Origin: Candidatus Moraniibacteriota bacterium
GTDB taxonomy: Bacteria; Patescibacteriota; Minisyncoccia; Moranbacterales; UBA2206
Length of the DNA: 64,000 nt
Direction of reading: 5' to 3'
Assembly (NCBI GenBank): GCA_026396175.1
Contig: JAPLXG010000012.1
Span: 19,360-83,359, forward strand
Shown here: in pieces, positions 1-64,000 of the stretch
How positions within the stretch are numbered: the first letter of the stretch is position 1
How the letters are laid out: each line of letters opens with the position of its first letter
Made by a program: the position numbers and the translations under genes
The notes under the pieces: generated by a model
What the model saw: only the letters and a program-made list of their open reading frames with translations
Database searches by the model: none
Told to the model about the DNA's origin: nothing

Positions 1-1
1 T

Positions 2-424
2 TCGGCGATTTCTGGTCGCACGAGATATCTGCGTGATGGACAAGACAAGTTGGAAAAAGGGGAGTATGGAAAATATACTAAATTTGAGCAAATGAAATTT
101 GCCGAAGAACTGAATCGTCTAGAAACCAAGATGGGTGGAATAAAACTGATGGATCGCTTGCCGGGAGCAATTTTTGTGACTGGTGTAGTGGAAGATAACT
201 TGGCAATCAAAGAAGCGCGGATCAAAAATATTCCCGTCATCGCACTGGCCGACACAAACATTGACCCACGCGATATCGATTACATTATTCCAGCCAATGA
301 AGATGCTGTTTCTTCATTGAAAATCCTGATGGCCTATGTTGTGAAAGCGGTGCTGGTGGCCAAGCAAAAAGTGGTAGTGGAAAAAGCGGCTCTCGATAAA
401 GCAGCAGCAGAAGTCAAAAATTAG
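2..424 (+). CDS. rpsB: 30S ribosomal protein S2, C-terminal part (5' end outside window)
   Basis: Open frame from window edge; translation matches the S2 C-terminal region (IPVIALADTN...DYIIP) and sits directly upstream of tsf. Confidence 0.8.
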   Translation, partial: SAISGRTRYLRDGQDKLEKGEYGKYTKFEQMKFAEELNRLETKMGGIKLMDRLPGAIFVTGVVEDNLAIKEARIKNIPVIALADTNIDPRDIDYIIPANEDAVSSLKILMAYVVKAVLVAKQKVVVEKAALDKAAAEVKN

Positions 425-440
425 GAATTTTAAAAAGTAT

Positions 441-490
441 TTATTCGTATGTCCCCCTTTCGTAGTGGGGGTTCGCGAAGCGAAAAACAT
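441..490 (+). promoter_or_regulatory. Conserved roughly 48-nt two-helix leader motif, copy 1 (inner stem CCCCC/GGGGG, loop TTTCGTAGT)
   Basis: TTATTCGTATGT-CCCCC-TTTCGTAGT-GGGGG-TTCGCGAAGCGAAAAACAT ends right at the tsf ATG; 4 copies in the window with compensatory stem changes. Confidence 0.5.
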
Positions 491-1075
491 ATGTCAAACT
501 TAGAACAAATAAAAAAAATTAGAGAAATGCTTGGTTCGGGAATTGTGGAAACCAAAAAAGCACTCGATGAAGCAGGCGGTGATGAGGAAAAAGCGATTGA
601 AATTATTCGAAAACGGGGGAAACTGAAAGCGGCCAAAAAATCTGATCGTGAGGCCGGTGAGGGTGTGGTTGTGTCCTATATCCACCCAAATAATAAATTA
701 GGTGCGATAGTGAAGCTTTATTGTGAAAGTGATTTTGTGGCGAGAAATACCGAATTTCTTGAATTAGCCAAAGATTTGGCAATGCACATCTGCGCAATGA
801 ATCCGCAATATGTGAAACCGGAAGATGTGTCAGCTGAAACATTGGAAAAGGAAAAAGAAATTTGGCAGGAGCAGTTGAAAGCAGAAAACAAGCCGACGGA
901 AATTATGGTAAAAATCCTCGAAGGTAAAGAGAAAAAATTCCGTGAAGATTTGGCGCTCCTTACTCAAGCTTATGTTAAAAATCCTGACCAGACCGTGGAG
1001 TCGCTTATCACAGAAAAAATTGCCAAGATCGGAGAGAATATCTGTGTAGGTGGTTTTACTCGGATGGAGTTATAA
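491..1075 (+). CDS. tsf: Elongation factor Ts
   Basis: MSNLEQIKKIREMLGSGIVETKKALDEAGGD... typical EF-Ts N-terminal UBA-like region; rpsB-tsf synteny. Start placed at the internal ATG 491 because the upstream part of the ORF is the leader motif. Confidence 0.9.
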   Translation: MSNLEQIKKIREMLGSGIVETKKALDEAGGDEEKAIEIIRKRGKLKAAKKSDREAGEGVVVSYIHPNNKLGAIVKLYCESDFVARNTEFLELAKDLAMHICAMNPQYVKPEDVSAETLEKEKEIWQEQLKAENKPTEIMVKILEGKEKKFREDLALLTQAYVKNPDQTVESLITEKIAKIGENICVGGFTRMEL

Positions 1076-1109
1076 AATCGAGACTTAAAAATAATAGATT
1101 CGCAATACA

Positions 1110-1883
1110 ATGAATGTTTTAGTAAAAATATATCCTTGGGAGGGGCCGCGTCTTTGCGAAAGCGAAATCAGATTGAAAGCTGGAGATCGTGTCGTGGTAA
1201 CTTGCGAACATTTCAATGAACTGGGAACGGTTGAGGCGGATGGCAAAGAGAATTGCCCGAAAGAAAAAGAACAAGTTTTGCGCTTGGCAACAACTCGGGA
1301 CAAAGAAAATTTTATCGCGAAAGAAACAGAAAAGGAAGAAATGTTGGATTTTTGCAAGAGTGAACTCAAGGCATTGGGCCTGGCAATGAAAGCGATTGAT
1401 GCGAGAATTAGTCTTTGCGGCAAGCAGATCATTTTTATTTTTACTTCTGATGGCCGGGTGGATTTTCGGGAATTGGTAAAAAATCTTTCGCTCAAGTTTA
1501 AAAAAGCAATCAGAATGCAGCAAATCGGTTCGCGCGATGAAGCGCGAAAGCTGGGTGATTGCGGTGTTTGTGGAAGATCAATGTGTTGCATTAACACTAA
1601 AAATAATATTCCTAGCATCACAACTGATATGGCGCGTGTCCAACAGATTGCACACCGTGGCACAGAGCGGATTTCTGGTGCTTGCGGACGGCTGATGTGT
1701 TGCCTTGCCTATGAAGCCCAGAGTTATCGCGAGATGCTCGAAGGGATGCCGGAAATGTATAGTCCGATTAGTACCGTCGAAGGCGATGGAACGGTGATTG
1801 AAGTAAATGCGATTACACAAGAAGTGAAAGTTAAACTGAAAAGTGGAAAATATCTGACAGTCAAAAAGGAAGAATTAAAATAA
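1110..1883 (+). CDS. PSP1 C-terminal domain protein (YaaT/RicT-like)
   Basis: Paired Cys motifs CGVCGRSMCC and GACGRLMCC characteristic of PSP1/YaaT family. Confidence 0.55.
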   Translation: MNVLVKIYPWEGPRLCESEIRLKAGDRVVVTCEHFNELGTVEADGKENCPKEKEQVLRLATTRDKENFIAKETEKEEMLDFCKSELKALGLAMKAIDARISLCGKQIIFIFTSDGRVDFRELVKNLSLKFKKAIRMQQIGSRDEARKLGDCGVCGRSMCCINTKNNIPSITTDMARVQQIAHRGTERISGACGRLMCCLAYEAQSYREMLEGMPEMYSPISTVEGDGTVIEVNAITQEVKVKLKSGKYLTVKKEELK

Positions 1884-1907
1884 AATTTTTATCGCGCTGA
1901 TATTCAT

Positions 1908-1970
1908 ATATTCGTATGTCCCATTTTCGTAGTATGGGTTCGCGAAGCGAATAACAGCGAAGCAAATAAC
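1908..1970 (+). promoter_or_regulatory. Conserved two-helix leader motif, copy 2 (inner stem CCCAT/ATGGG) with tandem duplicated GCGAAGC(G/A)AATAAC tail
   Basis: ATATTCGTATGT-CCCAT-TTTCGTAGT-ATGGG-TTCGCGAAGCGAATAACA + GCGAAGCAAATAACC, 3 nt before the ATG of the 1974 gene. Confidence 0.5.
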
Positions 1971-1973
1971 CTT

Positions 1974-2756
1974 ATGTTGTACCAAATTATTCCGCCAATT
2001 CTAGTCGTTTTGAGTGTCATCGGAATAATTGTTTTTTTGGTCAAAAAAACTCCGGAAATTAATCGGTTTGAGCGGGAGGAAAAAATGGAAAAGGAGCGAG
2101 AATTCCGTGCGATGAGTGGAGGGGCTAATAATTTTTCCGAAAGAGAAGTGGCGAGATTAAAGGTAGCAGCAAAATTAAAACAAGGTTCGCTGGTTCTTTT
2201 GGAAAAATCAGTCAAAAAATCTCAGATTATTTTTTTGAAATTGGAAAATAGGATGAAAAATTTAGGAGAGGGGATTAGAAAAAAAAGAAGTTCCCGTGTG
2301 GATGAGATAAATAGTAATGAAAGAATGCAATCAGAATATCAGCCAAAGAAAGAAGATGTGCCTGCGACAAGAGAAACTGAAGCGCTGGATGGAATTATTG
2401 ATAAAATAGGAAAATATAATCCGGAAAAAAGAAATATTCGTGAACGATTAGGATTAAAGCAAAAAGCAAAACAAGAGGAAGTGGAGGAAAAATTTTTTCG
2501 TCCAATCATTAGTGATCACGTTGTTGTTCCCAAGAGAAGACGCGAAACCAAGAGCCGTCTGGAAGAACTTCTGATTGAAAGGATCGCCGCTAATCCGAAA
2601 GACATTGAAGCCTATGAAAGACTAGGGGAATATTACCTGGAAGTGAAAAACCTTGAACATTCCAAGGAATGTTTCAAGCAAGTGCTTCGCTTAAATCCGA
2701 CAAATCGCAACGCGAGGTATAAAATCAGAAAACTGGAAAAAATTCTGGGAAGCTGA
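1974..2756 (+). CDS. Hypothetical protein, N-terminal TM helix, Lys/Glu-rich, C-terminal TPR-like repeat
   Basis: ORF with hydrophobic N-terminus and TPR-like C-terminus (AYERLGEYYLEVKNLEHSKECFKQVLRLNP). Confidence 0.5.
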   Translation: MLYQIIPPILVVLSVIGIIVFLVKKTPEINRFEREEKMEKEREFRAMSGGANNFSEREVARLKVAAKLKQGSLVLLEKSVKKSQIIFLKLENRMKNLGEGIRKKRSSRVDEINSNERMQSEYQPKKEDVPATRETEALDGIIDKIGKYNPEKRNIRERLGLKQKAKQEEVEEKFFRPIISDHVVVPKRRRETKSRLEELLIERIAANPKDIEAYERLGEYYLEVKNLEHSKECFKQVLRLNPTNRNARYKIRKLEKILGS

Positions 2757-2884
2757 TAGAATAATAGGGCGTGAAAATTCCTCTGAAGTAGCTCCTCGTA
2801 AAACCCGATAAATCGGATCACGGGGCAGGCAATGGGCTTAATACGCCGAAGTAGCTCAATGGCAGAGCAACTGTTTTGCGCCAG

Positions 2885-3035
2885 CCCCGCACTAATTTAA
2901 AAAATAAATAAATCGCCGTCCTAGCTCAATGGCAGAGCAACTGTTTTGTAAACAGTAGGTTATCAGTTCAACTCTGATGGACGGCTCATGAGTCTAGAAG
3001 TAATTTACTGGTGCACTTTTTAAATTAGTGCGGGG
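2885..3035. repeat. Perfect 14-bp inverted repeat (CCCCGCACTAATTT at 2885-2898 / AAATTAGTGCGGGG at 3022-3035) bracketing the embedded tRNA-Thr
   Basis: Exact reverse complements read directly from sequence. Confidence 0.8.
2915..2986 (+). tRNA. tRNA-Thr (anticodon UGU), intact
   Basis: Acceptor GCCGTCC/GGACGGC, D-arm TAGCTCAATGGCAGAGCA, anticodon stem ACTGT/ACAGT with loop TTTGTAA, T-arm ATCAG-TTCAACT-CTGAT; no encoded CCA. Confidence 0.8.
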
Positions 3036-3053
3036 TAAATAGGTTATCGGTTC

Positions 3054-3073
3054 CCTGCCTGCCGGTAGGCAGG
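3054..3073. repeat. 20-nt palindrome family member (CCTGCCTGCCGGTAGGCAGG) inserted in the T-loop of the disrupted outer tRNA-Thr
   Basis: Removing it restores a canonical 7-nt T-loop TTCAACT. Confidence 0.7.
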
Positions 3074-3096
3074 AACTCCGATCTTCGGCTCAAAAT

Positions 3097-3124
3097 CATG
3101 TAGCATATAACATGTAGCATATAA
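3097..3124. repeat. Tandem 14-mer direct repeat CATGTAGCATATAA x2, followed at 3148-3176 by a CATGTT-rich tract
   Basis: Exact tandem duplication; a related CATGTTTCATG...TTACATG tract recurs inside priA at 14201-14233. Confidence 0.6.
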
Positions 3125-3197
3125 CAGGACTCCTTAATGATTTTGTTACATGTTTCATGTTGCATGTTACATGCAGTGGGTCGGTGGCGGAGTGGTC

Positions 3198-3217
3198 CCT
3201 GCCTACTGGCAGGCAGG
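3198..3217. repeat. 20-nt palindrome family member (variant CCTGCCTACTGGCAGGCAGG) in the D-loop of the outer tRNA-Tyr copy
   Basis: Flanked by GGTC and AATCGCAGC, which are contiguous in the intact tRNA-Tyr. Confidence 0.65.
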
Positions 3218-3264
3218 AATCGCAGCTGACTGTAAATCAGCCGATTTCGGTCTACGGGCGCGCG

Positions 3265-3430
3265 TCCCTCACCAATTTCGAACATTTTAAAATTATTTAG
3301 GGCAGACAGGGATATGGGTCGGTGGCGGAGTGGTCAATCGCAGCTGACTGTAAATCAGCCGATTTCGGTCTACGGGGGTTCGAATCCCTCCCGGCCCACA
3401 AGGCTGTCCTAGTTCGAAATTGGTGAGGGA
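3265..3430. repeat. Perfect 19-bp inverted repeat (TCCCTCACCAATTTCGAAC at 3265-3283 / GTTCGAAATTGGTGAGGGA at 3412-3430) bracketing the intact tRNA-Tyr
   Basis: Exact reverse complements; the same architecture as at the tRNA-Thr locus. Confidence 0.8.
3316..3398 (+). tRNA. tRNA-Tyr (anticodon GUA), type II with long variable arm, intact
   Basis: Acceptor GGGTCGG/CCGGCCC (one G-U), anticodon stem GCTGA/TCAGC with loop CTGTAAA, long variable arm, T-arm GGGGG-TTCGAAT-CCCTC. Confidence 0.8.
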
Positions 3431-3461
3431 TGAAAATCCTTCCCGGCCCACATAATTTTAC

Positions 3462-3534
3462 GCCGTTGTAGCTCAGTCGGTAGAGCATTTCCATGGTAAG
3501 GAAAAGGTCCGCAGTTCGATTCTGCGCAACGGCT
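3462..3534 (+). tRNA. tRNA-Thr (anticodon GGU), intact
   Basis: Acceptor GCCGTTG/CAACGGC, anticodon stem TTTCC/GGAAA with loop ATGGTAA, T-arm CGCAG-TTCGATT-CTGCG. Confidence 0.8.
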
Positions 3535-3540
3535 CAGGCT

Positions 3541-3587
3541 AAAGGTCCCCTGCCTGCCGGCAGGCAGGGATTCCGGACAACGGCTCA
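3541..3587 (+). pseudogene. Partial duplicate of the tRNA-Thr(GGU) 3' portion; the 20-nt palindrome (3549-3568, perfect) replaces the 5' strand of the T-stem
   Basis: AAAGGTCC[CCTGCCTGCCGGCAGGCAGG]GATTCCGGACAACGGCTCA against the tRNA's AAAGGTCCGCAGTTCGATTCTGCGCAACGGCTCA. Confidence 0.55.
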
Positions 3588-3593
3588 TTATAA

Positions 3594-3660
3594 TTAGTAG
3601 CCAGTATCTAATATTTTGTATTTAGTATTTATACTAAATACCAGATACTAAATACCACAT
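3594..3660. repeat. GTATTTAGTAT-type imperfect palindromic repeat tract just upstream of rpmG
   Basis: CCAGTATCTAATATTTTGTATTTAGTATTTATACTAAATACCAGATACTAAATACC with 9-bp arms TATTTAGTA/TACTAAATA; the same short repeat recurs at 15371-15400, 22419-22443 and 14081-14134. Confidence 0.5.
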
Positions 3661-3668
3661 ACAAATAA

Positions 3669-3824
3669 ATGTCACGAGAAAATTTATCAAAGCTGAAATG
3701 TTTGGAATGTGCTAACATCAACTATTTCACCACCAGAAACAAGAAAAAGTTGAAAGAAAAATTGGAAATGAAAAAACATTGCCCAAAATGCAAAAAGCAC
3801 ACGATGCATAAGGAAATGAAATAG
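3669..3824 (+). CDS. rpmG: 50S ribosomal protein L33 (51 aa; under the ORF-track length cutoff)
   Basis: Manual translation [51 protein letters not shown]; two CxxC pairs typical of L33; rpmG-tRNA-Trp synteny. Confidence 0.8.
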
Positions 3825-3897
3825 GGAGTTGGTGAAATTATTCCGTCTTTGCGAACATGCGGGCTTTGCCCGCCGAAGTCCGCTGTGGCGGACATAG

Positions 3898-3968
3898 GCG
3901 GGTGTGGTGAAGTGGTATCACAACGGTCTCCAAAACCGTTATCCCAGGTCCGACTCCTGGCACCCGTG
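3898..3968 (+). tRNA. tRNA-Trp (anticodon CCA)
   Basis: Acceptor GCGGGTG/CACCCGT (G1-U72), D-stem GTGA/TCAC, anticodon stem ACGGT/ACCGT with loop CTCCAAA (as in E. coli tRNA-Trp), T-arm CCAGG-TCCGACT-CCTGG. Confidence 0.75.
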
Positions 3969-3980
3969 CATAGAAAAAAA

Positions 3981-4007
3981 CAAGACTCTCGAGTCTTGTT
4001 TTTGTTT
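3981..4007 (+). terminator. Rho-independent terminator after tRNA-Trp
   Basis: CAAGACTC-TCGA-GAGTCTTG hairpin followed by TTTTTGTTTG. Confidence 0.7.
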
Positions 4008-4046
4008 GCATTGGGATATATTTTTCAGTTTGACTTTAAAAAAATA

Positions 4047-4082
4047 GAAAAGGCATAGCGTGGGGGTTCGTTATGCCTTTTT
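4047..4082. terminator. Bidirectional hairpin terminator
   Basis: AAAAGGCATA...TATGCCTTTTT: 7-bp stem with an A-run on one side and a T-run on the other; lies between convergent transcription units. Confidence 0.5.
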
Positions 4083-4113
4083 GGATGCCCGGTTTTAGTT
4101 TAAACCGAGAACA

Positions 4114-4632
4114 TTAGAAAAGCTGTATTGGAGGCCGTGAAATTATATGCAGACCATTCTTGGCTATATATCCACGTAATGTTTGGCCGCAGTTTTGACA
4201 TTGATAGCCTAGTGTTGGGATTGGATCTCGAGGCGTTGCTTGGAACGCTTTTGCTATGATTACCGATTTACAGTGCCAGCAGTGGGTGGAATAATCTTTG
4301 TCGCTAAATTCCCATAAAATCCTTTCAAAGCTTTCGCGGGGGATTATTCTGCTGGCATTGGCCATGTAATAATAGACATGATGATTAACACATATAAACC
4401 ACATCATATCTTTTTGCCATTCGTAAGAATAGGCAAAGGCCACGGTGCGGCAAATCTGGCATGCAACTCCTGAATAAATAGCCAGTGGCATTGAGAGTAC
4501 CTCCTTTCCCGTAATAGGGAATGATAAAAATTGTCTATCATGTAAAAAATCGCGGCGTGCCAAAGAATGGCACAATAATCCGCGGAATTTCTTTGTAAAT
4601 GAACAAGCGTATGATAGCGTACTGTAGCGCAT
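4114..4632 (-). CDS. Hypothetical Cys/His-rich protein (possible zinc-binding or nuclease-like)
   Basis: 172-aa ORF with HCWHC and CQNCGQT motifs; no confident family assignment. Confidence 0.45.
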   Translation of the reverse strand: MRYSTLSYACSFTKKFRGLLCHSLARRDFLHDRQFLSFPITGKEVLSMPLAIYSGVACQICRTVAFAYSYEWQKDMMWFICVNHHVYYYMANASRIIPRESFERILWEFSDKDYSTHCWHCKSVIIAKAFQATPRDPIPTLGYQCQNCGQTLRGYIAKNGLHIISRPPIQLF

Positions 4633-4745
4633 AACCAGCGGGGAGTCAAGTGCATGAATTTTAAAAAATAACTGAATTTAAGACTGGCAAGAATTTCTTT
4701 CGAGTTCTATTTTATGGTATGATAAAATTGTAAAATCAATTCACT

Positions 4746-4988
4746 ATGTACTATCTTTATATCCTAAAATGCGCGGATAAAACGCTCTATACGGGGATTG
4801 CCACCGATCTTTCGCGTCGGGTTTTTGAACATAATAACAATAAGCTTGGTGCGAAATATACCGCCGCGCGCCGTCCGGTTAGGTTGGTCTATTTTCAGAA
4901 ATTTAAAAACCGCTCTCTTGCTTCCAAAGAAGAAGCGCGGATAAAAAAGTTGAAAAAAGCAGAGAAGCTAGAATTGATTGGGGGATAG
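4746..4988 (+). CDS. GIY-YIG nuclease family protein (UPF0213-like)
   Basis: MYYLYILKCADKTLYTGIATDLSRRVFEHN = canonical GIY...YIG...R...E...N motif order. Confidence 0.85.
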   Translation: MYYLYILKCADKTLYTGIATDLSRRVFEHNNNKLGAKYTAARRPVRLVYFQKFKNRSLASKEEARIKKLKKAEKLELIGG

Positions 4989-5067
4989 CGACTTGTTTGA
5001 ATTTCGCTATGTTGCGTTTGAAAAAAGTGTGGTATACTGAAAAGGTAAAATAAATAACTAAAAATTC

Positions 5068-5194
5068 ATCCCCCACCACTTTTTTGCTCGCATTTCGTGC
5101 GAAAGTGAAGTAGCCCTAGAAGCTATCGTCGGGAGAATGCTAGGATATAATTTCTAGCCAAAATAAATTCAAAAGCAAAAAAGTGGTGGGGGAT
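5068..5194. repeat. 127-bp unit bounded by a perfect 20-bp inverted repeat (ATCCCCCACCACTTTTTTGC / GCAAAAAAGTGGTGGGGGAT), ending 8 nt before the ATG at 5203
   Basis: Exact reverse complements at 5068-5087 and 5175-5194; the internal 87 nt contains further small hairpins and a TATAAT at 5146-5151. Confidence 0.5.
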
Positions 5195-5202
5195 AAAAAA
5201 AT

Positions 5203-5520
5203 ATGGCACTGGCAAAAAAAACAAAAAAAGAGGGGAGTAGTTTTGACTGGCAAGAAACTTTGTCTGGGTTGGGAGTTAGTTTTTTCAAGAATTTTGCCGA
5301 TTCTTTGGCGGACAAAATTAAACATCGGATTCAAGAAATGGTGGTTGCGTTGCAAAAGGGTCTGCTTGGAACATTTTTGATTATAATTGGAACAATTTTC
5401 GCCCTAGTTAGTCTCGCTCTGTTTATCAATGAGATGCTTATGATCGGAACCGGCGTGGGCTATGCGATTGTGGGAATTTTTTCAATTCTAATGGGGTTAT
5501 TAATTATTAAGAGTAAATAA
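5203..5520 (+). CDS. Small hypothetical membrane protein (2 predicted TM helices)
   Basis: ORF with two hydrophobic segments in the C-terminal half. Confidence 0.5.
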   Translation: MALAKKTKKEGSSFDWQETLSGLGVSFFKNFADSLADKIKHRIQEMVVALQKGLLGTFLIIIGTIFALVSLALFINEMLMIGTGVGYAIVGIFSILMGLLIIKSK

Positions 5521-5521
5521 T

Positions 5522-5758
5522 ATGGACACAAAAAAAATTAAGAGCAAAGCAAGCGAGATGAAAGCGGATGTGCAAAAGATGGCCGAGAAGGAAATTGCCA
5601 AGGCCAAGCAAGAATTGAAGAAGGTGGAAAAGCTAGTAGAAGATTATGCCAAAAAGAACCCGGAAAAGGCAGCGATGATTTCCGCAGGAATCGGTGCGGC
5701 ATTGGGCGCAGCTGTGGCAGTGCTTTTGGGAAAAGCAGGAAGGGGCAAGAAGAAATAG
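5522..5758 (+). CDS. Hypothetical small protein with a C-terminal Gly/Ala-rich TM helix (ElaB/YqjD/DUF883-like)
   Basis: Charged helical N-terminus followed by MISAGIGAALGAAVAVLLGK. Confidence 0.45.
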   Translation: MDTKKIKSKASEMKADVQKMAEKEIAKAKQELKKVEKLVEDYAKKNPEKAAMISAGIGAALGAAVAVLLGKAGRGKKK

Positions 5759-5775
5759 GCGAAACAAACAATTCA

Positions 5776-5807
5776 CCCCGCATCCCGCCAAGGCGGGATT
5801 TGCGGGG
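5776..5807. repeat. GC-rich nested hairpin motif, copy 1 (CCCCGCA-TCCCGCC-AAG-GCGGGA-TTTGCGGGG)
   Basis: Second copy with the same architecture at 16119-16150. Confidence 0.5.
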
Positions 5808-5840
5808 CTTGTGAAAAAAGCCTTTTTAGGCTATAATCAA

Positions 5841-5870
5841 TAGAGGGTAGGATAAACCCTCTATTTTTTT
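5841..5870 (+). terminator. Rho-independent terminator
   Basis: TAGAGGGT-AGGATAA-ACCCTCTA followed by TTTTTTT. Confidence 0.6.
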
Positions 5871-5879
5871 GCGTAAACG

Positions 5880-7661
5880 ATGAAAAAGCAATCAGAAAAA
5901 CAAGCCAAAATCGACTTGGGACGCTTTTGGAAGCGCCTTTGGATACTTCTTACGCCAAGTCAAAAGCAAATCAAAAAATTGCTTGTTTTGATTATGATGA
6001 TGGAAGTGGTGCATCTTGGTGGTCCCTATATGTTAAAAATAATCATTGACAAGATTACCAATTTTAACGTTGCCGAATTGGGAACTATCCTATTTTTGGT
6101 TGTGATGATGCTTTTGATCAATCAGCTTTTTTCGCTTCTTGATTATGTTGCTGATAGTAGGGTTTTTAATATCTTAGTATCCGTGGACGCATATTTAGCG
6201 AATAATGCACTATGCAAAATGGTTTTTTTAAGCTTGGGTTATCATGAAAAAGAAAATACGGGCAGTAAAATTATTAAAATAAATCGTGGAGTTGACAAGA
6301 TTGACACGCTTTTGGGAAATTTTTTCTGGGAAGTGGCGCCAACCATTTTTCAAATTATTTTTACTACCATTACCCTGTTTATCGTGAATTGGCGCTTTGG
6401 TATTATTATTCTCATCTTCGTGCCTGCTTTTGTTTTTCTCACACTGCGCGTCAATGCCTTGGTTTTTCCTTTTCGCAGAAAACGTTTTGATGAACAAGAG
6501 GTAGCTGCCAGTCTCATGACTCAAGCAATCGTCAATATTAATACAGTGAAATCTTTTGTGTCCGAGCTGAGAGAGTATGCTCGATTTTCTCGAGCGACGG
6601 AAAATGTGAAAAATAGTGTCATTAGGGAATATGGTAAAATTTTAAAGTTTAATATTGCGCGCAATCTTGTGATTGACTTGGGTCGTGGCCTCGTGTTAGT
6701 CTTTGGAATTTACTTGGTGCTTCATGGACAAATCACAATCGGTACGATTGTTTTTGTCTATACTATTTCTGAAAAAGCCCTGCTTTCTCTCTTTCGTATT
6801 TCTCGTCTTTATGACCGGATCATGGAATCCAGCGAAGCCGTGGAAAGATTATATCTTTTATCCAAAGAAGAATCGGAAATAAAAAATGCCATCAAGGGGC
6901 TTAAGCCAAAAAACATCGAGGGAAGGCTAGATTTTAAAAACGTGTCTTTCCACTATAAGGGTAGCAATATTTGTGCGCTGGATAAGGTTGATTTTTCAAT
7001 TAATTCCGGTTGCGTGACTGCCCTGGTCGGACCATCCGGCGGTGGAAAAACAACAGTGGTGCGGATGATTTATCGGCACTACGATCCGACTGATGGGCAA
7101 ATTTTGCTTGACGGAAAAGATTTGCGCGAATATGACCTCTATGCCTTTCGTAAATCTATGGCGATTGTTCCTCAGGAAGTGGAAATTTTTGATACGAGCG
7201 TCAAAGAAAATATTGCCTATGCCAAGCCAAGCGCTAGTATGGAAGAAATTATAGCGGCGGCACGCACCGCTAATGCGGAGGAGTTTATTTTGCAACTGAA
7301 AAATGGTTATGACACGACAGTTGGAGAGCGGGGAATCAAACTTTCCGGTGGCCAAAGACAGCGCGTAGGAATTGCCAGGGCAATCTTAGCTAATCCGCGA
7401 ATTTTGATTTTTGACGAAGCGACATCAAGCCTAGATTCATATTCGGAAAGGCTAATTCAAGACGCGATGGACAGGATTAGCCGGAATCGGACAGTGATTC
7501 TGATTGCTCATCGCTTGAGCACAATCAAAAAAGCAGATAAAATTATCGTGCTGGAAAAAGGAAAAGTCGTGGAAGAAGGCAATCACACAGAGCTTTCCCA
7601 TCTTTCTGGCGGGCTCTATCATAAGCTGATCAAATTACAGGAGGTGGGAGATGTGGAATAG
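5880..7661 (+). CDS. ABC transporter, fused permease/ATP-binding exporter (MsbA-like type I exporter)
   Basis: N-terminal 6-TM domain; Walker A GPSGGGKTT, ABC signature LSGGQRQRVGIARAIL, Walker B ILIFDEATS. Confidence 0.9.
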   Translation: MKKQSEKQAKIDLGRFWKRLWILLTPSQKQIKKLLVLIMMMEVVHLGGPYMLKIIIDKITNFNVAELGTILFLVVMMLLINQLFSLLDYVADSRVFNILVSVDAYLANNALCKMVFLSLGYHEKENTGSKIIKINRGVDKIDTLLGNFFWEVAPTIFQIIFTTITLFIVNWRFGIIILIFVPAFVFLTLRVNALVFPFRRKRFDEQEVAASLMTQAIVNINTVKSFVSELREYARFSRATENVKNSVIREYGKILKFNIARNLVIDLGRGLVLVFGIYLVLHGQITIGTIVFVYTISEKALLSLFRISRLYDRIMESSEAVERLYLLSKEESEIKNAIKGLKPKNIEGRLDFKNVSFHYKGSNICALDKVDFSINSGCVTALVGPSGGGKTTVVRMIYRHYDPTDGQILLDGKDLREYDLYAFRKSMAIVPQEVEIFDTSVKENIAYAKPSASMEEIIAAARTANAEEFILQLKNGYDTTVGERGIKLSGGQRQRVGIARAILANPRILIFDEATSSLDSYSERLIQDAMDRISRNRTVILIAHRLSTIKKADKIIVLEKGKVVEEGNHTELSHLSGGLYHKLIKLQEVGDVE

Positions 7662-7729
7662 GAAAAAAATAGATTAGCTAAGCCAAAACTTGCTTGACAA
7701 AAGCCTCAAATTAGAGTTAACTAAAGAAG

Positions 7730-8020
7730 ATGAAACGGATCATTTTAATGCTAATCAGGCTCTATCAAAAGACCCTTTCGCTTGATCAAGGGCCACTTTC
7801 TTATCTGATTTCCGAGCGGATCTGCCGCTTTCATCCGACTTGCAGCCAGTATACTTACGAAGCCATTGAGCGTTTTGGGATATTGCGTGGAGGATTTTTG
7901 GGTCTCAGGAGAATTGTGCGCTGTCATCCATGGAACACTGGCGGGTATGATCCAGTGCCGAAGTTATTCGCTTCGCGAATCCCGCCTTGGCGGGAACATG
8001 CGAATAAAATTACAAAATAA
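7730..8020 (+). CDS. yidD: Membrane protein insertion efficiency factor YidD
   Basis: [10 protein letters not shown]...[18 protein letters not shown]...[14 protein letters not shown] family signature. Confidence 0.85.
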
Positions 8021-8049
8021 TAAATTAATTAAGTTAAGCTCAAAATATT

Positions 8050-9009
8050 TTGTTTACTGATGAAGTGAAAATTAAAGTTTTTGCGGGGCGCGGAGGAGAC
8101 GGCGTCGTGGCTTTTAATAAGATTAAGATGAGCCTTGGGCCGACGGGTGGAAAAGGGGGAAACGGTGGCAGCGTCTATTTTGAAGGTGTTTCTAATTTAT
8201 CCGCACTGAATAAATACAAGCACAAAAAAGAATACTACGCCGAAAATGGACAGAACGGAAAGAAAGATAATTCCGAGGGACACCGCGGGAAAGATTTAGT
8301 CCTCACTGTGCCGATTGGTAGTGTTCTCTACGATCTTCAAAATAAGAAAGAATTGGAAATCATCAACGTTGGCCAGCGCGTAATGGTCGCGAGCGGAGGA
8401 ATCGGCGGGCGAGGAAATTTTTGCTTTCGTGGACCGGAAAATACCTCCCCCAAAGAAAGAGAATTAGGAAAGCCGGGCGAGGAGCGGGATTTTTTTGTCG
8501 AGCTGCGTTTTATTGCCGACGTAGGACTCATTGGTCTTCCCAGCGCGGGAAAATCCTCTCTCCTTAATGAATTGACTGCTTCCAAGGCCAAGGTAGGTAA
8601 TTATGATTTCACCACGCTGGAGCCAAATTTGGGCGTTATGGAGGATGTAATTTTGGCTGATATTCCCGGTCTCATTGAAGGCGCTTCGGAGGGCAGGGGA
8701 CTGGGAATGAAATTTTTGCGCCATATCCAAAGAACAAAAGTTTTAGTGCATTGCATCAGTTTAGAGTCGGAGAATTTCGAAAAAGATTACAAAATTATCA
8801 GAGAAGAGTTGAAGAAATATTCCGAAGATCTGGTTAAAAAAAGAGGAATAGTTTTGTTCACCAAGACAGACTTAACTCCAGAAAAACTGATTGAGAAAAA
8901 AATAAAAAAGATGCAGAAAATCAATCCGGAAGTGCTTAGTGTTTCAATTCATGATCAGGATAAATTAGAGGATCTAAAAAAATATCTACTAAAAGTGCTA
9001 GAAAATTAA
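8050..9009 (+). CDS. obg: GTPase Obg (TTG start)
   Basis: Obg-fold Gly-rich N-terminus (FTDEVKIKVFAGRGGDGVVAFN...GGKGGNGG), G1 motif GLIGLPSAGKSSLL, DIPGLIEGA. Confidence 0.9.
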   Translation: MFTDEVKIKVFAGRGGDGVVAFNKIKMSLGPTGGKGGNGGSVYFEGVSNLSALNKYKHKKEYYAENGQNGKKDNSEGHRGKDLVLTVPIGSVLYDLQNKKELEIINVGQRVMVASGGIGGRGNFCFRGPENTSPKERELGKPGEERDFFVELRFIADVGLIGLPSAGKSSLLNELTASKAKVGNYDFTTLEPNLGVMEDVILADIPGLIEGASEGRGLGMKFLRHIQRTKVLVHCISLESENFEKDYKIIREELKKYSEDLVKKRGIVLFTKTDLTPEKLIEKKIKKMQKINPEVLSVSIHDQDKLEDLKKYLLKVLEN

Positions 9010-9029
9010 TCAATCCTAAGTGAGATAGT

Positions 9030-9731
9030 ATGTATTGGATTTTTACTATTTTGTTTGCTATTGCTGTCATGATTCCAGATATCATCAGGGGAGATGTTTA
9101 TTTTTTGGCGGAGGAGCGAGCGGAAGAAGTTGCTATTTTCATCTTGGGTTCAATTGCCTTTTTGACTTTTATCCAAAATGAAAGAAGGATGGCAATTCAA
9201 AAAAAAGAGAAAGAGAGAACTCAAAAAAAAATGGACCAAGCAGTGAAAGATTTAGTTGATTCCTATAGCTACATCGGTGAGGTAAATAGAAAAATGGACA
9301 TTCTCATGGAGGTAGCGCTCGGACTTGCCGACCACTCCATCCTAGACCGAAAGAAAGAAAAAGAAACCTATGATTCGATTATCAATGCCGCTAACTTTCT
9401 GCTTAAGGCGGAATCAACAACGATCCGCTTTATCAATCTGAAAACAAACAAAACAGAAAAGGAGATTTGGCTTTCGAAAGAAACTGGCTTGGTCATGTCC
9501 AATGAAGCGCTGACTGATATGGGCGAAAATATTAACATTAAAAAGCAGAACGACGCACTTATCGTTTCTTCTCCTCAAAGAATAAGAGACGTGAAGAGTT
9601 ATTTGGTTATCAAGGGCTATGATGAAAACGAAGAAGGAAAACCCAAAAATATGGAAATTTTGAAACTTTTTGCCTCGCAAGCAATATTTTTATACAGCTA
9701 TATGCTGAAAGAAGAGAGAGGAGTTTGTTAA
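9030..9731 (+). CDS. Hypothetical protein with N-terminal TM helix
   Basis: ORF only; no recognisable family. Confidence 0.45.
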   Translation: MYWIFTILFAIAVMIPDIIRGDVYFLAEERAEEVAIFILGSIAFLTFIQNERRMAIQKKEKERTQKKMDQAVKDLVDSYSYIGEVNRKMDILMEVALGLADHSILDRKKEKETYDSIINAANFLLKAESTTIRFINLKTNKTEKEIWLSKETGLVMSNEALTDMGENINIKKQNDALIVSSPQRIRDVKSYLVIKGYDENEEGKPKNMEILKLFASQAIFLYSYMLKEERGVC

Positions 9732-9751
9732 TAACTTAATTAAATCTAAAT

Positions 9752-10027
9752 ATGCAAAAAGAAAACATAAAGCCATTAGGGGAGAATGTTTTAGTAAAAT
9801 TAGTCAAAGTTAGTCCAAAAACCAAGTCGGGAATTTTTTTGCCGGAAACGGCCAGCGCAGATCGTCCGCAAGAAGGTAAGGTGCTGGCAATTGGCGCAAG
9901 CGAAAAGATTCAAGTCAAAAAAGGGCAAACTGTTATTTTTGCTAAATACAGCGGAACGGAAATAAAAATGGGCAGTGATGAATGCTTGATTCTGAAGGCA
10001 GAAGATATCCTAGCAGTCGTAGAGTAG
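9752..10027 (+). CDS. groS: Co-chaperonin GroES (no groEL downstream)
   Basis: IKPLGENVLVKLVKVSPKTKSGIFLPETA...GKVLAIG, canonical GroES. Confidence 0.9.
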   Translation: MQKENIKPLGENVLVKLVKVSPKTKSGIFLPETASADRPQEGKVLAIGASEKIQVKKGQTVIFAKYSGTEIKMGSDECLILKAEDILAVVE

Positions 10028-10047
10028 AAATATTTAAGATTATTATT

Positions 10048-10096
10048 TTATTCGTATGTTCCGTTTTCGTAGTACGGGTTCGCGAAGCGAATAACA
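10048..10096 (+). promoter_or_regulatory. Conserved two-helix motif, copy 3 (inner stem TCCGT/ACGGG), located 3' of groES and not followed by a start codon
   Basis: TTATTCGTATGT-TCCGT-TTTCGTAGT-ACGGG-TTCGCGAAGCGAATAACA. Confidence 0.5.
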
Positions 10097-10933
10097 TTAC
10101 TTGGTTATTTCATAACCCTTGGCTTTCCAACTGTCGAGGCCGTCAGAAAGCGCTAGCGTGTTAAAAAAACCTAAATCGAACAATCGTACCGCACCCTTGA
10201 ATGCGCCAAGGTTAGTATTGTCATAGAGAACAATCTTCCTTCCCAGGGGCAACTCCTTTTTTCTTGTTTCTAGGTCATCAAGGAAAATATTGATTGCTCC
10301 ATTCAAATGCCCAGCATTAAACTCGGCGCTTTGCCGAACATCAATGAGCAATAAATTTTTTTCTGCTTCCATTAGTTTCTTCAAGTTATCACTGGTGATA
10401 TATTTCACCTTAGCCTGGTCGGTAAAAGACTTTTGATTGCCACTGTTGATTGTGGGGTTGTAATTATTTTTCCAGACAGAAAAACCACCATCTAAATAGT
10501 AGAGATGCTTATATCCCTTGGAGGTTAGCGTGTTTGCGGCGGCAGTGATGATGCTGGCGTCTCCCGAATCATCAACTAGGACATATTCCTTGTCAGTTCC
10601 TAGTGCGTTAGAAATAGCCGACAGCTTAGAGAGGGTAATGTTGACCGAGTCGATAATATGTTCGTTTTTGTATTGATTTTCATCACGAATATCGAGCAAA
10701 AAAGGACGGGGGATGATTTGATTTTTTTTGACCAATTCTTCGGGCGTGATTTTTCCAATCTTTGCCGGATCAATCGTTTCTGCCGGGGCGACCCCGCTCT
10801 TATTTTCAGAAATATTTTTATTTTCGGAATTTGATTTGAGGACGGTAATGGTGGCAATCAGAATGATCAAAAACAGTCCGACAAAGACGGCTTTCATATT
10901 ATTCTCCTCTTTTTTTTCGTTTGGATCAAACAT
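10097..10933 (-). CDS. Secreted or membrane-anchored tandem rhodanese-homology-domain protein (both domains lack the catalytic Cys)
   Basis: Two rhodanese-like domains (VLVDDSGDAS; IVLYDNTNLG) with Asp/Asn where the active-site Cys is expected; N-terminal hydrophobic anchor. Confidence 0.65.
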   Translation of the reverse strand: MFDPNEKKEENNMKAVFVGLFLIILIATITVLKSNSENKNISENKSGVAPAETIDPAKIGKITPEELVKKNQIIPRPFLLDIRDENQYKNEHIIDSVNITLSKLSAISNALGTDKEYVLVDDSGDASIITAAANTLTSKGYKHLYYLDGGFSVWKNNYNPTINSGNQKSFTDQAKVKYITSDNLKKLMEAEKNLLLIDVRQSAEFNAGHLNGAINIFLDDLETRKKELPLGRKIVLYDNTNLGAFKGAVRLFDLGFFNTLALSDGLDSWKAKGYEITK

Positions 10934-10937
10934 GGGT

Positions 10938-11900
10938 TTATTTCAAAACACTTCCGATAAAGCTCGGGTTGCCGTTGATAAAGTCTGCAATCTTCAGATT
11001 ATTTTTTCCTTCCAGCTGGACCTCCTCCAAAAAAACAGTCCCAGCACCAGTTTGCACGGCAATTTTTTCACCGGATTGAAAAACCTCTCCCATAGAATAT
11101 TCTCCTTGCGAGGTCGTATTTCCGAGAGAAAGTTTATTGATTTTTAATCTAAGGTTTGATCCATTGCGTTGCCAATAGGTGAAGATTCCCGGCCAAGAAT
11201 AAAAGGCGCGATATTGATCATAAATTGAGCGCGCATCATCCAGCCAAATTACTTTTCCGTCACTTCTTTCAATCAACTGGCAAAGCGTGGCCGTCTCGTT
11301 AGATTGCTCTTGTGGAGTGATTTTTCTCTCCACCCAAAGCGTGATTGTCTCCAAGAGCAAGGGAACCGAAAGTCGCGCCAGCTTTTGCGAAAGCTCAACG
11401 TTGGTTTCGTCCGGTTCAATTTTAGTTTTTTTCTGACTAAGAATCGCGCCAGTATCAATGCCGGCGTCCATCAGCATAATAGTTACGCCAGTTTCTTTTT
11501 CGGAGTCCAGTAGGGCATTTTGAATCGGGGATGGTCCGCGGTAGCGGGGGAGAAGCGAGGCGTGGATGTTAATCGCACCGAAACCGGGCAGATCTAAAAC
11601 GGCCTTGGGCAGAATTTTTCCATAAGCTGCAACGATGAGCAGATCCGGTTTTTGATTTTTCAGTTCCGCGATTTCTGCTTCTCTAAATTTAGCAGGAGAA
11701 AAAACCGGAATCTTACTATTTTCAGCGGTGATTTTGACAGCCGTTTTTTGCAATGCTTGATCACGACCGACTTTTTTATCCGCCTGCGTATAGACGCTGA
11801 TCAAATTATATTTTTCAGCAATGAGCGCAGTGAGAATCGTGTCGGCAAAAGACGACGTACCCATAAAAACAACGCGCAGTTTGATGGATTTTTTTTGCAT
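10938..11900 (-). CDS. fmt: Methionyl-tRNA formyltransferase
   Basis: LRVVFMGTSSFA...NIHASLLPRYRGPSPIQ. Start placed at the internal Met (MQKKSIKLRVVFMG) rather than the upstream ORF-track start. Confidence 0.85.
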   Translation of the reverse strand: MQKKSIKLRVVFMGTSSFADTILTALIAEKYNLISVYTQADKKVGRDQALQKTAVKITAENSKIPVFSPAKFREAEIAELKNQKPDLLIVAAYGKILPKAVLDLPGFGAINIHASLLPRYRGPSPIQNALLDSEKETGVTIMLMDAGIDTGAILSQKKTKIEPDETNVELSQKLARLSVPLLLETITLWVERKITPQEQSNETATLCQLIERSDGKVIWLDDARSIYDQYRAFYSWPGIFTYWQRNGSNLRLKINKLSLGNTTSQGEYSMGEVFQSGEKIAVQTGAGTVFLEEVQLEGKNNLKIADFINGNPSFIGSVLK

Positions 11901-11929
11901 AGTTTTTATTTTTTTAGAGTTTATGTTAT

Positions 11930-12074
11930 GACTTACGCGTTCACCAAAAGCAATCTTCAAAGCGCGGGGTTCACTAGAGATGGGTACTGCTTATATCAGC
12001 CCCCAAGACTAAGAAATTTTTTCCAGACTAGTCTTGGCTATAGATAAGCTTGCTTTTGGCAAATGCGTAAGTCC
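11930..12074 (-). mobile_element. MITE-like element copy A (145 bp, roughly 30-bp terminal inverted repeats GACTTACGCGTT..CCAAAAGCAA) inserted between def and fmt
   Basis: Ends GACTTACGCGTTCACCAAAAGCAATCTT / AGCTTGCTTTTGGCAAATGCGTAAGTCC are inverted repeats. Near-identical ends occur at 46407-46551 and 56268-56413. Flanking TTATGTT on both sides may be a target-site duplication. Confidence 0.6.
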
Positions 12075-12082
12075 TTTATGTT

Positions 12083-12523
12083 TTAGGTTCTTTCAATGTA
12101 AAGAATTCCATCTAAATGATCGATTTCATGTTGCAATGCTCGCGCCAAAAGTCCTTCGGCTTCCAGTGTAATTTCTTTTCCAGATTTATTTTTTGCGACC
12201 ACTTTTACTTTTTTAGAGCGCTTGATCGGGATGAATTGCCCAGGAAAAGAAAGACAACCTTCTTCGGCAATTTCTTTCGCCCAGGATTTGGATTTGATTT
12301 TAGGATTAATCAAAATGTAGGTTTTTCTTTCAAATCTGATGACGCAAAGGCGGAGTGGTTTTCCCACCTGGGCGGCGGCGAGTCCCATACCGTTATTCTC
12401 TTTCATCGTCTCCAACATATCAAAAATCAACTCCCGAATCAAGGGCTCTTTGGGATTTTCAATCTCGCGCGCTTTTTGTTTCAAACGCGGATCAGGATAG
12501 AGTAAGATGGGTAGTAGTGACAT
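12083..12523 (-). CDS. def: Peptide deformylase
   Basis: GxGxAAxQ (GLAAAQVG), EGCLSFPG, HEIDHLDG motifs. Confidence 0.9.
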   Translation of the reverse strand: MSLLPILLYPDPRLKQKAREIENPKEPLIRELIFDMLETMKENNGMGLAAAQVGKPLRLCVIRFERKTYILINPKIKSKSWAKEIAEEGCLSFPGQFIPIKRSKKVKVVAKNKSGKEITLEAEGLLARALQHEIDHLDGILYIERT

Positions 12524-12532
12524 AATTTAGAG

Positions 12533-14581
12533 CTAAATAATTGAAATTGGATCAATATCGATGACCCAGCCGGTTGGCAAAGATTTGAGAATAATTAGAA
12601 TTTCCTTAGGCAGTTGCTTTTGAAATTTCAAAAGCATTTGTCGGCGATATCTTCCTCGAATTTTTGGCACAAAAGAGTCGGTCGGTACACTTATTTTTAA
12701 ATCAGCCTTTTCTTTAATTAAAAGATTATACACCCTGTCTGATTCCACTGCAACCCTTTTTTGATTATAATCCTCAAAGACCAGTTTAGCAATTTTTCCA
12801 AAAGGAGGATAGCCTAAAAGTTTTCGATCAGGTAATTCTTGCTCATAGAAAGCCGGGTAATTATTTTGAGCAATCAGTGTGAGAATTTTATTTTCCGGGT
12901 GATAGGTTTGGATAATGATTCGGCCAGGAAATTTCGCGCCAGGGCGAGATACGCGACCAGATAATTGGACTAGGTCCTGCCAGGCCTTTTCACTGACCCG
13001 AAAATCCGGGAGCGTGAGCATATTGTCAGCATCAATCACTCCAACTAGACTCATCTTTGGTAAATCCCAGCCCTTAGTGATCATTTGCGTGCCGATGAGG
13101 ATGTCAATTTCTCCGCGAGAAAATTTTTCATAGGCTGTTTTTTGGAAATCTTTTTCTTTGTTTGCGGTTGAATCTAGGCGCAAAATTCTCGCTCCTGGAA
13201 AAAAATCGCGCACCTCTTTTTCCACTTTTTGCGTTCCCAGACCAACATTGCGAAATTCAATCCCATGGCATTTTGAGCAATTGGGAATAGCGCTGGCAAC
13301 AAAAGCACAATGCGGACATTTATATTCTCTTGAATTAGTATAGATAAGAGCGCGGTCACAGAGTGGACATTTGAGCACAGTTTTGCAATTAGTACAGACG
13401 GAAAAATTACTCATTCCCTGGCGATTAATGAATAAAATAGATTGCAAGTTATTTTTCAGCGCGTAGGCAATTTCACTTTTTAGTTTTTTGCTGATGCAAG
13501 AATAATTTCTCGCCCAGCGTTCTTTTTTCATATCAACCAGCTCAATTGTGCTGCGTACTTTTTGGGTGGTGACATTTTTTGGATGATAGGAATCGCTCAG
13601 AGTCAATAATTTATATTGCTTATATTGAGTTTTAAAATAAGTTTCAATGCTCGGCGTAGCTGATCCGTGGATAAGTTTGCATTTATACAATTCGGACAAT
13701 TTTTCAGCGACAGTTCGGGCGTCATAGCGTGGGTTCATATCCCATTGCTTGAATGACATATCTTGTTCTTCATCAATCACGATCAAAGCTAATTTTTGAA
13801 ATGGCGCGAAAACAGACATCCTGGTACCAATAATAATTTTTGCTTCGCCTGATTTTATCTTTTGCCAATTTGTGAAATAGACACCCTTAGAAAGATTGCT
13901 GCTGAGAAGGGCAATTTCATTTTCAGGAAAATAGGCGCCATATCTTTCCAGCGCTTGCGGAGTCAAAGTTTTTTCCGGCACTAAAATCAAAAATTGACTT
14001 TGGGGATTTTGCTTTTTGAGTTCCAAGATGGAGTGAATGTAGACTTCTGTTTTGCCCGAACCCGCCGGACCATGGAGGAGGTATCTGGTATTTTGCCTGC
14101 CTGCCGGCGAGGCAGGTATTTGGTATCTGATATCTTGCTTTGCAATATTTTTCACTGTAGCTTCTTGTTCAGCTGTTAGAATTATTGTATTTATATTTTT
14201 TGTTTCATGTTTCATATTATATGTTACATGATCAGCGCTTCGCGATTTCGTTCTCTTAGGCACAAAATTCTTCAAAACTACCCCGAGCGAGATGACGTAA
14301 TAATCTGAAATATATTTTGCAAGGGCTAATTGCTCCTTTGTGAGAAAATTTGGCTCCAAAACTTTTTCAATTTTTTTGAGCGTAATTCCGCCAACGCGGG
14401 GAAAATCATTTTTACTTTCAATCACGATTCCTTCTACGGTTTTTCTGAAAAGGGGAATGCTGACTAGCGTTCCGACGGGCAATTTTTCATCAGCGAGATA
14501 ATAGAAAAACTGGTCACGAGAAAGAAGAATCCTGACAAGAGGAGTGATACTGAGGATGAATTGAGTCTGTTTTTTGTTCAT
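12533..14581 (-). CDS. priA: Primosomal protein N' (PriA helicase) carrying in-frame repeat-derived insertions
   Basis: Walker A GPAGSGKT, DEEQD box, Cys4 zinc-binding region (CTNCKTVLKCPLCD...CPHCAF...CSKCHG). The linker before Walker A contains DHVTYNMKHET and RYQIPASPAGRQNTRY encoded by dispersed repeats. Confidence 0.9.
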   Translation of the reverse strand: MNKKQTQFILSITPLVRILLSRDQFFYYLADEKLPVGTLVSIPLFRKTVEGIVIESKNDFPRVGGITLKKIEKVLEPNFLTKEQLALAKYISDYYVISLGVVLKNFVPKRTKSRSADHVTYNMKHETKNINTIILTAEQEATVKNIAKQDIRYQIPASPAGRQNTRYLLHGPAGSGKTEVYIHSILELKKQNPQSQFLILVPEKTLTPQALERYGAYFPENEIALLSSNLSKGVYFTNWQKIKSGEAKIIIGTRMSVFAPFQKLALIVIDEEQDMSFKQWDMNPRYDARTVAEKLSELYKCKLIHGSATPSIETYFKTQYKQYKLLTLSDSYHPKNVTTQKVRSTIELVDMKKERWARNYSCISKKLKSEIAYALKNNLQSILFINRQGMSNFSVCTNCKTVLKCPLCDRALIYTNSREYKCPHCAFVASAIPNCSKCHGIEFRNVGLGTQKVEKEVRDFFPGARILRLDSTANKEKDFQKTAYEKFSRGEIDILIGTQMITKGWDLPKMSLVGVIDADNMLTLPDFRVSEKAWQDLVQLSGRVSRPGAKFPGRIIIQTYHPENKILTLIAQNNYPAFYEQELPDRKLLGYPPFGKIAKLVFEDYNQKRVAVESDRVYNLLIKEKADLKISVPTDSFVPKIRGRYRRQMLLKFQKQLPKEILIILKSLPTGWVIDIDPISII
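14081..14134. repeat. 20-nt-palindrome family copy (CCTGCCTGCCGGCGAGGCAGG, 14096-14116) flanked by GTATCTGGTATTT/GTATTTGGTATCT repeats, lying in-frame inside priA
   Basis: The reverse strand translates as DIRYQIPASPAGRQNTRYL immediately N-terminal to the Walker A motif. Confidence 0.7.
14201..14233. repeat. CATGTT repeat tract (TGTTTCATGTTTCATATTATATGTTACATGATC) in-frame inside priA
   Basis: Encodes DHVTYNMKHET on the priA strand; a related tract lies at 3148-3176 next to the tRNA cluster. Confidence 0.55.
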
Positions 14582-14685
14582 AGCTTTTCTCTATTCTAGC
14601 AAGATAATGAGCGAAGATAAAGCACCGCTCTATGCCTTGATTTATCAACCAAAAAAGGCTAAACTATGAAGAGTAAGCTTGAATA

Positions 14686-14752
14686 GGACATTTAGCTCAG
14701 TCTTGCCCCTCACCATTTTTGGATCTGTAGCTCAGCTCGTCCCTCACTATTT
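14686..14752 (+). repeat. Two tandem tRNA-5'-end fragments (GGACATTTAGCTCAG, GGATCTGTAGCTCAG), each followed by a CCCTCAC(C/T)ATTT junction motif, directly upstream of tRNA-Val
   Basis: 15-nt fragments match the acceptor 5' strand + U8 A9 + D-stem start (GGNNNTNTAGCTCAG); the junction motif resembles TCCCTCACCAATTT at 3265. Confidence 0.55.
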
Positions 14753-14826
14753 GGGCATATAGCTCAGTTGGTTAGAGCGCTTCCTTCACACGGAAGAGGT
14801 CTCCCGTTCGAGTCGGGATATGCCTA
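14753..14826 (+). tRNA. tRNA-Val (anticodon CAC)
   Basis: Acceptor GGGCATA/TATGCCT (G1-U72), D-stem GCTC/GAGC, anticodon stem CTTCC/GGAAG with loop TTCACAC, T-arm TCCCG-TTCGAGT-CGGGA. Confidence 0.7.
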
Positions 14827-14828
14827 CT

Positions 14829-15371
14829 ATGAAACGAAAAATATATATTACTATCAATCTTGCCAGCCAAATCAGGCGCCGGCTCATAAAAAGCTGTGAG
14901 AAGTGGCGAGATTTGCCTGTGAAGTGGACTAAGGAGGAAAACTTGAACATCAGCCTGTTTTTTCTGGGCTATATCGACAATGACGTCGTGGCTGACGCTT
15001 GCCAAAAAGTGCGCGAAGCAGTCAGTGAAATTGAGCTTTTTGATCTGGAATTTGAAAAAATAATCCTTGCTCCAGACGTTGAAAATCCACAAGAATTTCG
15101 CGTAATCGGAAAATCAAGCGAAAAACTAAGAATCCTTTGCGAAGCGATTGAGAAAGAATTAGAAATTTTTGTCGCATCCAAAAAAGTTTTTTCTCCGCAT
15201 ATCACTTTGGGAAAAATCAGAAAAGAAAAGTGGGAAGAATTGAAAAACGTACCAGAAGTGAATGAAAAAGCTTCCTTCGCGGTCGGCGTCGAAGCGGTCG
15301 ACATTATGGCCAGCCACTTTGGTGAGGGGAAAAATAATTTTGTTTTGATTGAAAGTTGTCCGCTGAAATAG
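14829..15371 (+). CDS. 2H phosphoesterase family protein (LigT/ThpR-like RNA 2',3'-cyclic phosphodiesterase)
   Basis: HITLGK (H-x-T-x motif) and the overall size; the first motif is degenerate (NISLFFLG). Start moved to ATG 14829 to clear the tRNA. Confidence 0.55.
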   Translation: MKRKIYITINLASQIRRRLIKSCEKWRDLPVKWTKEENLNISLFFLGYIDNDVVADACQKVREAVSEIELFDLEFEKIILAPDVENPQEFRVIGKSSEKLRILCEAIEKELEIFVASKKVFSPHITLGKIRKEKWEELKNVPEVNEKASFAVGVEAVDIMASHFGEGKNNFVLIESCPLK

Positions 15372-15400
15372 TATGCGGTATTTAGTATTTGGTATCTTGT

Positions 15401-16126
15401 ATGAAAAAAGAGTGTAAAATTCTAGATGTGATGGTAGATAATCTTTCCAGAAAAGAAATACTTGAGAAAGTCGGGAATTTTTTGAGTGAAGATAAATTCC
15501 ATCAAATTGCAACTGTCAATCCGGAGTTTATCTTGGAAGCGCAAAATAATTCTGAGTTCAAAAATATTCTCAATAGTTGCGCGCTGAATGTGGCGGATGG
15601 TTTTGGTATCCGGTGTGCTTTTTGGCGTTATGGCTGGCACTTGAAAACCAGGATGGCCGGAGCAGATCTGATGCAAGAAATCCTAAAAATCGCTGAGCAA
15701 AAAAACCTGAAAATATTTTTGGCCATAAATAAAGATGGCCTGAGTAGTTTCGAAGAGATAAGTGCAGTTATCTTGAAAAAATATCCAGACCTGCGGATTG
15801 AAGGGATGAATTTGGACAAAAATACTATTCACTGTTCACTGCTCACTGATCCCTGCATCCTGTTTTGCAACTTTGGCGCTCCACACCAAGAAATCTTCCT
15901 TAATTCCCAAAAAGATGCTAAAATACGACTAGCAATGGGCGTGGGCGGATCCTTTGATTTTTTGACCAAAAAAATCAGACGCGCCCCGGTTTTTATGCGA
16001 AGAATCGGCCTCGAATGGCTTTGGCGAGTGGCTCAATCGCAGACCTGGGAGTTCAAGAAAAAACGGCTAAAAAGAATTTGGAAAGCAGTGGTAGTTTTTC
16101 CAATTAAAGTAATTTTAACCCCGTAA
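15401..16126 (+). CDS. WecB/TagA/CpsF family glycosyltransferase
   Basis: Family hallmarks ...NPEFILEA..., GADLM, C-terminal GLEWLWRV; start at ATG 15401. Confidence 0.8.
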   Translation: MKKECKILDVMVDNLSRKEILEKVGNFLSEDKFHQIATVNPEFILEAQNNSEFKNILNSCALNVADGFGIRCAFWRYGWHLKTRMAGADLMQEILKIAEQKNLKIFLAINKDGLSSFEEISAVILKKYPDLRIEGMNLDKNTIHCSLLTDPCILFCNFGAPHQEIFLNSQKDAKIRLAMGVGGSFDFLTKKIRRAPVFMRRIGLEWLWRVAQSQTWEFKKKRLKRIWKAVVVFPIKVILTP

Positions 16127-16150
16127 ATTCCGCTAAGGCGGGACACGGGG
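16119..16150. repeat. GC-rich nested hairpin motif, copy 2 (CCCCG-TAAATT-CCGC-TAAG-GCGGGA-CA-CGGGG), overlapping the stop codon of the upstream gene
   Basis: Same CCGCyAAGGCGGGA core flanked by CCCCG/CGGGG as at 5776-5807. Confidence 0.5.
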
Positions 16151-16164
16151 CAAGCAAAAAAAAT

Positions 16165-16584
16165 ATGACAACATCAAAAACCAAACTGATTAAAACAATC
16201 TATTTATTCCTAGTCGCGGCCGTCAGTCTGCTGTTTGTCGCGATTGGAACGGGAACAATTCTCAATACCGGGCTGAAATATTACATCTTCCCTGAAGCGG
16301 AAAAGAAAGGCTACTTCGAATGCAACCAGCAACCGCCGATTTCCCCGGTCATTTCAAAAGATGGCGCAACAGAGGTTCAAAAAACTCAAATAGATGCCCT
16401 GCTCAAGGATTATGACAATTGGAAAGAAAATCAATCCGGCGACAAATGCATCGCACCGGCCAGACAAAATAAAATCATCGACGCGCTGACAACGGTAATA
16501 ATTGCTCTGCCAATACTTTTGATTCATTGGAGTTTTATTAGGAAAGGGAAAGAAGAGAAGGAAGAAAAAGAAGACACAAAATAA
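16165..16584 (+). CDS. Hypothetical membrane protein
   Basis: N- and C-terminal hydrophobic helices; Glu/Lys-rich tail. Confidence 0.45.
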   Translation: MTTSKTKLIKTIYLFLVAAVSLLFVAIGTGTILNTGLKYYIFPEAEKKGYFECNQQPPISPVISKDGATEVQKTQIDALLKDYDNWKENQSGDKCIAPARQNKIIDALTTVIIALPILLIHWSFIRKGKEEKEEKEDTK

Positions 16585-16610
16585 GCTAATATTTACGAAA
16601 TAAACGAAAT

Positions 16611-17222
16611 ATGTCGCAGCAGATTTTTATTGTTCATGGAGGAGAGGCTCATGAAACTTACGAGGATTACTTGGTGTTTCTAAGAAACTATAAAATCAAT
16701 CTAGATAAAGTTAAATTTGGCGGATGGAAGGATAATCTTCAGAAAACGCTAGAAGAAGCATACGAAGTAATTTATCCAAGAATGGAAAACCAACACAATG
16801 CAAAATATTCCGAATGGAAAATATTTTTTGAGCTGTTTTTCCCATACTTTCGAGATGAAATAATTTTAATTGGCAACTCGCTGGGAAGTATCTTTCTAGC
16901 TAAGTATTTGTCTGAAAATGATTTTCCTGTAAAAATTAAAGCGGTATTTTTAATTGCTGCGCCGTATGACGACAAGGACAGGAGTGACATAGATTATACC
17001 TTGGGAGATTTTATTCTGCCAGATTCTTTGGATAATTTTTCAAAGCAAGTAGAAAAAATATTTCTCTATCACTCAGCAGATGATCCAGTGGTGCCATTTG
17101 TTGATTTGGAAAAATATGCGCAGAAGCTTCCAAGTGCGGAAAGGGTAGTTTTTAAAGACAAGGGGCATTTTAATCTAAGAGAATTTCCAGAATTTGTGGA
17201 AAAATTAAAAAGTATTGAATAA
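16611..17222 (+). CDS. Alpha/beta-fold serine hydrolase (RBBP9/YdeN-like)
   Basis: GxSxG nucleophile elbow LIGNSLGS; size and FIVHG(G) N-terminus typical of YdeN-like esterases. Confidence 0.55.
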   Translation: MSQQIFIVHGGEAHETYEDYLVFLRNYKINLDKVKFGGWKDNLQKTLEEAYEVIYPRMENQHNAKYSEWKIFFELFFPYFRDEIILIGNSLGSIFLAKYLSENDFPVKIKAVFLIAAPYDDKDRSDIDYTLGDFILPDSLDNFSKQVEKIFLYHSADDPVVPFVDLEKYAQKLPSAERVVFKDKGHFNLREFPEFVEKLKSIE

Positions 17223-17226
17223 TTTT

Positions 17227-18771
17227 ATGGATGATAATAAAAAAGTCAGAGTCAGATTTGCGCCGTCGCCGACCGGGTTTGTGCATATTGGAAGCCTTAG
17301 GACGGCACTATATGATTATTTATTTGCCAAAAAAACTGGTGGGGAGTTTATTTTGAAAATTGAGGACACAGATCAAAAGCGTTATGTGGAAGGTTCTGTG
17401 GAGAGTCTAATCAAATCCTTGGATTGGGTAGGGCTTAATTGGAGTGAGGGCGTTTTTTTGAACGAAAATATTAATTCTGACAAGAGTAGTATCGTAAAAT
17501 CAAAAACTTATCCCACCGTTTCAGAAGTGGGAGAATTTGGACCATACATTCAATCAGAAAAATTGGAAGTGTATAAAAAGTATGTCGATCAGCTCGTGAA
17601 AGCCGGACATGCTTATTATTGCTTTTGTGAGCCGGAACGATTGGAAAAAATGCGCGCGGAGCAGACGGCAGAAAAAAAGGCGCCGATGTATGACCGTTAT
17701 TGTTTGCATAATGTCAGCGAAGAAGAAATTAATAAAAATCTCAAAAATAGCTGCCCCTACACAATCCGAATGAAAATGCCAGAGGGAGAAATAATAGAAA
17801 CGGATGATTTAGTGCGGGGAAAAGTAAAATTTAATACCGATCTGATCGATGACCAGGTACTCTTGAAATCTGATGGTTTCCCGACTTATCATTTGGCAAA
17901 TGTGATTGATGATCATGAGATGGAAATTACACATGTGATCCGTGGTGAAGAATGGCTACCTAGTTTGCCAAAACACATCCTACTTTATCGCTATTTTGGC
18001 TGGGAGGTGCCAAAATTTGCCCATTTGCCGCTCCTACTGAATCCCGACAAAACCAAACTTTCCAAACGTCAAGGTGATGTCGCAGTAGAGGATTATATTA
18101 AAAAAGGTTATTTGAAAGAAGCGATTATTAATTTCGTGGCGCTTTTAGGTTGGAATCCGGGAGCGGGGGAGACGCAAGAGCTTTTCTCTCTGGACGAATT
18201 AGTGGAAAAATTTGAATTGGAAAAAGTGCATAAAGCGGGCGCAGTGTTTGATCTCAAAAAACTAGACTGGCTCAATGGTCAATATATTAAAAAACTTTCC
18301 ATTGATGAATTATATGAAAAAGCTCTGCCGTTTTTTGAACAAAAAGATTTTTTTAGACAAGCCGGTGCTGAGAAAAAATCTCCGGAATTTTTGAAGCGTG
18401 TTTTGACTGTTGAGCTTGATCGTTTGCCTAAATTGTCCGATGTCGGGGAAAATAATCAATTCTTTTTTGCGACTGATTTGCAATATGACAAAGCACTTTT
18501 GCGTTGGAAAGAAATGAGTGATGATGATCTGAAAAAAACTTTGGAAAAATCGAAAGATATTTTGGAAAATATTTCGCAGGATAATTGGTCAAAAGAAAAT
18601 TTGGAAAAAATATTAATGGATGAGGCAGGCGAGAAGAGGGGAGAGCTCCTTTGGCCACTGCGCGCTGCTCTCACGGGAGCGCAAAAATCACCCTCACCTT
18701 TTGAGGTGGCTTGGGTTTTAGGGAAAACGGAAAGCCTAAAAAGAATTACAAAAGCAATTTCTTTAGTTTAG
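17227..18771 (+). CDS. gltX: Glutamate--tRNA ligase
   Basis: Class I HIGH (PSPTGFVHIGS) and KMSKS (KLSKRQG) motifs. Confidence 0.9.
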   Translation: MDDNKKVRVRFAPSPTGFVHIGSLRTALYDYLFAKKTGGEFILKIEDTDQKRYVEGSVESLIKSLDWVGLNWSEGVFLNENINSDKSSIVKSKTYPTVSEVGEFGPYIQSEKLEVYKKYVDQLVKAGHAYYCFCEPERLEKMRAEQTAEKKAPMYDRYCLHNVSEEEINKNLKNSCPYTIRMKMPEGEIIETDDLVRGKVKFNTDLIDDQVLLKSDGFPTYHLANVIDDHEMEITHVIRGEEWLPSLPKHILLYRYFGWEVPKFAHLPLLLNPDKTKLSKRQGDVAVEDYIKKGYLKEAIINFVALLGWNPGAGETQELFSLDELVEKFELEKVHKAGAVFDLKKLDWLNGQYIKKLSIDELYEKALPFFEQKDFFRQAGAEKKSPEFLKRVLTVELDRLPKLSDVGENNQFFFATDLQYDKALLRWKEMSDDDLKKTLEKSKDILENISQDNWSKENLEKILMDEAGEKRGELLWPLRAALTGAQKSPSPFEVAWVLGKTESLKRITKAISLV

Positions 18772-18777
18772 GAAATT

Positions 18778-20082
18778 ATGCAAATAAAAAATTTCGTCTT
18801 GAGCAGAAAAAAAATAAAATTTGAAATTTTTGTAATAATATTTTTTATATTCTTTTTTTCGTATGAAAAGAGTGTCTTGGCAGATTCCAATGATTGCAGC
18901 GCACTTTCCGGAGATGCCCAGCAGCAATGCGAAGACCTGGAGAAAAAAGCCAGGATATATGAAGACCTGATAAAACTGAAAAACAAACAACAAGACGCCT
19001 TGGCGGGACAATTGGATAGTATCAATAGCGAACAAGCAAAAACTGTTGCACAACTCCAAGAGACCCAAAAACAAGTTCAAACATTGCAGCAGCAAATTGA
19101 TAATCTGGAAGAAAATATCAAAGATGGTGAGGCAGCGATGAATTTTCAAAAAAATATTCTAGCCGGATTGATGCAGTCCTATTATGAATATGATCAGCAG
19201 GGGATTTTGCCGGTTGTACTCACTAATGCGGCCTTTTCTGATATATTAAATCAATCTGATTATATCGAGCAATCCGGAGCCAAGGTTTCTGATGTTCTGG
19301 CAGAAGTCATTCGGACCAGGCAAAAATTAATCGATGACCAAAATACCTTAAAGCAAAAAAAGGAAGAGATTGATGGCGCTAAAAATGATTTGATTGACAA
19401 GAAAGAAAATCTGCAATCGACGGAAAATCAAAAAACCAATCTTCTAGTTCAAACTCAAGGTGAAGAAGTGAAATATAAACAACTGCTTGCTAATGCGGAG
19501 GCGCAAAGAGCCGAGCTGTTTGATTTTAGTGCGGCGAGCAACATTGATGATGTTAAACAAAGCGTGGGAGGTTATGCGAAGCCGTCATCAAATCTGGCAT
19601 CTACCAGTTGGTATTTTTCCCAACTTGATTCCCGTTGGGGCAAGATGAAAATTGGAAATTCAAATTCTCTAATGGAAGATTATGGTTGCGCCGTAACATC
19701 GCTGGCGATGGTTTTTCGCGAAAAAGGTGCCAGTACCGATCCGGGAAAAATGGCCAAACAAAAAATATTTTCTTTCGATCTGATCAAATGGCCCGGCTCA
19801 TGGAGTCCGGGAATAAGCTTGGTTTCCTCAATTTCGCACGGCAATATTAGTTGGTCCACAGTTGACGCGCAAATCAAAAAAGGCAATCCAGTGATTGTCT
19901 ATCTCAGTCGCAGTCGCGGCGGCGGTCACTATGTTGTGGTAACTGGAAAAGATAGTAAGGATTATATCGTTCATGATCCATACTTTGGAGCGAATCTATA
20001 TCTTAGTACCTCAAAATCACTTGTAGGAAAATTAGGTGCAAATAGTAGCGTCTCAGTTAATCAGATGATTATCTATAACTAA
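18778..20082 (+). CDS. Secreted coiled-coil protein with C-terminal C39-like (papain-fold) peptidase domain; PcsB-like putative cell-wall hydrolase
   Basis: Signal/TM N-terminus, roughly 200-aa Gln/Lys/Glu-rich coiled coil, then YGCAVTSLAMV...GGGHYVVVTG...VHDP (Cys/His/Asp order of C39-like peptidases). Confidence 0.55.
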   Translation: MQIKNFVLSRKKIKFEIFVIIFFIFFFSYEKSVLADSNDCSALSGDAQQQCEDLEKKARIYEDLIKLKNKQQDALAGQLDSINSEQAKTVAQLQETQKQVQTLQQQIDNLEENIKDGEAAMNFQKNILAGLMQSYYEYDQQGILPVVLTNAAFSDILNQSDYIEQSGAKVSDVLAEVIRTRQKLIDDQNTLKQKKEEIDGAKNDLIDKKENLQSTENQKTNLLVQTQGEEVKYKQLLANAEAQRAELFDFSAASNIDDVKQSVGGYAKPSSNLASTSWYFSQLDSRWGKMKIGNSNSLMEDYGCAVTSLAMVFREKGASTDPGKMAKQKIFSFDLIKWPGSWSPGISLVSSISHGNISWSTVDAQIKKGNPVIVYLSRSRGGGHYVVVTGKDSKDYIVHDPYFGANLYLSTSKSLVGKLGANSSVSVNQMIIYN

Positions 20083-20093
20083 AAGTATTTTTT

Positions 20094-20744
20094 ATGTATA
20101 TTGAGAAGTGGACATTAGAAAAAGTCAAAAAAGGATTCGAGGAATTTTATAAAATACACAATAGATACCCAACCGCGTACGACGTTGATGATTTCGATTC
20201 GCTTCCGTCATCAAGACAAATTCAAAGAAGATTTGGTGGTCTAGAAAAATTAAGAAAAGATTTGGGGTTAGAAATTGAAAATTATACCTCAGGAGACGAG
20301 CGCTCAAATAAGATAGCCGCATTTAATAAAAGAGGTAGGGAATGTGAAAATATTGTTTACCAAGTTTTAATTGATTTTTTTGACGAAAAATTTATTCATA
20401 TAGAAAGGCCTACTTGTGGCAATGTGATTGTAGGCGCATATGACAATAAAAGTAGGTATGATTTCTATGTATATGCAAAACCAAAAAATTTTGCAATCGA
20501 TGTTTTTGGGACAAATGATACGAGAGGAATTATAAGTAATCTGAATATGAAAGAGAAAAAATACAACAAGCTGAACACACAAGAAGATATTTATTTTGTT
20601 TATTTTGGAAACAGTATAGATAAAAATAAAATTAAAACCTGGATAAGTAATAAAAAAAATAAATTACCCCATACTTGGAAGGTTGTGGATTTGGATGAGT
20701 TTAAGAGTAGCTTATTGGCGTATAGCTCATATGGGGCTGCGTAG
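20094..20744 (+). CDS. Hypothetical protein, markedly AT-rich gene (possible horizontally acquired, nuclease-like)
   Basis: ORF 12 nt downstream of the peptidase gene; lower GC than neighbours; weak PD-(D/E)xK-like FDEK / IDVFG motifs only. Confidence 0.4.
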   Translation: MYIEKWTLEKVKKGFEEFYKIHNRYPTAYDVDDFDSLPSSRQIQRRFGGLEKLRKDLGLEIENYTSGDERSNKIAAFNKRGRECENIVYQVLIDFFDEKFIHIERPTCGNVIVGAYDNKSRYDFYVYAKPKNFAIDVFGTNDTRGIISNLNMKEKKYNKLNTQEDIYFVYFGNSIDKNKIKTWISNKKNKLPHTWKVVDLDEFKSSLLAYSSYGAA

Positions 20745-20904
20745 CTTTTGAAATTATATTGAGTGTCGCAAAAGTATTATTGGGCGACACGGTCAATATT
20801 TCCCGAAGGCTTCCTAACAAACAAAAAACCCCACTTCCCTATCGTGAAAACGAATTTATGGGCTGTGGTTTTTTTATTTTTAAAATTAAGAATTTATATA
20901 TTTT

Positions 20905-21342
20905 TTATTTTAAATCCAAACGGAATACCCCAGTGTCTCGCAAGTAAAATCCTTTTTTTAAATAAAGATTTCGTGCCGCGATTCTTTTTGGATTACTATT
21001 TAGTGTGATATTGGCAATTTCTTGCTTTCTAGCGATTTCGATAAGCTTATCTAGCAATCTCTCCCCCAGGCCTTGTCCACGAAAAGCCTCTTGAATGATA
21101 ACATCTTCTATTCTGCCCACGTAACCCTTAAGGGGAATCAAATGGATTACTAAGGCTCCAAAACCAATAACGCTACCATCTTTATTTTCTAAAACAACGG
21201 CGTGACAATTCTCATCGCCGACTACAGTTTCAATTTGAAGATTTATCGGATCGTCCGTTAGTTCCTTAAATAAAGCAATGAGTTGAGTTTCATCTTCGTG
21301 TTTTGCGAAACGAGTTTTAATAGCAGTTTGTTTTTTTGGCAT
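20905..21342 (-). CDS. GNAT family N-acetyltransferase
   Basis: Acetyl-CoA-binding motif QGLGERLLDKLIEIA; start at the internal Met 4 nt after the iscU stop. Confidence 0.8.
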   Translation of the reverse strand: MPKKQTAIKTRFAKHEDETQLIALFKELTDDPINLQIETVVGDENCHAVVLENKDGSVIGFGALVIHLIPLKGYVGRIEDVIIQEAFRGQGLGERLLDKLIEIARKQEIANITLNSNPKRIAARNLYLKKGFYLRDTGVFRLDLK

Positions 21343-21346
21343 AATA

Positions 21347-21730
21347 TTATTTTTTCTTCTTATAATCCTCAATCGCAGCGACAAGCGCTTCGCTGGCAAG
21401 ATTTGAGCAATGCATTTTGATTGGAGGAAGACCGTTTAGTGCTTCTGCTACATTGTCGCGAGTGATCTTGCTCGCTTCTTTGATGGTTTTGCCCTTGGCA
21501 AGATCAGTAATCATAGAGGATGTTGCAATCGCACTAGCGCAACCAAGTGTTTCAAACTTAATGTCAGAAATGACTTCTCCGCGCTTGGCATTTTTTTTGA
21601 CTTTGATGTAGATCTTCATCAGATCCCCACAAGTTGGATTGCCCACCATACCAACACCATCAGGATCGCTAATTACTCCCTGATTGTGCGGAGAAGTAAA
21701 ATGATCAATAACTTGTTTAGAATAATTCAT
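21347..21730 (-). CDS. iscU: Fe-S cluster assembly scaffold IscU/NifU
   Basis: Three conserved Cys in GNPTCGD, LGCASA, MHCSNLA. Confidence 0.85.
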   Translation of the reverse strand: MNYSKQVIDHFTSPHNQGVISDPDGVGMVGNPTCGDLMKIYIKVKKNAKRGEVISDIKFETLGCASAIATSSMITDLAKGKTIKEASKITRDNVAEALNGLPPIKMHCSNLASEALVAAIEDYKKKK

Positions 21731-21750
21731 ATATTTATAATTAAAATAAT

Positions 21751-23004
21751 CTATTTTTTCTTTGAATAGTATTCTTTCAAAAGCTCTCCCGAAACTTTAC
21801 GCAATTTTTCGAGAACCTTCTTTAGCTTTGCCACGAAAATAACCAATTCTTTTTTAGTTGTATATTTTCCCAGCGTAACGCGCAGTGACCCGTGGGCTTG
21901 TTCTGGTTTTAGCCCAAGTGCCAGCAGGACGTGCGATGGACTGAGTGAGCCAGAAGAGCAGGCGGAGCCAGTGGAAACAGCGATGCCTTCAGCGTCGAGG
22001 TAAAGCAGAAGACTCTCCCCTTCCACATCAGAAAAACTAAAGTTGGCATTGTTGGGCGATCTTTTTGAACGTGAGCCATTCAGGCGAACGCTAGGAATTT
22101 CTTTTAATACTTTTTTAATCAAATAATCTCGCAGTTCTTTGATTTTTTTAATCTCTTTTTGCTTGTTTTTTTCCAAGACTTCGATGGCTTTACCTAGTCC
22201 GATAATGCCAGTTGAGTTGAGTGTGCCGGCGCGCAGAGCAAATTCTTGCGCCCCACCATCTTGGATTTGAGTGATTTTTGTGCCCTTTTTGACCAGTAGC
22301 ATTCCCACACCTTTTGGCCCATAGATCTTATGCGATGACATAGAAAGCAAATCAACACCCAATCTTTTGACGTTTATGTCAAAATAGGCTACGGCTTGTG
22401 TTGCGTCAGTGTGGAATAGTATCTGGTATTTAGTATCTAGTAACTTGGAATTATGCTTTTTTATGACTTTTCCGATCTGAGCAATTGGCTGTACTGTTCC
22501 AATTTCATTATTAACATACATAACTGTTACGAGAAGCGTGTTTTCCTTGATTGCTTTTTCTAGGTCAGATACCTTAATAATTCCATCAGAATAAACCGGG
22601 AGGTAGGTCACTTCAGCGCTCCCCTCTTTTTCTAGTTTCTGGCAAGTCTTGAGCACGCAACTATGTTCAAAAACAGTTGTGATGATATGTGGTTTTTTCC
22701 CACTATTTTTTTTATTCTTATTGTACGCACGAAGTACGCCTTTGATGGCGAGATTATTTGATTCGGTTGCGCCACTGGTGAAAATAATTTCTTCCGAGGT
22801 GCATTTGAAAAAACAGGCCGCACTTTCTCTCGCCGCGGTAACTGCATCGGCCGCGTTTCGTCCAAAAGAGTGAAGAGATGAGGCATTGCCAAACTCCGAA
22901 CTAAAATATGGCAACATTGTTTTTAGCACTTCAGCGTCAACTGGCGTTGTCGCCGCATAATCTAGATATATTTTTCCGCCTCGGGCGGAATTATTCATTT
23001 CCAT
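21751..23004 (-). CDS. iscS: Cysteine desulfurase IscS/NifS (class V aminotransferase) with a short in-frame repeat-derived insertion
   Basis: PLP-lysine motif SSHKIYGPKG, C-terminal active-site loop SACSS. LLDTKYQI before the FHTDATQ motif is encoded by a GTATCTGGTATTTAGTATCTAG repeat. Confidence 0.9.
   Translation of the reverse strand: MEMNNSARGGKIYLDYAATTPVDAEVLKTMLPYFSSEFGNASSLHSFGRNAADAVTAARESAACFFKCTSEEIIFTSGATESNNLAIKGVLRAYNKNKKNSGKKPHIITTVFEHSCVLKTCQKLEKEGSAEVTYLPVYSDGIIKVSDLEKAIKENTLLVTVMYVNNEIGTVQPIAQIGKVIKKHNSKLLDTKYQILFHTDATQAVAYFDINVKRLGVDLLSMSSHKIYGPKGVGMLLVKKGTKITQIQDGGAQEFALRAGTLNSTGIIGLGKAIEVLEKNKQKEIKKIKELRDYLIKKVLKEIPSVRLNGSRSKRSPNNANFSFSDVEGESLLLYLDAEGIAVSTGSACSSGSLSPSHVLLALGLKPEQAHGSLRVTLGKYTTKKELVIFVAKLKKVLEKLRKVSGELLKEYYSKKK
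22419..22443. repeat. GTATCTGGTATTTAGTATCTAG short repeat in-frame inside iscS
   Basis: Same repeat family as 14081-14134, 15371-15400 and 3594-3660. Confidence 0.5.
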
Positions 23005-23009
23005 ATTTT

Positions 23010-23393
23010 TTATATCAATTCACTTAATTTAATTGCAAATAAAGTTTTTTTAATCTGAAATGCTAGTTTGTTCCAAACGAGACTGGACGCACAGACTTTG
23101 GCTTTCATGCAATTACTTCCATCGCACTTAGAAACAATTGGTCCTTCCATAATTTCAATGACCTCTCCAGCGGAAATTTGTTTCGGATTTTTGATGAGGG
23201 TATATCCCCCACTTTTCCCTTTCTGACTTTTGACCAAATTATTTTTCCGCAACTTCCCAATCAGTGTTTCCAAATATTTAGCCGAAATATTTTCTGCTTC
23301 CGAAATTTCTGTGATATTTTTTTGCGCCGGATACGCGCGCGCCAAAGCAACCATTGCTCGCAAGCCATATTCAGCTTTAGTTGAGAATTGCAC
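23010..23393 (-). CDS. iscR: Rrf2 family transcriptional regulator (IscR-like)
   Basis: N-terminal wHTH (AEYGLRAMVALA), three clustered Cys (SKCDGSNCMKAKVC), first gene of the isc operon. Confidence 0.8.
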   Translation of the reverse strand: MQFSTKAEYGLRAMVALARAYPAQKNITEISEAENISAKYLETLIGKLRKNNLVKSQKGKSGGYTLIKNPKQISAGEVIEIMEGPIVSKCDGSNCMKAKVCASSLVWNKLAFQIKKTLFAIKLSELI

Positions 23394-23461
23394 AGTTGTT
23401 ATTTAAAATTATTTAACGGGGTGAATTCCTACCATATTACTATGCTTTCATTATAGCGCCT

Positions 23462-23490
23462 TTGGCAATTCTGTCAAATATTGCTATAAT
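23462..23490 (+). promoter_or_regulatory. Sigma-70-like promoter for the nuclease gene
   Basis: TTGGCA - 17 bp - TATAAT, 30 nt upstream of ATG 23521. Confidence 0.45.
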
Positions 23491-23520
23491 AAAGACGCTA
23501 AATCGCCTAAAAATAAGCCT

Positions 23521-24651
23521 ATGCGTATTTCATATTCGGCCCTTGATACCTACAAAAGCTGTCCATTGAAGTATAAATATCAACAAATCGACAAAATCAA
23601 AACACCTAAATCTAAGGAGGCAGTATTTGGGACAATTTTGCATTCGACGCTGAAATTTATCCACACGCCGGGTATCCTCTCCCCCACCTTGGAGCAAGCG
23701 ATGGAATTTTTTTCCAACTCCTGGAACCCGGCTGTTTTTGATTCTCCCGAAGAAGAGCGCGCCGCTTTTGTGCAGGGAGTGAAAATTATCCAAGATTATT
23801 TCAGGCAAAATAATCCGGCTGATTTTAATATTGTGAACCTGGAATCGCGTTTTCAAATTGAGATTGGAGAAGCCGAAAATAAACACATTATTTCTGGCAT
23901 TATTGATCGCATTGATCGCACGGCCGATGGGTTTGAAATCATTGATTATAAGACGACCAAAAAAATGCCCACGCAGGATCGTGTCGAAGGTGATATGCAA
24001 CTCTCGGTCTACCTCGCGGCTTTCCTTTCCTACTATCCCGATGAGCGAAAGAATTTAGACAAACTCAAAGTTAGTCTCTATTTTTTGAAACACGGTGTGA
24101 AACTTTCCGCCACACGAACAGAAGAACAGCTGAAAGAAAACGAGGCAGTCTTCTTGGAAACAATCAAACTAATCGAGGAAGGAAAATTTGAGCCAACTAT
24201 TTCTCCCCTTTGCGATTGGTGTGGCTATCAAAACATCTGTCCGATGTGGAAGCATAAATTCAAAGAAGCGAGAAAAATTGACACGGAAGAAATCGCTGGA
24301 CTGATTGATGAATATATTGATCTCAAATCAGCCATGGCGCTCACCAAAGATCGTTTGATGAAAATTCAGGAAGATATCGTGACCTATATGGGTCAAGAAG
24401 GCGTCGAACGCGTTTTTGGCAGTCAGGGCATCATAGCGCGTAGTCTTCGCGTTACCTATAAATATGACGAAGATAAGATTCAAGCAATCCTAGAGCCTCT
24501 GGGAAGGTGGCAGGAGGTCTTGAAGCTCGACAAAACCGCCCTCAAAAATATTTCCGATCTTTTGCCGGCGCCGGTCAAAAAAGAGATTGAAAAAGCGAAG
24601 ATTGAAGATAAAACGACTAGTAGTTTGATTGTGAAAAAAGGAAGTCAATAA
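23521..24651 (+). CDS. PD-(D/E)xK nuclease family protein (Cas4/RecB/AddB-like) with C-terminal 4-Cys cluster
   Basis: IIDRIDRT...EIIDYKTTKK (D...E.K core) and CDWCGYQNICPMW cysteine cluster; no cas genes or CRISPR array nearby. Confidence 0.65.
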   Translation: MRISYSALDTYKSCPLKYKYQQIDKIKTPKSKEAVFGTILHSTLKFIHTPGILSPTLEQAMEFFSNSWNPAVFDSPEEERAAFVQGVKIIQDYFRQNNPADFNIVNLESRFQIEIGEAENKHIISGIIDRIDRTADGFEIIDYKTTKKMPTQDRVEGDMQLSVYLAAFLSYYPDERKNLDKLKVSLYFLKHGVKLSATRTEEQLKENEAVFLETIKLIEEGKFEPTISPLCDWCGYQNICPMWKHKFKEARKIDTEEIAGLIDEYIDLKSAMALTKDRLMKIQEDIVTYMGQEGVERVFGSQGIIARSLRVTYKYDEDKIQAILEPLGRWQEVLKLDKTALKNISDLLPAPVKKEIEKAKIEDKTTSSLIVKKGSQ

Positions 24652-24653
24652 AA

Positions 24654-25115
24654 ATGCATCACTATATCACAAAAACTAAAAAATACATCAAACGGTTTTT
24701 TCTGATTGATGACACGCCACATAAAGTCGCGGCTGGTTTTGCTTTGGGTGTGTTTTGGGGCATTATGCCGGGTGAAGGTGTTGGAACAACATTGGTCACG
24801 GCTTATCTTTTGCGTTTCAATCGCCTCTCGGCCACCGTCGGAGTTCTCGCCAGCAATATGTGGACGACTTTTTTCATCTTGCCCTTGGCAGCTATTTTTG
24901 GTGGTTTAGTTTTTCGAGTCAGCCCAGACTTTCTGATAAATAGTTTTCATGAAACCTATGATCTGGGTTGGAAATATTTTTTCACCGAAACAATTTTTCT
25001 CAAGATCCTCACGCCCTTTTTTGTCGGATTTTTTATCGTTTCAATCGCAATTGCCTTGTTTTTCTATTTCTTGCTTTATTTTCTTTTGAAATATAAGAAA
25101 GTAAGATTTAGATAA
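24654..25115 (+). CDS. DUF2062 family membrane protein
   Basis: Conserved GFALGVFWGIMP...NR(L)..T segment and multiple TM helices. Confidence 0.6.
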   Translation: MHHYITKTKKYIKRFFLIDDTPHKVAAGFALGVFWGIMPGEGVGTTLVTAYLLRFNRLSATVGVLASNMWTTFFILPLAAIFGGLVFRVSPDFLINSFHETYDLGWKYFFTETIFLKILTPFFVGFFIVSIAIALFFYFLLYFLLKYKKVRFR

Positions 25116-25130
25116 ACTTTATCAATATCC

Positions 25131-25284
25131 CCTTCTCCCTTAGGGAGAAGGTGGCTGAAAGCCGGATGAGGGAGAAGCCTTTCGATAATTGGCCATTTAC
25201 TTATTTACTCAGCATTTTTCTTTTTATCAACGCCCTTTCCCTCACCTGTCACGAGTACGTGACATCCTCTCCCTAAGGGAGAGG
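25131..25284. repeat. Pair of related palindromic hairpins (CCTTCTCCCTTAGGGAGAAGG at 25131-25151; CCTCTCCCTAAGGGAGAGG at 25266-25284) bracketing roughly 115 bp between convergent genes
   Basis: Each is self-complementary and they are near reverse complements of each other; the interior holds GTCACGAGTACGTGAC and a CCCTTTCCCTCACC motif. Confidence 0.55.
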
Positions 25285-25289
25285 AGGAC

Positions 25290-26543
25290 TTATTGTTTTA
25301 ATGTATTTGAACCTGCGAGATACCCCGTACTCCAACAAATCTGCAGATTATACCCACCAGTCGGACCATCGAGGTCCAGAATCTCTCCCGCAAAATATAG
25401 GTTTTCGATGATTTTGGATTGCATCGTTTTTGGATCAATTTCTTTGAGGGCCACTCCCCCACTCGTTACCATTGCTTGGTCAAAACCCATAACCTCAGAG
25501 ACGGTAAATTTCAAAGATTTCAAGAGCGCCACGATTTTCTGGCGTTCTTTTTTGGTGAGAAAATTTAACTTTTTATCTGGATCAATCTCAGCGAGCTTCA
25601 AAATTAAATCTAGCATTTTTCGCGATAAAATTTCCCGAAAATAATTTTTGATATCTTTCCGATTATTTTCCTCGAAAGCCAAGACTAGTTTTTTGTCTAA
25701 CTCGGAAATGGTAAACTCGGGAAAAAGTTCCAATTCGATCGTAACAGAACCATTTTGCAAAAGGAGATTAATTTCTTTACTCGCGTTAATAATCAGCGGA
25801 CCACTTAGTCCAAAATGCGTGAAAAGTAGATCTCCTTGAAAGCTGGCTTGTTTTTTTTCGTTTTGCCAAAGACTGATGCTTGCCACTTCGAGGCTTAGTC
25901 CTTGCAAATCACTGACCCAATCTTCTTTGATTCTCACTGGCGCAAGCGCTGGCATCGGAGTGACAATTGTATGCCCCAGTTCTTTCACCCAGGCATAGCC
26001 ATCTCCAGTCGAACCAGTCGCAGGATAAGCTTTCCCGCCCGTACAAAGAATAAATTTACCCGCTTTGATTATTTGATCTTTCAATTTCATGTCACTAATT
26101 TTGTTACCCGCAAACTCAAAACCAGACACCTCCGCGTCTGTGATTATTTCAACTCCGTTATCTTTGAGATATTTCGTGAGCGTCGAAAGCACATCTATCG
26201 CGTCGTCAGTTACTGGAAAAACCCGACCATTTTTTTCGACTTTCGTGGGCAGATTTTTCTGCTCAAAAAACTCAACCACTTCTTTTGGCCCAAAAGCCGA
26301 AAATGCAGAAAAGAAAAATTTGCCATTGCGGCCGAGTTTTTCCACAAAGCCCCTGGCATCATGATTGATTTGCGTGATGTTGCAATGACCATTGCCAGTG
26401 AGCAAAAGCTTTTTTCCCAGTGCAGAATTTTTTTCGAGCAAAACTACCTTTGCGCCAAGTTCCGCCGCTCTTCCCGCTGCCATCATCCCCGCCGGTCCCC
26501 CGCCGATGACTGCGACGTCAAATTTTTTATCTGATTTATTCAT
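25290..26543 (-). CDS. FAD-dependent flavoprotein, HI0933/YhiN family
   Basis: N-terminal Rossmann DVAVIGGGPAGMMAA and the overall HI0933-like layout. Confidence 0.75.
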   Translation of the reverse strand: MNKSDKKFDVAVIGGGPAGMMAAGRAAELGAKVVLLEKNSALGKKLLLTGNGHCNITQINHDARGFVEKLGRNGKFFFSAFSAFGPKEVVEFFEQKNLPTKVEKNGRVFPVTDDAIDVLSTLTKYLKDNGVEIITDAEVSGFEFAGNKISDMKLKDQIIKAGKFILCTGGKAYPATGSTGDGYAWVKELGHTIVTPMPALAPVRIKEDWVSDLQGLSLEVASISLWQNEKKQASFQGDLLFTHFGLSGPLIINASKEINLLLQNGSVTIELELFPEFTISELDKKLVLAFEENNRKDIKNYFREILSRKMLDLILKLAEIDPDKKLNFLTKKERQKIVALLKSLKFTVSEVMGFDQAMVTSGGVALKEIDPKTMQSKIIENLYFAGEILDLDGPTGGYNLQICWSTGYLAGSNTLKQ

Positions 26544-26547
26544 AAAG

Positions 26548-27513
26548 CTAGTTTAGTATCCAATTGAATAAATAGCCAGTAAAAATTATTCCCACGCCAA
26601 CAACAGAGGCAAAAATGAAAATCAATTTCACTTTCATCACTTTTTTCAAAATCAAAAACTCTGGCAAAGATAATGCAGTTACCGCCATCATAAAAGCCAA
26701 GGCGGTTCCCATGGCCACTCCTTTTTCAGTTAGTGCCCCAACAAGCGGAATAACTCCGGCTGCATTGGAATAGAGTGGCATGCCGACAAGAACTGCTAAT
26801 GGTACCGCATACCATTTATCGCTTCCGGCATATTGTGCCAAAAAATCAGCCGGCACATAACCATGAATCCAAGCGCCAAGCCCAACCCCGATTACCACAT
26901 AAAGCCAGACCTTTTTTACAATATCCAGCGTATATGTTTTTGCATATTTAAGTCTTTGCTCCCAGTTTAATTCCGGCAGATTGAGATTTTTACCATTGCC
27001 GTTTAGCGCGAATTCTTCTACTAAATTTCTTACATCCATTTTTTCGATAATCATTCCAGAAAATATCGCAATCAAAAGTCCACTGATGATATAAATCAGG
27101 GCGATTTTCCAACCGAACATTCCCAAGAGCATGACCAGCGCGACCTCATTGATCATTGGTGACGCAACTAGAAAAGAAAAAGTGGTGCCAAGTGGCACAC
27201 CAGCCTGTACAAACCCCAAAAACAGTGGCACCGCCGAGCATGAACAAAATGGAGTAATGATTCCCAATAGCGAGGCTAAGATGTTACCGACATACTTTTT
27301 TTCGTGCGAGAGAATATTCCTGATTTTTTCCGGTGGCAAAAACGAACGGATGATAGACACCGCGAAAATTATCACGAACAAAAGCAAGATTATTTTGATC
27401 GTATCAAAAATAAAGAAATTGACCGCACTGGCTAAGAGTGTTTTTGGAATTATTTCAAAAACCGAATAAGTGAGCCAGTCGGCAAATAATTGGATTGGGT
27501 AAAATATGTCCAT
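26548..27513 (-). CDS. Permease, DUF318/ArsP-like family
   Basis: Polytopic membrane protein with a TPFCSCSAVP motif. Confidence 0.6.
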   Translation of the reverse strand: MDIFYPIQLFADWLTYSVFEIIPKTLLASAVNFFIFDTIKIILLLFVIIFAVSIIRSFLPPEKIRNILSHEKKYVGNILASLLGIITPFCSCSAVPLFLGFVQAGVPLGTTFSFLVASPMINEVALVMLLGMFGWKIALIYIISGLLIAIFSGMIIEKMDVRNLVEEFALNGNGKNLNLPELNWEQRLKYAKTYTLDIVKKVWLYVVIGVGLGAWIHGYVPADFLAQYAGSDKWYAVPLAVLVGMPLYSNAAGVIPLVGALTEKGVAMGTALAFMMAVTALSLPEFLILKKVMKVKLIFIFASVVGVGIIFTGYLFNWILN

Positions 27514-27534
27514 GGTGATTATTTGATAAATTTA

Positions 27535-28467
27535 TTAGTTGCAATGTCCGCAATTGAGTTTCAGTTTTTCTGCTTCCGTGACAGAAACCATTTGAACAGT
27601 AGTATGGTTAATTTTGAAATACTCAAACATCTCTTTTTGCACTTCGACAATCAGATCCGTTCTTTTTTCATTTTCCATATTTTCAATTTCCATGTGCGCA
27701 CTCAAAAATCGGCTATTACTATCAGTCTGCCAAATGTGCAGATCATTTATTTCTTTCACTCCGGACATAGACAATAATCTCGCCTTAACTTCTTCAAAAT
27801 CAACATCTTCCGGCACCGATTCCATTAAAATATTGATTGTCTGCATAATCAGCTCATAAACTTCCTTGAGTACATAGACTGAAAGCACGATGGAAATAAC
27901 GGGGTCAATAATGTACCAATGGAAATAATAAATCAAGATTGCGCCGATAACGATTCCCAAAGAAAACAACGCATCTTGGAATGAATGAAGCCAGGCGCTT
28001 TTCATGTTCAAATTTTTATGCGCGTCCTTTTCTAGCAGATATGTCGCAATACCATTACCGACTAAGGCCAATATTGCCGTCCAAATCATTGACGTCCCGG
28101 CAATTTCTGATGGATGGAATAATCTTTGAACTGCTTCAATCAGAATGAAGGCAATTACAGCCAAAAGTATCAGTGAATTAAAAAAAGCAATCAGAATTTC
28201 CGCCCGCTTATAGCCGTATGTTTTGAGCGTCGTATTGCCCCTCATTTTTATCTTTTCTCCCCACCAGCTCAAACTAAGCGAGCCGACGTCGGAAAAATTG
28301 TGGAGCGCCTCCGAAATCAAGGCCAAGCTGCCAATGAAAAGTCCGCCCACGATTTCAAAAGCGGTAATGATGATATTGAGAATAATGGCAAAGGCAATAT
28401 TTTTGTTGCCATACGGTTCCTTGATTTCGGCTTTTGGGTACGAATGCGACTTCTTTATTTTTTCCAT
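27535..28467 (-). CDS. Cation diffusion facilitator family metal efflux transporter
   Basis: 6-TM domain with HNFSD motif and C-terminal cytoplasmic domain; ends in a CGHCN metal-binding tail. Confidence 0.85.
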   Translation of the reverse strand: MEKIKKSHSYPKAEIKEPYGNKNIAFAIILNIIITAFEIVGGLFIGSLALISEALHNFSDVGSLSLSWWGEKIKMRGNTTLKTYGYKRAEILIAFFNSLILLAVIAFILIEAVQRLFHPSEIAGTSMIWTAILALVGNGIATYLLEKDAHKNLNMKSAWLHSFQDALFSLGIVIGAILIYYFHWYIIDPVISIVLSVYVLKEVYELIMQTINILMESVPEDVDFEEVKARLLSMSGVKEINDLHIWQTDSNSRFLSAHMEIENMENEKRTDLIVEVQKEMFEYFKINHTTVQMVSVTEAEKLKLNCGHCN

Positions 28468-28470
28468 AAC

Positions 28471-29190
28471 TTAAATCGAATTAATTAAATATTTCACTAA
28501 AAATTGTAAATAATAAATCCCGGCCAAAAGAAAAATTGTCGCCACGCTGTAGCGCATCACTTTTTCAATCTTGCCCATGGCGTTATACATCTTGCTCACT
28601 TTTCCCACGCTGAATGCTAGAATAAAAGAGAAGATAATAACCGGCAAGCCTGTTCCTAAAGCGAACAATGGTGGCAAAAACAAACCTTCTGCTGATTTGA
28701 GAATTAGCGGAATAAGTATTCCAAAAAACAGTGCGCCACTATAGGGACAAAATGCCAAAGCGAATAACACCCCAAGAAGTATGGCGCCCAAATAACCCTT
28801 GCCTGCGAGCCACTCCTTGATCTTTTCGATTTTATCGCTTTTTTCACCCAGATTGATTTTAATTATCCCAAACATTGCAAGACTGATAAGGATAAGTACG
28901 ATGCCTAATATTTTATCTCCCCAGCCTTGAAAAATCTTAGCAATTTCAAATGAGGAAAGACCGAAATAAATCAATGTTGCCAAGAGCGTATAGCTGATAG
29001 CTCTTCCGAGCGTGTACATCAGACCGCTGATGAGAGTATGTTTGGGCGTTTTGATGTCTTTGGAGATATAGGCGATGGCGGTAATGTTGGTGGCCAAAGG
29101 ACAAGGACTGATGGAAGTCATTACACCCAAAACAAAAGCTGAAAGCAAGGGGAAATTATATTGATCAATTAATACGCTGAGAAAATCCAT
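28471..29190 (-). CDS. Cytochrome c biogenesis CcdA/DsbD-like thiol-disulfide transmembrane electron transporter
   Basis: Polytopic membrane protein with paired Cys in TM segments (SPCPLA ... AFCPYS). Confidence 0.65.
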   Translation of the reverse strand: MDFLSVLIDQYNFPLLSAFVLGVMTSISPCPLATNITAIAYISKDIKTPKHTLISGLMYTLGRAISYTLLATLIYFGLSSFEIAKIFQGWGDKILGIVLILISLAMFGIIKINLGEKSDKIEKIKEWLAGKGYLGAILLGVLFALAFCPYSGALFFGILIPLILKSAEGLFLPPLFALGTGLPVIIFSFILAFSVGKVSKMYNAMGKIEKVMRYSVATIFLLAGIYYLQFLVKYLINSI

Positions 29191-29191
29191 G

Positions 29192-29668
29192 CTATTTTCC
29201 GAAGTAATTATTAATCTTGTCTTTCAAGTAACTCTTAAATTGAGTCTCATTGCTTGTCAGCTGCCAAACTTTTGTGTCCTGAGAAATATTATCCGCTCCA
29301 GCTGAAATAGCATTGAGATAGAGCGCCGATCCTGTAGCTTTGAACTTTTGCGCCAATTCTTTGTTCTCGGGCAGATCAATGTTAATTTCGCGAAACTCAA
29401 TTTTTCCATCTCGCAATTCTGATTGAAAAAATTCGTTGACTGTTTCGCCGGCTAATTTTCCAATAGCGATACAAGTGGTACATCTTTGCGTCGAATGAAA
29501 GAGAAAAACTTGCACCTTATCCGCTGATTTTCTTTGCACAGTCTCGATGCTTTTTGAATTTTTGCCTAAAGCTTCTTGTGCTTCAGACGGATTGTTTTTG
29601 AGGGCATAGAAAACTATGCCAATAACGATCGCTAATCCTACTGTAATCGTAATATTTGTTTTTTTCAT
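29192..29668 (-). CDS. Membrane-anchored thioredoxin-fold protein with CxxC motif
   Basis: N-terminal TM helix, VFLFHSTQRCTTCIAIG (CxxC). Confidence 0.5.
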   Translation of the reverse strand: MKKTNITITVGLAIVIGIVFYALKNNPSEAQEALGKNSKSIETVQRKSADKVQVFLFHSTQRCTTCIAIGKLAGETVNEFFQSELRDGKIEFREINIDLPENKELAQKFKATGSALYLNAISAGADNISQDTKVWQLTSNETQFKSYLKDKINNYFGK

Positions 29669-29686
29669 ATGTTTTTATTTTTTAGG

Positions 29687-29920
29687 TTATTCGGAAAAGA
29701 GAGTTTTAAATTCTTCCTCGTCAGGAATCCGACCTGACAGTTTCACTTCTCCATCAATAACTAAGGCTGGTAAACTCATCACGCCATAACTCATAATTTC
29801 TGCAATGTCAGTGATTTTTTCCATTTTGGCTTCTATCTTTAGTTCTTCAAGCGCTTGTTTTATGCTAGCTTCTAGTTTTTTGCAATTAGGGCAACCAGTA
29901 CCCAAGATTTTAATGTTCAT
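29687..29920 (-). CDS. Thioredoxin-family redox-active disulfide protein 2
   Basis: KILGTGCPNCKKLE signature, roughly 77 aa. Confidence 0.75.
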   Translation of the reverse strand: MNIKILGTGCPNCKKLEASIKQALEELKIEAKMEKITDIAEIMSYGVMSLPALVIDGEVKLSGRIPDEEEFKTLFSE

Positions 29921-29924
29921 AGGT

Positions 29925-30143
29925 TTATTTAGCAGTTAATTTTAGCGGATTGCAAAGATTCTCTTTTTCATTGGCCAATCTGCCACAACAGCGACAAATA
30001 TATTGAGGGTCATCCACCAAGGGCATAATTTTTTCCATATCAAATTGATTATACGGCTTGGTCAGTTCGCAAAGCTTATTTTCTCGGCCAGTGGCGCAGC
30101 CACAGCCACAAGAATTTTTCACATCACAACAATCATCACTCAT
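29925..30143 (-). CDS. Small Cys-rich hypothetical protein (putative metal-binding)
   Basis: 72 aa with 13 Cys (DCCD, CGCGC, CRCCGR). Confidence 0.45.
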
Positions 30144-30144
30144 A

Positions 30145-30453
30145 CTATTTTATTATTTGATTAAAAATGGCTTTATATTTTTTGATCACTTTTCGGTCTA
30201 GCGAATGACGAATGAAATTGCCTTTGCGCTCCTCCGTGAGCAGGCCAATATTTTTCAATTGCTTCAGATGATGTGAAACCAATTTGTCTGAAATTCCTAT
30301 GGCAGGAACTATTTCGCACACACATTTAGCACCTTCTTGCAAAACGCAAATTATTTTCAAGCGATTGGGATCTGAAAGAGCACGCAAAAAATCGTATGTC
30401 TTTTGAACATCCTTTTCCGCCGCTGAATTTTTAGCGCAACATTTGAACTGCAT
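30145..30453 (-). CDS. ArsR/SmtB family metalloregulator
   Basis: w[22 protein letters not shown] with metal-site CVC; start at the internal ATG (the ORF-track start is TTG). Confidence 0.8.
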
Positions 30454-30459
30454 AAACAA

Positions 30460-30489
30460 ATACTATTCTAATTTATATTAGAATAGTAT
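30460..30489. promoter_or_regulatory. Putative ArsR operator: perfect 13-4-13 inverted repeat
   Basis: ATACTATTCTAAT-TTAT-ATTAGAATAGTAT ending 6 nt upstream of the arsR start codon. Confidence 0.5.
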
Positions 30490-30613
30490 CTTAAGCCAGG
30501 GGTGATGTCAAGAGAAGTATTTTTTTAAACCAATGTTGGTTCAGCGTCTCCTGACCTGAATCATCCATTTCTTGAATTTTTTAATTGTTTATTTCAACTT
30601 AGCTGGCTAGAAA

Positions 30614-31177
30614 TCAATGGTTCAAATCAGAGATTTGAACCGACAAAGTAGAGTTTAGCAGATATAAACTTATCGCAGATATAAAACCCATGTCTTTAAT
30701 ATTACCGCTTGTTATCATTTGCTTAATATCTTCAATGCCAAAAGAAAATTGTTCGATTACTTCATCTTCCGATGGACTTTTTAGATTAAGCTTTCCTTCA
30801 ATTTTTACAAAGACCACATGCGCCTTCATGGACATAAAACCAGGCTGGGCAGTTAATGTGCCAAGTAAAACCCCTTTGCCTTGAAATCCCGTTTCTTCCC
30901 TCAACTCTCTTTCAGCAGCCTGTACCGCGGTCTCATTTTTATCAATCCAGCCGGCAGGTAACTCATATAATATCTCATCAACGCCACGGCGATACTGGCG
31001 AATAGTAATTATTTTTTCATCATTATCTTCGGCGACAATGAGAACGTAGTCTGGCCTATCGATATGGTAGTAATCATCACGAATATTGCCACCACCGATG
31101 TCATAGGAATTATTCTTCAATGTGAGCCATTTTGATTCAAAAATCTTTTTAGATTTTACTAACTTCCACTTGCCCAT
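30614..31177 (-). CDS. NUDIX hydrolase
   Basis: Nudix box GWIDKNETAVQAAERELREETGF. Confidence 0.8.
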   Translation of the reverse strand: MGKWKLVKSKKIFESKWLTLKNNSYDIGGGNIRDDYYHIDRPDYVLIVAEDNDEKIITIRQYRRGVDEILYELPAGWIDKNETAVQAAERELREETGFQGKGVLLGTLTAQPGFMSMKAHVVFVKIEGKLNLKSPSEDEVIEQFSFGIEDIKQMITSGNIKDMGFISAISLYLLNSTLSVQISDLNH

Positions 31178-31210
31178 AAAAAATTATTTCGCTTAACCTA
31201 ATTATGCAAC

Positions 31211-31909
31211 CTAACTAATCACCGTCCCATTAAACTTTTTTCCTTCTAAGCAATTTTCCATATTTTTCAGTTTTTTGCCGTTGAGGATGACCACTTCCAT
31301 TTTAGCTTCCATGGCTAGTTTTGATGCAATTGGATCGAACGGTGCGTTCATGCCTGGGTCCCAAATGTTCCCCACCATCGTGCGGAAATCCGGCCAGGAA
31401 ATGGTTTTGATTTTTTTGGCGTCGGGAAATTTGTTCGGGTCTTTGTCGCAAACATAATCGATATTGCTCATGTTGATAATTTTAGTCACCCCAAAATATT
31501 TCCCCAAAAGCACCGCGTCATAGTCCGTGGAAAATCCCGGGCGCCAACCAGCGGCGACGAGAATGTTTTCTTTGAAGTTATAGAAATCCTCAAGATCGTT
31601 GGGATTTTTATTGATCCGCGAATGAGCATTGGCGCGAAAAATTGTGCGGATAAAATGCGCGTTCATTCTCGTCGCGTGAATGCCTAGCCAGTCGCTATCG
31701 TCATCTGTCAGTTTATTGGTTACTTTAATTGCTGCTTGTTGATAACGTCTCGCCAGTTTTCCACCACCAGTAATGATGATAAAGCGTGAGCCTTTCGCAA
31801 TTCGCTTTTTGATAATTTCCTTAAAACTTTTCACAAACCGCCAATCGATTTCATCTGGCACGATCAGCGACCCACCAAGAGAAATGACAATGATATTGTC
31901 CTTTTGCAT
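31211..31909 (-). CDS. Amino-acid-kinase-fold protein, probable UMP kinase (archaeal-type PyrH)
   Basis: N-terminal ISLGGSLI and ITGGG motifs of the carbamate/amino-acid kinase fold; size roughly 230 aa. Confidence 0.5.
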   Translation of the reverse strand: MQKDNIIVISLGGSLIVPDEIDWRFVKSFKEIIKKRIAKGSRFIIITGGGKLARRYQQAAIKVTNKLTDDDSDWLGIHATRMNAHFIRTIFRANAHSRINKNPNDLEDFYNFKENILVAAGWRPGFSTDYDAVLLGKYFGVTKIINMSNIDYVCDKDPNKFPDAKKIKTISWPDFRTMVGNIWDPGMNAPFDPIASKLAMEAKMEVVILNGKKLKNMENCLEGKKFNGTVIS

Positions 31910-32110
31910 AAATATAAATAATAATTAGTTAGCTTGAATTATGCTTTGCGCGTTTTCTATTCACGCCACCATGCTCTTTTGAAAAAATTTGAAATTTGAA
32001 ATTCTAAATTTTAATTCAAATCTAAATTACTAAATTTTTAATCATCAATTAGTTATTTGAACATTTAATCATTTGGCCTTGATTTCAAATTTTAAATTTA
32101 GAATTTAAAA

Positions 32111-32518
32111 TTACTTGATGCACGTCTTATCCGCCACTCTCCCCTGCTTCAGTGCATCATCGAGACTGGAAAAACAGACGAGATTTGCTGGTTTGATCCG
32201 TTTGGCGAACGAGCAGGTTGGCAAATGCACTTTGTTTGAATTTTTACTCCCGACATAGTTGCAATTAGGGGCTAAATTCTTCGTTTCTGCGGGGTTTTGG
32301 GTGATTTCCGGGGTAGCTGCACCTGCCACAGCTTGGGCGTTTTCTGAGTCAATTTTGGCCATTTCAGTCGTTTTTTCAATCACAATTGCCTTTGTTTGGC
32401 CTTTTTTTCCTTCGACATAGCCGAATTGGAAGGAAATGAGCGCCACTAAGACAAATCCGGTCACCAGCACCAGTTTCATTTCATGTTCGATTAGAAAACT
32501 TTTGATCTTACCCATCAA
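32111..32518 (-). CDS. Hypothetical membrane-anchored protein with C-terminal Cys-containing domain
   Basis: ORF with N-terminal TM helix; C-terminal CNYVG...HLPTCSFAKR...VCF. Confidence 0.4.
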   Translation of the reverse strand: MMGKIKSFLIEHEMKLVLVTGFVLVALISFQFGYVEGKKGQTKAIVIEKTTEMAKIDSENAQAVAGAATPEITQNPAETKNLAPNCNYVGSKNSNKVHLPTCSFAKRIKPANLVCFSSLDDALKQGRVADKTCIK

Positions 32519-32631
32519 TTGACATTATAGCATAAGTTCGCTAGAATACATCTTGTTAACTATATCAAATAAATTGCGGATTAGTACGGGACGATTTTTC
32601 TCATTCCCGGCTTTTATTTTCGCGCATATGT

Positions 32632-32958
32632 ATGGCACATCGTAAAGCAGGTGGATCTACCCAACTTGGAAGAGACTCCATTTCAAAGCGCCTGGGCGTA
32701 AAAATTTTTGGTGATCAAAAAGTCAAAACCGGACAAATAATCATCCGCCAACGCGGTTCAAAATATCACGCTGGAAAAAATGTGAAACAAGGTGAAGACG
32801 ACACACTATTTGCCCTCGCGGATGGTTTCGTGAAATTCTCCACCAAAAAGGTGCGTGCTTTCACAGGGAAACTTGTTCAAAGAAGATACGTTAGTGTGGC
32901 AGACAAGATTGTTCCCAACAAAAAAGCGAAAGCGAAGACAGTTGCTAAGAAAAAATAA
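32632..32958 (+). CDS. rpmA: 50S ribosomal protein L27 (with Lys-rich C-terminal extension)
   Basis: [16 protein letters not shown]...RLGVK.FG...IIIRQRG...HAG.NV...[14 protein letters not shown]. Confidence 0.9.
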
Positions 32959-33011
32959 ATCAGAACCACTGATTCGCACTGTCAAAATAACCCACAAAAG
33001 GAGGATGTGCA

Positions 33012-33314
33012 ATGACCATAACATTTGATAGTATCGAGGATGCAAAGGAATATGTTGCGTATATCACCGGATCAGACCCAAAAATTTTCGAAAAAGTTGA
33101 GGGGCTGAAAGTTGCGGGAATGGAAGCTTTTCTTCTCGATGACCCGGAAACGTCTGAGGAAATAAAGCAGTCAATTCGCGACAAGATTGACGCTCAACAA
33201 GCATTTAAATTCACAAATGCGAAAGGTGTCGAAGTAAGTATTGTTATTGGCCCTTTCCGAGATGGCTTTGACTGCTGGATTGTCGGTGATAAGGGTACAG
33301 CAGTACGATTATAA
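33012..33314 (+). CDS. Hypothetical protein
   Basis: 100-aa ORF, acidic, no recognisable family. Confidence 0.4.
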   Translation: MTITFDSIEDAKEYVAYITGSDPKIFEKVEGLKVAGMEAFLLDDPETSEEIKQSIRDKIDAQQAFKFTNAKGVEVSIVIGPFRDGFDCWIVGDKGTAVRL

Positions 33315-33390
33315 GAGTTAATAACAAATTGCAAATAAGTTTGCACGAAACCGCCCCGCGATAATTTCACGGGGCGCTTTTTTTAAAATT

Positions 33391-35037
33391 TTATTTCTTC
33401 TTATTCTTCCTCGCCGCCTTCACGAACTCAAAAAACAAAGGATGAGAAGTGAGGGGTTTGGATGTTAGTTCGGGATGAAATTGCACACCGACAAAGAACG
33501 GATGGGCAGATTGAGGAAGCTCGGTGATTTCCATTAGTTTTCCGTCGGGTGATTTGCCAGAAAAAACCAAACCGGCTTTTTCCAATCTTGGGGCATATTC
33601 CATATTAACTTCCCAACGATGACGGTGACGCTCTGAAATTTTGGGTTTTTTGTAGGCGTTGTAGGCAACGGTGCCTTTTTTAATGAGTGCTGGATAGGCG
33701 CCGAGACGCATTGTAGCTCCATAATTTTTATCCTCTAAATTTTTCTTTTGCTCGGGGATGATGTCAATCACCGGATTTTTTGTTTTGCGATTGATTTCAG
33801 TTGAGTTCGCGTCTTTGAGACCCAAAACATCGCGCGCATATTCAATCACCATCATTTGCATTCCATAGCAAAGTCCCAAAAAGGGAATTTTATTCTCACG
33901 CAAAAACTTAATAACACTAATCTTTCCTTCAATCCCTCGCGAACCAAAACCACCCGGAACAATAATACCGTCATAATTTTTGAGGTCTTCTAATTTATCG
34001 GGTTCTTTTTCATAGAGCTCACTATTAATCCAAGCAATTTCCGGCTTTAGTTTATTTCTGTAAGCGGCATGCTTGATGGCTTCGATCACGCTGATGTAAG
34101 CATCAGAGAGGACGAAATCACCGGTGCCGAAATATTTTCCCACAATACCAATCTTGATTTTTTCCTTAGATGCTTTAATGCCTTCCACAAAATCATACCA
34201 CTCTTTCATATTGGATTTTTTGTTTTCCGGCAGATTCAATTTCTTGAGAATCAACCGACTCAAATCATCCCGTTCAAAATTAACGGGAATTTCATAGATA
34301 TTGTCCGCGTCCGGTGCCGAGATGACATAGCGCTCGGAGATGTTGCAAAACATTCCTAATTTTTCTTTACGTTTTTGATCAAGAAAAGTTTCGCTTCTAG
34401 CAATAATCACGTCCGGTTGGATGCCGGCGCCATTCAGTGTTCGTACCGCATATTGTGTCGGTTTGGTTTTCATCTCGCCGACTTTTGAGGGAATTGGCAA
34501 ATAACTCACCATCACAAACATCACATCTTCCGGATATTTGATTTTCATCATTCTGGCCGCTTCGAGAAATAAGATGTTTTGGTATTCGCCGATTGTTCCA
34601 CCAATTTCAATCAGCGTCACGTCTGATTTAGCTTTCACGGAAGCTTTTTCGATGCGATCAATTACTTCCAAGGGGATGTGCGGGACTACTTCAACGCATT
34701 TGCCGTTGTAACCCAAATTGCGCTCCCGATGGATAACTGTTTCATAGACACTGCCAGTAGTCATGTAATTGTCGCTAGGCAAAGTGATGTTGAGAAATCT
34801 TTCATAATTTCCCATATCTTGATCGGTTTCATAACCATCATTTAAAACAAAAACCTCGCCGTGTTCCGTTGGATTCATCGTGCCAGCGTCAACGTTGATA
34901 TATGGATCAATCTTGATCGCAGTCACACTGAGTCCTCGTGCTTTCAAGATGATCCCGATTGATGAAGTTGATATCCCCTTCCCCACCCCACTCATCACTC
35001 CCCCGACGATGAATATGAACTTGCGGTTTTGTTTCAT
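33391..35037 (-). CDS. pyrG: CTP synthase
   Basis: N-terminal synthetase domain (IFIVGGVMSGVGKG) and C-terminal glutamine amidotransferase (GLCYGMQ, HPE). Confidence 0.9.
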   Translation of the reverse strand: MKQNRKFIFIVGGVMSGVGKGISTSSIGIILKARGLSVTAIKIDPYINVDAGTMNPTEHGEVFVLNDGYETDQDMGNYERFLNITLPSDNYMTTGSVYETVIHRERNLGYNGKCVEVVPHIPLEVIDRIEKASVKAKSDVTLIEIGGTIGEYQNILFLEAARMMKIKYPEDVMFVMVSYLPIPSKVGEMKTKPTQYAVRTLNGAGIQPDVIIARSETFLDQKRKEKLGMFCNISERYVISAPDADNIYEIPVNFERDDLSRLILKKLNLPENKKSNMKEWYDFVEGIKASKEKIKIGIVGKYFGTGDFVLSDAYISVIEAIKHAAYRNKLKPEIAWINSELYEKEPDKLEDLKNYDGIIVPGGFGSRGIEGKISVIKFLRENKIPFLGLCYGMQMMVIEYARDVLGLKDANSTEINRKTKNPVIDIIPEQKKNLEDKNYGATMRLGAYPALIKKGTVAYNAYKKPKISERHRHRWEVNMEYAPRLEKAGLVFSGKSPDGKLMEITELPQSAHPFFVGVQFHPELTSKPLTSHPLFFEFVKAARKNKKK

Positions 35038-35205
35038 ACTTTTTTTATTGAAAATTTAATTAAATTAACTAGACCGGGCAGGAACGGGTTTGTAACCCGT
35101 TTCGCATGTTTTACGGATTAGCCATAACATAACATCTGTAAACTTTGCGGACCGGGTTGCAAACCCGCTCCTGCGACATCTCCTGCAATGTGAATTTTCT
35201 ACAGA

Positions 35206-35233
35206 CAAAAAGTCGCTTCCCCCGCGACTTTTT
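35206..35233. terminator. Bidirectional Rho-independent terminator between rplI and the pyrG leader
   Basis: AAAAAGTCGC-TTCCCCC-GCGACTTTTTT. Confidence 0.6.
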
Positions 35234-35360
35234 TATTTTTTTAAAAATGGGACGAATCAAGCTTTACCCCTTCACTAATTTTCTAGCTTCTAATAATACG
35301 CGAGCATTGCTTCCTACTACTGTTCTTCAAAATTAGCCCAAGCGCAGTTTAGTGGTGGGG

Positions 35361-35807
35361 TTATGCCTCTTTGGAAACTAGGAGTTTGATTTTTGTCTCA
35401 ATCCCTTGAGCCAAACTAATCTTGATTTCATATTCTCCAACTTCTTTGATGTGCGCATCCATAATGATGGATTTTTCAGAAACAGTAAAACCTAATTTGC
35501 TAATTTCGCCCGCAACATCTTTCGCCGAAATTGACCCGAACAATTTTCCTTCTTCTTTTCCTTTCGCTTTAATTTCAATCAGCTTGTCTTTTAATTCTGC
35601 GGCTAACTTTTTAGTTTTTTCTAGATTTTCCAACTCAACTGTTTTTTCTTTTTTTCTCTGCGCTTCCACACGAGCGACTGATTCTTTCGTCGCGACTTCG
35701 GCCAGTTTTTTCGCAAACAAAAAATTGCGCGCATAACCATCGGAAACATTTTTCAGCTCACCTTTTTTGCCTAAATTTTTGACATCTCGCAGGAGAATTA
35801 TTTGCAT
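35361..35807 (-). CDS. rplI: 50S ribosomal protein L9
   Basis: [30 protein letters not shown] canonical L9 N-domain. Confidence 0.9.
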
Positions 35808-35859
35808 AGTTTTAGTATAGCGGAAATATTAAACTTTGGGAATAGGCAATCTTAACAAC

Positions 35860-35895
35860 GGGGACTAAGTCCCGAAGCTTCGGGACTTAGTCCCC
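35860..35895. repeat. 36-nt perfect palindrome GGGGACTAAGTCCCGAAGC|TTCGGGACTTAGTCCCC (18-bp stem, no loop)
   Basis: Exact self-complement between the rplI start and the ctpA stop. Confidence 0.7.
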
Positions 35896-35915
35896 TAGCT
35901 ACTTAATTTGTTTAA

Positions 35916-37226
35916 TTATTTCATCTTTTCCTGAAGCACTTCCAGGGCTTTGTCCAATTGCGGATCTTTATTATTCTGATAATCATCCGGCGTCATTTTA
36001 ACCTCTACGTCGGGGCTTATCCCTTTTTCCATAATATAATCTCCATTGGGCGTGAGCCATTTGGCCACTGTGACTTTGACGCTGGCGCCTTGAGGCAAAT
36101 CAATCAGTTCCTGAACTGAGCCTTTGCCAAAGGATTTTTCTCCAATCAGCGTTGTGCCTTGATCATCTCGCAGGGCGCCAGCCAGAATTTCTGAGGCGCT
36201 TGCACTGCCGCCGTTAATAAGGACGACCATCGGAATACTGCTGAGCGTATCTCCACCCTCAGTGGAAAAACTCTCCCTCTTTCCAGCAGCATCCTCTTCC
36301 ATAACCACTACTTTTCCTATCGGAATCATCCGACTGGCAATCGTAATCGCTTTATCCAAAAGTCCGCCCGGATCATTGCGCAAATCTAGGATAATACCCT
36401 TGGTGTTTTTAGCTAGCACGGTTTTCACTGCAGCATTAAATTCTTTGTCGGTATTTTCTCCGAATTTTGTAATTTCGATGCGAGCAATGTTGTTGTCTTT
36501 AAATTCCAGCTTGACACTTTTTACTTCGATCGTATCGCGAATGATGGAAATTTCTTTCGTATCTTTTTCACCATTCGGCAAAATGGTCAGTTTCACTTCC
36601 GTGCCTTTCTTTCCTCTGATAAGCGCGACTGATTCATCGATCGTCATATCGGAAATAATTTTGTCGCCAATTTTGAGAATCTTATCTCCAGCGCGCAGTC
36701 CGGCTTTTTGGGCTGGCGATCCGTCGAGCGGCGCAATCACCGTAAGAAGATTATCTTTCACACCTAGTTCCGCTCCGATCCCGTCAAAACTGCCGCCCAA
36801 ATCTTGCGAAAAAGCTTTGTTTTCTTCCGGATCAAAAAAGGAAGTATAGGGATCGCCGGTGGCTTTCAGCATTCCGGAAATTGCGCCATAGACCATTTTT
36901 TGTGCGTCCAAATCATTGCGGTTAACATGCTTTTCTTTAACAATATCCCAAACTTTCCAAAAGAGCGAAAAATCCACTCCATTAGTCGCCGTTTTATTTT
37001 CCAAGATTGCTTGCTCAAGCGGAACATTCTTAGCAGCCATTCCCGCATCGTTACCCTTTCCACGGCTAAATCCGATCGTATAACTAGCAAAGACAATGGC
37101 AATAATAAAAAAAATAGCCAAACCTTTTTTGAATATTTTCCGGTTGTGCTCCAATTCTTTTTCCGGATAAGTATAAATTGGTTCGACTTTTTCCTCCTTA
37201 CATTCTTCTTGTTTTATTTCTTCCAT
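35916..37226 (-). CDS. ctpA: Carboxyl-terminal processing protease (S41) with PDZ domain
   Basis: PDZ (GSPAQKAGLRAGDKILKIGDK), S41 catalytic region LDLRNDPGG...GGSASASEI. Confidence 0.85.
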   Translation of the reverse strand: MEEIKQEECKEEKVEPIYTYPEKELEHNRKIFKKGLAIFFIIAIVFASYTIGFSRGKGNDAGMAAKNVPLEQAILENKTATNGVDFSLFWKVWDIVKEKHVNRNDLDAQKMVYGAISGMLKATGDPYTSFFDPEENKAFSQDLGGSFDGIGAELGVKDNLLTVIAPLDGSPAQKAGLRAGDKILKIGDKIISDMTIDESVALIRGKKGTEVKLTILPNGEKDTKEISIIRDTIEVKSVKLEFKDNNIARIEITKFGENTDKEFNAAVKTVLAKNTKGIILDLRNDPGGLLDKAITIASRMIPIGKVVVMEEDAAGKRESFSTEGGDTLSSIPMVVLINGGSASASEILAGALRDDQGTTLIGEKSFGKGSVQELIDLPQGASVKVTVAKWLTPNGDYIMEKGISPDVEVKMTPDDYQNNKDPQLDKALEVLQEKMK

Positions 37227-37234
37227 TTGATTTG

Positions 37235-38044
37235 TTAGTTATTTTTTGGCAAGGGTTTTCCTGCGTATTTCTTAAAATATTTTAGCGCGCTAGCAATATG
37301 AATCCAAGCCAAGCGATTCGAGGCAAGTGTTTTCAAAATGCTTTTTCCGGCTGAACCTTTTCCGTGGTAATGATATATTTTAGCTTCAGGATTATAGACG
37401 ACGCGGTAATTGTTTTCCCAAAAGCGCCGGCACCAATCGGTGTCTTCAAAATACATCTTGAATTGTGGATCCAGCAGTCCCACTTTCTCAACTGCTTCTC
37501 TTTTGGTTAGAAGAGCGGAACCCATCAGCCAGTCGACATTCTTGATGCTTGTGTGGTCAAATTCTTGCATTAAAAAACGATCAAGATGCTTTTTGGCAAA
37601 GCCAAATTTCCCCAAAAACGTCCGCCGATAAACAATCGTGAGCGGCGTATAGAAACGAAAACTGGATGGCTGAAACTTTTCATCAAAGCCCAAGAGTTGT
37701 GGTCCGACAATTCCGACGTCTAGATTATTTTTGATGTAATCCAAGAGAATTTCGATCGAATTCTTTTTGATCAGAATGTCGCCATTGAGAATCAGGATAA
37801 ATTTTCCGGTACTTTTTTCGCAACCCTTCCTGACCAATCCGCCAAAGCCGAGATTTTCTTGCGATGGGATAAAAACAATTTCCGGAAAATCCTCCCGCAT
37901 AAGCATCTCCGTCGCTTCCTCTGTCGCGCTATCCGCGACAATCAATTCATAATCCGTGCCTGTATAATTTTTCCGAATGGAAGTCAAGCAGAGTCTTAAG
38001 AGTTCCGGATTTTTATAGCTAGTGACAATAATTGAGAGTTCCAT
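37235..38044 (-). CDS. Glycosyltransferase family 2
   Basis: LSIIVTSYKNPE...LIVADSAT...DXD-type GT-A fold. Confidence 0.8.
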   Translation of the reverse strand: MELSIIVTSYKNPELLRLCLTSIRKNYTGTDYELIVADSATEEATEMLMREDFPEIVFIPSQENLGFGGLVRKGCEKSTGKFILILNGDILIKKNSIEILLDYIKNNLDVGIVGPQLLGFDEKFQPSSFRFYTPLTIVYRRTFLGKFGFAKKHLDRFLMQEFDHTSIKNVDWLMGSALLTKREAVEKVGLLDPQFKMYFEDTDWCRRFWENNYRVVYNPEAKIYHYHGKGSAGKSILKTLASNRLAWIHIASALKYFKKYAGKPLPKNN

Positions 38045-38099
38045 TAAAAAGACAAGAGAAGGTTAACATTTTTTAAATGTTAAACAATCTATTTTTTAT

Positions 38100-39317
38100 C
38101 TATTTGGGCTTAATGTCTGATTGCGCTGGAAGAGTGAAAATATTTTTTACCATTTCGTGAATTTTGTCATAATTGTCTCCGATAGGAAGAAGAATGTAGC
38201 CCGCTGCTCCCTCTGGCGGGTTATAGAGTAAGCCTTCGTCTGAATTTTCAAGCACTCTTTGATAGATTTGAGCAGTAGGAATGGTTTTGTAGAGCTCATA
38301 GAATTTTTGCATTTCCCAAGCTTGCATATCCGTCCGAACATTATCACCAAGACTATTGAGAATTCCGTTTAGCTTATTGAAATCAGCCAATGTTCCAATA
38401 CTGAGCATCTTGTCTTTCACGAGCTGAATCACTTGCTGTTGTCTTTTGGCTCTTTCAAAATCACTGGAAGTTTTGCGCGAGCGGACATAGCAAAGGGCAT
38501 TCGCGCCATTAAGCGTTTGCTTGCCGGCTGGCAATTTGAAATCTCCTCCGCATTCCAAAGTGTCCTTGGGCGCTGTGCAAAGAGGATATTTAGGAACTTT
38601 TGTTTTAACCACATAGGCTACGCCGGCCGCATTGTGCTTAGTGTGCCTTTCAATCTTATTCTCCCAATTACCAGTACGAATTGTAAAAAAAGAATCACAA
38701 ACATGTTCTTCGTTGAATTGCATTGATTCGTCAAAAGGTTGGTCAAGGGTAATGTCCACTCCGCCGATTGCATCAACTAGTTGCGTAAATCCAGCAAAAT
38801 TGATACTCGCCGCGTAATGAATCGGGATGCCCAAAACATTTCCCAGCACGATTTTCATATTTTCCAAGCCCTTGTCTTTTCCATCCTGCTCTCCATAGGC
38901 ATGCACGGCATTAATTTTTTGTTGATCTTGCGTTCCCGGCACAGTCACATAGAGATCGCGTGGAACGGAAATCATCGAAACTTTATTTTCTTTCAGTAAA
39001 ATGCTAATTACCACGATCGAATCGGCCAATGTTCCGCCTCCCGGCAAATCCGCGCCTCGCATTCCCAAGATGGCGACATTAATTCGGCCATCTTTTTCTC
39101 CTTTCAGCTCGTTGTTTATGCCGGGAACAATGTGCGACAAATTTCCCAAGATTCCCCCACCGGAAATTTTTGTGAGCACGCTATTGGTTTTCCAAGCGAA
39201 TACTCCGCCGATTAGTAGGAGCACCAGCAAAATTCCTGTTGCTATTTTAAAACCTTTTTTCTGATAAAAACGTTTCTTTGCTCCGGAAACATTTTGACTT
39301 GATTTTGAATTAAACAT
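38100..39317 (-). CDS. LytR-CpsA-Psr (LCP) family cell-envelope glycopolymer transferase
   Basis: N-terminal TM; RINVAILGMRGAD...SDSIVVISI...SVPRDLYV LCP core. Confidence 0.8.
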   Translation of the reverse strand: MFNSKSSQNVSGAKKRFYQKKGFKIATGILLVLLLIGGVFAWKTNSVLTKISGGGILGNLSHIVPGINNELKGEKDGRINVAILGMRGADLPGGGTLADSIVVISILLKENKVSMISVPRDLYVTVPGTQDQQKINAVHAYGEQDGKDKGLENMKIVLGNVLGIPIHYAASINFAGFTQLVDAIGGVDITLDQPFDESMQFNEEHVCDSFFTIRTGNWENKIERHTKHNAAGVAYVVKTKVPKYPLCTAPKDTLECGGDFKLPAGKQTLNGANALCYVRSRKTSSDFERAKRQQQVIQLVKDKMLSIGTLADFNKLNGILNSLGDNVRTDMQAWEMQKFYELYKTIPTAQIYQRVLENSDEGLLYNPPEGAAGYILLPIGDNYDKIHEMVKNIFTLPAQSDIKPK

Positions 39318-39485
39318 CTAGATTTTTCATTCTCGCGCAAGCGGCGGAATTTATTAAACGAGTTATAACTAAATCTAGGCGTTTTCCCTTTATTTGGCTT
39401 ATTTAAGCCAAAATAAAAAAATCGCCATAACCTCTATATTTTACCTTTTTTGCCAGATTTGTCAATCGAAAATCTGTGCCCCATC

Positions 39486-40661
39486 TTATCCCTCCAAACT
39501 TTCAAAAATTTCCAGCATCTTTTCGGCAGTCTTTGCCCAAGAAAAAAGCTTGAGTTGTTCCTGTTCTTTTCCTAATGATTGGTTTTTTGAGTCGTCTTCT
39601 GATAAGAGTTGCAGTAATTTTTGCGCCAAATCAGCGCTATCGTTCGGTGCAAAATATAACGCGGCGTCCCCGGCTATTTCTCTGTGCGACGGAATGTCCG
39701 AAATCACTGCTGGCAATCCAACGGAAAAAGCTTCGAGAATCGGAATGCCGAAACCTTCATAGAGTGAAGGAAAACAAAAGCAATCAGCCAATTGCATTAC
39801 AGCTTTTTTGTCTTCTTCTGGAATAAAGCCAGGAAAAATAACTTCTTCTTCGCTTAATGTGTGAGCTTTAATCATTGCATCAATCTCCGAATCGTAATTA
39901 TGACTTTTGCCACCAGCTAAAACCAACTTTACGCCTGGCAATTGATTTTTAATTTTCGCGTAAGCTTCGACTAGAACCGGAAGATTTTTTCTTGGCTGGA
40001 GCGTTCCGATATAAAAGATAAATTTTTCCGGTAGATTATATTTTTGTCTGATTTTTTCTAACTCAGCTTGTGAAAAAGTTTGCGTCAAGAAATCATCCGC
40101 CACGGCATTATGAATATGATCAACTTTTTTCGGATCTATTTCGTAGTAGCTTATAATCCCTTCCTGTGTAAATTTTGAGACCGCAATTATTTTGTCCGCT
40201 CTTTTTAGTGCCAGCGGTATAAGTGTGCGCAAAAAAAACAAATCATCAAATTTGATGAGAGACGGAAAAACACGAAAAGAAACGTCGTGAATGACGGTAA
40301 GAATTTTGATTTTTTTCGGCACAAAAAACGGCGTGATGTATTGCGTGAGATAGAGATCAATCGGATTGGCGCGCAGATATTTTGGCAAAGTCCAAAAATT
40401 CCAACTGAATTTATTTTTTGTCGCCAATGAGATTATTTCAAAATTAGGTTTATTTTCAATGCCTAAATCGCTTTTTATTTTTACCAAAGTTTCCGGGTCG
40501 CGAATATCAGTAAATAGCTGGTAGTTATTCTTAACATCGATAAGCGCCAAGTTTTTCACCAAATTAAAAAACACCACCTCATCACCGGTTCTCTTTTTGC
40601 CAATATTGCGAATATCAATGCCAATTTGCATAATTATGTGTAATACGCCTGAGAATCCCAA
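39486..40661 (-). CDS. Glycosyltransferase family 4 (GT-B)
   Basis: C-terminal FPSLYEGFGIPILEAFSVGLPAV motif. Confidence 0.8.
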   Translation of the reverse strand: MGFSGVLHIIMQIGIDIRNIGKKRTGDEVVFFNLVKNLALIDVKNNYQLFTDIRDPETLVKIKSDLGIENKPNFEIISLATKNKFSWNFWTLPKYLRANPIDLYLTQYITPFFVPKKIKILTVIHDVSFRVFPSLIKFDDLFFLRTLIPLALKRADKIIAVSKFTQEGIISYYEIDPKKVDHIHNAVADDFLTQTFSQAELEKIRQKYNLPEKFIFYIGTLQPRKNLPVLVEAYAKIKNQLPGVKLVLAGGKSHNYDSEIDAMIKAHTLSEEEVIFPGFIPEEDKKAVMQLADCFCFPSLYEGFGIPILEAFSVGLPAVISDIPSHREIAGDAALYFAPNDSADLAQKLLQLLSEDDSKNQSLGKEQEQLKLFSWAKTAEKMLEIFESLEG

Positions 40662-40706
40662 TTAGACTCAATAAGAGGTCATTATTCTTCAGTATAGCAC
40701 TATTCT

Positions 40707-41969
40707 CTAATCCAAAAAAATCTTCACTAGTTTGAATAAGTTGAAGATTGGATGTGAAAAAAAACTATTGCAACCTTTCATTAGCTCCTTGGAATCTTCG
40801 TGTGTTTCTCTCTTTGCCAGATTAAAAGCGTATTTCTGGTTTATCTTGCCCCAGGCCTTGGCCATTTCAGTTTTTTCTGCTGGTCCAGAAATTTTTTTTC
40901 TATCACATTTTCTGAAAAGAACGTGATTGAGCGTCAGCCAAAGTGAAATTGCTCTCGCACCAATAAAATTTTCGCTCTCGGTATTGATAATAGAAGGTAT
41001 TAAAAGATTGGGAAAGATTAGGTCTAAATCAGAAAGATCACTCAGGATAAAAGCCATATTCCAAGTGATATACAAACTGACCCATTCTTGGCTAAACTCA
41101 AAAACAGGGAAAAGATAATCTTTTTGGACAATCGATTTGTAAAAAATATTGGTGTTATTTTCAGGTATTACGCTTTTCCTCTTAAATAATGTACGCGGAG
41201 GATTTATCCTTATATTTTCTGATAGCTCAAACGCGCTGATCGCATTCACCACAAAGCCCTTCTTATACTCCGTAACCCCTGCTTCATAGATATTTATTCT
41301 AAGCAACTCATTGGCATACGAAAGATTACGCAGTAGTAATTTATATTCCAAGTGGTTTATTTTTTTCTCTTTGAACAATTTCTCTGCTTCGCCATTTTTC
41401 AGTTTTGCATCGACAAGATTGCGTTGAGTCCTAAAATAAATCATTGCGGGATCGACTGATAAATATTTGATGGTTCCAAATAATTCATGAGAAATTCCAA
41501 CTGCACGCAAAAAAGAACTAGCTAGATGCGTCGAATTAATATTATGCTCTTGCTCTTTGGTTTTATAGTGGTCCTGAAGCTCAATAAAAAAATTGTGACT
41601 ATTGCACATTGCCGCAGTCAAAGCTTCCAATACGTACATTACATGCACAGATCTTATGATATACTCCGACTGTCCAAACCATCTTTTTCTAAGTGCTAGG
41701 TCCGCAAATTCCACAATAGCGGGGTGTTTCGAAATAATTCCCTTTTTGATATTTTCAAACATCGGCTGCAATTTCTGAGGCTTAGAAACAATATCCTTGA
41801 AAAACTTTTCCATTCGCTTATTTTTCGTTTTGAAATCAGCCAGTTTTAGCTCCTTAATAATGTCTTGCATAATCAGAGGATCTGTTTTCAAATCTTTATG
41901 CAAACCAAAAGCGGCCATTGATTTTTCAAAGATAGCTTCTGATTGTTTTTTGGTGTGTGTTTTTGTCAT
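40707..41969 (-). CDS. Hypothetical protein within the glycosylation locus (AT-rich gene)
   Basis: ORF only; start at the internal Met giving a 4-nt overlap with the upstream gene. Confidence 0.4.
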   Translation of the reverse strand: MTKTHTKKQSEAIFEKSMAAFGLHKDLKTDPLIMQDIIKELKLADFKTKNKRMEKFFKDIVSKPQKLQPMFENIKKGIISKHPAIVEFADLALRKRWFGQSEYIIRSVHVMYVLEALTAAMCNSHNFFIELQDHYKTKEQEHNINSTHLASSFLRAVGISHELFGTIKYLSVDPAMIYFRTQRNLVDAKLKNGEAEKLFKEKKINHLEYKLLLRNLSYANELLRINIYEAGVTEYKKGFVVNAISAFELSENIRINPPRTLFKRKSVIPENNTNIFYKSIVQKDYLFPVFEFSQEWVSLYITWNMAFILSDLSDLDLIFPNLLIPSIINTESENFIGARAISLWLTLNHVLFRKCDRKKISGPAEKTEMAKAWGKINQKYAFNLAKRETHEDSKELMKGCNSFFSHPIFNLFKLVKIFLD

Positions 41970-43558
41970 TTGTATGAAACTGTCTTCAACGCACTCGCAA
42001 CCCCCAGCCAAACCCAAAAGAATCCAAGCATAATTCCAGCGTTAAATAGATTAAAAATTACCAAGCCTGTCCAAGAAGTTAAAATAAATAGGGCAAAAGT
42101 TTTTTGTTCCAAATCTGCTTCTCTAAAAAATGCAATAATTGCTCGAACAAAAATAGTGCCGAGGAGAATGATTAAGCTCAAAAATCCGATAAGGCCGCTG
42201 CCAAGATAGGTTTCGAGGAAAATGTTGCTGGAGTTGAGATTGGCGCCGCGGGCGTCTTTGCCGAGCACAGTGGGGATATTAGCCCAGCCGATGCCCAAGA
42301 TTGGATGCGTTTTGATTTGCGCGAAGCTCTTGCGGTAGACTTCGGCGCGAACATTCACATTTGGATCGGTGCGATTAATTTCAGTTACGAAGCGACCTTG
42401 GTTTTTTTCTGCCGTAATTTCTTCTAAATTAATATGGCGACAATTAAGGGCCGTCAGATCTTCCAGTGAAGAAATTTTTTCGGGTAACGCAATATTGCTT
42501 TCGCAACTGATGGTAATTTTTTGCGTCCCGCCTGTGCTCACGGCGCGATTGAATAGTTGGAAAGTAGTCAGCGGGAAACAACATATCACTCCGAGACTAA
42601 CAATAAACGTGGCGATTATTCCTAGCTTAATTTTAATAGTTGATTTCCATTGCCACTCGCGAAAATTCAATTTTAAATTAGTAAAAATTGCAACTAAAAA
42701 CACAATTGTCATCGCGATTGCTCCAAGCCAAGCGCTACGAGAAACGGAAACCAAAAGAAGCGCGAAAGCTAGCATTAAATAGGAATAGCCACTTAATAGG
42801 CCTATGCGCCTAACTAGCTTAGTATCGTCAGATTTTTGAGTTATGAAATAAATTAATGCGTAGACGCTAGCTAAAATCAAAATGAGAAAGAGCCCCAGCC
42901 AATCCGGTTCGGTAAGTGTGCCGTTGGGCCTTCCGGGCATCACGGAAAAGGAACTGAGTCCTTTGGCAAAACGCACATTTTGCCAAAAACCATAGAGCGT
43001 AATGACAAAAGTTGAACTCAAAAAAAATGGTAAGCTTTTTTTTAGGTCAGATGAGTTTTGGATGTAGTTTTTGACCAGAATAAACATTGCGGCAAAGGAA
43101 AAAAGAATGAGCGCAAATTTTAGTTCGGCTTTGGGATTTTGAGAATTAAAAATAGAAAAAAGACTAGCAAGTGGAATGAGAAAAACAAGATAATCGGTCC
43201 AACTCAATTTTGCTAGTTTGAAATATAGTTTTTTGGAAAAAAAGCGAATGGCAATCGCCAGAAAAAGCAGTCCGCCGATTAGTTGATATGGCCTCACCGC
43301 AATTCCCAGACGTTCTGGTGCAAGATTGATATTTTCCAGGGCAATTGTCCCCATAAAAAGCATAAACGCCCAACCAGGACGATAGAGCGCGAAAGCTAAA
43401 ATTAAAATCGCAAAAAAAACAAAATCTCCCGTCCGCATCGGAAGCACACCGAGGTTGTTAAATAAAATCAAAAAGAAGACCAGAAGAACGTTAGTCAAGA
43501 CCAGGTACGTTTTTGTGTTATTTAGTTTTTCTGCTAGTTGTTTGATATATGAGAACAT
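41966..43558 (-). CDS. O-antigen ligase / Wzy_C-family polytopic membrane protein
   Basis: More than 10 TM helices with a large loop; typical Wzy_C architecture in a GT-rich locus. Confidence 0.6.
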   Translation of the reverse strand: MFSYIKQLAEKLNNTKTYLVLTNVLLVFFLILFNNLGVLPMRTGDFVFFAILILAFALYRPGWAFMLFMGTIALENINLAPERLGIAVRPYQLIGGLLFLAIAIRFFSKKLYFKLAKLSWTDYLVFLIPLASLFSIFNSQNPKAELKFALILFSFAAMFILVKNYIQNSSDLKKSLPFFLSSTFVITLYGFWQNVRFAKGLSSFSVMPGRPNGTLTEPDWLGLFLILILASVYALIYFITQKSDDTKLVRRIGLLSGYSYLMLAFALLLVSVSRSAWLGAIAMTIVFLVAIFTNLKLNFREWQWKSTIKIKLGIIATFIVSLGVICCFPLTTFQLFNRAVSTGGTQKITISCESNIALPEKISSLEDLTALNCRHINLEEITAEKNQGRFVTEINRTDPNVNVRAEVYRKSFAQIKTHPILGIGWANIPTVLGKDARGANLNSSNIFLETYLGSGLIGFLSLIILLGTIFVRAIIAFFREADLEQKTFALFILTSWTGLVIFNLFNAGIMLGFFWVWLGVASALKTVSYK

Positions 43559-43657
43559 AGTGGAGTAAGGAACTGGGTCACTGGCAGTAGGATAGGTTTT
43601 TGGTCGTAAGGCCTAGGAAAAAATCCAATGACCCAAGACCTATGACCAGTCTTACAG

Positions 43658-44848
43658 CTAATGACCTTTGTTACCTATGACTTCTATTACACCATAAAAC
43701 CTCCTCACAAACTTATCCCAAGAAAAAAGCTTGGCACGTTCTCGGCCTCTTTGGGAGAGCGTATCGCGCAAGTGTTTGTCAGTCAGCACTTTTTTCATCA
43801 CGAGCGAAATTTCCCTCGTGTCATCAGCGTGACAATAAAGTATACTATCCAGCCCCACTTCTGGCAAGGATGAGCTTTTGGACGCGATAGCTGGCGTTCC
43901 CTGGCTCATTGCTTCAAGAATTTGCATTCCGAAGCCTTCATAGTGCGAAGGATAGACAAAGAGTGCGGCGTTTTTAAACAGAGCGGGCAAGTGCTCTTGG
44001 GGCACCGCTCCCAAAAATTTTACTTGCTTTGTCAGATTTAATTCTTTGACTAACTTTTCCGCATCAATTGCCAGAGATAGATTGGGCAGAGGCTTCCCAT
44101 ATATCACCAACTTTGGCAGTTCAGTAATGAAAGGTAGATTTTTATTTTTATCCAAAAGCAATTTGTAGGCCTGAATCACTCCGCTGATATTTTTGCGAAT
44201 CTCCATTCCCCCGCCGGCAAAAATATAGCCGGGATTTAATTTATATTTTTTCAAAACCTTCTTACTCGTTTCGGCTGAAGCCAGTTTTCCATAGACATCA
44301 TCAATACTAATATAGTTAGTAGAAATTCTGTCAGCTGGAATCTGCAAATGTTGAATCAAATCTTTTTCTGTTCTTTTGGAGACAGTAAGAATCTTATCTG
44401 CCTTGGCAATCGCTTTTTCCGTTAGTTTTTGATAATGCTTTCTTCGCGCATTATCGAGATATTCGGGGAAAAGGCTTGGAATTATATCGTGCACGAGCAT
44501 TAGGTGCTTTGCTCTACCGCTTAGCGTAGTCGGGCATTGATAGAGACTAAAAAAAACATCACAACTATCTTTCTTGACGTGTCGCGGCAAGAGATATTTT
44601 TCCCACCAAATTTTTCGAATTAAATCATCCCGCCGGTAAAGGGGCAAAAGAGTTCTTTTTTGGAAGTTTTTTGGCAAAACAAAATCTTTTGGCAGATCTT
44701 CTTCCAAGTATAAAATATATTCTGACTCATTTTTTTGCTTTGCGCTTTTCAGCTCCTTGGCGATTAGTTTTTTAAGAAAACTAGTCGTCACTTGTCCGAT
44801 GCCCGTTTGGGGCTTACGACAAAAGGAGGCGTTGATTCCTATCCTCAT
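43658..44848 (-). CDS. Glycosyltransferase family 4 (GT-B)
   Basis: VYPSHYEGFGMQILEAMSQGTPAIAS. Confidence 0.8.
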   Translation of the reverse strand: MRIGINASFCRKPQTGIGQVTTSFLKKLIAKELKSAKQKNESEYILYLEEDLPKDFVLPKNFQKRTLLPLYRRDDLIRKIWWEKYLLPRHVKKDSCDVFFSLYQCPTTLSGRAKHLMLVHDIIPSLFPEYLDNARRKHYQKLTEKAIAKADKILTVSKRTEKDLIQHLQIPADRISTNYISIDDVYGKLASAETSKKVLKKYKLNPGYIFAGGGMEIRKNISGVIQAYKLLLDKNKNLPFITELPKLVIYGKPLPNLSLAIDAEKLVKELNLTKQVKFLGAVPQEHLPALFKNAALFVYPSHYEGFGMQILEAMSQGTPAIASKSSSLPEVGLDSILYCHADDTREISLVMKKVLTDKHLRDTLSQRGRERAKLFSWDKFVRRFYGVIEVIGNKGH

Positions 44849-45021
44849 GGAGTTCTCTACGAATTACGAATTTGTACGAATATACGAATGTACAAATTCA
44901 AAAACGAATTAACAATTTATTAATGTAATTATAGCATACTATTTCAAGGTTGCAGAAGAAAATCAAAAGCTTTACGAAAAATCAAATTTAGACTATACTG
45001 AGATTAGTTTAATTAGCCTAA

Positions 45022-45070
45022 ATTATTCGTATGTCCCCCGTTCGTAATGGGGGTTCGCGAAGCAAATAAC
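45022..45070 (+). promoter_or_regulatory. Conserved two-helix leader motif, copy 4 (inner stem CCCCC/GGGGG, loop GTTCGTAAT), ending 1 nt before ATG 45072
   Basis: TTATTCGTATGT-CCCCC-GTTCGTAAT-GGGGG-TTCGCGAAGCAAATAAC. Confidence 0.5.
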
Positions 45071-45071
45071 T

Positions 45072-45302
45072 ATGTTTTCGCTACTAAAGCTCATCATTTG
45101 GATCTGTGGCGTTGCTGTCGTTGGTTATTTTGTGCTTGGCTATTTCGGCTATGAAGTAAACAAAGACTATTTTAATGCCAGCAAAGCCGAGTGTCAAAAG
45201 AAACTAGACGAATGTAAGAGTCAACTCATTCACAACGGCGTCGATGGTGCTAAGTGTGATTTTAACTGCGCCAACCCAAAGCTAATTATCCAGAAAAAAT
45301 AA
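45072..45302 (+). CDS. Small hypothetical protein with N-terminal TM helix and Cys-rich C-terminus
   Basis: 76-aa ORF; KAECQKKLDECK...CDFNCANPK. Confidence 0.45.
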   Translation: MFSLLKLIIWICGVAVVGYFVLGYFGYEVNKDYFNASKAECQKKLDECKSQLIHNGVDGAKCDFNCANPKLIIQKK

Positions 45303-45360
45303 TCAATAACTTACTACTAAAATTACGGAACTATTTCATTTGTGTATTCCGCACTTGGAA

Positions 45361-45394
45361 TAATTCGCCTGCCTGCCGGCAGGCAGGTAATTCG
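45361..45394. mobile_element. 20-nt perfect palindrome CCTGCCTGCCGGCAGGCAGG (45368-45387) flanked by a perfect 7-bp direct repeat TAATTCG (target-site duplication)
   Basis: TAATTCG|CCTGCCTGCCGGCAGGCAGG|TAATTCG read directly. Confidence 0.7.
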
Positions 45395-45405
45395 TAGAGA
45401 AACAC

Positions 45406-46389
45406 ATGAAACTGATTGTCAACATTCCCGCTTACAACGAAGAAGCGAAAATTGGAGAAACAATTGAACGTATCAAAAAAAGCTTTTCAGCCGATTTTTA
45501 TACACAGGGCGAAGGATCGAAGATTTCTGAGAAATTGATTCAGATGGTGGATGACGGATCAAGCGATAATACGGTCGAAGTTGCCCAGAAAGCCGGACTA
45601 GACCTGCTCGTCTCCTATAAACCCAATCGCCGCCTGGCTTATTCTTTCAAGCGGGCCGTAGAAAATGCGCTGGAAAATGGTGCGGATATTATGGTCAATA
45701 TTGATGCGGATGGCCAATTTAACCCGCTGGATATTCCTAAATTAATTACTCCGATCCTCGCTGGCCAATGTGATATGGTGATTGCTAATCGCTTCGGCAA
45801 GCATGAAGCCAAGGATATGCCAAAAATCAAATACCACCTTAACCGTTTTGCCGCCAAAATGATTGGCTTTTTTCTCAACTACCCCATTGATGATTTGACT
45901 TGCGGATTTCGCGCACATAACCGCGAAACACTCCTGCGCCTCAATATTACTAATGTCAGCTTCACCTACACCCAAGAAACAATCATTGATGCAATTGGAA
46001 AAAATTTGAAACTAAAATGGGTGCCGGTTAATGTTCAGTATTTCGCTGATCGCGAAAGCCGAATTGTGAAATCAGTTTGGAAATTCGTAGGAAACTCAGC
46101 TAAAATAATCCTAAAAGCAGTGCGTGATGTCCGTCCAATGAAATTTTTTGGCGTTCCCGGGCTCACCCTGGTCACTGCATCTCTTTTGGTTTTTTGTGCT
46201 TTTCTTTTTCAATATTTTCAAACTTTCCAAATCACCACTTACCGCAACTACCTTTTCCTTTCCGCCGCACTGCTCTTTGTTGGCTCGCAACTCCTCATTT
46301 TTGCCCTTATTGCCGATATGATCAAAACTAATCGCAACCTCACTGAAGAGCAAATGTATCTCTTGAAAAAAGACCGGCTTAAAAAATAG
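45406..46389 (+). CDS. Glycosyltransferase family 2 (polyprenol-phosphate sugar transferase-like, C-terminal TM helices)
   Basis: VNIPAYNEE...DDGSSDNT...DADGQ GT-A motifs and C-terminal membrane anchor. Confidence 0.8.
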   Translation: MKLIVNIPAYNEEAKIGETIERIKKSFSADFYTQGEGSKISEKLIQMVDDGSSDNTVEVAQKAGLDLLVSYKPNRRLAYSFKRAVENALENGADIMVNIDADGQFNPLDIPKLITPILAGQCDMVIANRFGKHEAKDMPKIKYHLNRFAAKMIGFFLNYPIDDLTCGFRAHNRETLLRLNITNVSFTYTQETIIDAIGKNLKLKWVPVNVQYFADRESRIVKSVWKFVGNSAKIILKAVRDVRPMKFFGVPGLTLVTASLLVFCAFLFQYFQTFQITTYRNYLFLSAALLFVGSQLLIFALIADMIKTNRNLTEEQMYLLKKDRLKK

Positions 46390-46406
46390 TTTTTCTTGTT
46401 ATTCCC

Positions 46407-46551
46407 GGACTTACGTGTTTGCCAAAAGCAAGCTTTTCTATAGCCAAGATTAGCCTAAGGAAACTCCCATGATTCTAGGGACTAATATGGGCAAAGACAG
46501 GCCCTAAGTAACCACGCGCTTTAAAGATTGTTTTTGGTAAATACGTAAGTC
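46407..46551 (+). mobile_element. MITE-like element copy B (145 bp)
   Basis: GGACTTACGTGTTTGCCAAAAGCAAGCTT ... CTTTAAAGATTGTTTTTGGTAAATACGTAAGTC terminal inverted repeats; between the GT2 and GT4 genes. Confidence 0.6.
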
Positions 46552-46563
46552 GCAAACTAAACT

Positions 46564-47685
46564 ATGCAAACTGCGAAAAAACCACGTATTCTTTTTATCT
46601 CTCGCGCTTATCCGCCAGTAACAGGTGGAATTGAAAATCAAAACTATGAAGTTTCTTTGTGGCTAAGTAAAATTACTGATGTCAAAATAGTTGCCAATAA
46701 AAAAGGGCGTAAATTTCTTCCCCTATTCGCGCCCTACGCACTTTTTTACACTATCTTTAATATTAGAAAATACGATGTCATTTTACTGGGAGATGGAGTT
46801 TTGTCATTTATTAGCTGGTTTACTAAAATATTTTCCTCAAAACCAATACTCGCAGTTATCCATGGGCTAGATGTCAATTATGATTCAGCTTCTCTTGGGG
46901 TGTGGTATGAAAAAATTCTAATTTTTTTATACCAAAAACTCTGGGTAAAACTTTTCCTGCCAAGTCTTGATAAATTCATAGCTGTGGGCAATGAAACAGT
47001 AAAGGTGCTAAGATTAAAAAATATCCCTTCAAAAAAGATAGTTTTTATACCCAATGGTATTGATCAAAATAAATTTTACAAGCTAACTGATCGAACAGAA
47101 TTAGAAAAAATTCTCGACCTCGATCTTTCAGGAAAAAAGATACTGCTAACCTCTGGCAGACTAGCAAGAAGAAAGGGTGTCGCCTGGTTTTGCAGAAATG
47201 TAATGCCAAAATTGCCAGAAAACATCCTCTACATTGTAGCTGGCAATGGACCAGACAAAAATAACATCGCCAACGCCATAGTAGAAAATAACCTTTCTCA
47301 AAGGGTAATTATGCTTGGTTTTGTAACAGATAAAGTGCGCAATAATCTTTTTAATACGTGCGACCTATTTATTCAACCAAATATTAAAATTACAGGCGAC
47401 ATGGAAGGCTTTGGCATGTCAGTAATTGAAGCAGCTTCTTGTCAAATCCCAGTAATTGCTTCAAGTCTCGAAGGATTAAAAGATGCTATCAAAGATGGCA
47501 AGAATGGCTTTCTGGTTGGGACGGAAGATGCGCAAGGGTATATCGAAAAGATAACTTCCCTGCTCGCAAATGATGCCTACCGCAGAGAGTTCGGTAAGGA
47601 GGCCAGGCAATATATTATTGAAAATTATAGTTGGGGAAAAATTTCTCAGCGCTATCTTGAAGAAATTGAGAAAACATTATGCTAG
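46564..47685 (+). CDS. Glycosyltransferase family 4 (GT-B)
   Basis: GDMEGFGMSVIEAASCQIPVIAS. Confidence 0.8.
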   Translation: MQTAKKPRILFISRAYPPVTGGIENQNYEVSLWLSKITDVKIVANKKGRKFLPLFAPYALFYTIFNIRKYDVILLGDGVLSFISWFTKIFSSKPILAVIHGLDVNYDSASLGVWYEKILIFLYQKLWVKLFLPSLDKFIAVGNETVKVLRLKNIPSKKIVFIPNGIDQNKFYKLTDRTELEKILDLDLSGKKILLTSGRLARRKGVAWFCRNVMPKLPENILYIVAGNGPDKNNIANAIVENNLSQRVIMLGFVTDKVRNNLFNTCDLFIQPNIKITGDMEGFGMSVIEAASCQIPVIASSLEGLKDAIKDGKNGFLVGTEDAQGYIEKITSLLANDAYRREFGKEARQYIIENYSWGKISQRYLEEIEKTLC

Positions 47686-49619
47686 AGCTTGTTCAATCGC
47701 AAATTATTTTCTATCTAACGATTGCGCTAGTGCTTTTCGTGCCAGGCTATTTTATGCTTTTGGCTGTTTTTGGCAGAGAAAAATTGAGCGCGCTGGAAAG
47801 ATTTGTCATTTCCGTCGGGGTCAGTATTCTTGTGACAGATTTTTTGATGCTCATTATGTCTCGCGTCGGAATACTTTTCAACAGAGCTTCTCTGATTCTA
47901 ACACTATTAATTTTTAGTGCCGGCTGTTTCGCAATCTACAAAAAAAGATTTAAAAAATCGCCAGAAGCAGTTGAAGCAAAATCGCTGTTTAATTTTTCTT
48001 CCAAGCAATTCTATTTTATCCTGCTTGTTCTTTTTTTGTCAGTTTTTATCCGCAGCGCATACCTACAAAACGCCCTGCCCTCTTCCGGCACTGATTTTGG
48101 CCACCATATGTATTGGTCCAAGTTGTTCGCGCAAAATGGAAGAATTCAAGACTATACTCAGCGCGATATTGTGGAAAAAAATGAAGTTTTTCAGATTGAT
48201 GCAGAGCGTCCAATCAGCGATTTCATCATCGGTGAACATTTGATTTTTTCCGCCATTAACTTAATTTCCGGATTAGATTTTATTTCTGTCTTCCCTGTTT
48301 CTGCCTTGTTGCTCATCAATATTTTCAGTCTGCTCGCGCTTTTCATTCTCTCACTGCGCCTATTTGAAAACCATCCGCAAAACAAAAATATTGCCATCTT
48401 TGCGCTGCTTCTCTTGGGTGCGCTTTTTGCCATTGATCCCCCGCAAGCAAAATTTGTTGGCGGCGGAGTTGTCGGCAATATCATCGGAAATTTACTCTTA
48501 CCTTTGGCTTTTTATTTCTACATTCGTTATCTGCGAGAAAAAACAACAACTTTTTTATTTTTTGCCCTATTTTTCTCAATGGGACTTTTCTACACTCACC
48601 ATCTAACTGCGTTTATTTTCCTCCTCGCCTTTGCCATTTTTGTTTTGCTTTCTTTGATGTTAAATTTTAAAGAAACAAAGAATTTTATCTTCAGTGAAAA
48701 AAAGATTTTAATCTCTCCATTGCTTCTCTCCTTCTATCTTTTTGCTATCATCCTTATGCTTGGCGTCTATATGCCATCCTATCTGCGAAACAGCGCAGTG
48801 AACACAGTAGTGGGAACGATCAAAAAAATCGAGCATACCGGTCTAACGCTCCTTCAATTTCGCGACATTCTTGGTGAGGCGCGCATCGCCTTGGGCATCT
48901 TGGGTATCTTTTTGCTGTTTGCATATTACCGAAAAAATACTTTCAAATATTCTGCGCTGTTGGTCGCGAGCTGGGTCATCATCATTTCTCTCATCTCGCT
49001 CGTGCCAAATTTAATCAAAATTGACATCCCCTCCAGCCGGGTGGCTAATTATGGAGCCTATCCCTTTGCCCTCTTGGGTGCTTTCGCATTTGTTTCCGTT
49101 TTTTGGCAAAACAAAACTGCTAGCATCCAACTATCCTCCACCAGTCGCAAATTGATTCTTGGCACATACCTTATGGCTTTAGTCTTTATTTTCTTGGACG
49201 GATATGCGGGTAATGTAGACTTTCTGAAAGTTAACAGCACCGCTCAAAAAACCCAAGAAACGCTTGGGGCAAGCGGTTACCTCTCAACCAGATTAGACGC
49301 GAAAGACTTATTGATTTCTGATCATCTCTATCTCGCGGCCGATTCCTGGATAAAATTATTTTTTATGCGGGGATATAATTTTCCAGTTTACCGGGCTAAT
49401 CTTGACCGCTATGAAAACGGCATCGATAAAAATGAGTTCTGTTCTCGTGATATGCTTTCCAATCCTGGCGGAGAATTAGGTCTGAAATGTTATTCCGATT
49501 TGGGTGCTAATTTTGTTATGGTAGACAAGGAGATGGATAGCGGACAATTTCAAAAATTGGACAATTTTTGGCAAATTTATTCTAATGATAAAATCAATGC
49601 ATACTACCGAGAAAAATAA
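47679..49619 (+). CDS. Large polytopic membrane protein (possible GT-C-type glycosyltransferase or polymerase)
   Basis: 646 aa with more than 12 TM helices plus a C-terminal soluble domain; in the glycosylation locus. Confidence 0.45.
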   Translation: MLELVQSQIIFYLTIALVLFVPGYFMLLAVFGREKLSALERFVISVGVSILVTDFLMLIMSRVGILFNRASLILTLLIFSAGCFAIYKKRFKKSPEAVEAKSLFNFSSKQFYFILLVLFLSVFIRSAYLQNALPSSGTDFGHHMYWSKLFAQNGRIQDYTQRDIVEKNEVFQIDAERPISDFIIGEHLIFSAINLISGLDFISVFPVSALLLINIFSLLALFILSLRLFENHPQNKNIAIFALLLLGALFAIDPPQAKFVGGGVVGNIIGNLLLPLAFYFYIRYLREKTTTFLFFALFFSMGLFYTHHLTAFIFLLAFAIFVLLSLMLNFKETKNFIFSEKKILISPLLLSFYLFAIILMLGVYMPSYLRNSAVNTVVGTIKKIEHTGLTLLQFRDILGEARIALGILGIFLLFAYYRKNTFKYSALLVASWVIIISLISLVPNLIKIDIPSSRVANYGAYPFALLGAFAFVSVFWQNKTASIQLSSTSRKLILGTYLMALVFIFLDGYAGNVDFLKVNSTAQKTQETLGASGYLSTRLDAKDLLISDHLYLAADSWIKLFFMRGYNFPVYRANLDRYENGIDKNEFCSRDMLSNPGGELGLKCYSDLGANFVMVDKEMDSGQFQKLDNFWQIYSNDKINAYYREK

Positions 49620-49992
49620 TCTTTCTGGTGAAAAAAAGATAATCTATGTGGTTAGCGCGTTGCTTCTGCTTAGTTTTATTTTTCTCGGCTTTAGCGAAAA
49701 AAAACAAACCGATCCAGCTGGCAAAACTGGTTGGTGGGCGGTTTATTTTGAAAATCCCAAATCACCTAATTTAACTTTCACGATTGAAAATAATGGAAAG
49801 ACAAAAAAATTTCACTGGAAAGAAATAGCAGAAGATAACACGATAGTAGAAGGGGCGGACATCTCGGTCCCTACTGGACAAAAAAACACCATTCCCCTCG
49901 TGGATGCTACCGTTCCAAAAGGAGCAAAAATAATCATCGAGGTTTCCGACGAAGCTGGCGGAAAAAAAGAAATTTATAAAACACTTAACTAA
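49585..49992 (+). CDS. Hypothetical secreted/membrane-anchored protein
   Basis: ORF with a single N-terminal TM helix; overlaps the upstream gene's end, so the true start may be downstream. Confidence 0.4.
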   Translation: MIKSMHTTEKNNLSGEKKIIYVVSALLLLSFIFLGFSEKKQTDPAGKTGWWAVYFENPKSPNLTFTIENNGKTKKFHWKEIAEDNTIVEGADISVPTGQKNTIPLVDATVPKGAKIIIEVSDEAGGKKEIYKTLN

Positions 49993-50025
49993 TTTCCCTC
50001 TCTTGAACTTCATGACTTCTAAACT

Positions 50026-50056
50026 AAATCCCTGAGTACATACTCAGGGATTTTTA
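50026..50056 (+). terminator. Rho-independent terminator
   Basis: AAATCCCTGAGTA-CA-TACTCAGGGATTT + TTTAT. Confidence 0.65.
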
Positions 50057-50061
50057 TATTT

Positions 50062-50279
50062 GGGACTTACGCATTTAAATTAATTTGTCATCCTGAGCAA
50101 ATCCGCCAACTGGCGGAGAAGTCGAAGGATCTATTTTCCATTATCGTAAGCCCTGCTATTAAGTAGAAAACTCTGGGTTACGGTTAGCAGATCCTTCGAC
50201 TGCGTCCTGAGTACAGGACTTCGCTCAGGATGACAGGGCTTGGTTGTTTTTGAGCAAACGCATAAGGTCATAGCATAGC
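50062..50279. repeat. Highly structured 218-bp intergenic element with nested 12-bp inverted repeats; termini resemble the MITE family (diverged variant)
   Basis: GTCATCCTGAGC/GCTCAGGATGAC and GTCGAAGGATCT/AGATCCTTCGAC inverted repeats, central GTCCTGAGTACAGGAC hairpin; ends GGACTTACGCATTT ... AAACGCATAAGGTC. Confidence 0.4.
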
Positions 50280-50298
50280 AACATCAGATACGACTAAG

Positions 50299-52134
50299 CT
50301 AATCTTTTTCCGCCCGATAGATACGAATAAAGTTGTCCGGTCGGTCATCGATATTGAGTTCCCAGACTGGCTTTCCTGCCAAATCTTCCTTTAGCCTGTT
50401 CCAAGTCTTAGTATTTGTCATCTCTCCCCTGCGCGTCATCACATAGTAATCAATCGTATTCTCTTCCGATTTCCCCATATAGTTGGTATATCCGGAAGCT
50501 TGAACGCAAATTCCATTGAAAAAGGAGCACACACCCCAATAATCCGACCAGACTTTTAAATTTTTGGAATTAGGCAAAGCATTTAGAAATTGGGCTGCTT
50601 CATAACCGCCATAGCCCCAAGCCCCGGTAACGATTGAATCTTTTGGCAGGAGATCGTTAGCATAATTGAAATAATACGGCTTAATCAGCCAAAGACTGAT
50701 GCTACTAATGCCGATCACCAAAAGTAGCAATATGAATTTGTGAAAACTTTTCATTTTTCCCAAAATAAATTCGTCAATAGAAAGAGCTGCCAGAAGCATC
50801 AATAGCGGATAAAGCATCACGCTATAGCGAATATTAACCAAGAGATCTTGCTTCAAGACAGCGGCATAAAAAACAATCACGAAAGAAGATAAAACGAAAA
50901 CCAGGAGCGGATATTTCAGTTTTCCAAATACGCCCTTGATCCACAGAGCGATTAGGGCTACTAACACCAAGGGAGTAAGAGAAAAAACTAAAGGATAAAT
51001 TTCCAAAAATAGCTTGTCAAAAAAATCTTGGCGGCGAAAAGAATAGTCATGTCCTGCGTCAAAATTGAGGCCCTTGATGCCTAGAAAATTATCGCCGATT
51101 GACCAATTGGCAAGAACTAAGCAAAACATAATAGCAACGAGCACCAGCACTATTTTCATTATATGCGGAAAAATCTTTTCAATCCTTTTTGCCAGATAAA
51201 AAGTGTGCTTGGACATGAGATAGCGGGCATCAAAAAAAATCAAAAAATCAAGCGCTATTATTGACCAAAAAATCGGTGCCATCCCTTTGAAACCAATCGT
51301 TCCGTAATAAAAATAGCTGGGACTGAGAATAACTGCTGGCATCAGCAGGGCAAAAACCGCAAACGCTCCCAGTAGAATCAAAAGATATGCGAGCGCATTC
51401 CTTTTGGCCTTTTGGGCAAACTCAAACTGTTGCTTTTCTTGCAATAAATAGACTAACATTACTACAAAGAAAAAAGGAATAAAAATAACCGCCGAATATT
51501 TGCTCAGTAGTGCGAAACCCAAGAGTAATGAGCATAAAATAACGTCAGACCTTTTTCGATATTTGAGATAATTTAAAAAAGAAACAAGGGAAGAAAAAGA
51601 AAAAATCCACAAAAGCGAATCGGGATTGATGATCTGAGAAACACCGATAATAATTGGGTTAAGTAAAATTAAAATTACTGCCGTCATCGCCAGCCACTTA
51701 TTTTCCGTTAGGCGCTTGATGGCCCAAAAAAGAAAGAGCGCAAAAAGGCCATTGAAAATTAAAAGCGGTGCCCGGAAGGCAAAATTTATTTTTTCTGTTT
51801 CCGCGGAAGAAAAAGCGCTTTCATAGTTGCCTGGCGTGGTAACTCGCTTTTGCAAACCGTCTTCAAAAAAAATTCCAATTCCACTGATATAGGCCAGCAT
51901 CACCCCCGGCTTGTCGTTGATGCGCGTTCGAGACCAATCTTTTTTAGCAATCGCATCCCAGTAATCATGAATTCTGCCGGCCGTGGCATCATAGATCCAA
52001 TAATGCTCATCGGCGGTTTCGAATTTTGCGATGTGATGAAAACCAAAGGAAAAATAAAGACTAAGCGAAACAATAAATAGCGCGATAATCGCTCCGGATT
52101 TTTTGATTTTTTCCGCTGAGATATTTTTTAACAT
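50299..52134 (-). CDS. GT-C fold membrane glycosyltransferase (ArnT/PMT-like), paralog 1
   Basis: Multi-TM N-terminal half with an (A/Y)DExYW motif (ADEHYW; DEHYW in paralog 2) region and a C-terminal soluble domain (WGYGGYEAAQFLN). Confidence 0.6.
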   Translation of the reverse strand: MLKNISAEKIKKSGAIIALFIVSLSLYFSFGFHHIAKFETADEHYWIYDATAGRIHDYWDAIAKKDWSRTRINDKPGVMLAYISGIGIFFEDGLQKRVTTPGNYESAFSSAETEKINFAFRAPLLIFNGLFALFLFWAIKRLTENKWLAMTAVILILLNPIIIGVSQIINPDSLLWIFSFSSLVSFLNYLKYRKRSDVILCSLLLGFALLSKYSAVIFIPFFFVVMLVYLLQEKQQFEFAQKAKRNALAYLLILLGAFAVFALLMPAVILSPSYFYYGTIGFKGMAPIFWSIIALDFLIFFDARYLMSKHTFYLAKRIEKIFPHIMKIVLVLVAIMFCLVLANWSIGDNFLGIKGLNFDAGHDYSFRRQDFFDKLFLEIYPLVFSLTPLVLVALIALWIKGVFGKLKYPLLVFVLSSFVIVFYAAVLKQDLLVNIRYSVMLYPLLMLLAALSIDEFILGKMKSFHKFILLLLVIGISSISLWLIKPYYFNYANDLLPKDSIVTGAWGYGGYEAAQFLNALPNSKNLKVWSDYWGVCSFFNGICVQASGYTNYMGKSEENTIDYYVMTRRGEMTNTKTWNRLKEDLAGKPVWELNIDDRPDNFIRIYRAEKD

Positions 52135-52147
52135 ATAAATATAAAAC

Positions 52148-54211
52148 CTACTCGTTCAAGCTACTCCCTGCCGGATCTATTCTTTTGGCTTTTAGGATTC
52201 GCACATAATTTTTGTAGCGCCCATCAATTTCCAAATTAAATACCGGCGTGCCATCTTCTTTGTACGGCGAACCGATAAACTCCGGGCGCAGCTGGCTTTG
52301 CAGGGTTGAATAGAAATAATCAATTGGATACTCGGCTGTTCTAATCTTTATTTTGTGGATACATTTTCCCACATAAAACTCACAAAAACCATAGGAATCA
52401 GCCCACACAGTCGTATTCTCAGCGTTAGGTAGTTTATTCAACACCTGGGCCGCTTCATAGCCACCATAACCCCAGCCGCTGGTAATGATGTATTTTTTGG
52501 GCAGAAAATCATTGCTATAACTGAAATAATAGGGCTTAATGAGCCAGATGCTGACAAAACTGGAAATAAGCACTAGGGCGTAAATTCCACTGTACGATAG
52601 ACTCCGTAATTTTTTCCAGCTAAGGAAAGTGTAAATTATTTTTGTACTAAACGCAACGGCGCTAAGCACAATCAGCGAAAAAATAAACCGATGAAAATTA
52701 TAGAAAACGCGTAAATTTGCCTCACTGATAATTTTTGCCTGCTCAAAAGAAGAGGCGCCAAAAAGCAAAAGCAGGACAGAAAAAAGCACGGCCAGTAAAA
52801 TCAAGAATTTGCGCGATTTTTTTTTGTCTTCTTGCGTTTTGGTTCCAAAAAAGTTTTGGAGGGCAATTGCAGAAAGTAAGGCAGAGATAGGATAAAGAAT
52901 GATGCTATAGCGAATGGTTAAAACCAAGCCTTCTTTGATTACCGCAAGATAAAAAATTATGATGAAGGCAGAAAAAATAAATGTCAGGTATTCCTGTTTA
53001 ACTTTTTGAAAAATATTTTTTGCCCAAAGATATATCAGTGAAAATAAAATCAGGGGCAACGAGGCAAAAACCAGCGGCACGGTTTCCATAATAAAGCGAT
53101 AGGCATAGGGCAAGTTGCTAAATTCCGGTTTCCTTTTCATATCAAAAGAAATATCTGAGAGATCCACCAGGCGATGGCGGAGCATCCAATTCACCAGCAC
53201 AAAAACAACACTGGAAAGAAGGATGAGAGCAATCAGTTTGGGGGCGATTTTTTTGATAAGTTGTAATTTTTCCAATAGATAATAAACTACTCGGTTTTTA
53301 TTAAAGTAAGCATCCAGGGCGAGAAAAATATCAATGAGCATGGAAAGCCAAAAAATCGGTGCCATTCCGGGAAAACCGATTGTTCCGGAATAAAAATATT
53401 TCGGCTCAACAAAAACGGCAGGCATCATCATGGCAAATATGAGAAATCCGCCGGCGATAATTCCCACATAAGCCAAGCTATTCTTGAACACAATTCTTTT
53501 CAGTGTTGCTTGCTTGTCTTCCCAACCGGAAAATTCAAACAAATAATACGCGAGCAACATAAAAAGAAAAAAAGGAATTAGGATGATGCTGACATATTTA
53601 CTAGCCATCGAGAGTCCGAAAAATACTAGCGTCAACCAAAAATATTTTTTCTCAAAAAGTTTGAGCCAGGCCGCGTAAGTTAGCATCGCGGCAAAAGAAA
53701 AAATCCAAAACATTGAATCAGGATTGACAATCTGTGACATTCCAATTATCACCGGGGAAAGATAGGTTAGCGCCACCGCCAGAAGTGCCAGCCATTCATT
53801 TCGCGTGATTTTTTTCAAAATCCAAAAAAAGTAAACAGCAAAAAAACCACTCACCAAAAGAATCGGCAAGCGAAAAAGGAAGTTGATTTTCTCAGTTTCC
53901 GCGGGATTAAAAATCTTGACTGTTTTGTCAGTATAGAGCACTTGAGCATCAGGATTTCTGTCCAAAAGTAGCGCCAGCCCGGAAGTGTAGGCTAGGGTAA
54001 TCCCCGGCTTATCATTAATCCTTGTGTCTTTCCAATCCCCCAAAGCGATTGCGTTCCAATATTGATGAATTCGATCATTGTCCGCGTTATAGAGCCAGTA
54101 GTGCTCATCGAAAGAAACAAACTTGGTCAAGTGAGTGAAACCAAAAAAGAAATAGACAGCGAGGACAAGGGAAAGAAAAATTTTGATTCGATGTTTTTTC
54201 AGGATTTTCAT
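52148..54211 (-). CDS. GT-C fold membrane glycosyltransferase (ArnT/PMT-like), paralog 2
   Basis: Colinear similarity to the upstream paralog (FDEHYWLYNADNDRIHQYWNAI...WGYGGYEAAQVLN). Confidence 0.6.
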   Translation of the reverse strand: MKILKKHRIKIFLSLVLAVYFFFGFTHLTKFVSFDEHYWLYNADNDRIHQYWNAIALGDWKDTRINDKPGITLAYTSGLALLLDRNPDAQVLYTDKTVKIFNPAETEKINFLFRLPILLVSGFFAVYFFWILKKITRNEWLALLAVALTYLSPVIIGMSQIVNPDSMFWIFSFAAMLTYAAWLKLFEKKYFWLTLVFFGLSMASKYVSIILIPFFLFMLLAYYLFEFSGWEDKQATLKRIVFKNSLAYVGIIAGGFLIFAMMMPAVFVEPKYFYSGTIGFPGMAPIFWLSMLIDIFLALDAYFNKNRVVYYLLEKLQLIKKIAPKLIALILLSSVVFVLVNWMLRHRLVDLSDISFDMKRKPEFSNLPYAYRFIMETVPLVFASLPLILFSLIYLWAKNIFQKVKQEYLTFIFSAFIIIFYLAVIKEGLVLTIRYSIILYPISALLSAIALQNFFGTKTQEDKKKSRKFLILLAVLFSVLLLLFGASSFEQAKIISEANLRVFYNFHRFIFSLIVLSAVAFSTKIIYTFLSWKKLRSLSYSGIYALVLISSFVSIWLIKPYYFSYSNDFLPKKYIITSGWGYGGYEAAQVLNKLPNAENTTVWADSYGFCEFYVGKCIHKIKIRTAEYPIDYFYSTLQSQLRPEFIGSPYKEDGTPVFNLEIDGRYKNYVRILKAKRIDPAGSSLNE

Positions 54212-54314
54212 GCTTTGATACGACGTAGCTTTTTACTCATAGGCCAGCAGGCATAACCGCGTCATTGTTTTTAGCGGGACAGCGGAGAAGTCAGCGAAGT
54301 CGATTATTATTAAA

Positions 54315-55475
54315 CTATAATTGCACTTTAATTTTAAGTTCTTGAGAATTCCGCAAAATAGTCAGTTCGATTTCTTCACCTTTTTTATGCTTATAGAGCA
54401 AGTCTGGCAATGATTTTTGAGCATCGATTTTCTCTCCGGAAACTGCAGTTAGAATGTCCCCAATTTTTAGTCCGGCAGTGGCGGCGGGAGAATTGGCAAT
54501 AATCGCCAGTCCCTGCTGACCAGAGGGAGAATAAATCAGCGCGCCGGTCTCGCTCGGCAGATTATTGACGAGCGCGTATGTTTTAGAAACAGGAATGTAA
54601 TAGATGCCGAGTGTCGGGTTTGTGCCAAGCTCTTTACGGATTTCTTTGTCAATCACCAACTCCGCTTTATCAGAAGGGATCTGAAAAAAACTATCCTTAT
54701 TATCCCGACTCACCGCTCCCATAATTCCAATTATTTGTCCGGAATAATCCACCACCGGCCCTCCGACATAATGAGTTTGCGCGGGGATATCAATCTCAAA
54801 CACTCCTTCCAGTTTTTCTGATGAGGAAATAGTTTTTTCCGATAAATTATAGTAGGGATCGAAACTGCTCAAAATTCCCGCGGCGAAAGAAGGCTCCTGC
54901 GCCAGCGAATCATTTCCCACGACGATAACTTTTTCGCCCGGTTTGGCATCATCCGAATTAGCGAACGCCGCCACGGAAAGATTGCTGGCATTTATCTTGA
55001 GAAACGCCAAGTTGCTATAGGAATCGATTTCCGAAAGAGTCGCGTCATAGATGTTTCCATCGCTAGTCGTCACCTTATATTTTGCATTTTCCGCGATAAG
55101 CGTATTGGCATAGGTGATAATGAGTCCGTCACTGGCGACAATCAGACCAGTACCATTTTTTATTGCCGGTTGCGCAGCTACGGCGGAAACTTTTCCTGAC
55201 GCTGTTTTTTCAGTCGTGGTATAGGCGGTAATATTCACTACAGAAGATGTGACTTGACTGACTATTTTATTGATTGAAGTGTCATCCTTAATATAGACCT
55301 GCTCGGTCTTGTTAATTATTGTCACATCCTCGGTCGATTTTTTCAAAAAATCATATTTGGAAAAAAGTTTCGTCACTGCCAAATAGGGAAAAACATAGCG
55401 ATTGGCGATTATACCACTCAGTCCGCTGATTAAAATAATCCCGATAATAATCAGTGCTTTTTTAGTCTTTTGCAT
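54315..55475 (-). CDS. HtrA-like trypsin-fold protein with PDZ domain, predicted catalytically inactive
   Basis: Aligns to the htrA at 59103 (SDG(L/M)I(I/V)T, GGP, PDZ) but has Y-A-N where TNKHV is expected (no His) and YVGGPVVD where GNSGGPLL is expected (no Ser). Confidence 0.55.
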   Translation of the reverse strand: MQKTKKALIIIGIILISGLSGIIANRYVFPYLAVTKLFSKYDFLKKSTEDVTIINKTEQVYIKDDTSINKIVSQVTSSVVNITAYTTTEKTASGKVSAVAAQPAIKNGTGLIVASDGLIITYANTLIAENAKYKVTTSDGNIYDATLSEIDSYSNLAFLKINASNLSVAAFANSDDAKPGEKVIVVGNDSLAQEPSFAAGILSSFDPYYNLSEKTISSSEKLEGVFEIDIPAQTHYVGGPVVDYSGQIIGIMGAVSRDNKDSFFQIPSDKAELVIDKEIRKELGTNPTLGIYYIPVSKTYALVNNLPSETGALIYSPSGQQGLAIIANSPAATAGLKIGDILTAVSGEKIDAQKSLPDLLYKHKKGEEIELTILRNSQELKIKVQL

Positions 55476-55500
55476 AAATATGAATAAAAATTATTTTCGC

Positions 55501-56250
55501 TTAAATGACAGGGATCCATTTCGAAGTCAAAAGGACAAGCAGGATTAAAAAGGAAAAAAACAGCACATTGGCTATGGCTCTTTTTTGGCTTAAAATGTTC
55601 AAAAAGTAGCCCTGGACGATACTCCATAGCATATAGTAAAGTATAAGCGCAATTACGCCGGTGGTCAAATATCCGAACGGCCAATAGTTTATCACCCAAG
55701 CCATTTCTGCCATAGAAAGTCCCAAAAGAAAACTATAAATCCAGACTGTTTTTTTCTCATCACTTTTGATGATGGAAAAATATTGATAACTGACCAAAAG
55801 CGTGATCAATAAATATGCCAACATCAGTGCGTAGAGCGGCACAAGGAAATTTAAGTAAAGTCCATAGGCGCTGGCGTAGGTGAAAAAAATGGTGGCAGAC
55901 GTCGCTGCCATATTCATCCCTTTGGCAGTTTGGTCTTTTTCGTATTTTCCCAGGCGGTATGCGCCGAAAAGTGCCAAATAATTCATACCGGTTGCGAGCA
56001 GGATGAAAATCTGCTGTTCATAGCCTAGAGCGATCAAATAGAGCAAGGAAACTGAAGATAGAGTGAAGAATATTGGTAGGATGGAAAATTTCCACTTTCC
56101 TCCAATCGCTTTTCCCTCTCGCAAAGAAATCAGGAGTAAAACCAATAAAACAATTAAAATAAGATTAGTGTTGCTGTGAATATAGACAATAAATTCCAAG
56201 CCAAAAAGGAATAGTAGGCTATAAAATAATGGACGTAATTTTAAAAACAT
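55501..56250 (-). CDS. Hypothetical polytopic membrane protein
   Basis: Roughly 8 hydrophobic helices; no family assignment. Confidence 0.45.
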   Translation of the reverse strand: MFLKLRPLFYSLLFLFGLEFIVYIHSNTNLILIVLLVLLLISLREGKAIGGKWKFSILPIFFTLSSVSLLYLIALGYEQQIFILLATGMNYLALFGAYRLGKYEKDQTAKGMNMAATSATIFFTYASAYGLYLNFLVPLYALMLAYLLITLLVSYQYFSIIKSDEKKTVWIYSFLLGLSMAEMAWVINYWPFGYLTTGVIALILYYMLWSIVQGYFLNILSQKRAIANVLFFSFLILLVLLTSKWIPVI

Positions 56251-56267
56251 AGCTTAGTTCTAATTTA

Positions 56268-56413
56268 GGACTTACGCGTTTGCCAAAAGCAAGCTTATCT
56301 ATAGCCAAGGCTAGTCCGAAAAAGTTTATTAGCATTAGAGGTTGATATGAACAGTAATAAACTCTAGCAAACCCCTCAGCTTTCAAAGATTGCTTTTGGT
56401 GAACGCGTAAGTC
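56268..56413 (+). mobile_element. MITE-like element copy C (146 bp)
   Basis: GGACTTACGCGTTTGCCAAAAGCAAGCTTATCTATAGCCAAGG ... CTTTCAAAGATTGCTTTTGGTGAACGCGTAAGTC; roughly 27/30 terminal inverted repeat match. Confidence 0.65.
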
Positions 56414-56419
56414 TTACAA

Positions 56420-59035
56420 CTAACCAACCTCAAAAACCAATTTATCGTTTTTCAGATCAATTTTTATTTTATCTCCTTCTTTTATCTTATTTTCAATCAA
56501 CAGTTTCGCGAGCTCGTTCATTATTTCCGTTTGAATGAGTCGTTTTAAAGGTCTTGCGCCATAAGCCATATCAAACCCTTTTTTACTTAGGTATTCTTTT
56601 GTTGCTAGTGTCAGTTTTAACCTAATCTTTTTTTCTTCCAATCTTTTTTCAATTTGCATCAATTGTAGTTCTACAATCTTTCGAAGCATTTGATGGTTAA
56701 TTGGATGAAAAACAATAATTTCATCCAAGCGATTCAAAAATTCCGGTTTAAAACTTTCTTTAAGCGCCGAGAGGACTTTTTGGCGCATCTCTGTCTCGGC
56801 GATTGCTCCTTCTTCTTTTTCTTCGCGAAAACCAAGATTTTTTTTGTGAATTATTTCTGAACCTAGGTTGGAAGTCATTACAATAACCGTGTTTTTGAAA
56901 TTGACCCGCCGACCTTTTGCATCCGTCAAATAACCTTCGTCCAGAATCTGCAACATAATATTAAACACTTGCGGGTTGGCTTTCTCAATTTCATCAAACA
57001 AAATGACCGAGTAGGGTTTGCGCCGGACAATTTCCGTCAGCTGGCCACCTTCTTCATAGCCGACATAGCCAGGTGGTGATCCGATTAATTTGGCCGTACT
57101 ATGTGCCTCCATGTATTCTCCCATATCAACGCGGGTCATTGCTTTTTCATCATTAAACAAAAATTCTGCCAGGGCTTTGGCCAATTCTGTTTTTCCCACG
57201 CCGGTCGGTCCGAGAAAAATAAACGAACCAATTGGTCGTTTGCTTTCGGCAATTCCGGCGCGTGTTCGCCTGATTGCATTGGCCACCGCTGAAATTGCCT
57301 CGGCTTGTCCCACTACTCGTTTGCCAATTTCCGTTTCCATCTCGAGCAATTTTTGCGCTTCGTTTTCGATGAGCTTGGAAGTGGGAATTCCGGTCCAGCG
57401 AGAAACCACTTTGGCAATATCTTCCGCAGTCACCTCTTCTTTGAGAATAGCACCCTTTCCCTGCAAATCATCCAGTTTCTTTTTTTCGGCCATAACTTTC
57501 TTTTCCAATTCAGGAATTTTTCCATAACGGATTTCGGCCACTCTATCCAATTCCATTTTGCGCTCGGCAATTTCCGCGGTCGATTTTAGCTTATCAATTT
57601 CCGCCGCGTGCTTTCGAATATTAGTGATTAATTCTTTTTCCGCTTTCCATTGCAAAAGGACATTGCCTTCTTGTTCCCTAATTTCTGCCAGCTTGCGATT
57701 CAAGTCGCGAATCTTTTTTTTCGCGTCTTTATTTTTTTCTTTTTCCAATGCTTTTTTTTCAATTTCCATCCGGCGCAAAAGTCGTTCGGTCGAATCAATT
57801 TCCGCCGGCATTGAATCAATTTCCATCCGCAGAGCGCTAGTCGCTTCATCGATGAGATCAACCGCTTTATCAGGTAAAAAACGATCAGTGATATAGCGAT
57901 CGGAAAGTTTAACTGCTTCTTGGATGGCTGCATCGGTAATTTTCACACCGTGGTGTACTTCATATTTTTCCTTGAGACCACGCAGAATGGCAATCGAATC
58001 TTCAATTGATGGTTCGTCGACTATAATTGGTTGAAAACGCCTTTCAAAGGCAGCATCTTTTTCGATATATTTCTGATATTCTTTCGTCGTTGTGGCACCA
58101 ATCATATGCAATTTTCCCCGCGCCAGAGCGGGTTTGAGCATATTAGAAGCATCCATCGCACCTTCAATTGCTCCCGCACCGACCAGTGTGTGTAGTTCAT
58201 CGATAAAAAGAATGTAGCGGCCAGATTCGCGATCAACTTCATTGATGATGGCTTTCAATCTTTCTTCGAATTCTCCGCGAAATTTTGTGCCCGCAATAAG
58301 CAGACCAAGATCGAGTGACATTAATGATTTATTTTTCAAAGTTTCCGGTACGTCGCCGTCCGCGATTCTTTGCGCTAACCCTTCAGCGATAGCCGTCTTT
58401 CCTGTCCCCGCCTCACCAATCAGCACCGGATTATTTTTTGTCCTGCGGCTAAGCACCTGCATCACGCGCCTAATTTCATCATCGCGACCGATTACCGGAT
58501 CGAGTTTGTTATCCTTGGCTAGTTGCGTCAGATCAATTGTGTATTTTTTTAAAGCTTGCAAGCGGTTTTCCGGATCGGGTGAATCAATTTTTTGCGAACC
58601 ACGCAATTCTTGGATAATTTTCAGAATATTTTCATAGACAATTCCGTGTGCGGAAAGGAAATCTCGTACTACTCCTTTCGTCGCGAGAAATGAAAGCAGT
58701 AAATGCTCCGTGGAAACATATTCATCCTCATTTTTTCGCGCTTCAACTTCGGCATTGTTGAGTACTAGCACCACTTCCGGAGCGATAAAAATTTGCTTGA
58801 TGCCCTGCGGCGGATTGTGCGGATATTTTTCAATCTCCATCGTCGCAGCATATTTTATTTTTTCTTCGTCCAATTCCAGCTTTTTGACAATCACGGGAAT
58901 GATGGAATTTTCTTGATCTAAAAGCGCAAACAGCAGATGGAAAACATCCACCTGCTGTTGGTTATTGATAATGGCCAATTCTTGCGCGTCTTGCAATACC
59001 GCCTGCGCTTTAGTTGTAAATTTGTTTAGATCCAT
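56420..59035 (-). CDS. clpB: ATP-dependent chaperone ClpB
   Basis: Two AAA+ modules ([16 protein letters not shown]), long middle coiled-coil domain, N-terminal Clp repeat domain. Confidence 0.9.
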
Positions 59036-59102
59036 AATTTATTGGCTTCGCGAACTTCGCCGTGGCGGAAACATGCTAATGAGTACTATGTAATAAATAG
59101 TG

Positions 59103-60434
59103 TTACTGAGCTCTCTCTTCCAGCTTAACCGTAACATTTTTTGTGTCTCCCTTGTGCCAAACTTTTAGAGTCACCTCATCCCCGACATTAAATTTAGACA
59201 ATAAATCAACCAGGCTATTATTGGCATCGACTTTTTGTCCATTCACTTCTAGAATCACATCATTTTCAACCAGTCCCGCCTTGTCGGCCGGAGAACCAGG
59301 AATGACGGCAAAATCGGTCATTGTTTGTCCGCGTAGAATCATCACGCCATAATTAAAAGGCAACTTGATTTGTTTTTGCAAGGCGTCATCAACTGGAATG
59401 TAACGCACGCCAAGATAAGGGGTGGAAATTTTTCCGGTCGTTTTCACTTGATCGGTTATTTTTTGCACCTGACTCGCAGGAAGAGCAAAGCCGACATTTT
59501 GCGCGCCTTGCGCAATCGCGACATTAATTCCGATCACTTTTCCGCTGATGTCGAGTAACGGTCCGCCGGAATTGCCCGGATTGATTGCCGCGTCTGTCTG
59601 GATGATATTGGTTAATTTTTCACTGTCGCCCAATCCGCCTCCGGCAGTTAGATTTCTTTTCAGTCCCGAGATAATTCCTTTGCTCACGGTGTTGGAAAAC
59701 TCGCCCAATGAATTGCCAATGGCAATCGCGGTTTGGCCGATTTTTAGACTATTAGAATCACCAAAACTAAGCGTGGAATAATTTGTACCATCAATTTTGA
59801 TGACAGCAATGTCGTTTATCGGATCACGCGCCAAGACTTTAGCCGGATGTTCTTTTCCATCATTTGTAAGCACGGTGTAATCTGCCGCACTGTCAGCTAC
59901 GACATGTTTATTGGTCACAATCATACCGTCCGAGGTTATGATGAACCCCGTGCCGGCACCGATTTTCTGTTTTTGCATATTACCTCCGGAATTATTCGGC
60001 GTACTATTTTGATCTGGCGCATTACCGGAAGAATTTGGATCTCCGAAAAAACCAAACGGATCAAAAAAGCTTTGTATCTTCGGCACGTCTTTGCTGATGA
60101 CAATACTAACCACAGCTGGCGTGCTTTTTTCCACCACATCAATCACGGCCGAATCTTCTTCGATAATTTTTTCTCGCGAAACAGCGGGATCTGAATTTAC
60201 ATAGTTACCGCTGGATTGAAAAACTTTCGGAAACTTGTGCGAAATTTCTGTAAATACTTTTTGGCCAAAGCCTCCTGCCATAAAACCAAAGACTGCACCA
60301 AAAAAAGAAGCAAGGAAAATGATGACGATCAGCATTGGAATGAAAGAGGCCAGAGAATGCCTATGTCTTTCTTTTTTTTCCGCCACTTCACTTTCCCCTT
60401 GCAAGTTCTCGGGGTTAATTTCAAGGTTATCCAT
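59103..60434 (-). CDS. htrA: Do/HtrA family serine endoprotease with PDZ domain
   Basis: Catalytic triad context TNKHVV, D, GNSGGPLL; C-terminal PDZ. Confidence 0.85.
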   Translation of the reverse strand: MDNLEINPENLQGESEVAEKKERHRHSLASFIPMLIVIIFLASFFGAVFGFMAGGFGQKVFTEISHKFPKVFQSSGNYVNSDPAVSREKIIEEDSAVIDVVEKSTPAVVSIVISKDVPKIQSFFDPFGFFGDPNSSGNAPDQNSTPNNSGGNMQKQKIGAGTGFIITSDGMIVTNKHVVADSAADYTVLTNDGKEHPAKVLARDPINDIAVIKIDGTNYSTLSFGDSNSLKIGQTAIAIGNSLGEFSNTVSKGIISGLKRNLTAGGGLGDSEKLTNIIQTDAAINPGNSGGPLLDISGKVIGINVAIAQGAQNVGFALPASQVQKITDQVKTTGKISTPYLGVRYIPVDDALQKQIKLPFNYGVMILRGQTMTDFAVIPGSPADKAGLVENDVILEVNGQKVDANNSLVDLLSKFNVGDEVTLKVWHKGDTKNVTVKLEERAQ

Positions 60435-60658
60435 AAGAGTTATTTTTATCCAGTGGTTAATTTTTAGACCGGATAAAGCTTTCTAGTCCAGCACTAACTT
60501 ATCAAAAGTAGTATCTGGAGGTATGGTAATAAATTTTTTTAGCAAGCCCGAGCAAAGTTAGCGCCGGACTAGTCATTTTTTTTGAATTGATCTTGCCTGT
60601 TCTTTTTTTAAATTCGTTTCAAAAAAAGAACAGAAAAAAGTTTCCACGGAAAAACCGC

Positions 60659-60838
60659 TTATTCCATCGAGATTGCGCTGACCGGGCAACTGTCGATTAC
60701 GCTTTGGCAATCACAATCACCGCAATCATCGGAAATCACGTGAGATTTTCCGTCTTCAACTTTGAAAACAGTTGGGCAGAGCGATTCGCAGGTTCCACAA
60801 CCGATGCAAAGCTCCTCATTGACTTTTGCTTTTGGCAT
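60659..60838 (-). CDS. 4Fe-4S ferredoxin (59 aa; under the ORF-track cutoff)
   Basis: Manual translation MPKAKVNEELCIGCGTCESLCPTVFKVEDGKSHVISDDCGDCDCQSVIDSCPVSAISME with CxxCxxC...CP and CxxCxC...CP clusters; the overlapping + strand ORF 60587-60901 is spurious. Confidence 0.65.
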   Translation of the reverse strand: MPKAKVNEELCIGCGTCESLCPTVFKVEDGKSHVISDDCGDCDCQSVIDSCPVSAISME

Positions 60839-61011
60839 GATATTTTGTTCCGAAGTAGTTTTTTATTTTTTGTAAAACTAAATCGGGAACGATTAAATTA
60901 ATTATTTACTACAAAAATACAAATAGGTACAAAAGTACAAAAATACGAAAAGCGTAACTACCACAAAATCAATTCCTAGCTTATTTGTACTTTTGTATTT
61001 TCGTAGCAAGC

Positions 61012-62064
61012 CTAGAATAGCACCGAAATGTCCCCCGGCGAATTCTTTTGCAGATTATTTTCAAAATCTTTCAGGTCATTATTTTTAAATTCCACTTGAC
61101 CGTCCGTCTTGTTCCAATACATATCCCGTGAAAAAATATGAATATTGAAACTTTTCACAAATTTGTCCAGCCAATCAGAGAAATTGTTTGTGCGCACGAA
61201 AATTTGTTTCAACTGAACTTTGTCTACGCCGTTTTCCGTTTTCTTGTCCTCGACCAAAACGATATGGTAACCAAGCGAGCTCATAATGATTTCGCTCCGA
61301 TCACCTTTGTTTAGGCCAAAGACGACTTGCGCAATTTCTGGCAACATTTCTGAGCTGTCAAACCAGCCCAACTCCCCATCGCTCTTGGCACTTTCTCCTT
61401 CGGAATATTTTCCTGCCACACTGGCAAAATCTTTTTTCGCGTTCAGTTCCTGCAAAGCCGCGTCAATCTTGCTTTTCGCCGCAATCATTTCCGGGTCAGT
61501 TTCTTGGATATTTGCAAATAATTTTTCTTTATACATATCGGGTTTCACGATATTTTCCTGGAAATCAGTCAGCGTCCAACCATAAAGCTTGGTCAGATTA
61601 TTCTTGAGATATTCCTCACTGCCATATTCTTGCATCTTGCGGGAAACTGCTTGTGAAATATCCTCCGGATTAATCGTAAGTCCCCGCTTTTTGGCTTCAT
61701 TTTCAATCAGTCTATTTTCGATCAATTTATTGAGAATATTTTTTTCCTTGATTGCGAGTCGTTTTTTCCCGTCTTCAGTCGTAAAGTCAACGCGCAAACC
61801 CAAATCGGAAAAGTCCTGATTTTCATAAAACATCCTGGCGGCGTCAAGCTGGCCTTTCAGCTTGCTTTCAGTGATGAAGTTCGTGCCGCCCCACGCTGCG
61901 ACAGGATAGGGAAAAATCGCTGCCGTTTTTCTGGTCAGTTTATTGCTAACATTAAAACCATAGATGAGCACAGCCACCACCACTAGGTATACGATTAAAA
62001 AAACAATTAGTCCCAAAATAATTGTCAGTGGTTTGATTTTTTTTTCGTCAAATTTATTTTGCAT
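61012..62064 (-). CDS. Parvulin-type peptidyl-prolyl isomerase (PrsA/SurA-like), membrane anchored
   Basis: N-terminal TM helix; C-terminal PpiC domain (SSLGYHIVLVEDK). Confidence 0.7.
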   Translation of the reverse strand: MQNKFDEKKIKPLTIILGLIVFLIVYLVVVAVLIYGFNVSNKLTRKTAAIFPYPVAAWGGTNFITESKLKGQLDAARMFYENQDFSDLGLRVDFTTEDGKKRLAIKEKNILNKLIENRLIENEAKKRGLTINPEDISQAVSRKMQEYGSEEYLKNNLTKLYGWTLTDFQENIVKPDMYKEKLFANIQETDPEMIAAKSKIDAALQELNAKKDFASVAGKYSEGESAKSDGELGWFDSSEMLPEIAQVVFGLNKGDRSEIIMSSLGYHIVLVEDKKTENGVDKVQLKQIFVRTNNFSDWLDKFVKSFNIHIFSRDMYWNKTDGQVEFKNNDLKDFENNLQKNSPGDISVLF

Positions 62065-62069
62065 ACCGC

Positions 62070-62468
62070 TTAGTATTTAAAGAAATAGTCCCACCATTTT
62101 TGCGGGTTGGATTTTTTGATTAACAGTTCTTGACTGGCAGGAACCGGATCACCTTCGGTTTTCTTGGGAAGCAATCCGGAATCAACAATCACCACATTTT
62201 CTTTCGGATCTTGTAGGTTTAACTTATCGCGAATCTCTTTTTCCTGATAATCCCGCCCTTCTAAATAGGCAATTTTGTCAGAAAGGCGCATATTATCACC
62301 TTGGATTTTTTTGGCCTCTTCTTGCAATTTCGTAATTTCACTTTGCACTTGTCTTTTGCGATAAGTCTCCCGGGAAATTGCCAGAAAAATAAACACCACC
62401 GCCACACAGCCGAGAAAAATTATGATCCGAATCAGCCACGAATTTCCTTTGTCGCTACTTTCACGCAT
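62070..62468 (-). CDS. Septum formation initiator family protein (FtsB/DivIC-like)
   Basis: N-terminal TM helix followed by a coiled coil (EITKLQEEAKKIQGDNMRLSDKIAYLE). Confidence 0.55.
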   Translation of the reverse strand: MRESSDKGNSWLIRIIIFLGCVAVVFIFLAISRETYRKRQVQSEITKLQEEAKKIQGDNMRLSDKIAYLEGRDYQEKEIRDKLNLQDPKENVVIVDSGLLPKKTEGDPVPASQELLIKKSNPQKWWDYFFKY

Positions 62469-62658
62469 AAAGTTAGTGTAGTGTTATTTACCTAACATCG
62501 AAAGTGCCGGCGCAATAGTAAAAGCCACCATAGAAAGCACGGCCAAAATGGAAATCACGACCCAAATTTTGTATATTTTTTTGTTACGTTTCTTGAAGCT
62601 CATAGAAAGATTATAGCAAATTTTTTATTAGATGACAAATCAACTTAATATAGCCAGT

Positions 62659-62702
62659 AACCAGAGCTCAGCTCTCGGATTTCCGAGAGCTGAGCTCTGG
62701 TT
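62659..62702. terminator. Strong 21-bp-stem hairpin (possible terminator or regulatory structure)
   Basis: AACCAGAGCTCAGCTCTCGGA-TT-TCCGAGAGCTGAGCTCTGGTT; only a weak T-run (TTTTCACC) on the + strand. Confidence 0.4.
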
Positions 62703-62710
62703 TTCACCCA

Positions 62711-63964
62711 TTATTTAATTTTCCTCACAATCCCCGTCTCTCCGTCCAACTCCACCAAATCCCCATTTTTCAGCACCCTCGTGGCATCCTTGGTGCCAAT
62801 AATGCATGGTTTTTGCATTTCGCGAGAAATGATCGCGGCGTGGCAAAGAATTCCGCCCTCATCCGTCACAAAACCGGTTGCTTTTTCCATCGCCGGAACA
62901 TAGTTGGGAAAAGTCATGATCGCAACCAGAATTTCGCCTTTTTTCACTTTTTTAATATCACCTTCATCAAGAACCACTCGCACTCTGCCCCGCACTGATC
63001 CTCGCCAACCAACTTGACCACGCAGTTCAACCTGGGAGCTCAGCGGATTGAGGAATGCCCCCAACTCATTAATATGCTCTCTTTCATCTCCGGCAAATAT
63101 TTGCACATTATCATCCATAATCATCACGTAGAACCCTTCTGTTCTTGGTTTGACTTTCAGCCTGTGATCCGCGGCGGAACTCAGCATCGCCAAAATTTCA
63201 TCGCTCGTGAGAGAAATTAGATCCGCAAATGTAAGTCCTAGTTTTTGGGCAATTTTTTGCAGAAGCGGTTTTGCGAGTGATCCAGCTTTGTTCAAAGTCT
63301 CTGAGCGAAATGTGCGTAAATATACAAATTCTTTGACCAAGTCAATATATTCAATTTCTGTTTTACTTAGTTTATATTTTTTGATAAATTCTTGGGTAAT
63401 TTTCTCCGGCTGTTCTTTTGACTGATAGATTTTTTTCAGCTCTTTTGTTGGATTGATTTTGAGATAATTTTCCAATCTTTCCCTAAAATCATCTTCGGTC
63501 CAATCCGCCTCAAGATGCCAGCGACTTCCCAGCCAGAAATACTTGGTCGCGTGCGCTTTGAGTTTTTTCTTGGCCGCACTACTTTCAAGCTTGAGTTTTT
63601 TCGCTTTCAGATCTTCGGCCAATTTCAAAAGCGCAATTAGTTCTTCCGATCCTCCGGAAAATTTTCTCACTCCCGCTAGGGCATTATAGAATCGCTCATC
63701 CACTGTCCCCACTTTATTTTTCACCAACTCGGACATTCTTGCGCCCAAAGCCGTTTCATAATAATTAACTGTCAGCAAATAGGTCGATAGTTTTGTATAT
63801 GCAGCGATAAATCTTTTTAGCCTTTCTATGTCAGTTTCTTTTTTGTCCCGAAATATGTCTAGTAAATTTTTCGCGTCCCGATAGCAGGAATTGCGAAGAG
63901 CGATCAATTTTTCAAAGTTGCCACTATTAACGATCTCTTTTGTTTTCAAAATAATCTCGTCCAC
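62711..63964 (-). CDS. PEP-utilizing enzyme mobile-domain protein (PEP synthase / rifampicin-phosphotransferase-like C-terminal swivel domain)
   Basis: C-terminal GETGIVRKI...GGILCHAAIISREMQKPCIIG mobile His-domain signature. Confidence 0.65.
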   Translation of the reverse strand: MDEIILKTKEIVNSGNFEKLIALRNSCYRDAKNLLDIFRDKKETDIERLKRFIAAYTKLSTYLLTVNYYETALGARMSELVKNKVGTVDERFYNALAGVRKFSGGSEELIALLKLAEDLKAKKLKLESSAAKKKLKAHATKYFWLGSRWHLEADWTEDDFRERLENYLKINPTKELKKIYQSKEQPEKITQEFIKKYKLSKTEIEYIDLVKEFVYLRTFRSETLNKAGSLAKPLLQKIAQKLGLTFADLISLTSDEILAMLSSAADHRLKVKPRTEGFYVMIMDDNVQIFAGDEREHINELGAFLNPLSSQVELRGQVGWRGSVRGRVRVVLDEGDIKKVKKGEILVAIMTFPNYVPAMEKATGFVTDEGGILCHAAIISREMQKPCIIGTKDATRVLKNGDLVELDGETGIVRKIK

Positions 63965-64000
63965 GATTTCCCGCGAAGCATACAGTTGGCCACCGGCGTG

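What the first reader, a model, noticed from the sequence alone, without database searches (positions are those of the whole stretch)
14081..14134. Palindromic element copy inserted in-frame in priA, adding about 19 codons immediately before the Walker A motif
The priA strand of 14081-14134 translates DIRYQIPASPAGRQNTRYL, with the 20-nt palindrome encoding PASPAGR; it is flanked by permuted GTATCTGGTATTT / GTATTTGGTATCT repeats and is followed by LLHGPAGSGKT. A second repeat-derived tract (14201-14233, CATGTT repeats) encodes DHVTYNMKHET about 12 codons upstream. The reading frame is preserved, so PriA is probably still functional and tolerates repeat-encoded peptide insertions in the linker between its N-terminal DNA-binding region and the helicase core. 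In-frame tolerance of a selfish palindromic element is known for Rickettsia RPEs; it is not described for this kind of element.
Basis: partly seen in the sequence, partly recalled or inferred. Interest (0 to 1): 0.7.

Follow-up and report, generated by a model that had tools for sequence, protein, structure and literature searches.

The report
Tiny palindrome inserted in-frame in priA
A 21-base, frame-preserving copy of a 20-base GC-rich palindrome that is scattered through many bacterial phyla sits inside the essential replication-restart gene priA of a Moranbacteria genome, adding seven amino acids to a floppy loop without breaking the gene, and the same thing has happened many separate times in priA and other housekeeping genes.

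Summary
priA (12533-14581, minus strand) is an intact 682-codon ORF. Positions 14096-14116 hold CCTGCCTCGCCGGCAGGCAGG, which encodes PASPAGR 11 codons before GSGKT.

Three corrections apply. The palindrome is 21 nt, a 20-nt consensus plus one bulged C. The insertion proper is exactly 7 codons. The flanking GTATCTG/GTATTTG repeats are an older, in-phase array of 7-nt repeats, not ends of the element.

Ortholog DNA shows a clean 21-nt indel, and the closest PriA relatives lack it. AlphaFold places it in a disordered loop between the first helicase helix and the Walker A strand. dN/dS of about 0.1 indicates a working gene.

The 20-mer CCTGCCTGCCGGCAGGCAGG occurs in at least 120 species genomes across many phyla, and also in phage contigs. 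It has unrelated flanks and no target duplication, and it is depleted from ORFs. The 21-nt variant lies in long ORFs as often as random positions do, in all six frames, in genes such as RecG, RecN, Pol I, Mur ligase and LepA. Among 120 Moranbacteria-type PriAs, 16 carry it in two or three hot-spot loops, almost all as independent events.

Best reading: a selfish micro-palindrome tolerated in-frame. How it moves is unknown. Small palindromes in-frame in repair genes have precedents (RPE, intragenic REPs).

The parts
12533..14581 (-). priA (primosomal protein N'), an intact 682-codon ORF that hosts the insertion
   Evidence: ORF listed. It is 100% identical to an NCBI Moranbacteria PriA, with precomputed Pfam domains PriA_3primeBD, DEAD/ResIII, Helicase_C and PriA_C. 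E. coli and K. pneumoniae PriA structures match at E 1e-79 to 5e-84. dN/dS is about 0.1 against P0002.
14096..14116 (-). 21-nt imperfect palindrome CCTGCCTCGCCGGCAGGCAGG, encoding PASPAGR (residues 156-162). It is the frame-preserving variant of the 20-nt family. The insertion boundaries are ambiguous by one C (14095-14115 is equally valid).
   Evidence: Exact match. A 21-nt gap in P0003 and P0004 DNA, with the same 21 nt in P0002. It is the core of the longest identical nucleotide run between the Q and P0002 genes.
14117..14136 (-). Heptamer array on the 5' side of the palindrome in the gene (AAGATAT CAGATAC CAAATA-), encoding part of QDIRYQI
   Evidence: The array continues in phase once the 21 nt are removed. 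The same heptamer family is found at 3604-3662, 15371-15397 and 22419-22431.
14081..14095 (-). Heptamer array on the 3' side of the palindrome (C AAAATAC CAGATAC), encoding QNTRY and running into beta-strand YLLHG
14048..14071 (-). Walker A / P-loop, GPAGSGKT (residues 171-178)
   Evidence: Translation. These columns are invariant in alignment A1. They align to the GSGKT of E. coli PriA.
14201..14233 (-). Second in-frame heptamer tract (CATGTAA CATATAA TATGAAA CATGAAA), encoding DHVTYNMKHET, in the hypervariable inter-domain linker
   Evidence: The model has pLDDT below 50 for residues 112-131. The same heptamer family is intergenic at 3090-3175.
13565..13585 (-). Third variable loop of PriA (residues 333-339). 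It is empty in this genome but is a hot spot for the same palindrome in other PriAs.
   Evidence: pLDDT below 50. Palindrome peptides occur in this region in P0045, P0052, P0062 and P0108.
3054..3073 (.). Intergenic copy of the 20-nt palindrome (1 mismatch), downstream of tRNA-Thr(tgt)
3198..3217 (.). 20-nt palindrome copy (2 mismatches) inserted in the D-loop of a degenerate duplicate of tRNA-Tyr
   Evidence: It is an exact 20-nt insertion relative to the intact tRNA-Tyr at 3316-3399, with 21 nt and 41 nt of identical flank and no target duplication.
3549..3568 (.). Perfect intergenic copy of the 20-nt palindrome, downstream of tRNA-Thr(ggt)
45368..45387 (.). Perfect intergenic copy of the 20-nt palindrome, about 20 nt upstream of an ATG and flanked on both sides by TAATTCG
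3593..3666 (.). Intergenic inverted arrays of the same ATAC-type heptamers that flank the palindrome in priA
   Evidence: (I9).
3090..3175 (.). Intergenic inverted arrays of the CATGTAR heptamer family that also forms the second priA tract

Best explanation
Positions 14096-14116 hold a 21-nt, stop-codon-free, frame-preserving copy of a very small GC-rich palindromic repeat. The repeat's consensus is the 20-mer CCTGCCTGCCGGCAGGCAGG, and it is dispersed in this genome and across many bacterial phyla and phages.

Shown:
- The copy landed inside a pre-existing in-phase array of 7-nt repeats. That array forms a disordered surface loop of PriA between the first helix of helicase lobe 1 and the beta-strand leading into the Walker A P-loop.
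- The 21 nt contain no stop codon in any frame, and the loop is unstructured, so the gene still encodes a working PriA with seven extra residues (PASPAGR).
- The conserved unit is the DNA (or RNA) palindrome, not the peptide. The same 21-mer is read in all six frames in other genes, and its nucleotides are conserved between two priA lineages whose synonymous sites are otherwise saturated.
- 20-nt copies are removed from coding DNA, while 21-nt copies are not.
- Insertion leaves no target-site duplication. Insertions are enriched in heptamer arrays, in the loops of other hairpins and in tRNA loops.
- Insertions recur independently in the same PriA loops.

Inferred:
- The palindrome is a selfish or neutral passenger, copied into single-stranded or slipped DNA by an unidentified trans-acting activity, or by template switching or gene conversion between similar heptamer arrays.
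- It has no role in PriA function.
For: - Family membership: four further copies of the 20-mer lie in the window, all non-coding.
- Lineage-specific insertion: ortholog DNA shows a clean 21-nt indel. The nearest PriA relatives lack it. Filled and empty pairs across the family differ by exactly 7 residues.
- Recurrence: 9 carriers at this loop need at least 9 changes on the tree, and 7 carriers at another loop need at least 6. Different frames and orientations were verified in DNA for P0045, P0052 and P0096.
- Frame filter: the exact 20-mer has at least 100 open codons on both sides at 4% of sites, against 37% for random positions. The 21-nt variant does so at 36% against 38%. All six reading frames are seen. 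Hosts include a Mur ligase, Pol I 5'-3' exonuclease, a LepA-type GTPase, an M17 peptidase, RecG and RecN.
- Not chance: at least 120 species genomes carry the 20-mer with unrelated flanks. It hits 35 viral contigs, against 0 for two composition-matched controls.
- No target-site duplication: the tRNA-Tyr fragment carries an exact 20-nt insertion.
- Target bias: period-7 repeats occur at 5.5% of sites against 0.2% of random positions, and hairpins across the junction at 9.2% against 2.9%.
- DNA-level conservation: the longest identical run between the Q and P0002 priA genes (29 nt) is the palindrome plus one heptamer. All 6 shared codons are identical, against 46% elsewhere at four-fold or more degenerate sites (P about 0.009).
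- Tolerated location: pLDDT is below 50 for residues 151-162, between helix 137-147 and strand 166-170. E. coli PriA has a loop of about 10 residues there.
- Gene functional: dN 0.134, dS 1.39, and all helicase and Cys-rich motif columns are invariant.
Against: - No enzyme, donor copy or transposition intermediate was identified, so 'mobile' rests on comparative patterns only.
- About 85-90% of 20-mer sites show neither heptamers nor hairpins, so the target rule is weak.
- Q and P0002 share the same 21-nt variant at the same site but are not sisters on the NJ tree. This needs either two identical insertions, exchange of the segment, or several precise losses, and I cannot tell which.
- Nucleotide conservation of the palindrome could reflect a function rather than recent arrival.
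- The 20-mer and 21-mer surveys used different collections and both were capped at 120 rows, so relative abundances are unknown.
- Translation through the insert has not been observed directly.
Confidence: 0.78

Rival explanations
1. The palindrome was recruited for a function at the nucleic-acid level. Examples would be an mRNA hairpin that paces translation just before the P-loop folds, or a DNA site bound by a conserved protein. Under this view it is kept by selection in priA and other replication and repair genes.
For: Its nucleotides are conserved between Q and P0002 beyond the synonymous expectation. The 20-mer is identical across phyla. Insertions recur in the same loops of PriA. Many hosts are DNA-metabolism genes, echoing intragenic REPs in repair genes.
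Against: The nearest relatives do without it, and carriers are scattered singly on the tree. It sits in at least three or four different loops and in many unrelated proteins, in either orientation. The hairpin energy in context is unremarkable: -13.1 kcal/mol, z = -1.6. Coding occupancy of the 21-mer equals that of random positions, which looks neutral rather than targeted.
Confidence: 0.1
2. The sequence is not an insertion from elsewhere. It arose locally by replication slippage or hairpin-primed synthesis in a simple-repeat context, since (CCTG)2CC/GG(CAGG)2 is low complexity. Its occurrence in other genomes is convergence.
For: The palindrome is built from two CCTG and two CAGG units. It sits inside a slippage-prone heptamer array. 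Heptamer arrays themselves turn over very fast: P0003 and P0012 are 96% identical yet differ by 7 residues here.
Against: The 65-80% GC 20-mer has no similarity to the AT-rich heptamers around it. The identical 20- or 21-mer is found with unrelated flanks in hundreds of contigs from many phyla. Two equally simple control palindromes are absent from the viral collection. Genome-specific variants are shared between copies within one gene (P0096).
Confidence: 0.05
3. PASPAGR and the surrounding residues are an ancestral part of the Moranbacteria PriA loop that has been lost in many lineages, not an insertion.
For: PASPAG occurs at the same alignment position in P0002, P0049 and P0089, which are 54-79% identical to the query.
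Against: On the tree, 9 carriers need at least 9 state changes, and each carrier's nearest neighbours lack it. The same DNA occurs outside priA in this window. The palindrome's synonymous sites are not diverged although dS is about 1.4. The other loops carry the same 21 nt in other frames.
Confidence: 0.04
4. It is an assembly or sequencing artefact, or priA here is a pseudogene.
For: The source is a metagenome-assembled genome, and palindromes can cause chimeric joins.
Against: The ORF is intact, with all motifs present and dN/dS about 0.1. The same insertion occurs in an independent sample (P0002 from SRR22388314). The 20-mer also occurs in cultured isolates. The contrast between 20 nt and 21 nt in coding DNA is a signature of selection, not of artefact.
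Confidence: 0.02

Closest known systems
Rickettsia palindromic elements (RPE; Ogata et al. 2000, from memory; mentioned in PMC3733652)
   Same: Selfish palindromic repeats inserted in-frame in genes that stay functional. The insertions fall in surface or loop regions and occur in many unrelated housekeeping proteins.
   Different: RPE-1 is about 100-150 bp and confined to Rickettsia. This element is 20-21 bp, adds only 7 residues, and its exact sequence is shared across phyla and phages.
Intragenic REPs of the GTAG- and CGTC-tagged families (Di Nocera et al. 2013, PMC3733652)
   Same: Palindromes of 20-40 bp, mostly extragenic. A minority lie inside ORFs, notably in replication and repair genes. 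CGTC REPs have no known transposase.
   Different: No GTAG or CGTC tag, or any other conserved flank, is seen here; the only bias is A at position -1. This is a perfect loop-less 20-mer rather than a stem-loop with a tail. A dedicated 21-nt coding-compatible variant exists, and the distribution is cross-phylum at low copy number.
Cyanobacterial small dispersed repeats (SDR) with STRR heptamer arrays (Elhai et al. 2008, Genome Res 18:1484). Details are from memory because the paper is not held; it is cited in PMC5861425.
   Same: Very small (21-27 nt) palindromic repeats inferred to be mobile. They are found inserted in tandem heptamer repeats and nested in other repeats, with no known machinery.
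   Different: SDRs were reported only in Nostocaceae and, as far as I recall, essentially in non-coding DNA. I could not compare the sequences. Here the element is in Patescibacteria and many other phyla, and inside essential genes.
Tandem heptanucleotide repeats in bacteria (Mrazek 2007 as cited in MacGregor 2015, PMC4679880)
   Same: Genome-specific 7-nt tandem repeats, mostly intergenic and close to start codons. They are occasionally inside ORFs, where three units make a 7-residue peptide repeat.
   Different: Those reports do not link the arrays to an embedded palindrome or to hot-spot loops of a conserved helicase.
GC clusters of yeast mitochondrial DNA, for example in var1 (from memory)
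   Same: GC-rich palindromes spreading in an AT-rich compact genome, sometimes in-frame in a protein gene.
   Different: They are organellar, longer (about 30-50 bp) and lineage-restricted.

Membership tests
PriA (primosomal protein N') - host gene | N-terminal 3'-DNA-binding domain, SF2 helicase core with Walker A and B, Cys-rich zinc region, and PriA C-terminal domain | tested here: met
   Precomputed Pfam domains PF17764, PF00270/PF04851, PF00271 and PF18074. GSGKT, DEEQD and eight Cys columns are invariant in A1. E = 5e-84 to E. coli PriA 6DCR.
Rickettsia palindromic elements (RPE) | Palindromic repeat of about 100-150 bp (RPE-1), restricted to Rickettsia | tested here: not met
   The element is 20-21 bp. 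The host is a Moranbacteria MAG.
Rickettsia palindromic elements (RPE) | In-frame insertion in functional genes at tolerated positions | tested here: met
REP / REPIN (GTAG- or CGTC-tagged) | Conserved GTAG or CGTC tetranucleotide at one end of the palindrome | tested here: not met
   The flank composition of 163 sites shows no conserved tetranucleotide, only A (41%) at position -1. The window copies have unrelated flanks.
REP / REPIN (GTAG- or CGTC-tagged) | Associated RAYT (Y1 transposase) gene in the genome | not tested
   Only 64 kb of the genome was available, and no systematic domain scan of the window ORFs was run.
REP / REPIN (GTAG- or CGTC-tagged) | Predominantly extragenic, often as inverted dimers | tested here: inconclusive
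   The 20-mer is mostly non-coding, but dimers are rare (L035, L253). The 21-mer is as often coding as random positions are.
MITE | Terminal inverted repeats around an internal segment (over 50 bp), with a fixed-length target-site duplication | tested here: not met
   The element consists only of a 20-bp palindrome. The tRNA-Tyr insertion is clean, with no duplication. An exact 7-bp flank repeat occurs at only 4.3% of sites.
Cyanobacterial SDR (very small mobile repeated elements) | 21-27 nt imperfect palindromes, dispersed, inserted in tandem heptamer repeats or nested in other repeats | tested here: met
   Size 20-21 nt. Period-7 arrays are enriched about 27-fold at insertion sites. Nesting occurs in other hairpins (L023, L071) and possibly within itself (P0017).
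Cyanobacterial SDR (very small mobile repeated elements) | Sequence identity to SDR1-8 and restriction to Nostocaceae | not testable with these tools
   The defining paper is not held. The restriction to Nostocaceae, as stated in PMC5861425, is not met by this element's distribution.

The most novel reading that the evidence does not exclude
CCTGCCTGCCGGCAGGCAGG is an undescribed mobile DNA element of only 20 bp that crosses phylum boundaries: Patescibacteria, Bacteroidota, Omnitrophota, Planctomycetota, Proteobacteria and phages. It inserts without target duplication into single-stranded loops such as heptamer arrays, hairpin loops and tRNA D- or variable loops. A 21-nt, stop-free derivative of it has become a seven-codon cassette able to colonise essential genes of gene-dense genomes, hitting the same protein loops repeatedly. 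Heptamer arrays and this palindrome may be products of one unknown copy-and-paste machinery.
Probability: 0.4. Interest if true: 0.85.

Novelty: new variant of a known kind. Interest (0 to 1): 0.68.

Why it matters
For priA itself the insertion is probably harmless. The case nevertheless gives a clean natural experiment on a repeat only 20-21 bp long.
- There are filled and empty orthologous sites, and a frame-dependent survival filter (20 nt against 21 nt).
- Independent hits recur in the same disordered loops of an essential helicase.
- The sequence is identical in distant phyla and in phages.

If the element is truly mobile, it is among the smallest known. It would also explain part of the short, odd peptide insertions that litter proteins of Candidate Phyla Radiation genomes, which affect annotation, alignment and structure prediction.

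It makes a long-standing question testable: how very small palindromic repeats and heptamer arrays spread without an obvious transposase. The tests would be phylogenetic profiling against candidate enzymes and population-level detection of insertion polymorphisms.

Tried and rejected
- **Literature search for the sequence.** Full-text searches for the 20-mer and for a 14-nt core found nothing. Keyword searches for palindromic insertions in CPR or Patescibacteria found nothing specific.
- **Elhai 2008 SDR paper.** It is not held under its DOI or PMC id, so the SDR comparison rests on memory and on a citing paper.
- **Rfam.** At gathering thresholds only five tRNAs were found in the window, with no family for the palindrome or the repeats.
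- **Transposon-like model with a 7-bp target-site duplication.** It was suggested by TAATTCG at 45361/45388 and by several other loci. I rejected it as a general rule. The tRNA-Tyr insertion has no duplication, only 4.3% of sites have a 7-bp flank repeat, and those are explained by insertion into heptamer arrays.
- **Idea that the heptamer flanks plus palindrome form one mobile composite.** The same composite occurs at a different priA loop in P0045. However, P0045's nearest neighbour already has the heptamers without the palindrome, so the arrays are older. The question is left open.
- **Single shared ancestral insertion in Q and P0002.** The NJ trees do not support it, but it is not excluded. 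The trees are distance-based, and P0002's nearest neighbour by distance is Q.
- **DNA for P0025 and P0089.** It could not be fetched, so those insertions are known from the peptides only.
- **ORFs of a phage contig with six copies.** I listed them to look for an enzyme. The list was uninformative without domain scans and was not pursued.
- **GC-rich hairpin scan of the window.** It found only 10 hairpins, all non-coding, so priA is the only coding case in these 64 kb.
Full report
**1. What is in the sequence**

priA is a single uninterrupted ORF on the minus strand, 12533-14581, of 682 codons. It is 100% identical to an NCBI protein named primosomal protein N' from a Candidatus Moranbacteria MAG. 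It carries the full PriA domain set and matches solved E. coli and K. pneumoniae PriA structures at E = 1e-79 to 5e-84.

The minus strand of 14134-14081 reads DIRYQIPASPAGRQNTRY and continues LLHGPAGSGKT. The palindrome is at 14096-14116: CCTGCCTCGCCGGCAGGCAGG, 21 nt.

Four more copies lie in the window, and all are non-coding. They are 20 nt long with consensus CCTGCCTGCCGGCAGGCAGG, at 3054, 3198, 3549 and 45368. The priA copy therefore differs from the family by one extra C, which makes it seven codons.

The sequences on either side are in-phase 7-nt repeats: AAGATAT CAGATAC CAAATAC | 21 nt | AAAATAC CAGATAC. This is a heptamer family that also forms intergenic arrays at 3593-3666, 15364-15399 and 22412-22447.

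Its family is intergenic at 3090-3175.

**2. It is an insertion, and it is seven codons**

I aligned 31 related PriAs and the DNA of three orthologues.
- P0003 and P0004 have the heptamer array but a clean 21-nt gap where the palindrome sits.
- P0002 has the same 21 nt at the same place.
- The closest relatives of the query (P0007, P0008 and P0005; 84-87% identity outside the linker) have a short loop (G-x-DKFLLFGP) with neither heptamers nor palindrome.

Relative to those relatives the query has about 13-14 extra codons: seven from the palindrome and seven from one extra 21-nt block of heptamers.

**3. The gene works and the site is tolerant**

Against P0002, dN = 0.134 and dS = 1.39. All helicase and Cys-rich motif columns are invariant.

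An AlphaFold2 model (mean pLDDT 80, pTM 0.81) has just three internal segments with pLDDT below 50:
- residues 112-131, the CATGT tract;
- residues 151-162, which read DIRYQIPASPAG;
- residues 333-339.

The palindrome loop joins helix 137-147 to strand 166-170, which leads into the P-loop. E. coli PriA has a loop of about 10 residues there.

**4. The conserved thing is the DNA**

Between the query and P0002, only 46% of codons for identical residues at four-fold or more degenerate sites are the same. All six shared palindrome codons are identical (P about 0.009). The longest identical nucleotide run in the 2049-nt gene, 29 nt, is the palindrome plus one heptamer.

Yet the two proteins are not sisters on distance trees.

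**5. Recurrent hits in PriA**

Sixteen of the 120 best PriA matches carry peptides derived from the palindrome.
- Nine have it at this same loop: PASPAG[R/K/G], LPAGRQG, PPAGGQ and PVSPAGE.
- Seven have it between roughly 120 and 210 residues after the Walker A motif. This span covers the third variable loop (about residues 324-340) and a site between MKKERW and NYSCISKKL.

Parsimony needs at least 9 changes for the 9 carriers at the first loop, and at least 6 changes for the other 7. Each carrier's nearest neighbours lack the insert. Filled and empty pairs differ by exactly seven residues.

DNA confirms three cases:
- P0045 has the bulged 21-mer read as LPRRQAS, flanked by the same ATAC heptamers but in another loop.
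- P0052 has it in the opposite orientation, read as LPAGEAG.
- P0096 has two copies of a variant 20-mer (CCTGCCTGCCGGTAGGCAAG). At the pre-Walker-A copy the frame is kept by an adjacent extra G. The second copy was not examined at codon level.

The frame is thus restored in at least two ways, and copies within one genome share private variants.

**6. The heptamer arrays are genome-specific and dispersed**

In the genome of P0091, the priA loop is built from AAATTGT/AAATTGA heptamers. These recur as inverted arrays in an intergenic spacer 10 kb away. A second family, AGGAATT, occurs twice more inside the same priA.

P0003 and P0012 are 96% identical outside the linker, yet they differ there by a 7-residue block. 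These loops therefore turn over quickly.

**7. The palindrome is far more widespread than this genome**

These include many Patescibacteria lineages, Bacteroidota (including cultured Winogradskyella, Flagellimonas, Longitalea and Flavivirga), Omnitrophota, Planctomycetota, Bdellovibrionales, Gamma- and Deltaproteobacteria, Thermodesulfovibrio and Chloroflexi. The flanks are unrelated.

It is also in 35 stretches of viral contigs. Two composition-matched control palindromes gave no hit there.

Across 163 sites compared with 3260 random positions:
- period-7 repeats span the junction at 5.5% of sites against 0.2% of random positions;
- an exact 7-bp repeat flanks 4.3% against 0.2%;
- a hairpin of at least 6 bp spans the junction at 9.2% against 2.9%;
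- the base before the element is A in 41% of cases and T in 9%.

The copy at 3198 is an exact 20-nt insertion in the D-loop of a degenerate tRNA-Tyr duplicate, with no target duplication.

The same position, at the 3' end of the D-loop, is hit in tRNA sequences of other phyla (L019, L041, L089, L103, L278). L019 and L041, like L110 and L034 (hit at other tRNA positions), are 5' tRNA fragments lying upstream of an intact copy. One phage tRNA-Met keeps the palindrome as a long variable arm.

**8. The frame filter**

A 19-nt core of the bulged 21-mer hits at least 120 metagenome contigs; this scan was also capped.

The 21-mer has at least 100 open codons on both sides at 36% of sites, the same as random positions in those contigs (38%). 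The 20-mer does so at 4% against 37%.

All six frames occur: PASPAGR, LPRRQAG, CLAGRQ, LPAGEAG, CLPARQ and PACRRGR. Hosts confirmed by Pfam include a Mur ligase, Pol I 5'-3' exonuclease, a LepA-type GTPase, an M17 aminopeptidase, RecG and RecN. By eye from conserved motifs, others look like PheT, IleS, LeuS and a second RecG.

This contrast is what selection on reading frame predicts. It argues against an artefact and against a protein-level role for the peptide.

**9. Interpretation**

The priA feature is a tolerated, frame-preserving copy of a very small dispersed palindrome, lodged in a heptamer-built disordered loop.

The mechanism of spread is inferred, not shown. The patterns are a clean insertion without duplication, a preference for slipped or hairpin-prone DNA and tRNA loops, sharing of variants within a genome, and the same sequence in phages. 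These fit copying into single-stranded DNA by a trans-acting activity, or template switching between similar arrays.

A nucleic-acid-level function is not excluded. Patchy presence, many host proteins, both orientations and an unremarkable hairpin energy in context (z = -1.6) make it less likely.

**10. Comparison with what is known**

In-frame selfish palindromes are known as Rickettsia RPEs. Small GTAG- and CGTC-tagged REPs have been reported inside ORFs, many in replication and repair genes (PMC3733652). Very small palindromic repeats associated with heptamer arrays were described in Nostocaceae as SDRs (cited; details from memory). Heptamer tandem repeats are a known bacterial feature (PMC4679880).

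This element fails the defining features of RPE (size, host), tagged REPs (no tag) and MITEs (no TIR-plus-TSD architecture). It behaves most like an SDR.

Four things appear to be new: the cross-phylum identity of a 20-bp unit, the 21-nt coding-compatible form, recurrent hits in the same loops of essential proteins, and tRNA-loop insertions. I could not find the sequence in the literature held here, but that is not proof that it is undescribed.

Noticed in passing
window 3170-3460: Complex tRNA-Tyr locus. A degenerate 5' copy of tRNA-Tyr carries the palindrome in its D-loop and CGCGCG in place of the T-loop. An intact tRNA-Tyr (3316-3399) follows, then a 3' fragment (TCCTTCCCGGCCCAC). An 18-nt inverted repeat, CCCTCACCAATTTCGAAC / GTTCGAAATTGGTGAGGG (3267-3284 / 3413-3430), brackets the intact gene. 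It looks like the remnant of an integration or replacement event.
   Followed up: partly
L019, L041, L110, L034 (genome loci), L271, L278 (viral loci): In unrelated phyla the same 20-mer sits in 5' fragments of tRNA genes that lie 50-280 nt upstream of an intact copy of the same tRNA. In L271, a 92-nt tRNA-Met is still called by ARAGORN with the palindrome serving as a long variable arm.
   Followed up: partly
window 11927-12075, 46407-46551, 56266-56416: A MITE-like element of about 150 nt with roughly 28-nt terminal inverted repeats (GACTTACGCGTT.ACCAAAAGCAA.CTT). One copy expands the def-fmt spacer to about 180 nt, where relatives have 18-26 nt (L003, L125).
   Followed up: partly
window 434-489, 1901-1956, 10041-10096, 45016-45071: Four copies of a 56-nt repeat (ATTCGTATGTCCC....TTCGTAGT..GGGTTCGCGAAGCGAATAACA) with compensatory-looking changes in an internal stem. 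It could be a small structured RNA or a regulatory site. No Rfam match was found at gathering thresholds.
   Followed up: no
window 15824-15856 and 31985-32113: Further heptamer arrays. One (ACTATTC ACTGTTC ACTGCTC ACTGATC) lies inside the WecG/TagA-type glycosyltransferase ORF (15389-16126). Inverted arrays of AAATTTG-type heptamers lie at 31985-32017 and 32082-32113.
   Followed up: no
window 25129-25153, 25263-25287, 35860-35895, 50086-50235: Other GC-rich palindromes: CCCCTTCTCCCTTAGGGAGAAGG (two copies), a perfect 36-nt palindrome GGGGACTAAGTCCCGAAGCTTCGGGACTTAGTCCCC, and a 47-nt-arm inverted repeat containing GTCATCCTGAGC...GAAGGATCT motifs. Similar motifs (CCGCCAGCTGGCGG, CCCTCTCC..GGAGAGGG) turn up next to the 20-mer in other phyla (L015, L020, L084). 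This suggests a wider set of shared small palindromes.
   Followed up: no
PriA proteins P0005-P0008, P0010, P0011, P0013; P0049, P0051; P0027, P0030, P0043, P0046, P0060, P0067, P0076, P0086, P0104, P0116: Other recurrent repeat-looking peptides occur in the same PriA linkers: PSFAKATAGKQ (GC-rich DNA in L125), PPKAD(R/Q)P(L/R)A(D/E)K, and SSPEGRGG / SPEYRGGG. These are probably in-frame copies of further dispersed repeat families.
   Followed up: partly
L267, L274, L275 (IMGVR_UViG_3300037242_000417) and L253: One 29.5-kb viral contig carries at least six copies of the 20-mer, each nested in longer contig-specific repeats. L253 has two copies only 33 nt apart.
   Followed up: no
PriA P0017 (aa ~349) and P0007 (aa ~350): P0017 reads LPARLPAGRQGRQG (14 extra residues), which looks like a palindrome copy inserted into another copy. 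P0007, the query's nearest relative, has LPAGRHG between MKKERW and NYSC, although it lacks the insert at the Walker A loop.
   Followed up: no

What the first reader, a model, noticed from the sequence alone, without database searches (positions are those of the whole stretch)
45361..45394. Intergenic copy of the 20-nt palindrome with a perfect 7-bp target-site duplication (TAATTCG)
TAATTCG-CCTGCCTGCCGGCAGGCAGG-TAATTCG, 12 nt upstream of the GT2 gene at 45406. A perfect flanking direct repeat is the classic signature of transposition. It implies the 20-mer itself, only 20 nt with no coding capacity, is mobilised in trans and generates a 7-bp TSD. The priA copy is flanked by the near-repeat TATTTTG/TATTTGG, consistent with the same mechanism.
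Basis: seen in the sequence. Interest (0 to 1): 0.65.

Follow-up and report, generated by a model that had tools for sequence, protein, structure and literature searches.

The report
Tiny mobile palindrome, no target duplication
The 20-base palindrome upstream of the glycosyltransferase gene is a real miniature mobile element found across many bacterial phyla, usually beside tiny GIY-YIG nuclease genes at tRNA genes, but its flanking TAATTCG repeat was already there before it landed and is not a transposition footprint.

Summary
The sequence is exactly as described: TAATTCG-CCTGCCTGCCGGCAGGCAGG-TAATTCG at 45361-45394. The 20-mer (P) is a genuine repeat. The window, from a Candidatus Moranbacteria genome, holds five copies. 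P also occurs in at least 120 genome loci from many phyla and in 53 viral contigs.

The target-site-duplication reading fails three tests.
1. About 500 nt away, upstream of the divergent glycosyltransferase gene, the same 20 nt (AATTCGTAATTCGTAGAGAA, then 4 nt and ATG) occur uninterrupted. The heptamer repeat therefore exists without P.
2. Three priA orthologues lack the insert yet already carry the heptamer array. The insert there is exactly 21 nt.
3. Copies in tRNA genes or fragments, and copies nested inside other copies, are exact 20-nt insertions with no duplication.

Across 182 copies, only 6 have perfect flanking repeats of 7 nt or more, and these lie in longer heptamer or octamer arrays.

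The new result is a gene association. Of 80 metagenome loci chosen only for an ~80-aa GIY-YIG nuclease gene, 61 carry P within about 150 nt. P typically sits in the D-loop of a broken tRNA-Leu fragment, next to an intact tRNA-Leu.

P behaves like the cyanobacterial "small dispersed repeats". Whether the GIY-YIG nuclease moves it is inferred, not shown.

The parts
45368..45387 (.). Orphan copy of the 20-bp palindrome P (CCTGCCTGCCGGCAGGCAGG). It lies in the 5' leader of the GT2 gene, 18 nt before its ATG.
   Evidence: Two independent Logan assemblies (L121, L268) carry the same filled site.
45361..45367 (+). Left TAATTCG heptamer. It is one unit of a pre-existing tandem heptamer repeat, not one half of a TSD.
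45388..45394 (+). Right TAATTCG heptamer, the second unit of the same pre-existing repeat. It is followed by TAGAGAA-acac-ATG.
44853..44872 (-). Paralogous empty site. AATTCGTAATTCGTAGAGAA is uninterrupted and followed by ctcc-ATG of the divergent GT4 gene (43658..44848, minus strand). Further ATTCGTA units lie at 44875 and 44883.
   Evidence: It is a 20-nt exact match to the 45362-45407 site once P is removed.
14095..14115 (-). 21-nt in-frame variant of P inside priA (CCTGCCTCGCCGGCAGGCAGG on the gene strand). It encodes PASPAGR just before the Walker A motif and sits inside a heptamer array.
   Evidence: Orthologues L182, L184 and L185 are empty and differ by exactly 21 nt. L183 is filled.
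3198..3217 (.). P variant (CCTGCCTACTGGCAGGCAGG) in the D-loop of a dead 5' fragment of tRNA-Tyr.
   Evidence: The flanks 3177-3197 and 3218-3258 are 100% identical to the contiguous stretch 3315-3376 of the intact tRNA-Tyr, so this is an exact 20-nt insertion with no TSD.
3316..3399 (+). Intact tRNA-Tyr(GTA). It serves as the empty-site paralogue for the copy at 3198.
3054..3073 (.). P variant (CCTGCCTGCCGGTAGGCAGG) in the T-loop (GGTTC|AACTCC) of a leftover 3' fragment of a split tRNA-Thr.
3549..3568 (.). Canonical P in a leftover 3' tRNA fragment directly after tRNA-Thr(GGT) (3462-3535).
4746..4988 (+). 80-aa stand-alone GIY-YIG nuclease gene, 1.2 kb from the tRNA/P cluster. It is only about 30% identical to the P-linked GIY-YIG family and has no P beside it. 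It is a candidate relative, not a demonstrated partner.
   Evidence: PF01541, E=1.2e-15. Alignment. tblastn.

Best explanation
The 20-mer at 45368-45387 is an orphan copy of a very small, non-coding mobile palindrome (P).

SHOWN:
- P inserts as an exact 20-bp block (21 bp where a reading frame must be kept) and duplicates no target DNA.
- It lands preferentially in DNA that can loop out as single strands: D-, T-, anticodon and variable loops of tRNA genes or dead tRNA fragments, loops of other hairpins, the tetraloop of P itself, and short tandem heptamer arrays.
- The TAATTCG repeat here is such a pre-existing heptamer array. The same array, uninterrupted, sits in front of the neighbouring divergent glycosyltransferase gene.
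- P is strongly co-located with a family of ~80-aa stand-alone GIY-YIG nuclease genes (UPF0213/SLX1-like) that sit beside tRNA-Leu genes. Each such gene is flanked by one intact tRNA and one broken copy that carries P.

INFERRED (about 40% likely): this GIY-YIG nuclease, acting on structure, nicks or cuts looped-out DNA. P is then copied or ligated into the break. Solo copies such as this one would relate to the nuclease gene as REP sequences relate to their RAYT transposase.
For: Exact insertion without duplication:
- tRNA-Tyr paralogue in the window.
- priA filled versus three empty orthologues, differing by exactly 21 nt.
- 21 tRNA-Leu fragment/intact pairs, with P after tRNA nucleotide 14/15 or 23/24.
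- tRNA sites in L022, L054, L174 and L162.
- Nested copies, always 1 nt off centre.

Pre-existing repeat:
- The 20-nt uninterrupted paralogue at 44853-44872.
- Heptamer arrays in empty priA orthologues.
- Multi-unit arrays around other copies.

Site preference:
- Flanking 7-mers within 2 mismatches of each other in 22 of 182 copies, against 2.6 (permuted pairs) and 8.6 (random intergenic positions).
- Lag-7 autocorrelation of flanks 0.309 against 0.261.
- A stem of 7 bp or more bracketing P in 12 of 182 copies, against 1.0 and 3.4 for the same two controls.

Spread:
- At least 120 genome loci from Patescibacteria, Bacteroidota, Omnitrophota, Planctomycetota, Nitrospirota, Chloroflexota, Gammaproteobacteria and Bdellovibrionota.
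- 53 viral-contig loci.

GIY-YIG link:
- 6 of 8 GIY-YIG genes found in P-selected loci lie within 100 nt of P.
- In the reverse test, 61 of 80 loci selected only by the GIY-YIG protein carry P (2 or fewer substitutions) within 130 nt upstream or 160 nt downstream (67 of 80 with 3 or fewer edits anywhere in the locus). 62 adjacent tRNAs are tRNA-Leu.
- P plus the GIY-YIG gene are inserted together, in frame, in an hsdS gene in L091.
- The protein profile matches UPF0213 proteins (E about 1e-13) and SLX1 structure-specific nucleases.
- The family has at least 7,655 clusters in the same phyla as P.
Against: - No empty allele of the 45368 site itself was found. Close relatives have a different or no spacer, and both strain-level contigs are filled. 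The no-TSD call for this copy therefore rests on a paralogue plus analogy.
- The enzyme assignment is circumstantial. In this window P occupies 3 of 5 dead tRNA fragments that were made by a different kind of cassette, with no P-type GIY-YIG gene beside them. P may simply favour any tRNA-like hairpin freed from selection.
- Only 6 of 173 P-selected loci have the GIY-YIG gene nearby.
- The window's own GIY-YIG is a divergent subfamily without P.
- The heptamer association could in principle be produced by the element rather than pre-exist.
- The paired changes at positions 5 and 12, which hint at a 6-bp-stem hairpin, are few and also fit the full palindrome with a wobble pair.
Confidence: 0.6

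Rival explanations
1. P is mobile and inserts without duplication, but independently of the GIY-YIG gene. An unknown or host-encoded activity moves it. P and the GIY-YIG cassettes meet only because both end up at tRNA genes. The cassettes create dead tRNA fragments whose D- and T-arm hairpins are P's favourite neutral landing sites.
For: - In this window, 3 of 5 dead tRNA fragments made by inverted-repeat-bounded tRNA cassettes carry P without a P-type GIY-YIG gene beside them.
- About 96% of P-selected loci have no GIY-YIG gene nearby.
- Unbiased clustering of neighbouring genes found no common neighbour.
- Other, unrelated hairpins occupy the same D-loop sites in P-less GIY-YIG loci.
Against: - P occupies the fragment at the same two nucleotide positions in 76% of GIY-YIG loci.
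- P lies at the boundary of a GIY-YIG insertion in a non-tRNA gene, hsdS in L091.
- P and the GIY-YIG family have matching taxonomic ranges.
- No alternative enzyme is visible. None of 55 window ORFs is a transposase, integrase or RAYT.
Confidence: 0.3
2. P is a minimal transposon made of two abutted 10-bp terminal inverted repeats. A DDE-type transposase moves it, makes staggered cuts and leaves a 7-bp target-site duplication. TAATTCG/TAATTCG is that duplication.
For: - The perfect 7-nt flank repeat here and at L068, L110 and L154.
- A significant excess of near-identical flanking 7-mers.
Against: - No duplication at any site whose empty state is known: the tRNA-Tyr paralogue, priA orthologues, 21 tRNA-Leu pairs and nested copies.
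- 166 of 182 copies have 0-1 nt of flank identity.
- Repeat lengths vary (7, 8, 9, 14 nt), and the repeats continue as arrays of 3-7 units on both sides.
- The same heptamer array exists uninterrupted at the paralogous site and in empty priA alleles.
- There is no transposase in the window.
Confidence: 0.03
3. P is not mobile in its own right. It is a functional cis-element, such as a dimeric protein-binding site, transcription terminator or attenuator, or RNA-stabilising hairpin. Either it is selected in place upstream of the GT2 gene, or it is a remnant of a decayed GIY-YIG cassette.
For: - A perfect spacer-less palindrome is typical of sites bound by dimeric proteins.
- It sits 18 nt upstream of a start codon.
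- It folds at -8 kcal/mol as single-stranded DNA.
- It lies about 25 nt upstream of the GIY-YIG ATG in many loci, which could suggest a role in expression.
Against: - The identical 20-mer occurs in coding sequence, inside tRNA fragments, inside other hairpins and inside itself, in unrelated phyla.
- Clean presence/absence differences of exactly 20 or 21 nt exist between orthologues and paralogues.
- There is no tRNA or GIY-YIG debris around 45368.
- The paralogous leader works without it.
Confidence: 0.07

Closest known systems
Small dispersed repeats (SDR1-8) of Nostoc and Anabaena (Elhai et al. 2008, Genome Res 18:1484; paper not held; cited in PMC3116915 and PMC4390886; details from my own memory of the abstract)
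   Same: - Very small (21-27 nt) non-coding hairpin-forming units.
- They insert precisely; SDR5 inserts between nucleotides 3 and 4 of HIP1 (PMC4390886).
- They are often embedded in tandem heptamer repeats and nested inside copies of themselves.
- Their mechanism is unknown.
   Different: - SDRs are reported as confined to one group of cyanobacteria.
- P is 20 nt, a perfect palindrome, crosses at least eight phyla and also occurs in viral contigs.
- P is tied to tRNA fragments and to a GIY-YIG nuclease gene family.
- Sequence relatedness to the SDRs was not tested.
REP/REPIN sequences and their RAYT (Y1 HUH) transposases (PMC3116915, PMC3733652)
   Same: - Short (20-40 bp) palindromic non-autonomous repeats, dispersed in a genome.
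- The gene of the presumed mobilising enzyme is itself flanked by the repeats.
- Insertion without target duplication.
- Occasional insertion in coding regions.
   Different: - The flanked gene here is a GIY-YIG nuclease, not a Y1 transposase.
- There is no conserved GTAG or CGTC tag.
- P has low copy number per genome.
- The same sequence is shared across phyla rather than being species-specific.
- P targets tRNA loops and heptamer arrays.
Free-standing GIY-YIG homing endonuclease genes, for example phage T4 SegB in the tRNA gene cluster (PMC13096335; target details from my own knowledge) and I-TevI
   Same: - A small GIY-YIG gene sits among or next to tRNA genes.
- It spreads between genomes.
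- The disrupted target copy lies next to it.
   Different: - Known Seg and Tev enzymes have a DNA-binding domain and are 200 aa or longer. These proteins are about 80 aa, catalytic domain only.
- Classical homing leaves no duplicated target and has no associated dispersed palindrome.
Rickettsia palindromic elements (RPE; mentioned in PMC3733652) and yeast mitochondrial GC clusters (own knowledge)
   Same: GC-rich palindromic selfish DNA in AT-rich genomes, tolerated in frame inside essential protein genes and in RNA genes.
   Different: - RPEs are 100-150 nt and lineage-restricted.
- GC clusters are mitochondrial and are reported with short flanking repeats.
- Neither is linked to a GIY-YIG gene or to tRNA-Leu.
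MITEs (Correia/NEMIS, RUP, ERIC, Nezha; PMC3733652)
   Same: Non-autonomous, with inverted-repeat ends, and moved in trans.
   Different: - MITEs are 100 nt or longer with 15-30-bp terminal repeats.
- They make a fixed-length TSD through a DDE transposase. P does not.

Membership tests
   - 166 of 182 copies have 0-1 nt of flank identity.
- Empty sites known from paralogues or orthologues show no duplication.
- Flank repeats are parts of arrays that are also present at empty sites.
   No transposase among 55 window ORFs scanned with Pfam. No recurrent transposase gene near P in 173 loci. The whole genome could not be searched.
REP/REPIN-RAYT | A Y1 (HUH) RAYT gene flanked by the repeats. | tested here: not met
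   The gene flanked by P is GIY-YIG (PF01541), not Y1_Tnp.
REP/REPIN-RAYT | An imperfect palindrome with a conserved unpaired GTAG or CGTC tag. | tested here: not met
   P is a perfect 20-nt palindrome with no external tag. The first flanking base only avoids A.
Small dispersed repeats (SDR, Elhai 2008) | A unit of about 20-27 nt embedded in tandem heptamer repeats. | tested here: met
   Heptamer enrichment in flanks. priA and GT-leader arrays.
Small dispersed repeats (SDR, Elhai 2008) | Copies nested within copies of themselves. | tested here: met
   L021, L027, L033, L061, L067 and L114, always between C9 and C10 or the mirror position.
Small dispersed repeats (SDR, Elhai 2008) | Sequence or structure identity with SDR1-8, and restriction to heterocystous cyanobacteria. 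| not tested
   The paper and its sequences are not held. None of the 120 listed genome loci is titled as a cyanobacterium, so at best P is an analogue, not a member.
Free-standing GIY-YIG homing element | A GIY-YIG ORF adjacent to the element and to its disrupted target. | tested here: met
   Met for the P family as a whole: 61 of 80 GIY-YIG loci carry P, and 62 adjacent tRNAs are tRNA-Leu. It is NOT met for the 45368 copy, which is an orphan about 40 kb from the only GIY-YIG ORF in the window.
Free-standing GIY-YIG homing element | Site-specific or structure-specific endonuclease activity on the target, and dependence of mobility on it. | not testable with these tools
   There is only sequence similarity to UPF0213 and SLX1 GIY-YIG domains. 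No NCBIfam family matches.
Rickettsia-type palindromic elements in genes | In-frame insertion tolerated in essential protein-coding genes. | tested here: met
   The 21-nt variant encodes PASPAGR in priA. Orthologues without it are otherwise collinear. Size (100-150 nt) and lineage do not match RPE.

The most novel reading that the evidence does not exclude
P is the non-autonomous DNA partner of a huge, uncharacterised family of ~80-aa GIY-YIG nucleases.
- The nuclease gene spreads between phyla by using universally conserved tRNA-Leu sequence as its landing pad. It duplicates part of the tRNA so the host keeps a working copy.
- The same structure-specific nuclease seeds exact 20-bp hairpin insertions into any looped-out DNA: tRNA loops, terminators, heptamer arrays and coding regions.
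- This would be a nuclease-driven counterpart of the REP/RAYT system. It would also offer the first candidate mechanism for the unexplained "very small mobile repeats" (SDR class).
Probability: 0.35. Interest if true: 0.85.

Novelty: new variant of a known kind. Interest (0 to 1): 0.7.

Why it matters
- How units of about 20 nt with no coding capacity move has been open since the cyanobacterial SDR elements were described. Here one such unit has clean filled and empty sites and defined landing preferences. It also has a strong, statistically testable association with a specific nuclease gene family that can be expressed and assayed.
- The identical 20-mer in Patescibacteria, Bacteroidota, Omnitrophota, Planctomycetota, Nitrospirota and phage-like contigs implies very broad horizontal spread. 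A plausible vehicle is conserved tRNA sequence.
- Practically, P and its relatives break tRNA gene prediction and insert 7-residue PASPAGR-type peptides into essential proteins.
- They also mimic target-site duplications when they land in heptamer arrays. That is exactly the trap in this finding.

Tried and rejected
1. Orthologous empty site for 45368. Relatives with 89-94% identical GT2 proteins have the 77-aa ORF and the GT2 gene only 4-10 nt apart, or an unrelated 97-nt spacer. No informative allele was found.
2. Strain-level look-ups by exact protein (GT2 and the 76-aa ORF) gave only filled contigs.
3. Stop-to-stop open frames as a coding/non-coding classifier for the 182 copies were uninformative in GC-rich loci.
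4. Unbiased clustering of genes within 2.5 kb of P found no universal neighbour. ParB appeared in 6 loci and was not pursued.
5. Pfam scan of 55 window ORFs for a transposase, integrase or RAYT found none. The only nucleases are a PD-(D/E)XK protein (23521-24651) and the 80-aa GIY-YIG.
6. Rfam over the whole window found only the five tRNAs.
7. Literature searches found nothing on the 20-mer itself, on GC-rich palindromes in Patescibacteria, on GIY-YIG with palindromes or tRNA-Leu, or on UPF0213/YhbQ in this context. The Elhai 2008 paper is not held.
8. Covariation at positions 5 and 12 as proof of a 6-bp-stem hairpin register. This is suggestive, but the folds show the full-length register also tolerates these variants. 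It is not used as evidence.
9. A sequence-specific target motif. There is only a weak rule: the first base outside P is rarely A (26 of 364), and TTCG abuts P in 9 copies.
10. A sequencing or adapter artefact was considered and rejected. P has natural variants, occurs in isolate genomes (Winogradskyella, Olivibacter, Flagellimonas), shows site preferences, and has in-frame 21-nt forms conserved between orthologues.

Full report
**Observation**

The window reads ggaaTAATTCG-CCTGCCTGCCGGCAGGCAGG-TAATTCGtagagaaacacATG at 45361-45394. The 20-mer (P) is a perfect palindrome. It ends 18 nt before the start of a family-2 glycosyltransferase gene (45406-46389).

With up to 3 mismatches P occurs four times in the window, against zero in shuffles. 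A 21-nt variant lies at 14095-14115 inside priA.

Protein matches place the window in a Candidatus Moranbacteria (Patescibacteria) genome. The description is therefore accurate. A perfect 7-nt repeat on both sides of a copy is far rarer than chance allows (see "Statistics of flanks").

**P is a real, widely spread element**

About nine chance matches were expected by my own arithmetic. The loci come from Patescibacteria, Bacteroidota (including isolates of Winogradskyella, Olivibacter and Flagellimonas), Omnitrophota, Planctomycetota, Nitrospirota, Chloroflexota, Gammaproteobacteria and Bdellovibrionota.

The viral-contig collection gave 53 more loci. One 29.5-kb contig carries six copies. After removing duplicates there are 182 copies with usable flanks.

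**Is there a target-site duplication? Sites with a known empty state**

(a) tRNA-Tyr in the window. A dead 5' fragment of tRNA-Tyr carries P. Its flanks (3177-3197 and 3218-3258) are 100% identical to a contiguous stretch of the intact tRNA-Tyr 138 nt downstream. This is an exact 20-nt insertion in the D-loop with no duplication.

(b) priA. The insert encodes PASPAGR just before the Walker A motif.
- Orthologues P0123, P0124 and P0134 lack these seven residues. P0122 has them.
- At the DNA level, filled and empty alleles differ by exactly 21 nt.
- The empty alleles already contain a five-unit heptamer array (ARATACY)n spanning the site.

(c) tRNA-Leu pairs. In 21 loci a 5' tRNA-Leu fragment with P lies next to an intact tRNA-Leu. 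The fragment continues the tRNA sequence immediately on both sides of P.

(d) Other tRNA sites. Sites in L022, L054, L174 and L162 become canonical D-arms or variable loops once exactly 20 nt are removed.

(e) Nested copies. P inside P always splits the outer copy between C9 and C10 (or the mirror position) with nothing duplicated.

**The 45368 site itself**

No empty allele exists in the data I could reach. Relatives with 89-94% identical GT2 proteins have no comparable spacer. Two independent Logan contigs are filled.

The window does contain a paralogous empty site. The divergently transcribed GT4 gene (43658-44848, minus strand) is preceded by ...ATTCGTAtATTCGTAcaaATTCGTAATTCGTAGAGAActccATG. 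With P removed, the GT2 leader reads ...ggaaTAATTCGTAATTCGTAGAGAAacacATG.

The two leaders share a 20-nt exact block, AATTCGTAATTCGTAGAGAA, at the same distance from the ATG. In 128 kb of two-strand sequence a chance 20-nt match is of order 1e-7 (my arithmetic).

The tandem heptamer therefore exists without P. P sits between two of its units.

**Statistics of flanks**

- Flank identity. Exact flank repeats of 7, 7, 7, 7, 8 and 14 nt occur in 6 of 182 copies. 166 copies have 0-1 nt of identity.
- Near-identical 7-mers. Flanking 7-mers within 2 mismatches occur in 22 copies. The expectation is 2.6 for permuted flank pairs and 8.6 at random intergenic positions of the same loci. Excesses at 8 and 9 nt are smaller.
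- Periodicity. The joined flanks show lag-7 autocorrelation of 0.309 against 0.261, and no codon periodicity.
- Arrays. Printed in register, these cases are arrays of 3-7 units on both sides of P, for example L102, L161, L082, L073, L089, L159 and L140. In a tandem array every position has identical flanking units, so such repeats do not indicate duplication on insertion.
- Hairpin loops. P also tends to sit in the loop of another hairpin. A perfect stem of 7 bp or more brackets it within 8 nt in 12 copies, against 1.0 (permuted) and 3.4 (intergenic control).
- tRNA context. About 8-10% of copies lie in tRNA genes or fragments.
- Flanking base. The first base outside P is rarely A (26 of 364).

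**Search for a trans-acting factor**

None of 55 window ORFs is a transposase, integrase or RAYT. Clustering of all ORFs within 2.5 kb of P in 173 loci gave no universal neighbour.

It did reveal small GIY-YIG ORFs. A tblastn follow-up found eight such genes in all held sequence, six of them 20-100 nt from P.

Their anatomy is consistent. A 5' fragment of a tRNA carrying P comes first, then the ~80-aa GIY-YIG ORF, then an intact copy of the same tRNA a few nucleotides after the stop codon. This is seen in L054 (tRNA-Lys), L095 (tRNA-Leu, two P copies), L026 (tRNA-Arg) and L174. In L091, P plus the GIY-YIG gene are inserted in frame in the central region of an hsdS gene.

**Reverse test**

I fetched 80 metagenome loci using only a profile of this GIY-YIG protein.
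- 67 loci contain P or a version with 3 or fewer edits.
- 61 loci have P (2 or fewer substitutions) within 130 nt upstream or 160 nt downstream of the ORF.
- 62 of the adjacent tRNAs are tRNA-Leu.
- In 46 of the 80 loci P lies upstream of the ORF (40 upstream only, 6 on both sides), typically in a 5' tRNA-Leu fragment. P follows tRNA nucleotide 14/15 (GGCGGAA|TTGG) or 23/24 (GGTAGA|CGCG). The ORF follows, and the intact tRNA starts 1-9 nt after the stop codon.
- In a further 15 loci P lies only downstream of the ORF, typically with the intact tRNA upstream and P in a 3' copy of the tRNA.
- P-less loci often have a different GC-rich hairpin at the same D-loop sites.

The protein profile matches the uncharacterised UPF0213 proteins EF2693 and BH0048 (E about 1e-13) and the GIY-YIG domain of SLX1 structure-specific endonucleases (E about 1e-5). 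No NCBIfam model matches. At least 7,655 protein clusters belong to the family. They are annotated only as "GIY-YIG nuclease family protein" and come from Bacteroidota, Patescibacteria and Omnitrophota, matching the range of P.

**Interpretation and its limits**

Shown:
- P is a discrete insertion of 20 nt (21 nt in coding sequence).
- It leaves no target duplication.
- It favours loops and heptamer arrays.
- It is spread across phyla.
- It is strongly co-located with a tRNA-associated mini GIY-YIG gene.

Inferred: that this nuclease moves P. I put this at about 0.4, because the window offers a counter-example. Its tRNA cluster contains two cassettes bounded by perfect 19-bp inverted repeats (2885-2903/3017-3035 and 3265-3283/3412-3430). 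Each carries an intact tRNA and is inserted inside a resident copy of the same tRNA.

P occupies three of the five resulting dead fragments, although no P-type GIY-YIG gene is next to them. The only GIY-YIG ORF in the window (4746-4988) is a divergent subfamily without P. P may therefore simply colonise any tRNA-like hairpin that selection no longer protects.

The direct link still has support: the hsdS case, the constant D-loop positions and the 76% occupancy. It is not proven.

**Comparison with known systems**

- The closest analogues in behaviour are the cyanobacterial small dispersed repeats. They are 21-27 nt, embedded in heptamer repeats, nested in themselves, and of unknown mechanism. 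The paper's existence and the precise-insertion statement are confirmed through citing papers. The other details are from memory, because the paper is not held.
- The closest analogue in organisation is REP/RAYT, where the mobilising gene is flanked by its repeat. Here the gene is GIY-YIG, there is no GTAG tag, and the sequence is shared across phyla.
- MITE/TSD membership fails on its defining feature.
- I found no description of the P sequence, or of a GIY-YIG/tRNA-Leu/palindrome unit in bacteria, in the searchable literature. That library lacks most subscription journals.

**Verdict**

"Mobilised in trans" is supported. "Generates a 7-bp TSD" is refuted. It is a cross-phylum, exact-insertion, 20-bp palindrome tied to tRNA-disrupting mini-nuclease cassettes.

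Noticed in passing
window 2845-3092 and 3178-3452: Two cassettes are bounded by perfect 19-bp inverted repeats (2885-2903/3017-3035 CCCCGCACTAATTTAAAAA; 3265-3283/3412-3430 TCCCTCACCAATTTCGAAC). Each carries an intact tRNA (Thr-UGU, Tyr-GUA) and sits inside a resident, now split, copy of the same tRNA. The Thr split is within the anticodon. The cassette tRNA-Thr has acceptor and T stems different from the resident one. This looks like a disrupt-and-replace tRNA element that I do not recognise.
   Followed up: partly
window 5065-5088 / 5174-5197, and 14707-14719: The inverted-repeat motif CCCNCACNAATTT has 9 hits (1 or fewer mismatches) in the window against 1.9 expected. These include a 24-nt, 96%-complementary pair with 85 nt between the arms, just downstream of the 80-aa GIY-YIG ORF, and a single copy just upstream of tRNA-Val (14753-14827).
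   Followed up: partly
window 44853-44890 (minus strand) and 45361-45401: Both divergently transcribed glycosyltransferase genes share the leader AATTCGTAATTCGTAGAGAA-N4-ATG, with extra ATTCGTA units on the GT4 side. This may be a shared regulatory or ribosome-binding module built from heptamers.
   Followed up: partly
window 35860-35895: A perfect 36-nt palindrome, GGGGACTAAGTCCCGAAGCTTCGGGACTTAGTCCCC, lies just downstream of the S41 peptidase gene. It contains a smaller internal palindrome and may belong to another family of GC-rich hairpin elements.
   Followed up: no
priA orthologues P0125-P0133, P0145, P0174: Other GC-rich in-frame inserts occur at nearby priA positions in related Moranbacteria. 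These are 'KPSFAKATAGKQ'-type peptides and P-like 'PVSPAGE' and 'PASSAGK'. The priA N-terminal linker is a hotspot for several mini-elements.
   Followed up: no
L091:3861-4154: P followed 20 nt later by the GIY-YIG module is fused in frame into the central conserved region of a type I restriction specificity (hsdS) gene. This gives one 701-aa ORF.
   Followed up: partly
L241, L216, L209, L252, L262, L264 (upstream of GIY-YIG ORFs): In GIY-YIG loci without P, other unrelated GC-rich hairpins occupy the same tRNA-Leu D-loop positions. Examples are CCCGCCAAAGGCGGG in L241 and CCCCGTAAATTTTCGCTTCGCTCAAAAAACGGGG in L209.
   Followed up: no
L003, L071, L095, L163, L175 and one more locus: ParB-family genes lie within 2.5 kb of P in 6 of 173 loci (median 272 nt). 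That is more than expected for a single-copy gene. It may reflect chance or origin-proximal intergenic DNA.
   Followed up: no
L101, L156, L157, L078, L018, L072, L087: P is often inserted inside or next to other widespread small hairpin repeats. Examples are CCCTCTCC...GGAGAGGG followed by GTTGGGGGTGAGG, and GTCATTGCGAGGAGCG...CGACGAAGCAATC. This suggests a community of nested mini-elements.
   Followed up: no
window 3097-3171 and 3593-3666: The tRNA cluster also holds a tandem 14-mer (CATGTAGCATATAA x2), a heptamer array (TGTTACA TGTTTCA TGTTGCA TGTTACA) and a 36-nt imperfect inverted repeat.
   Followed up: no
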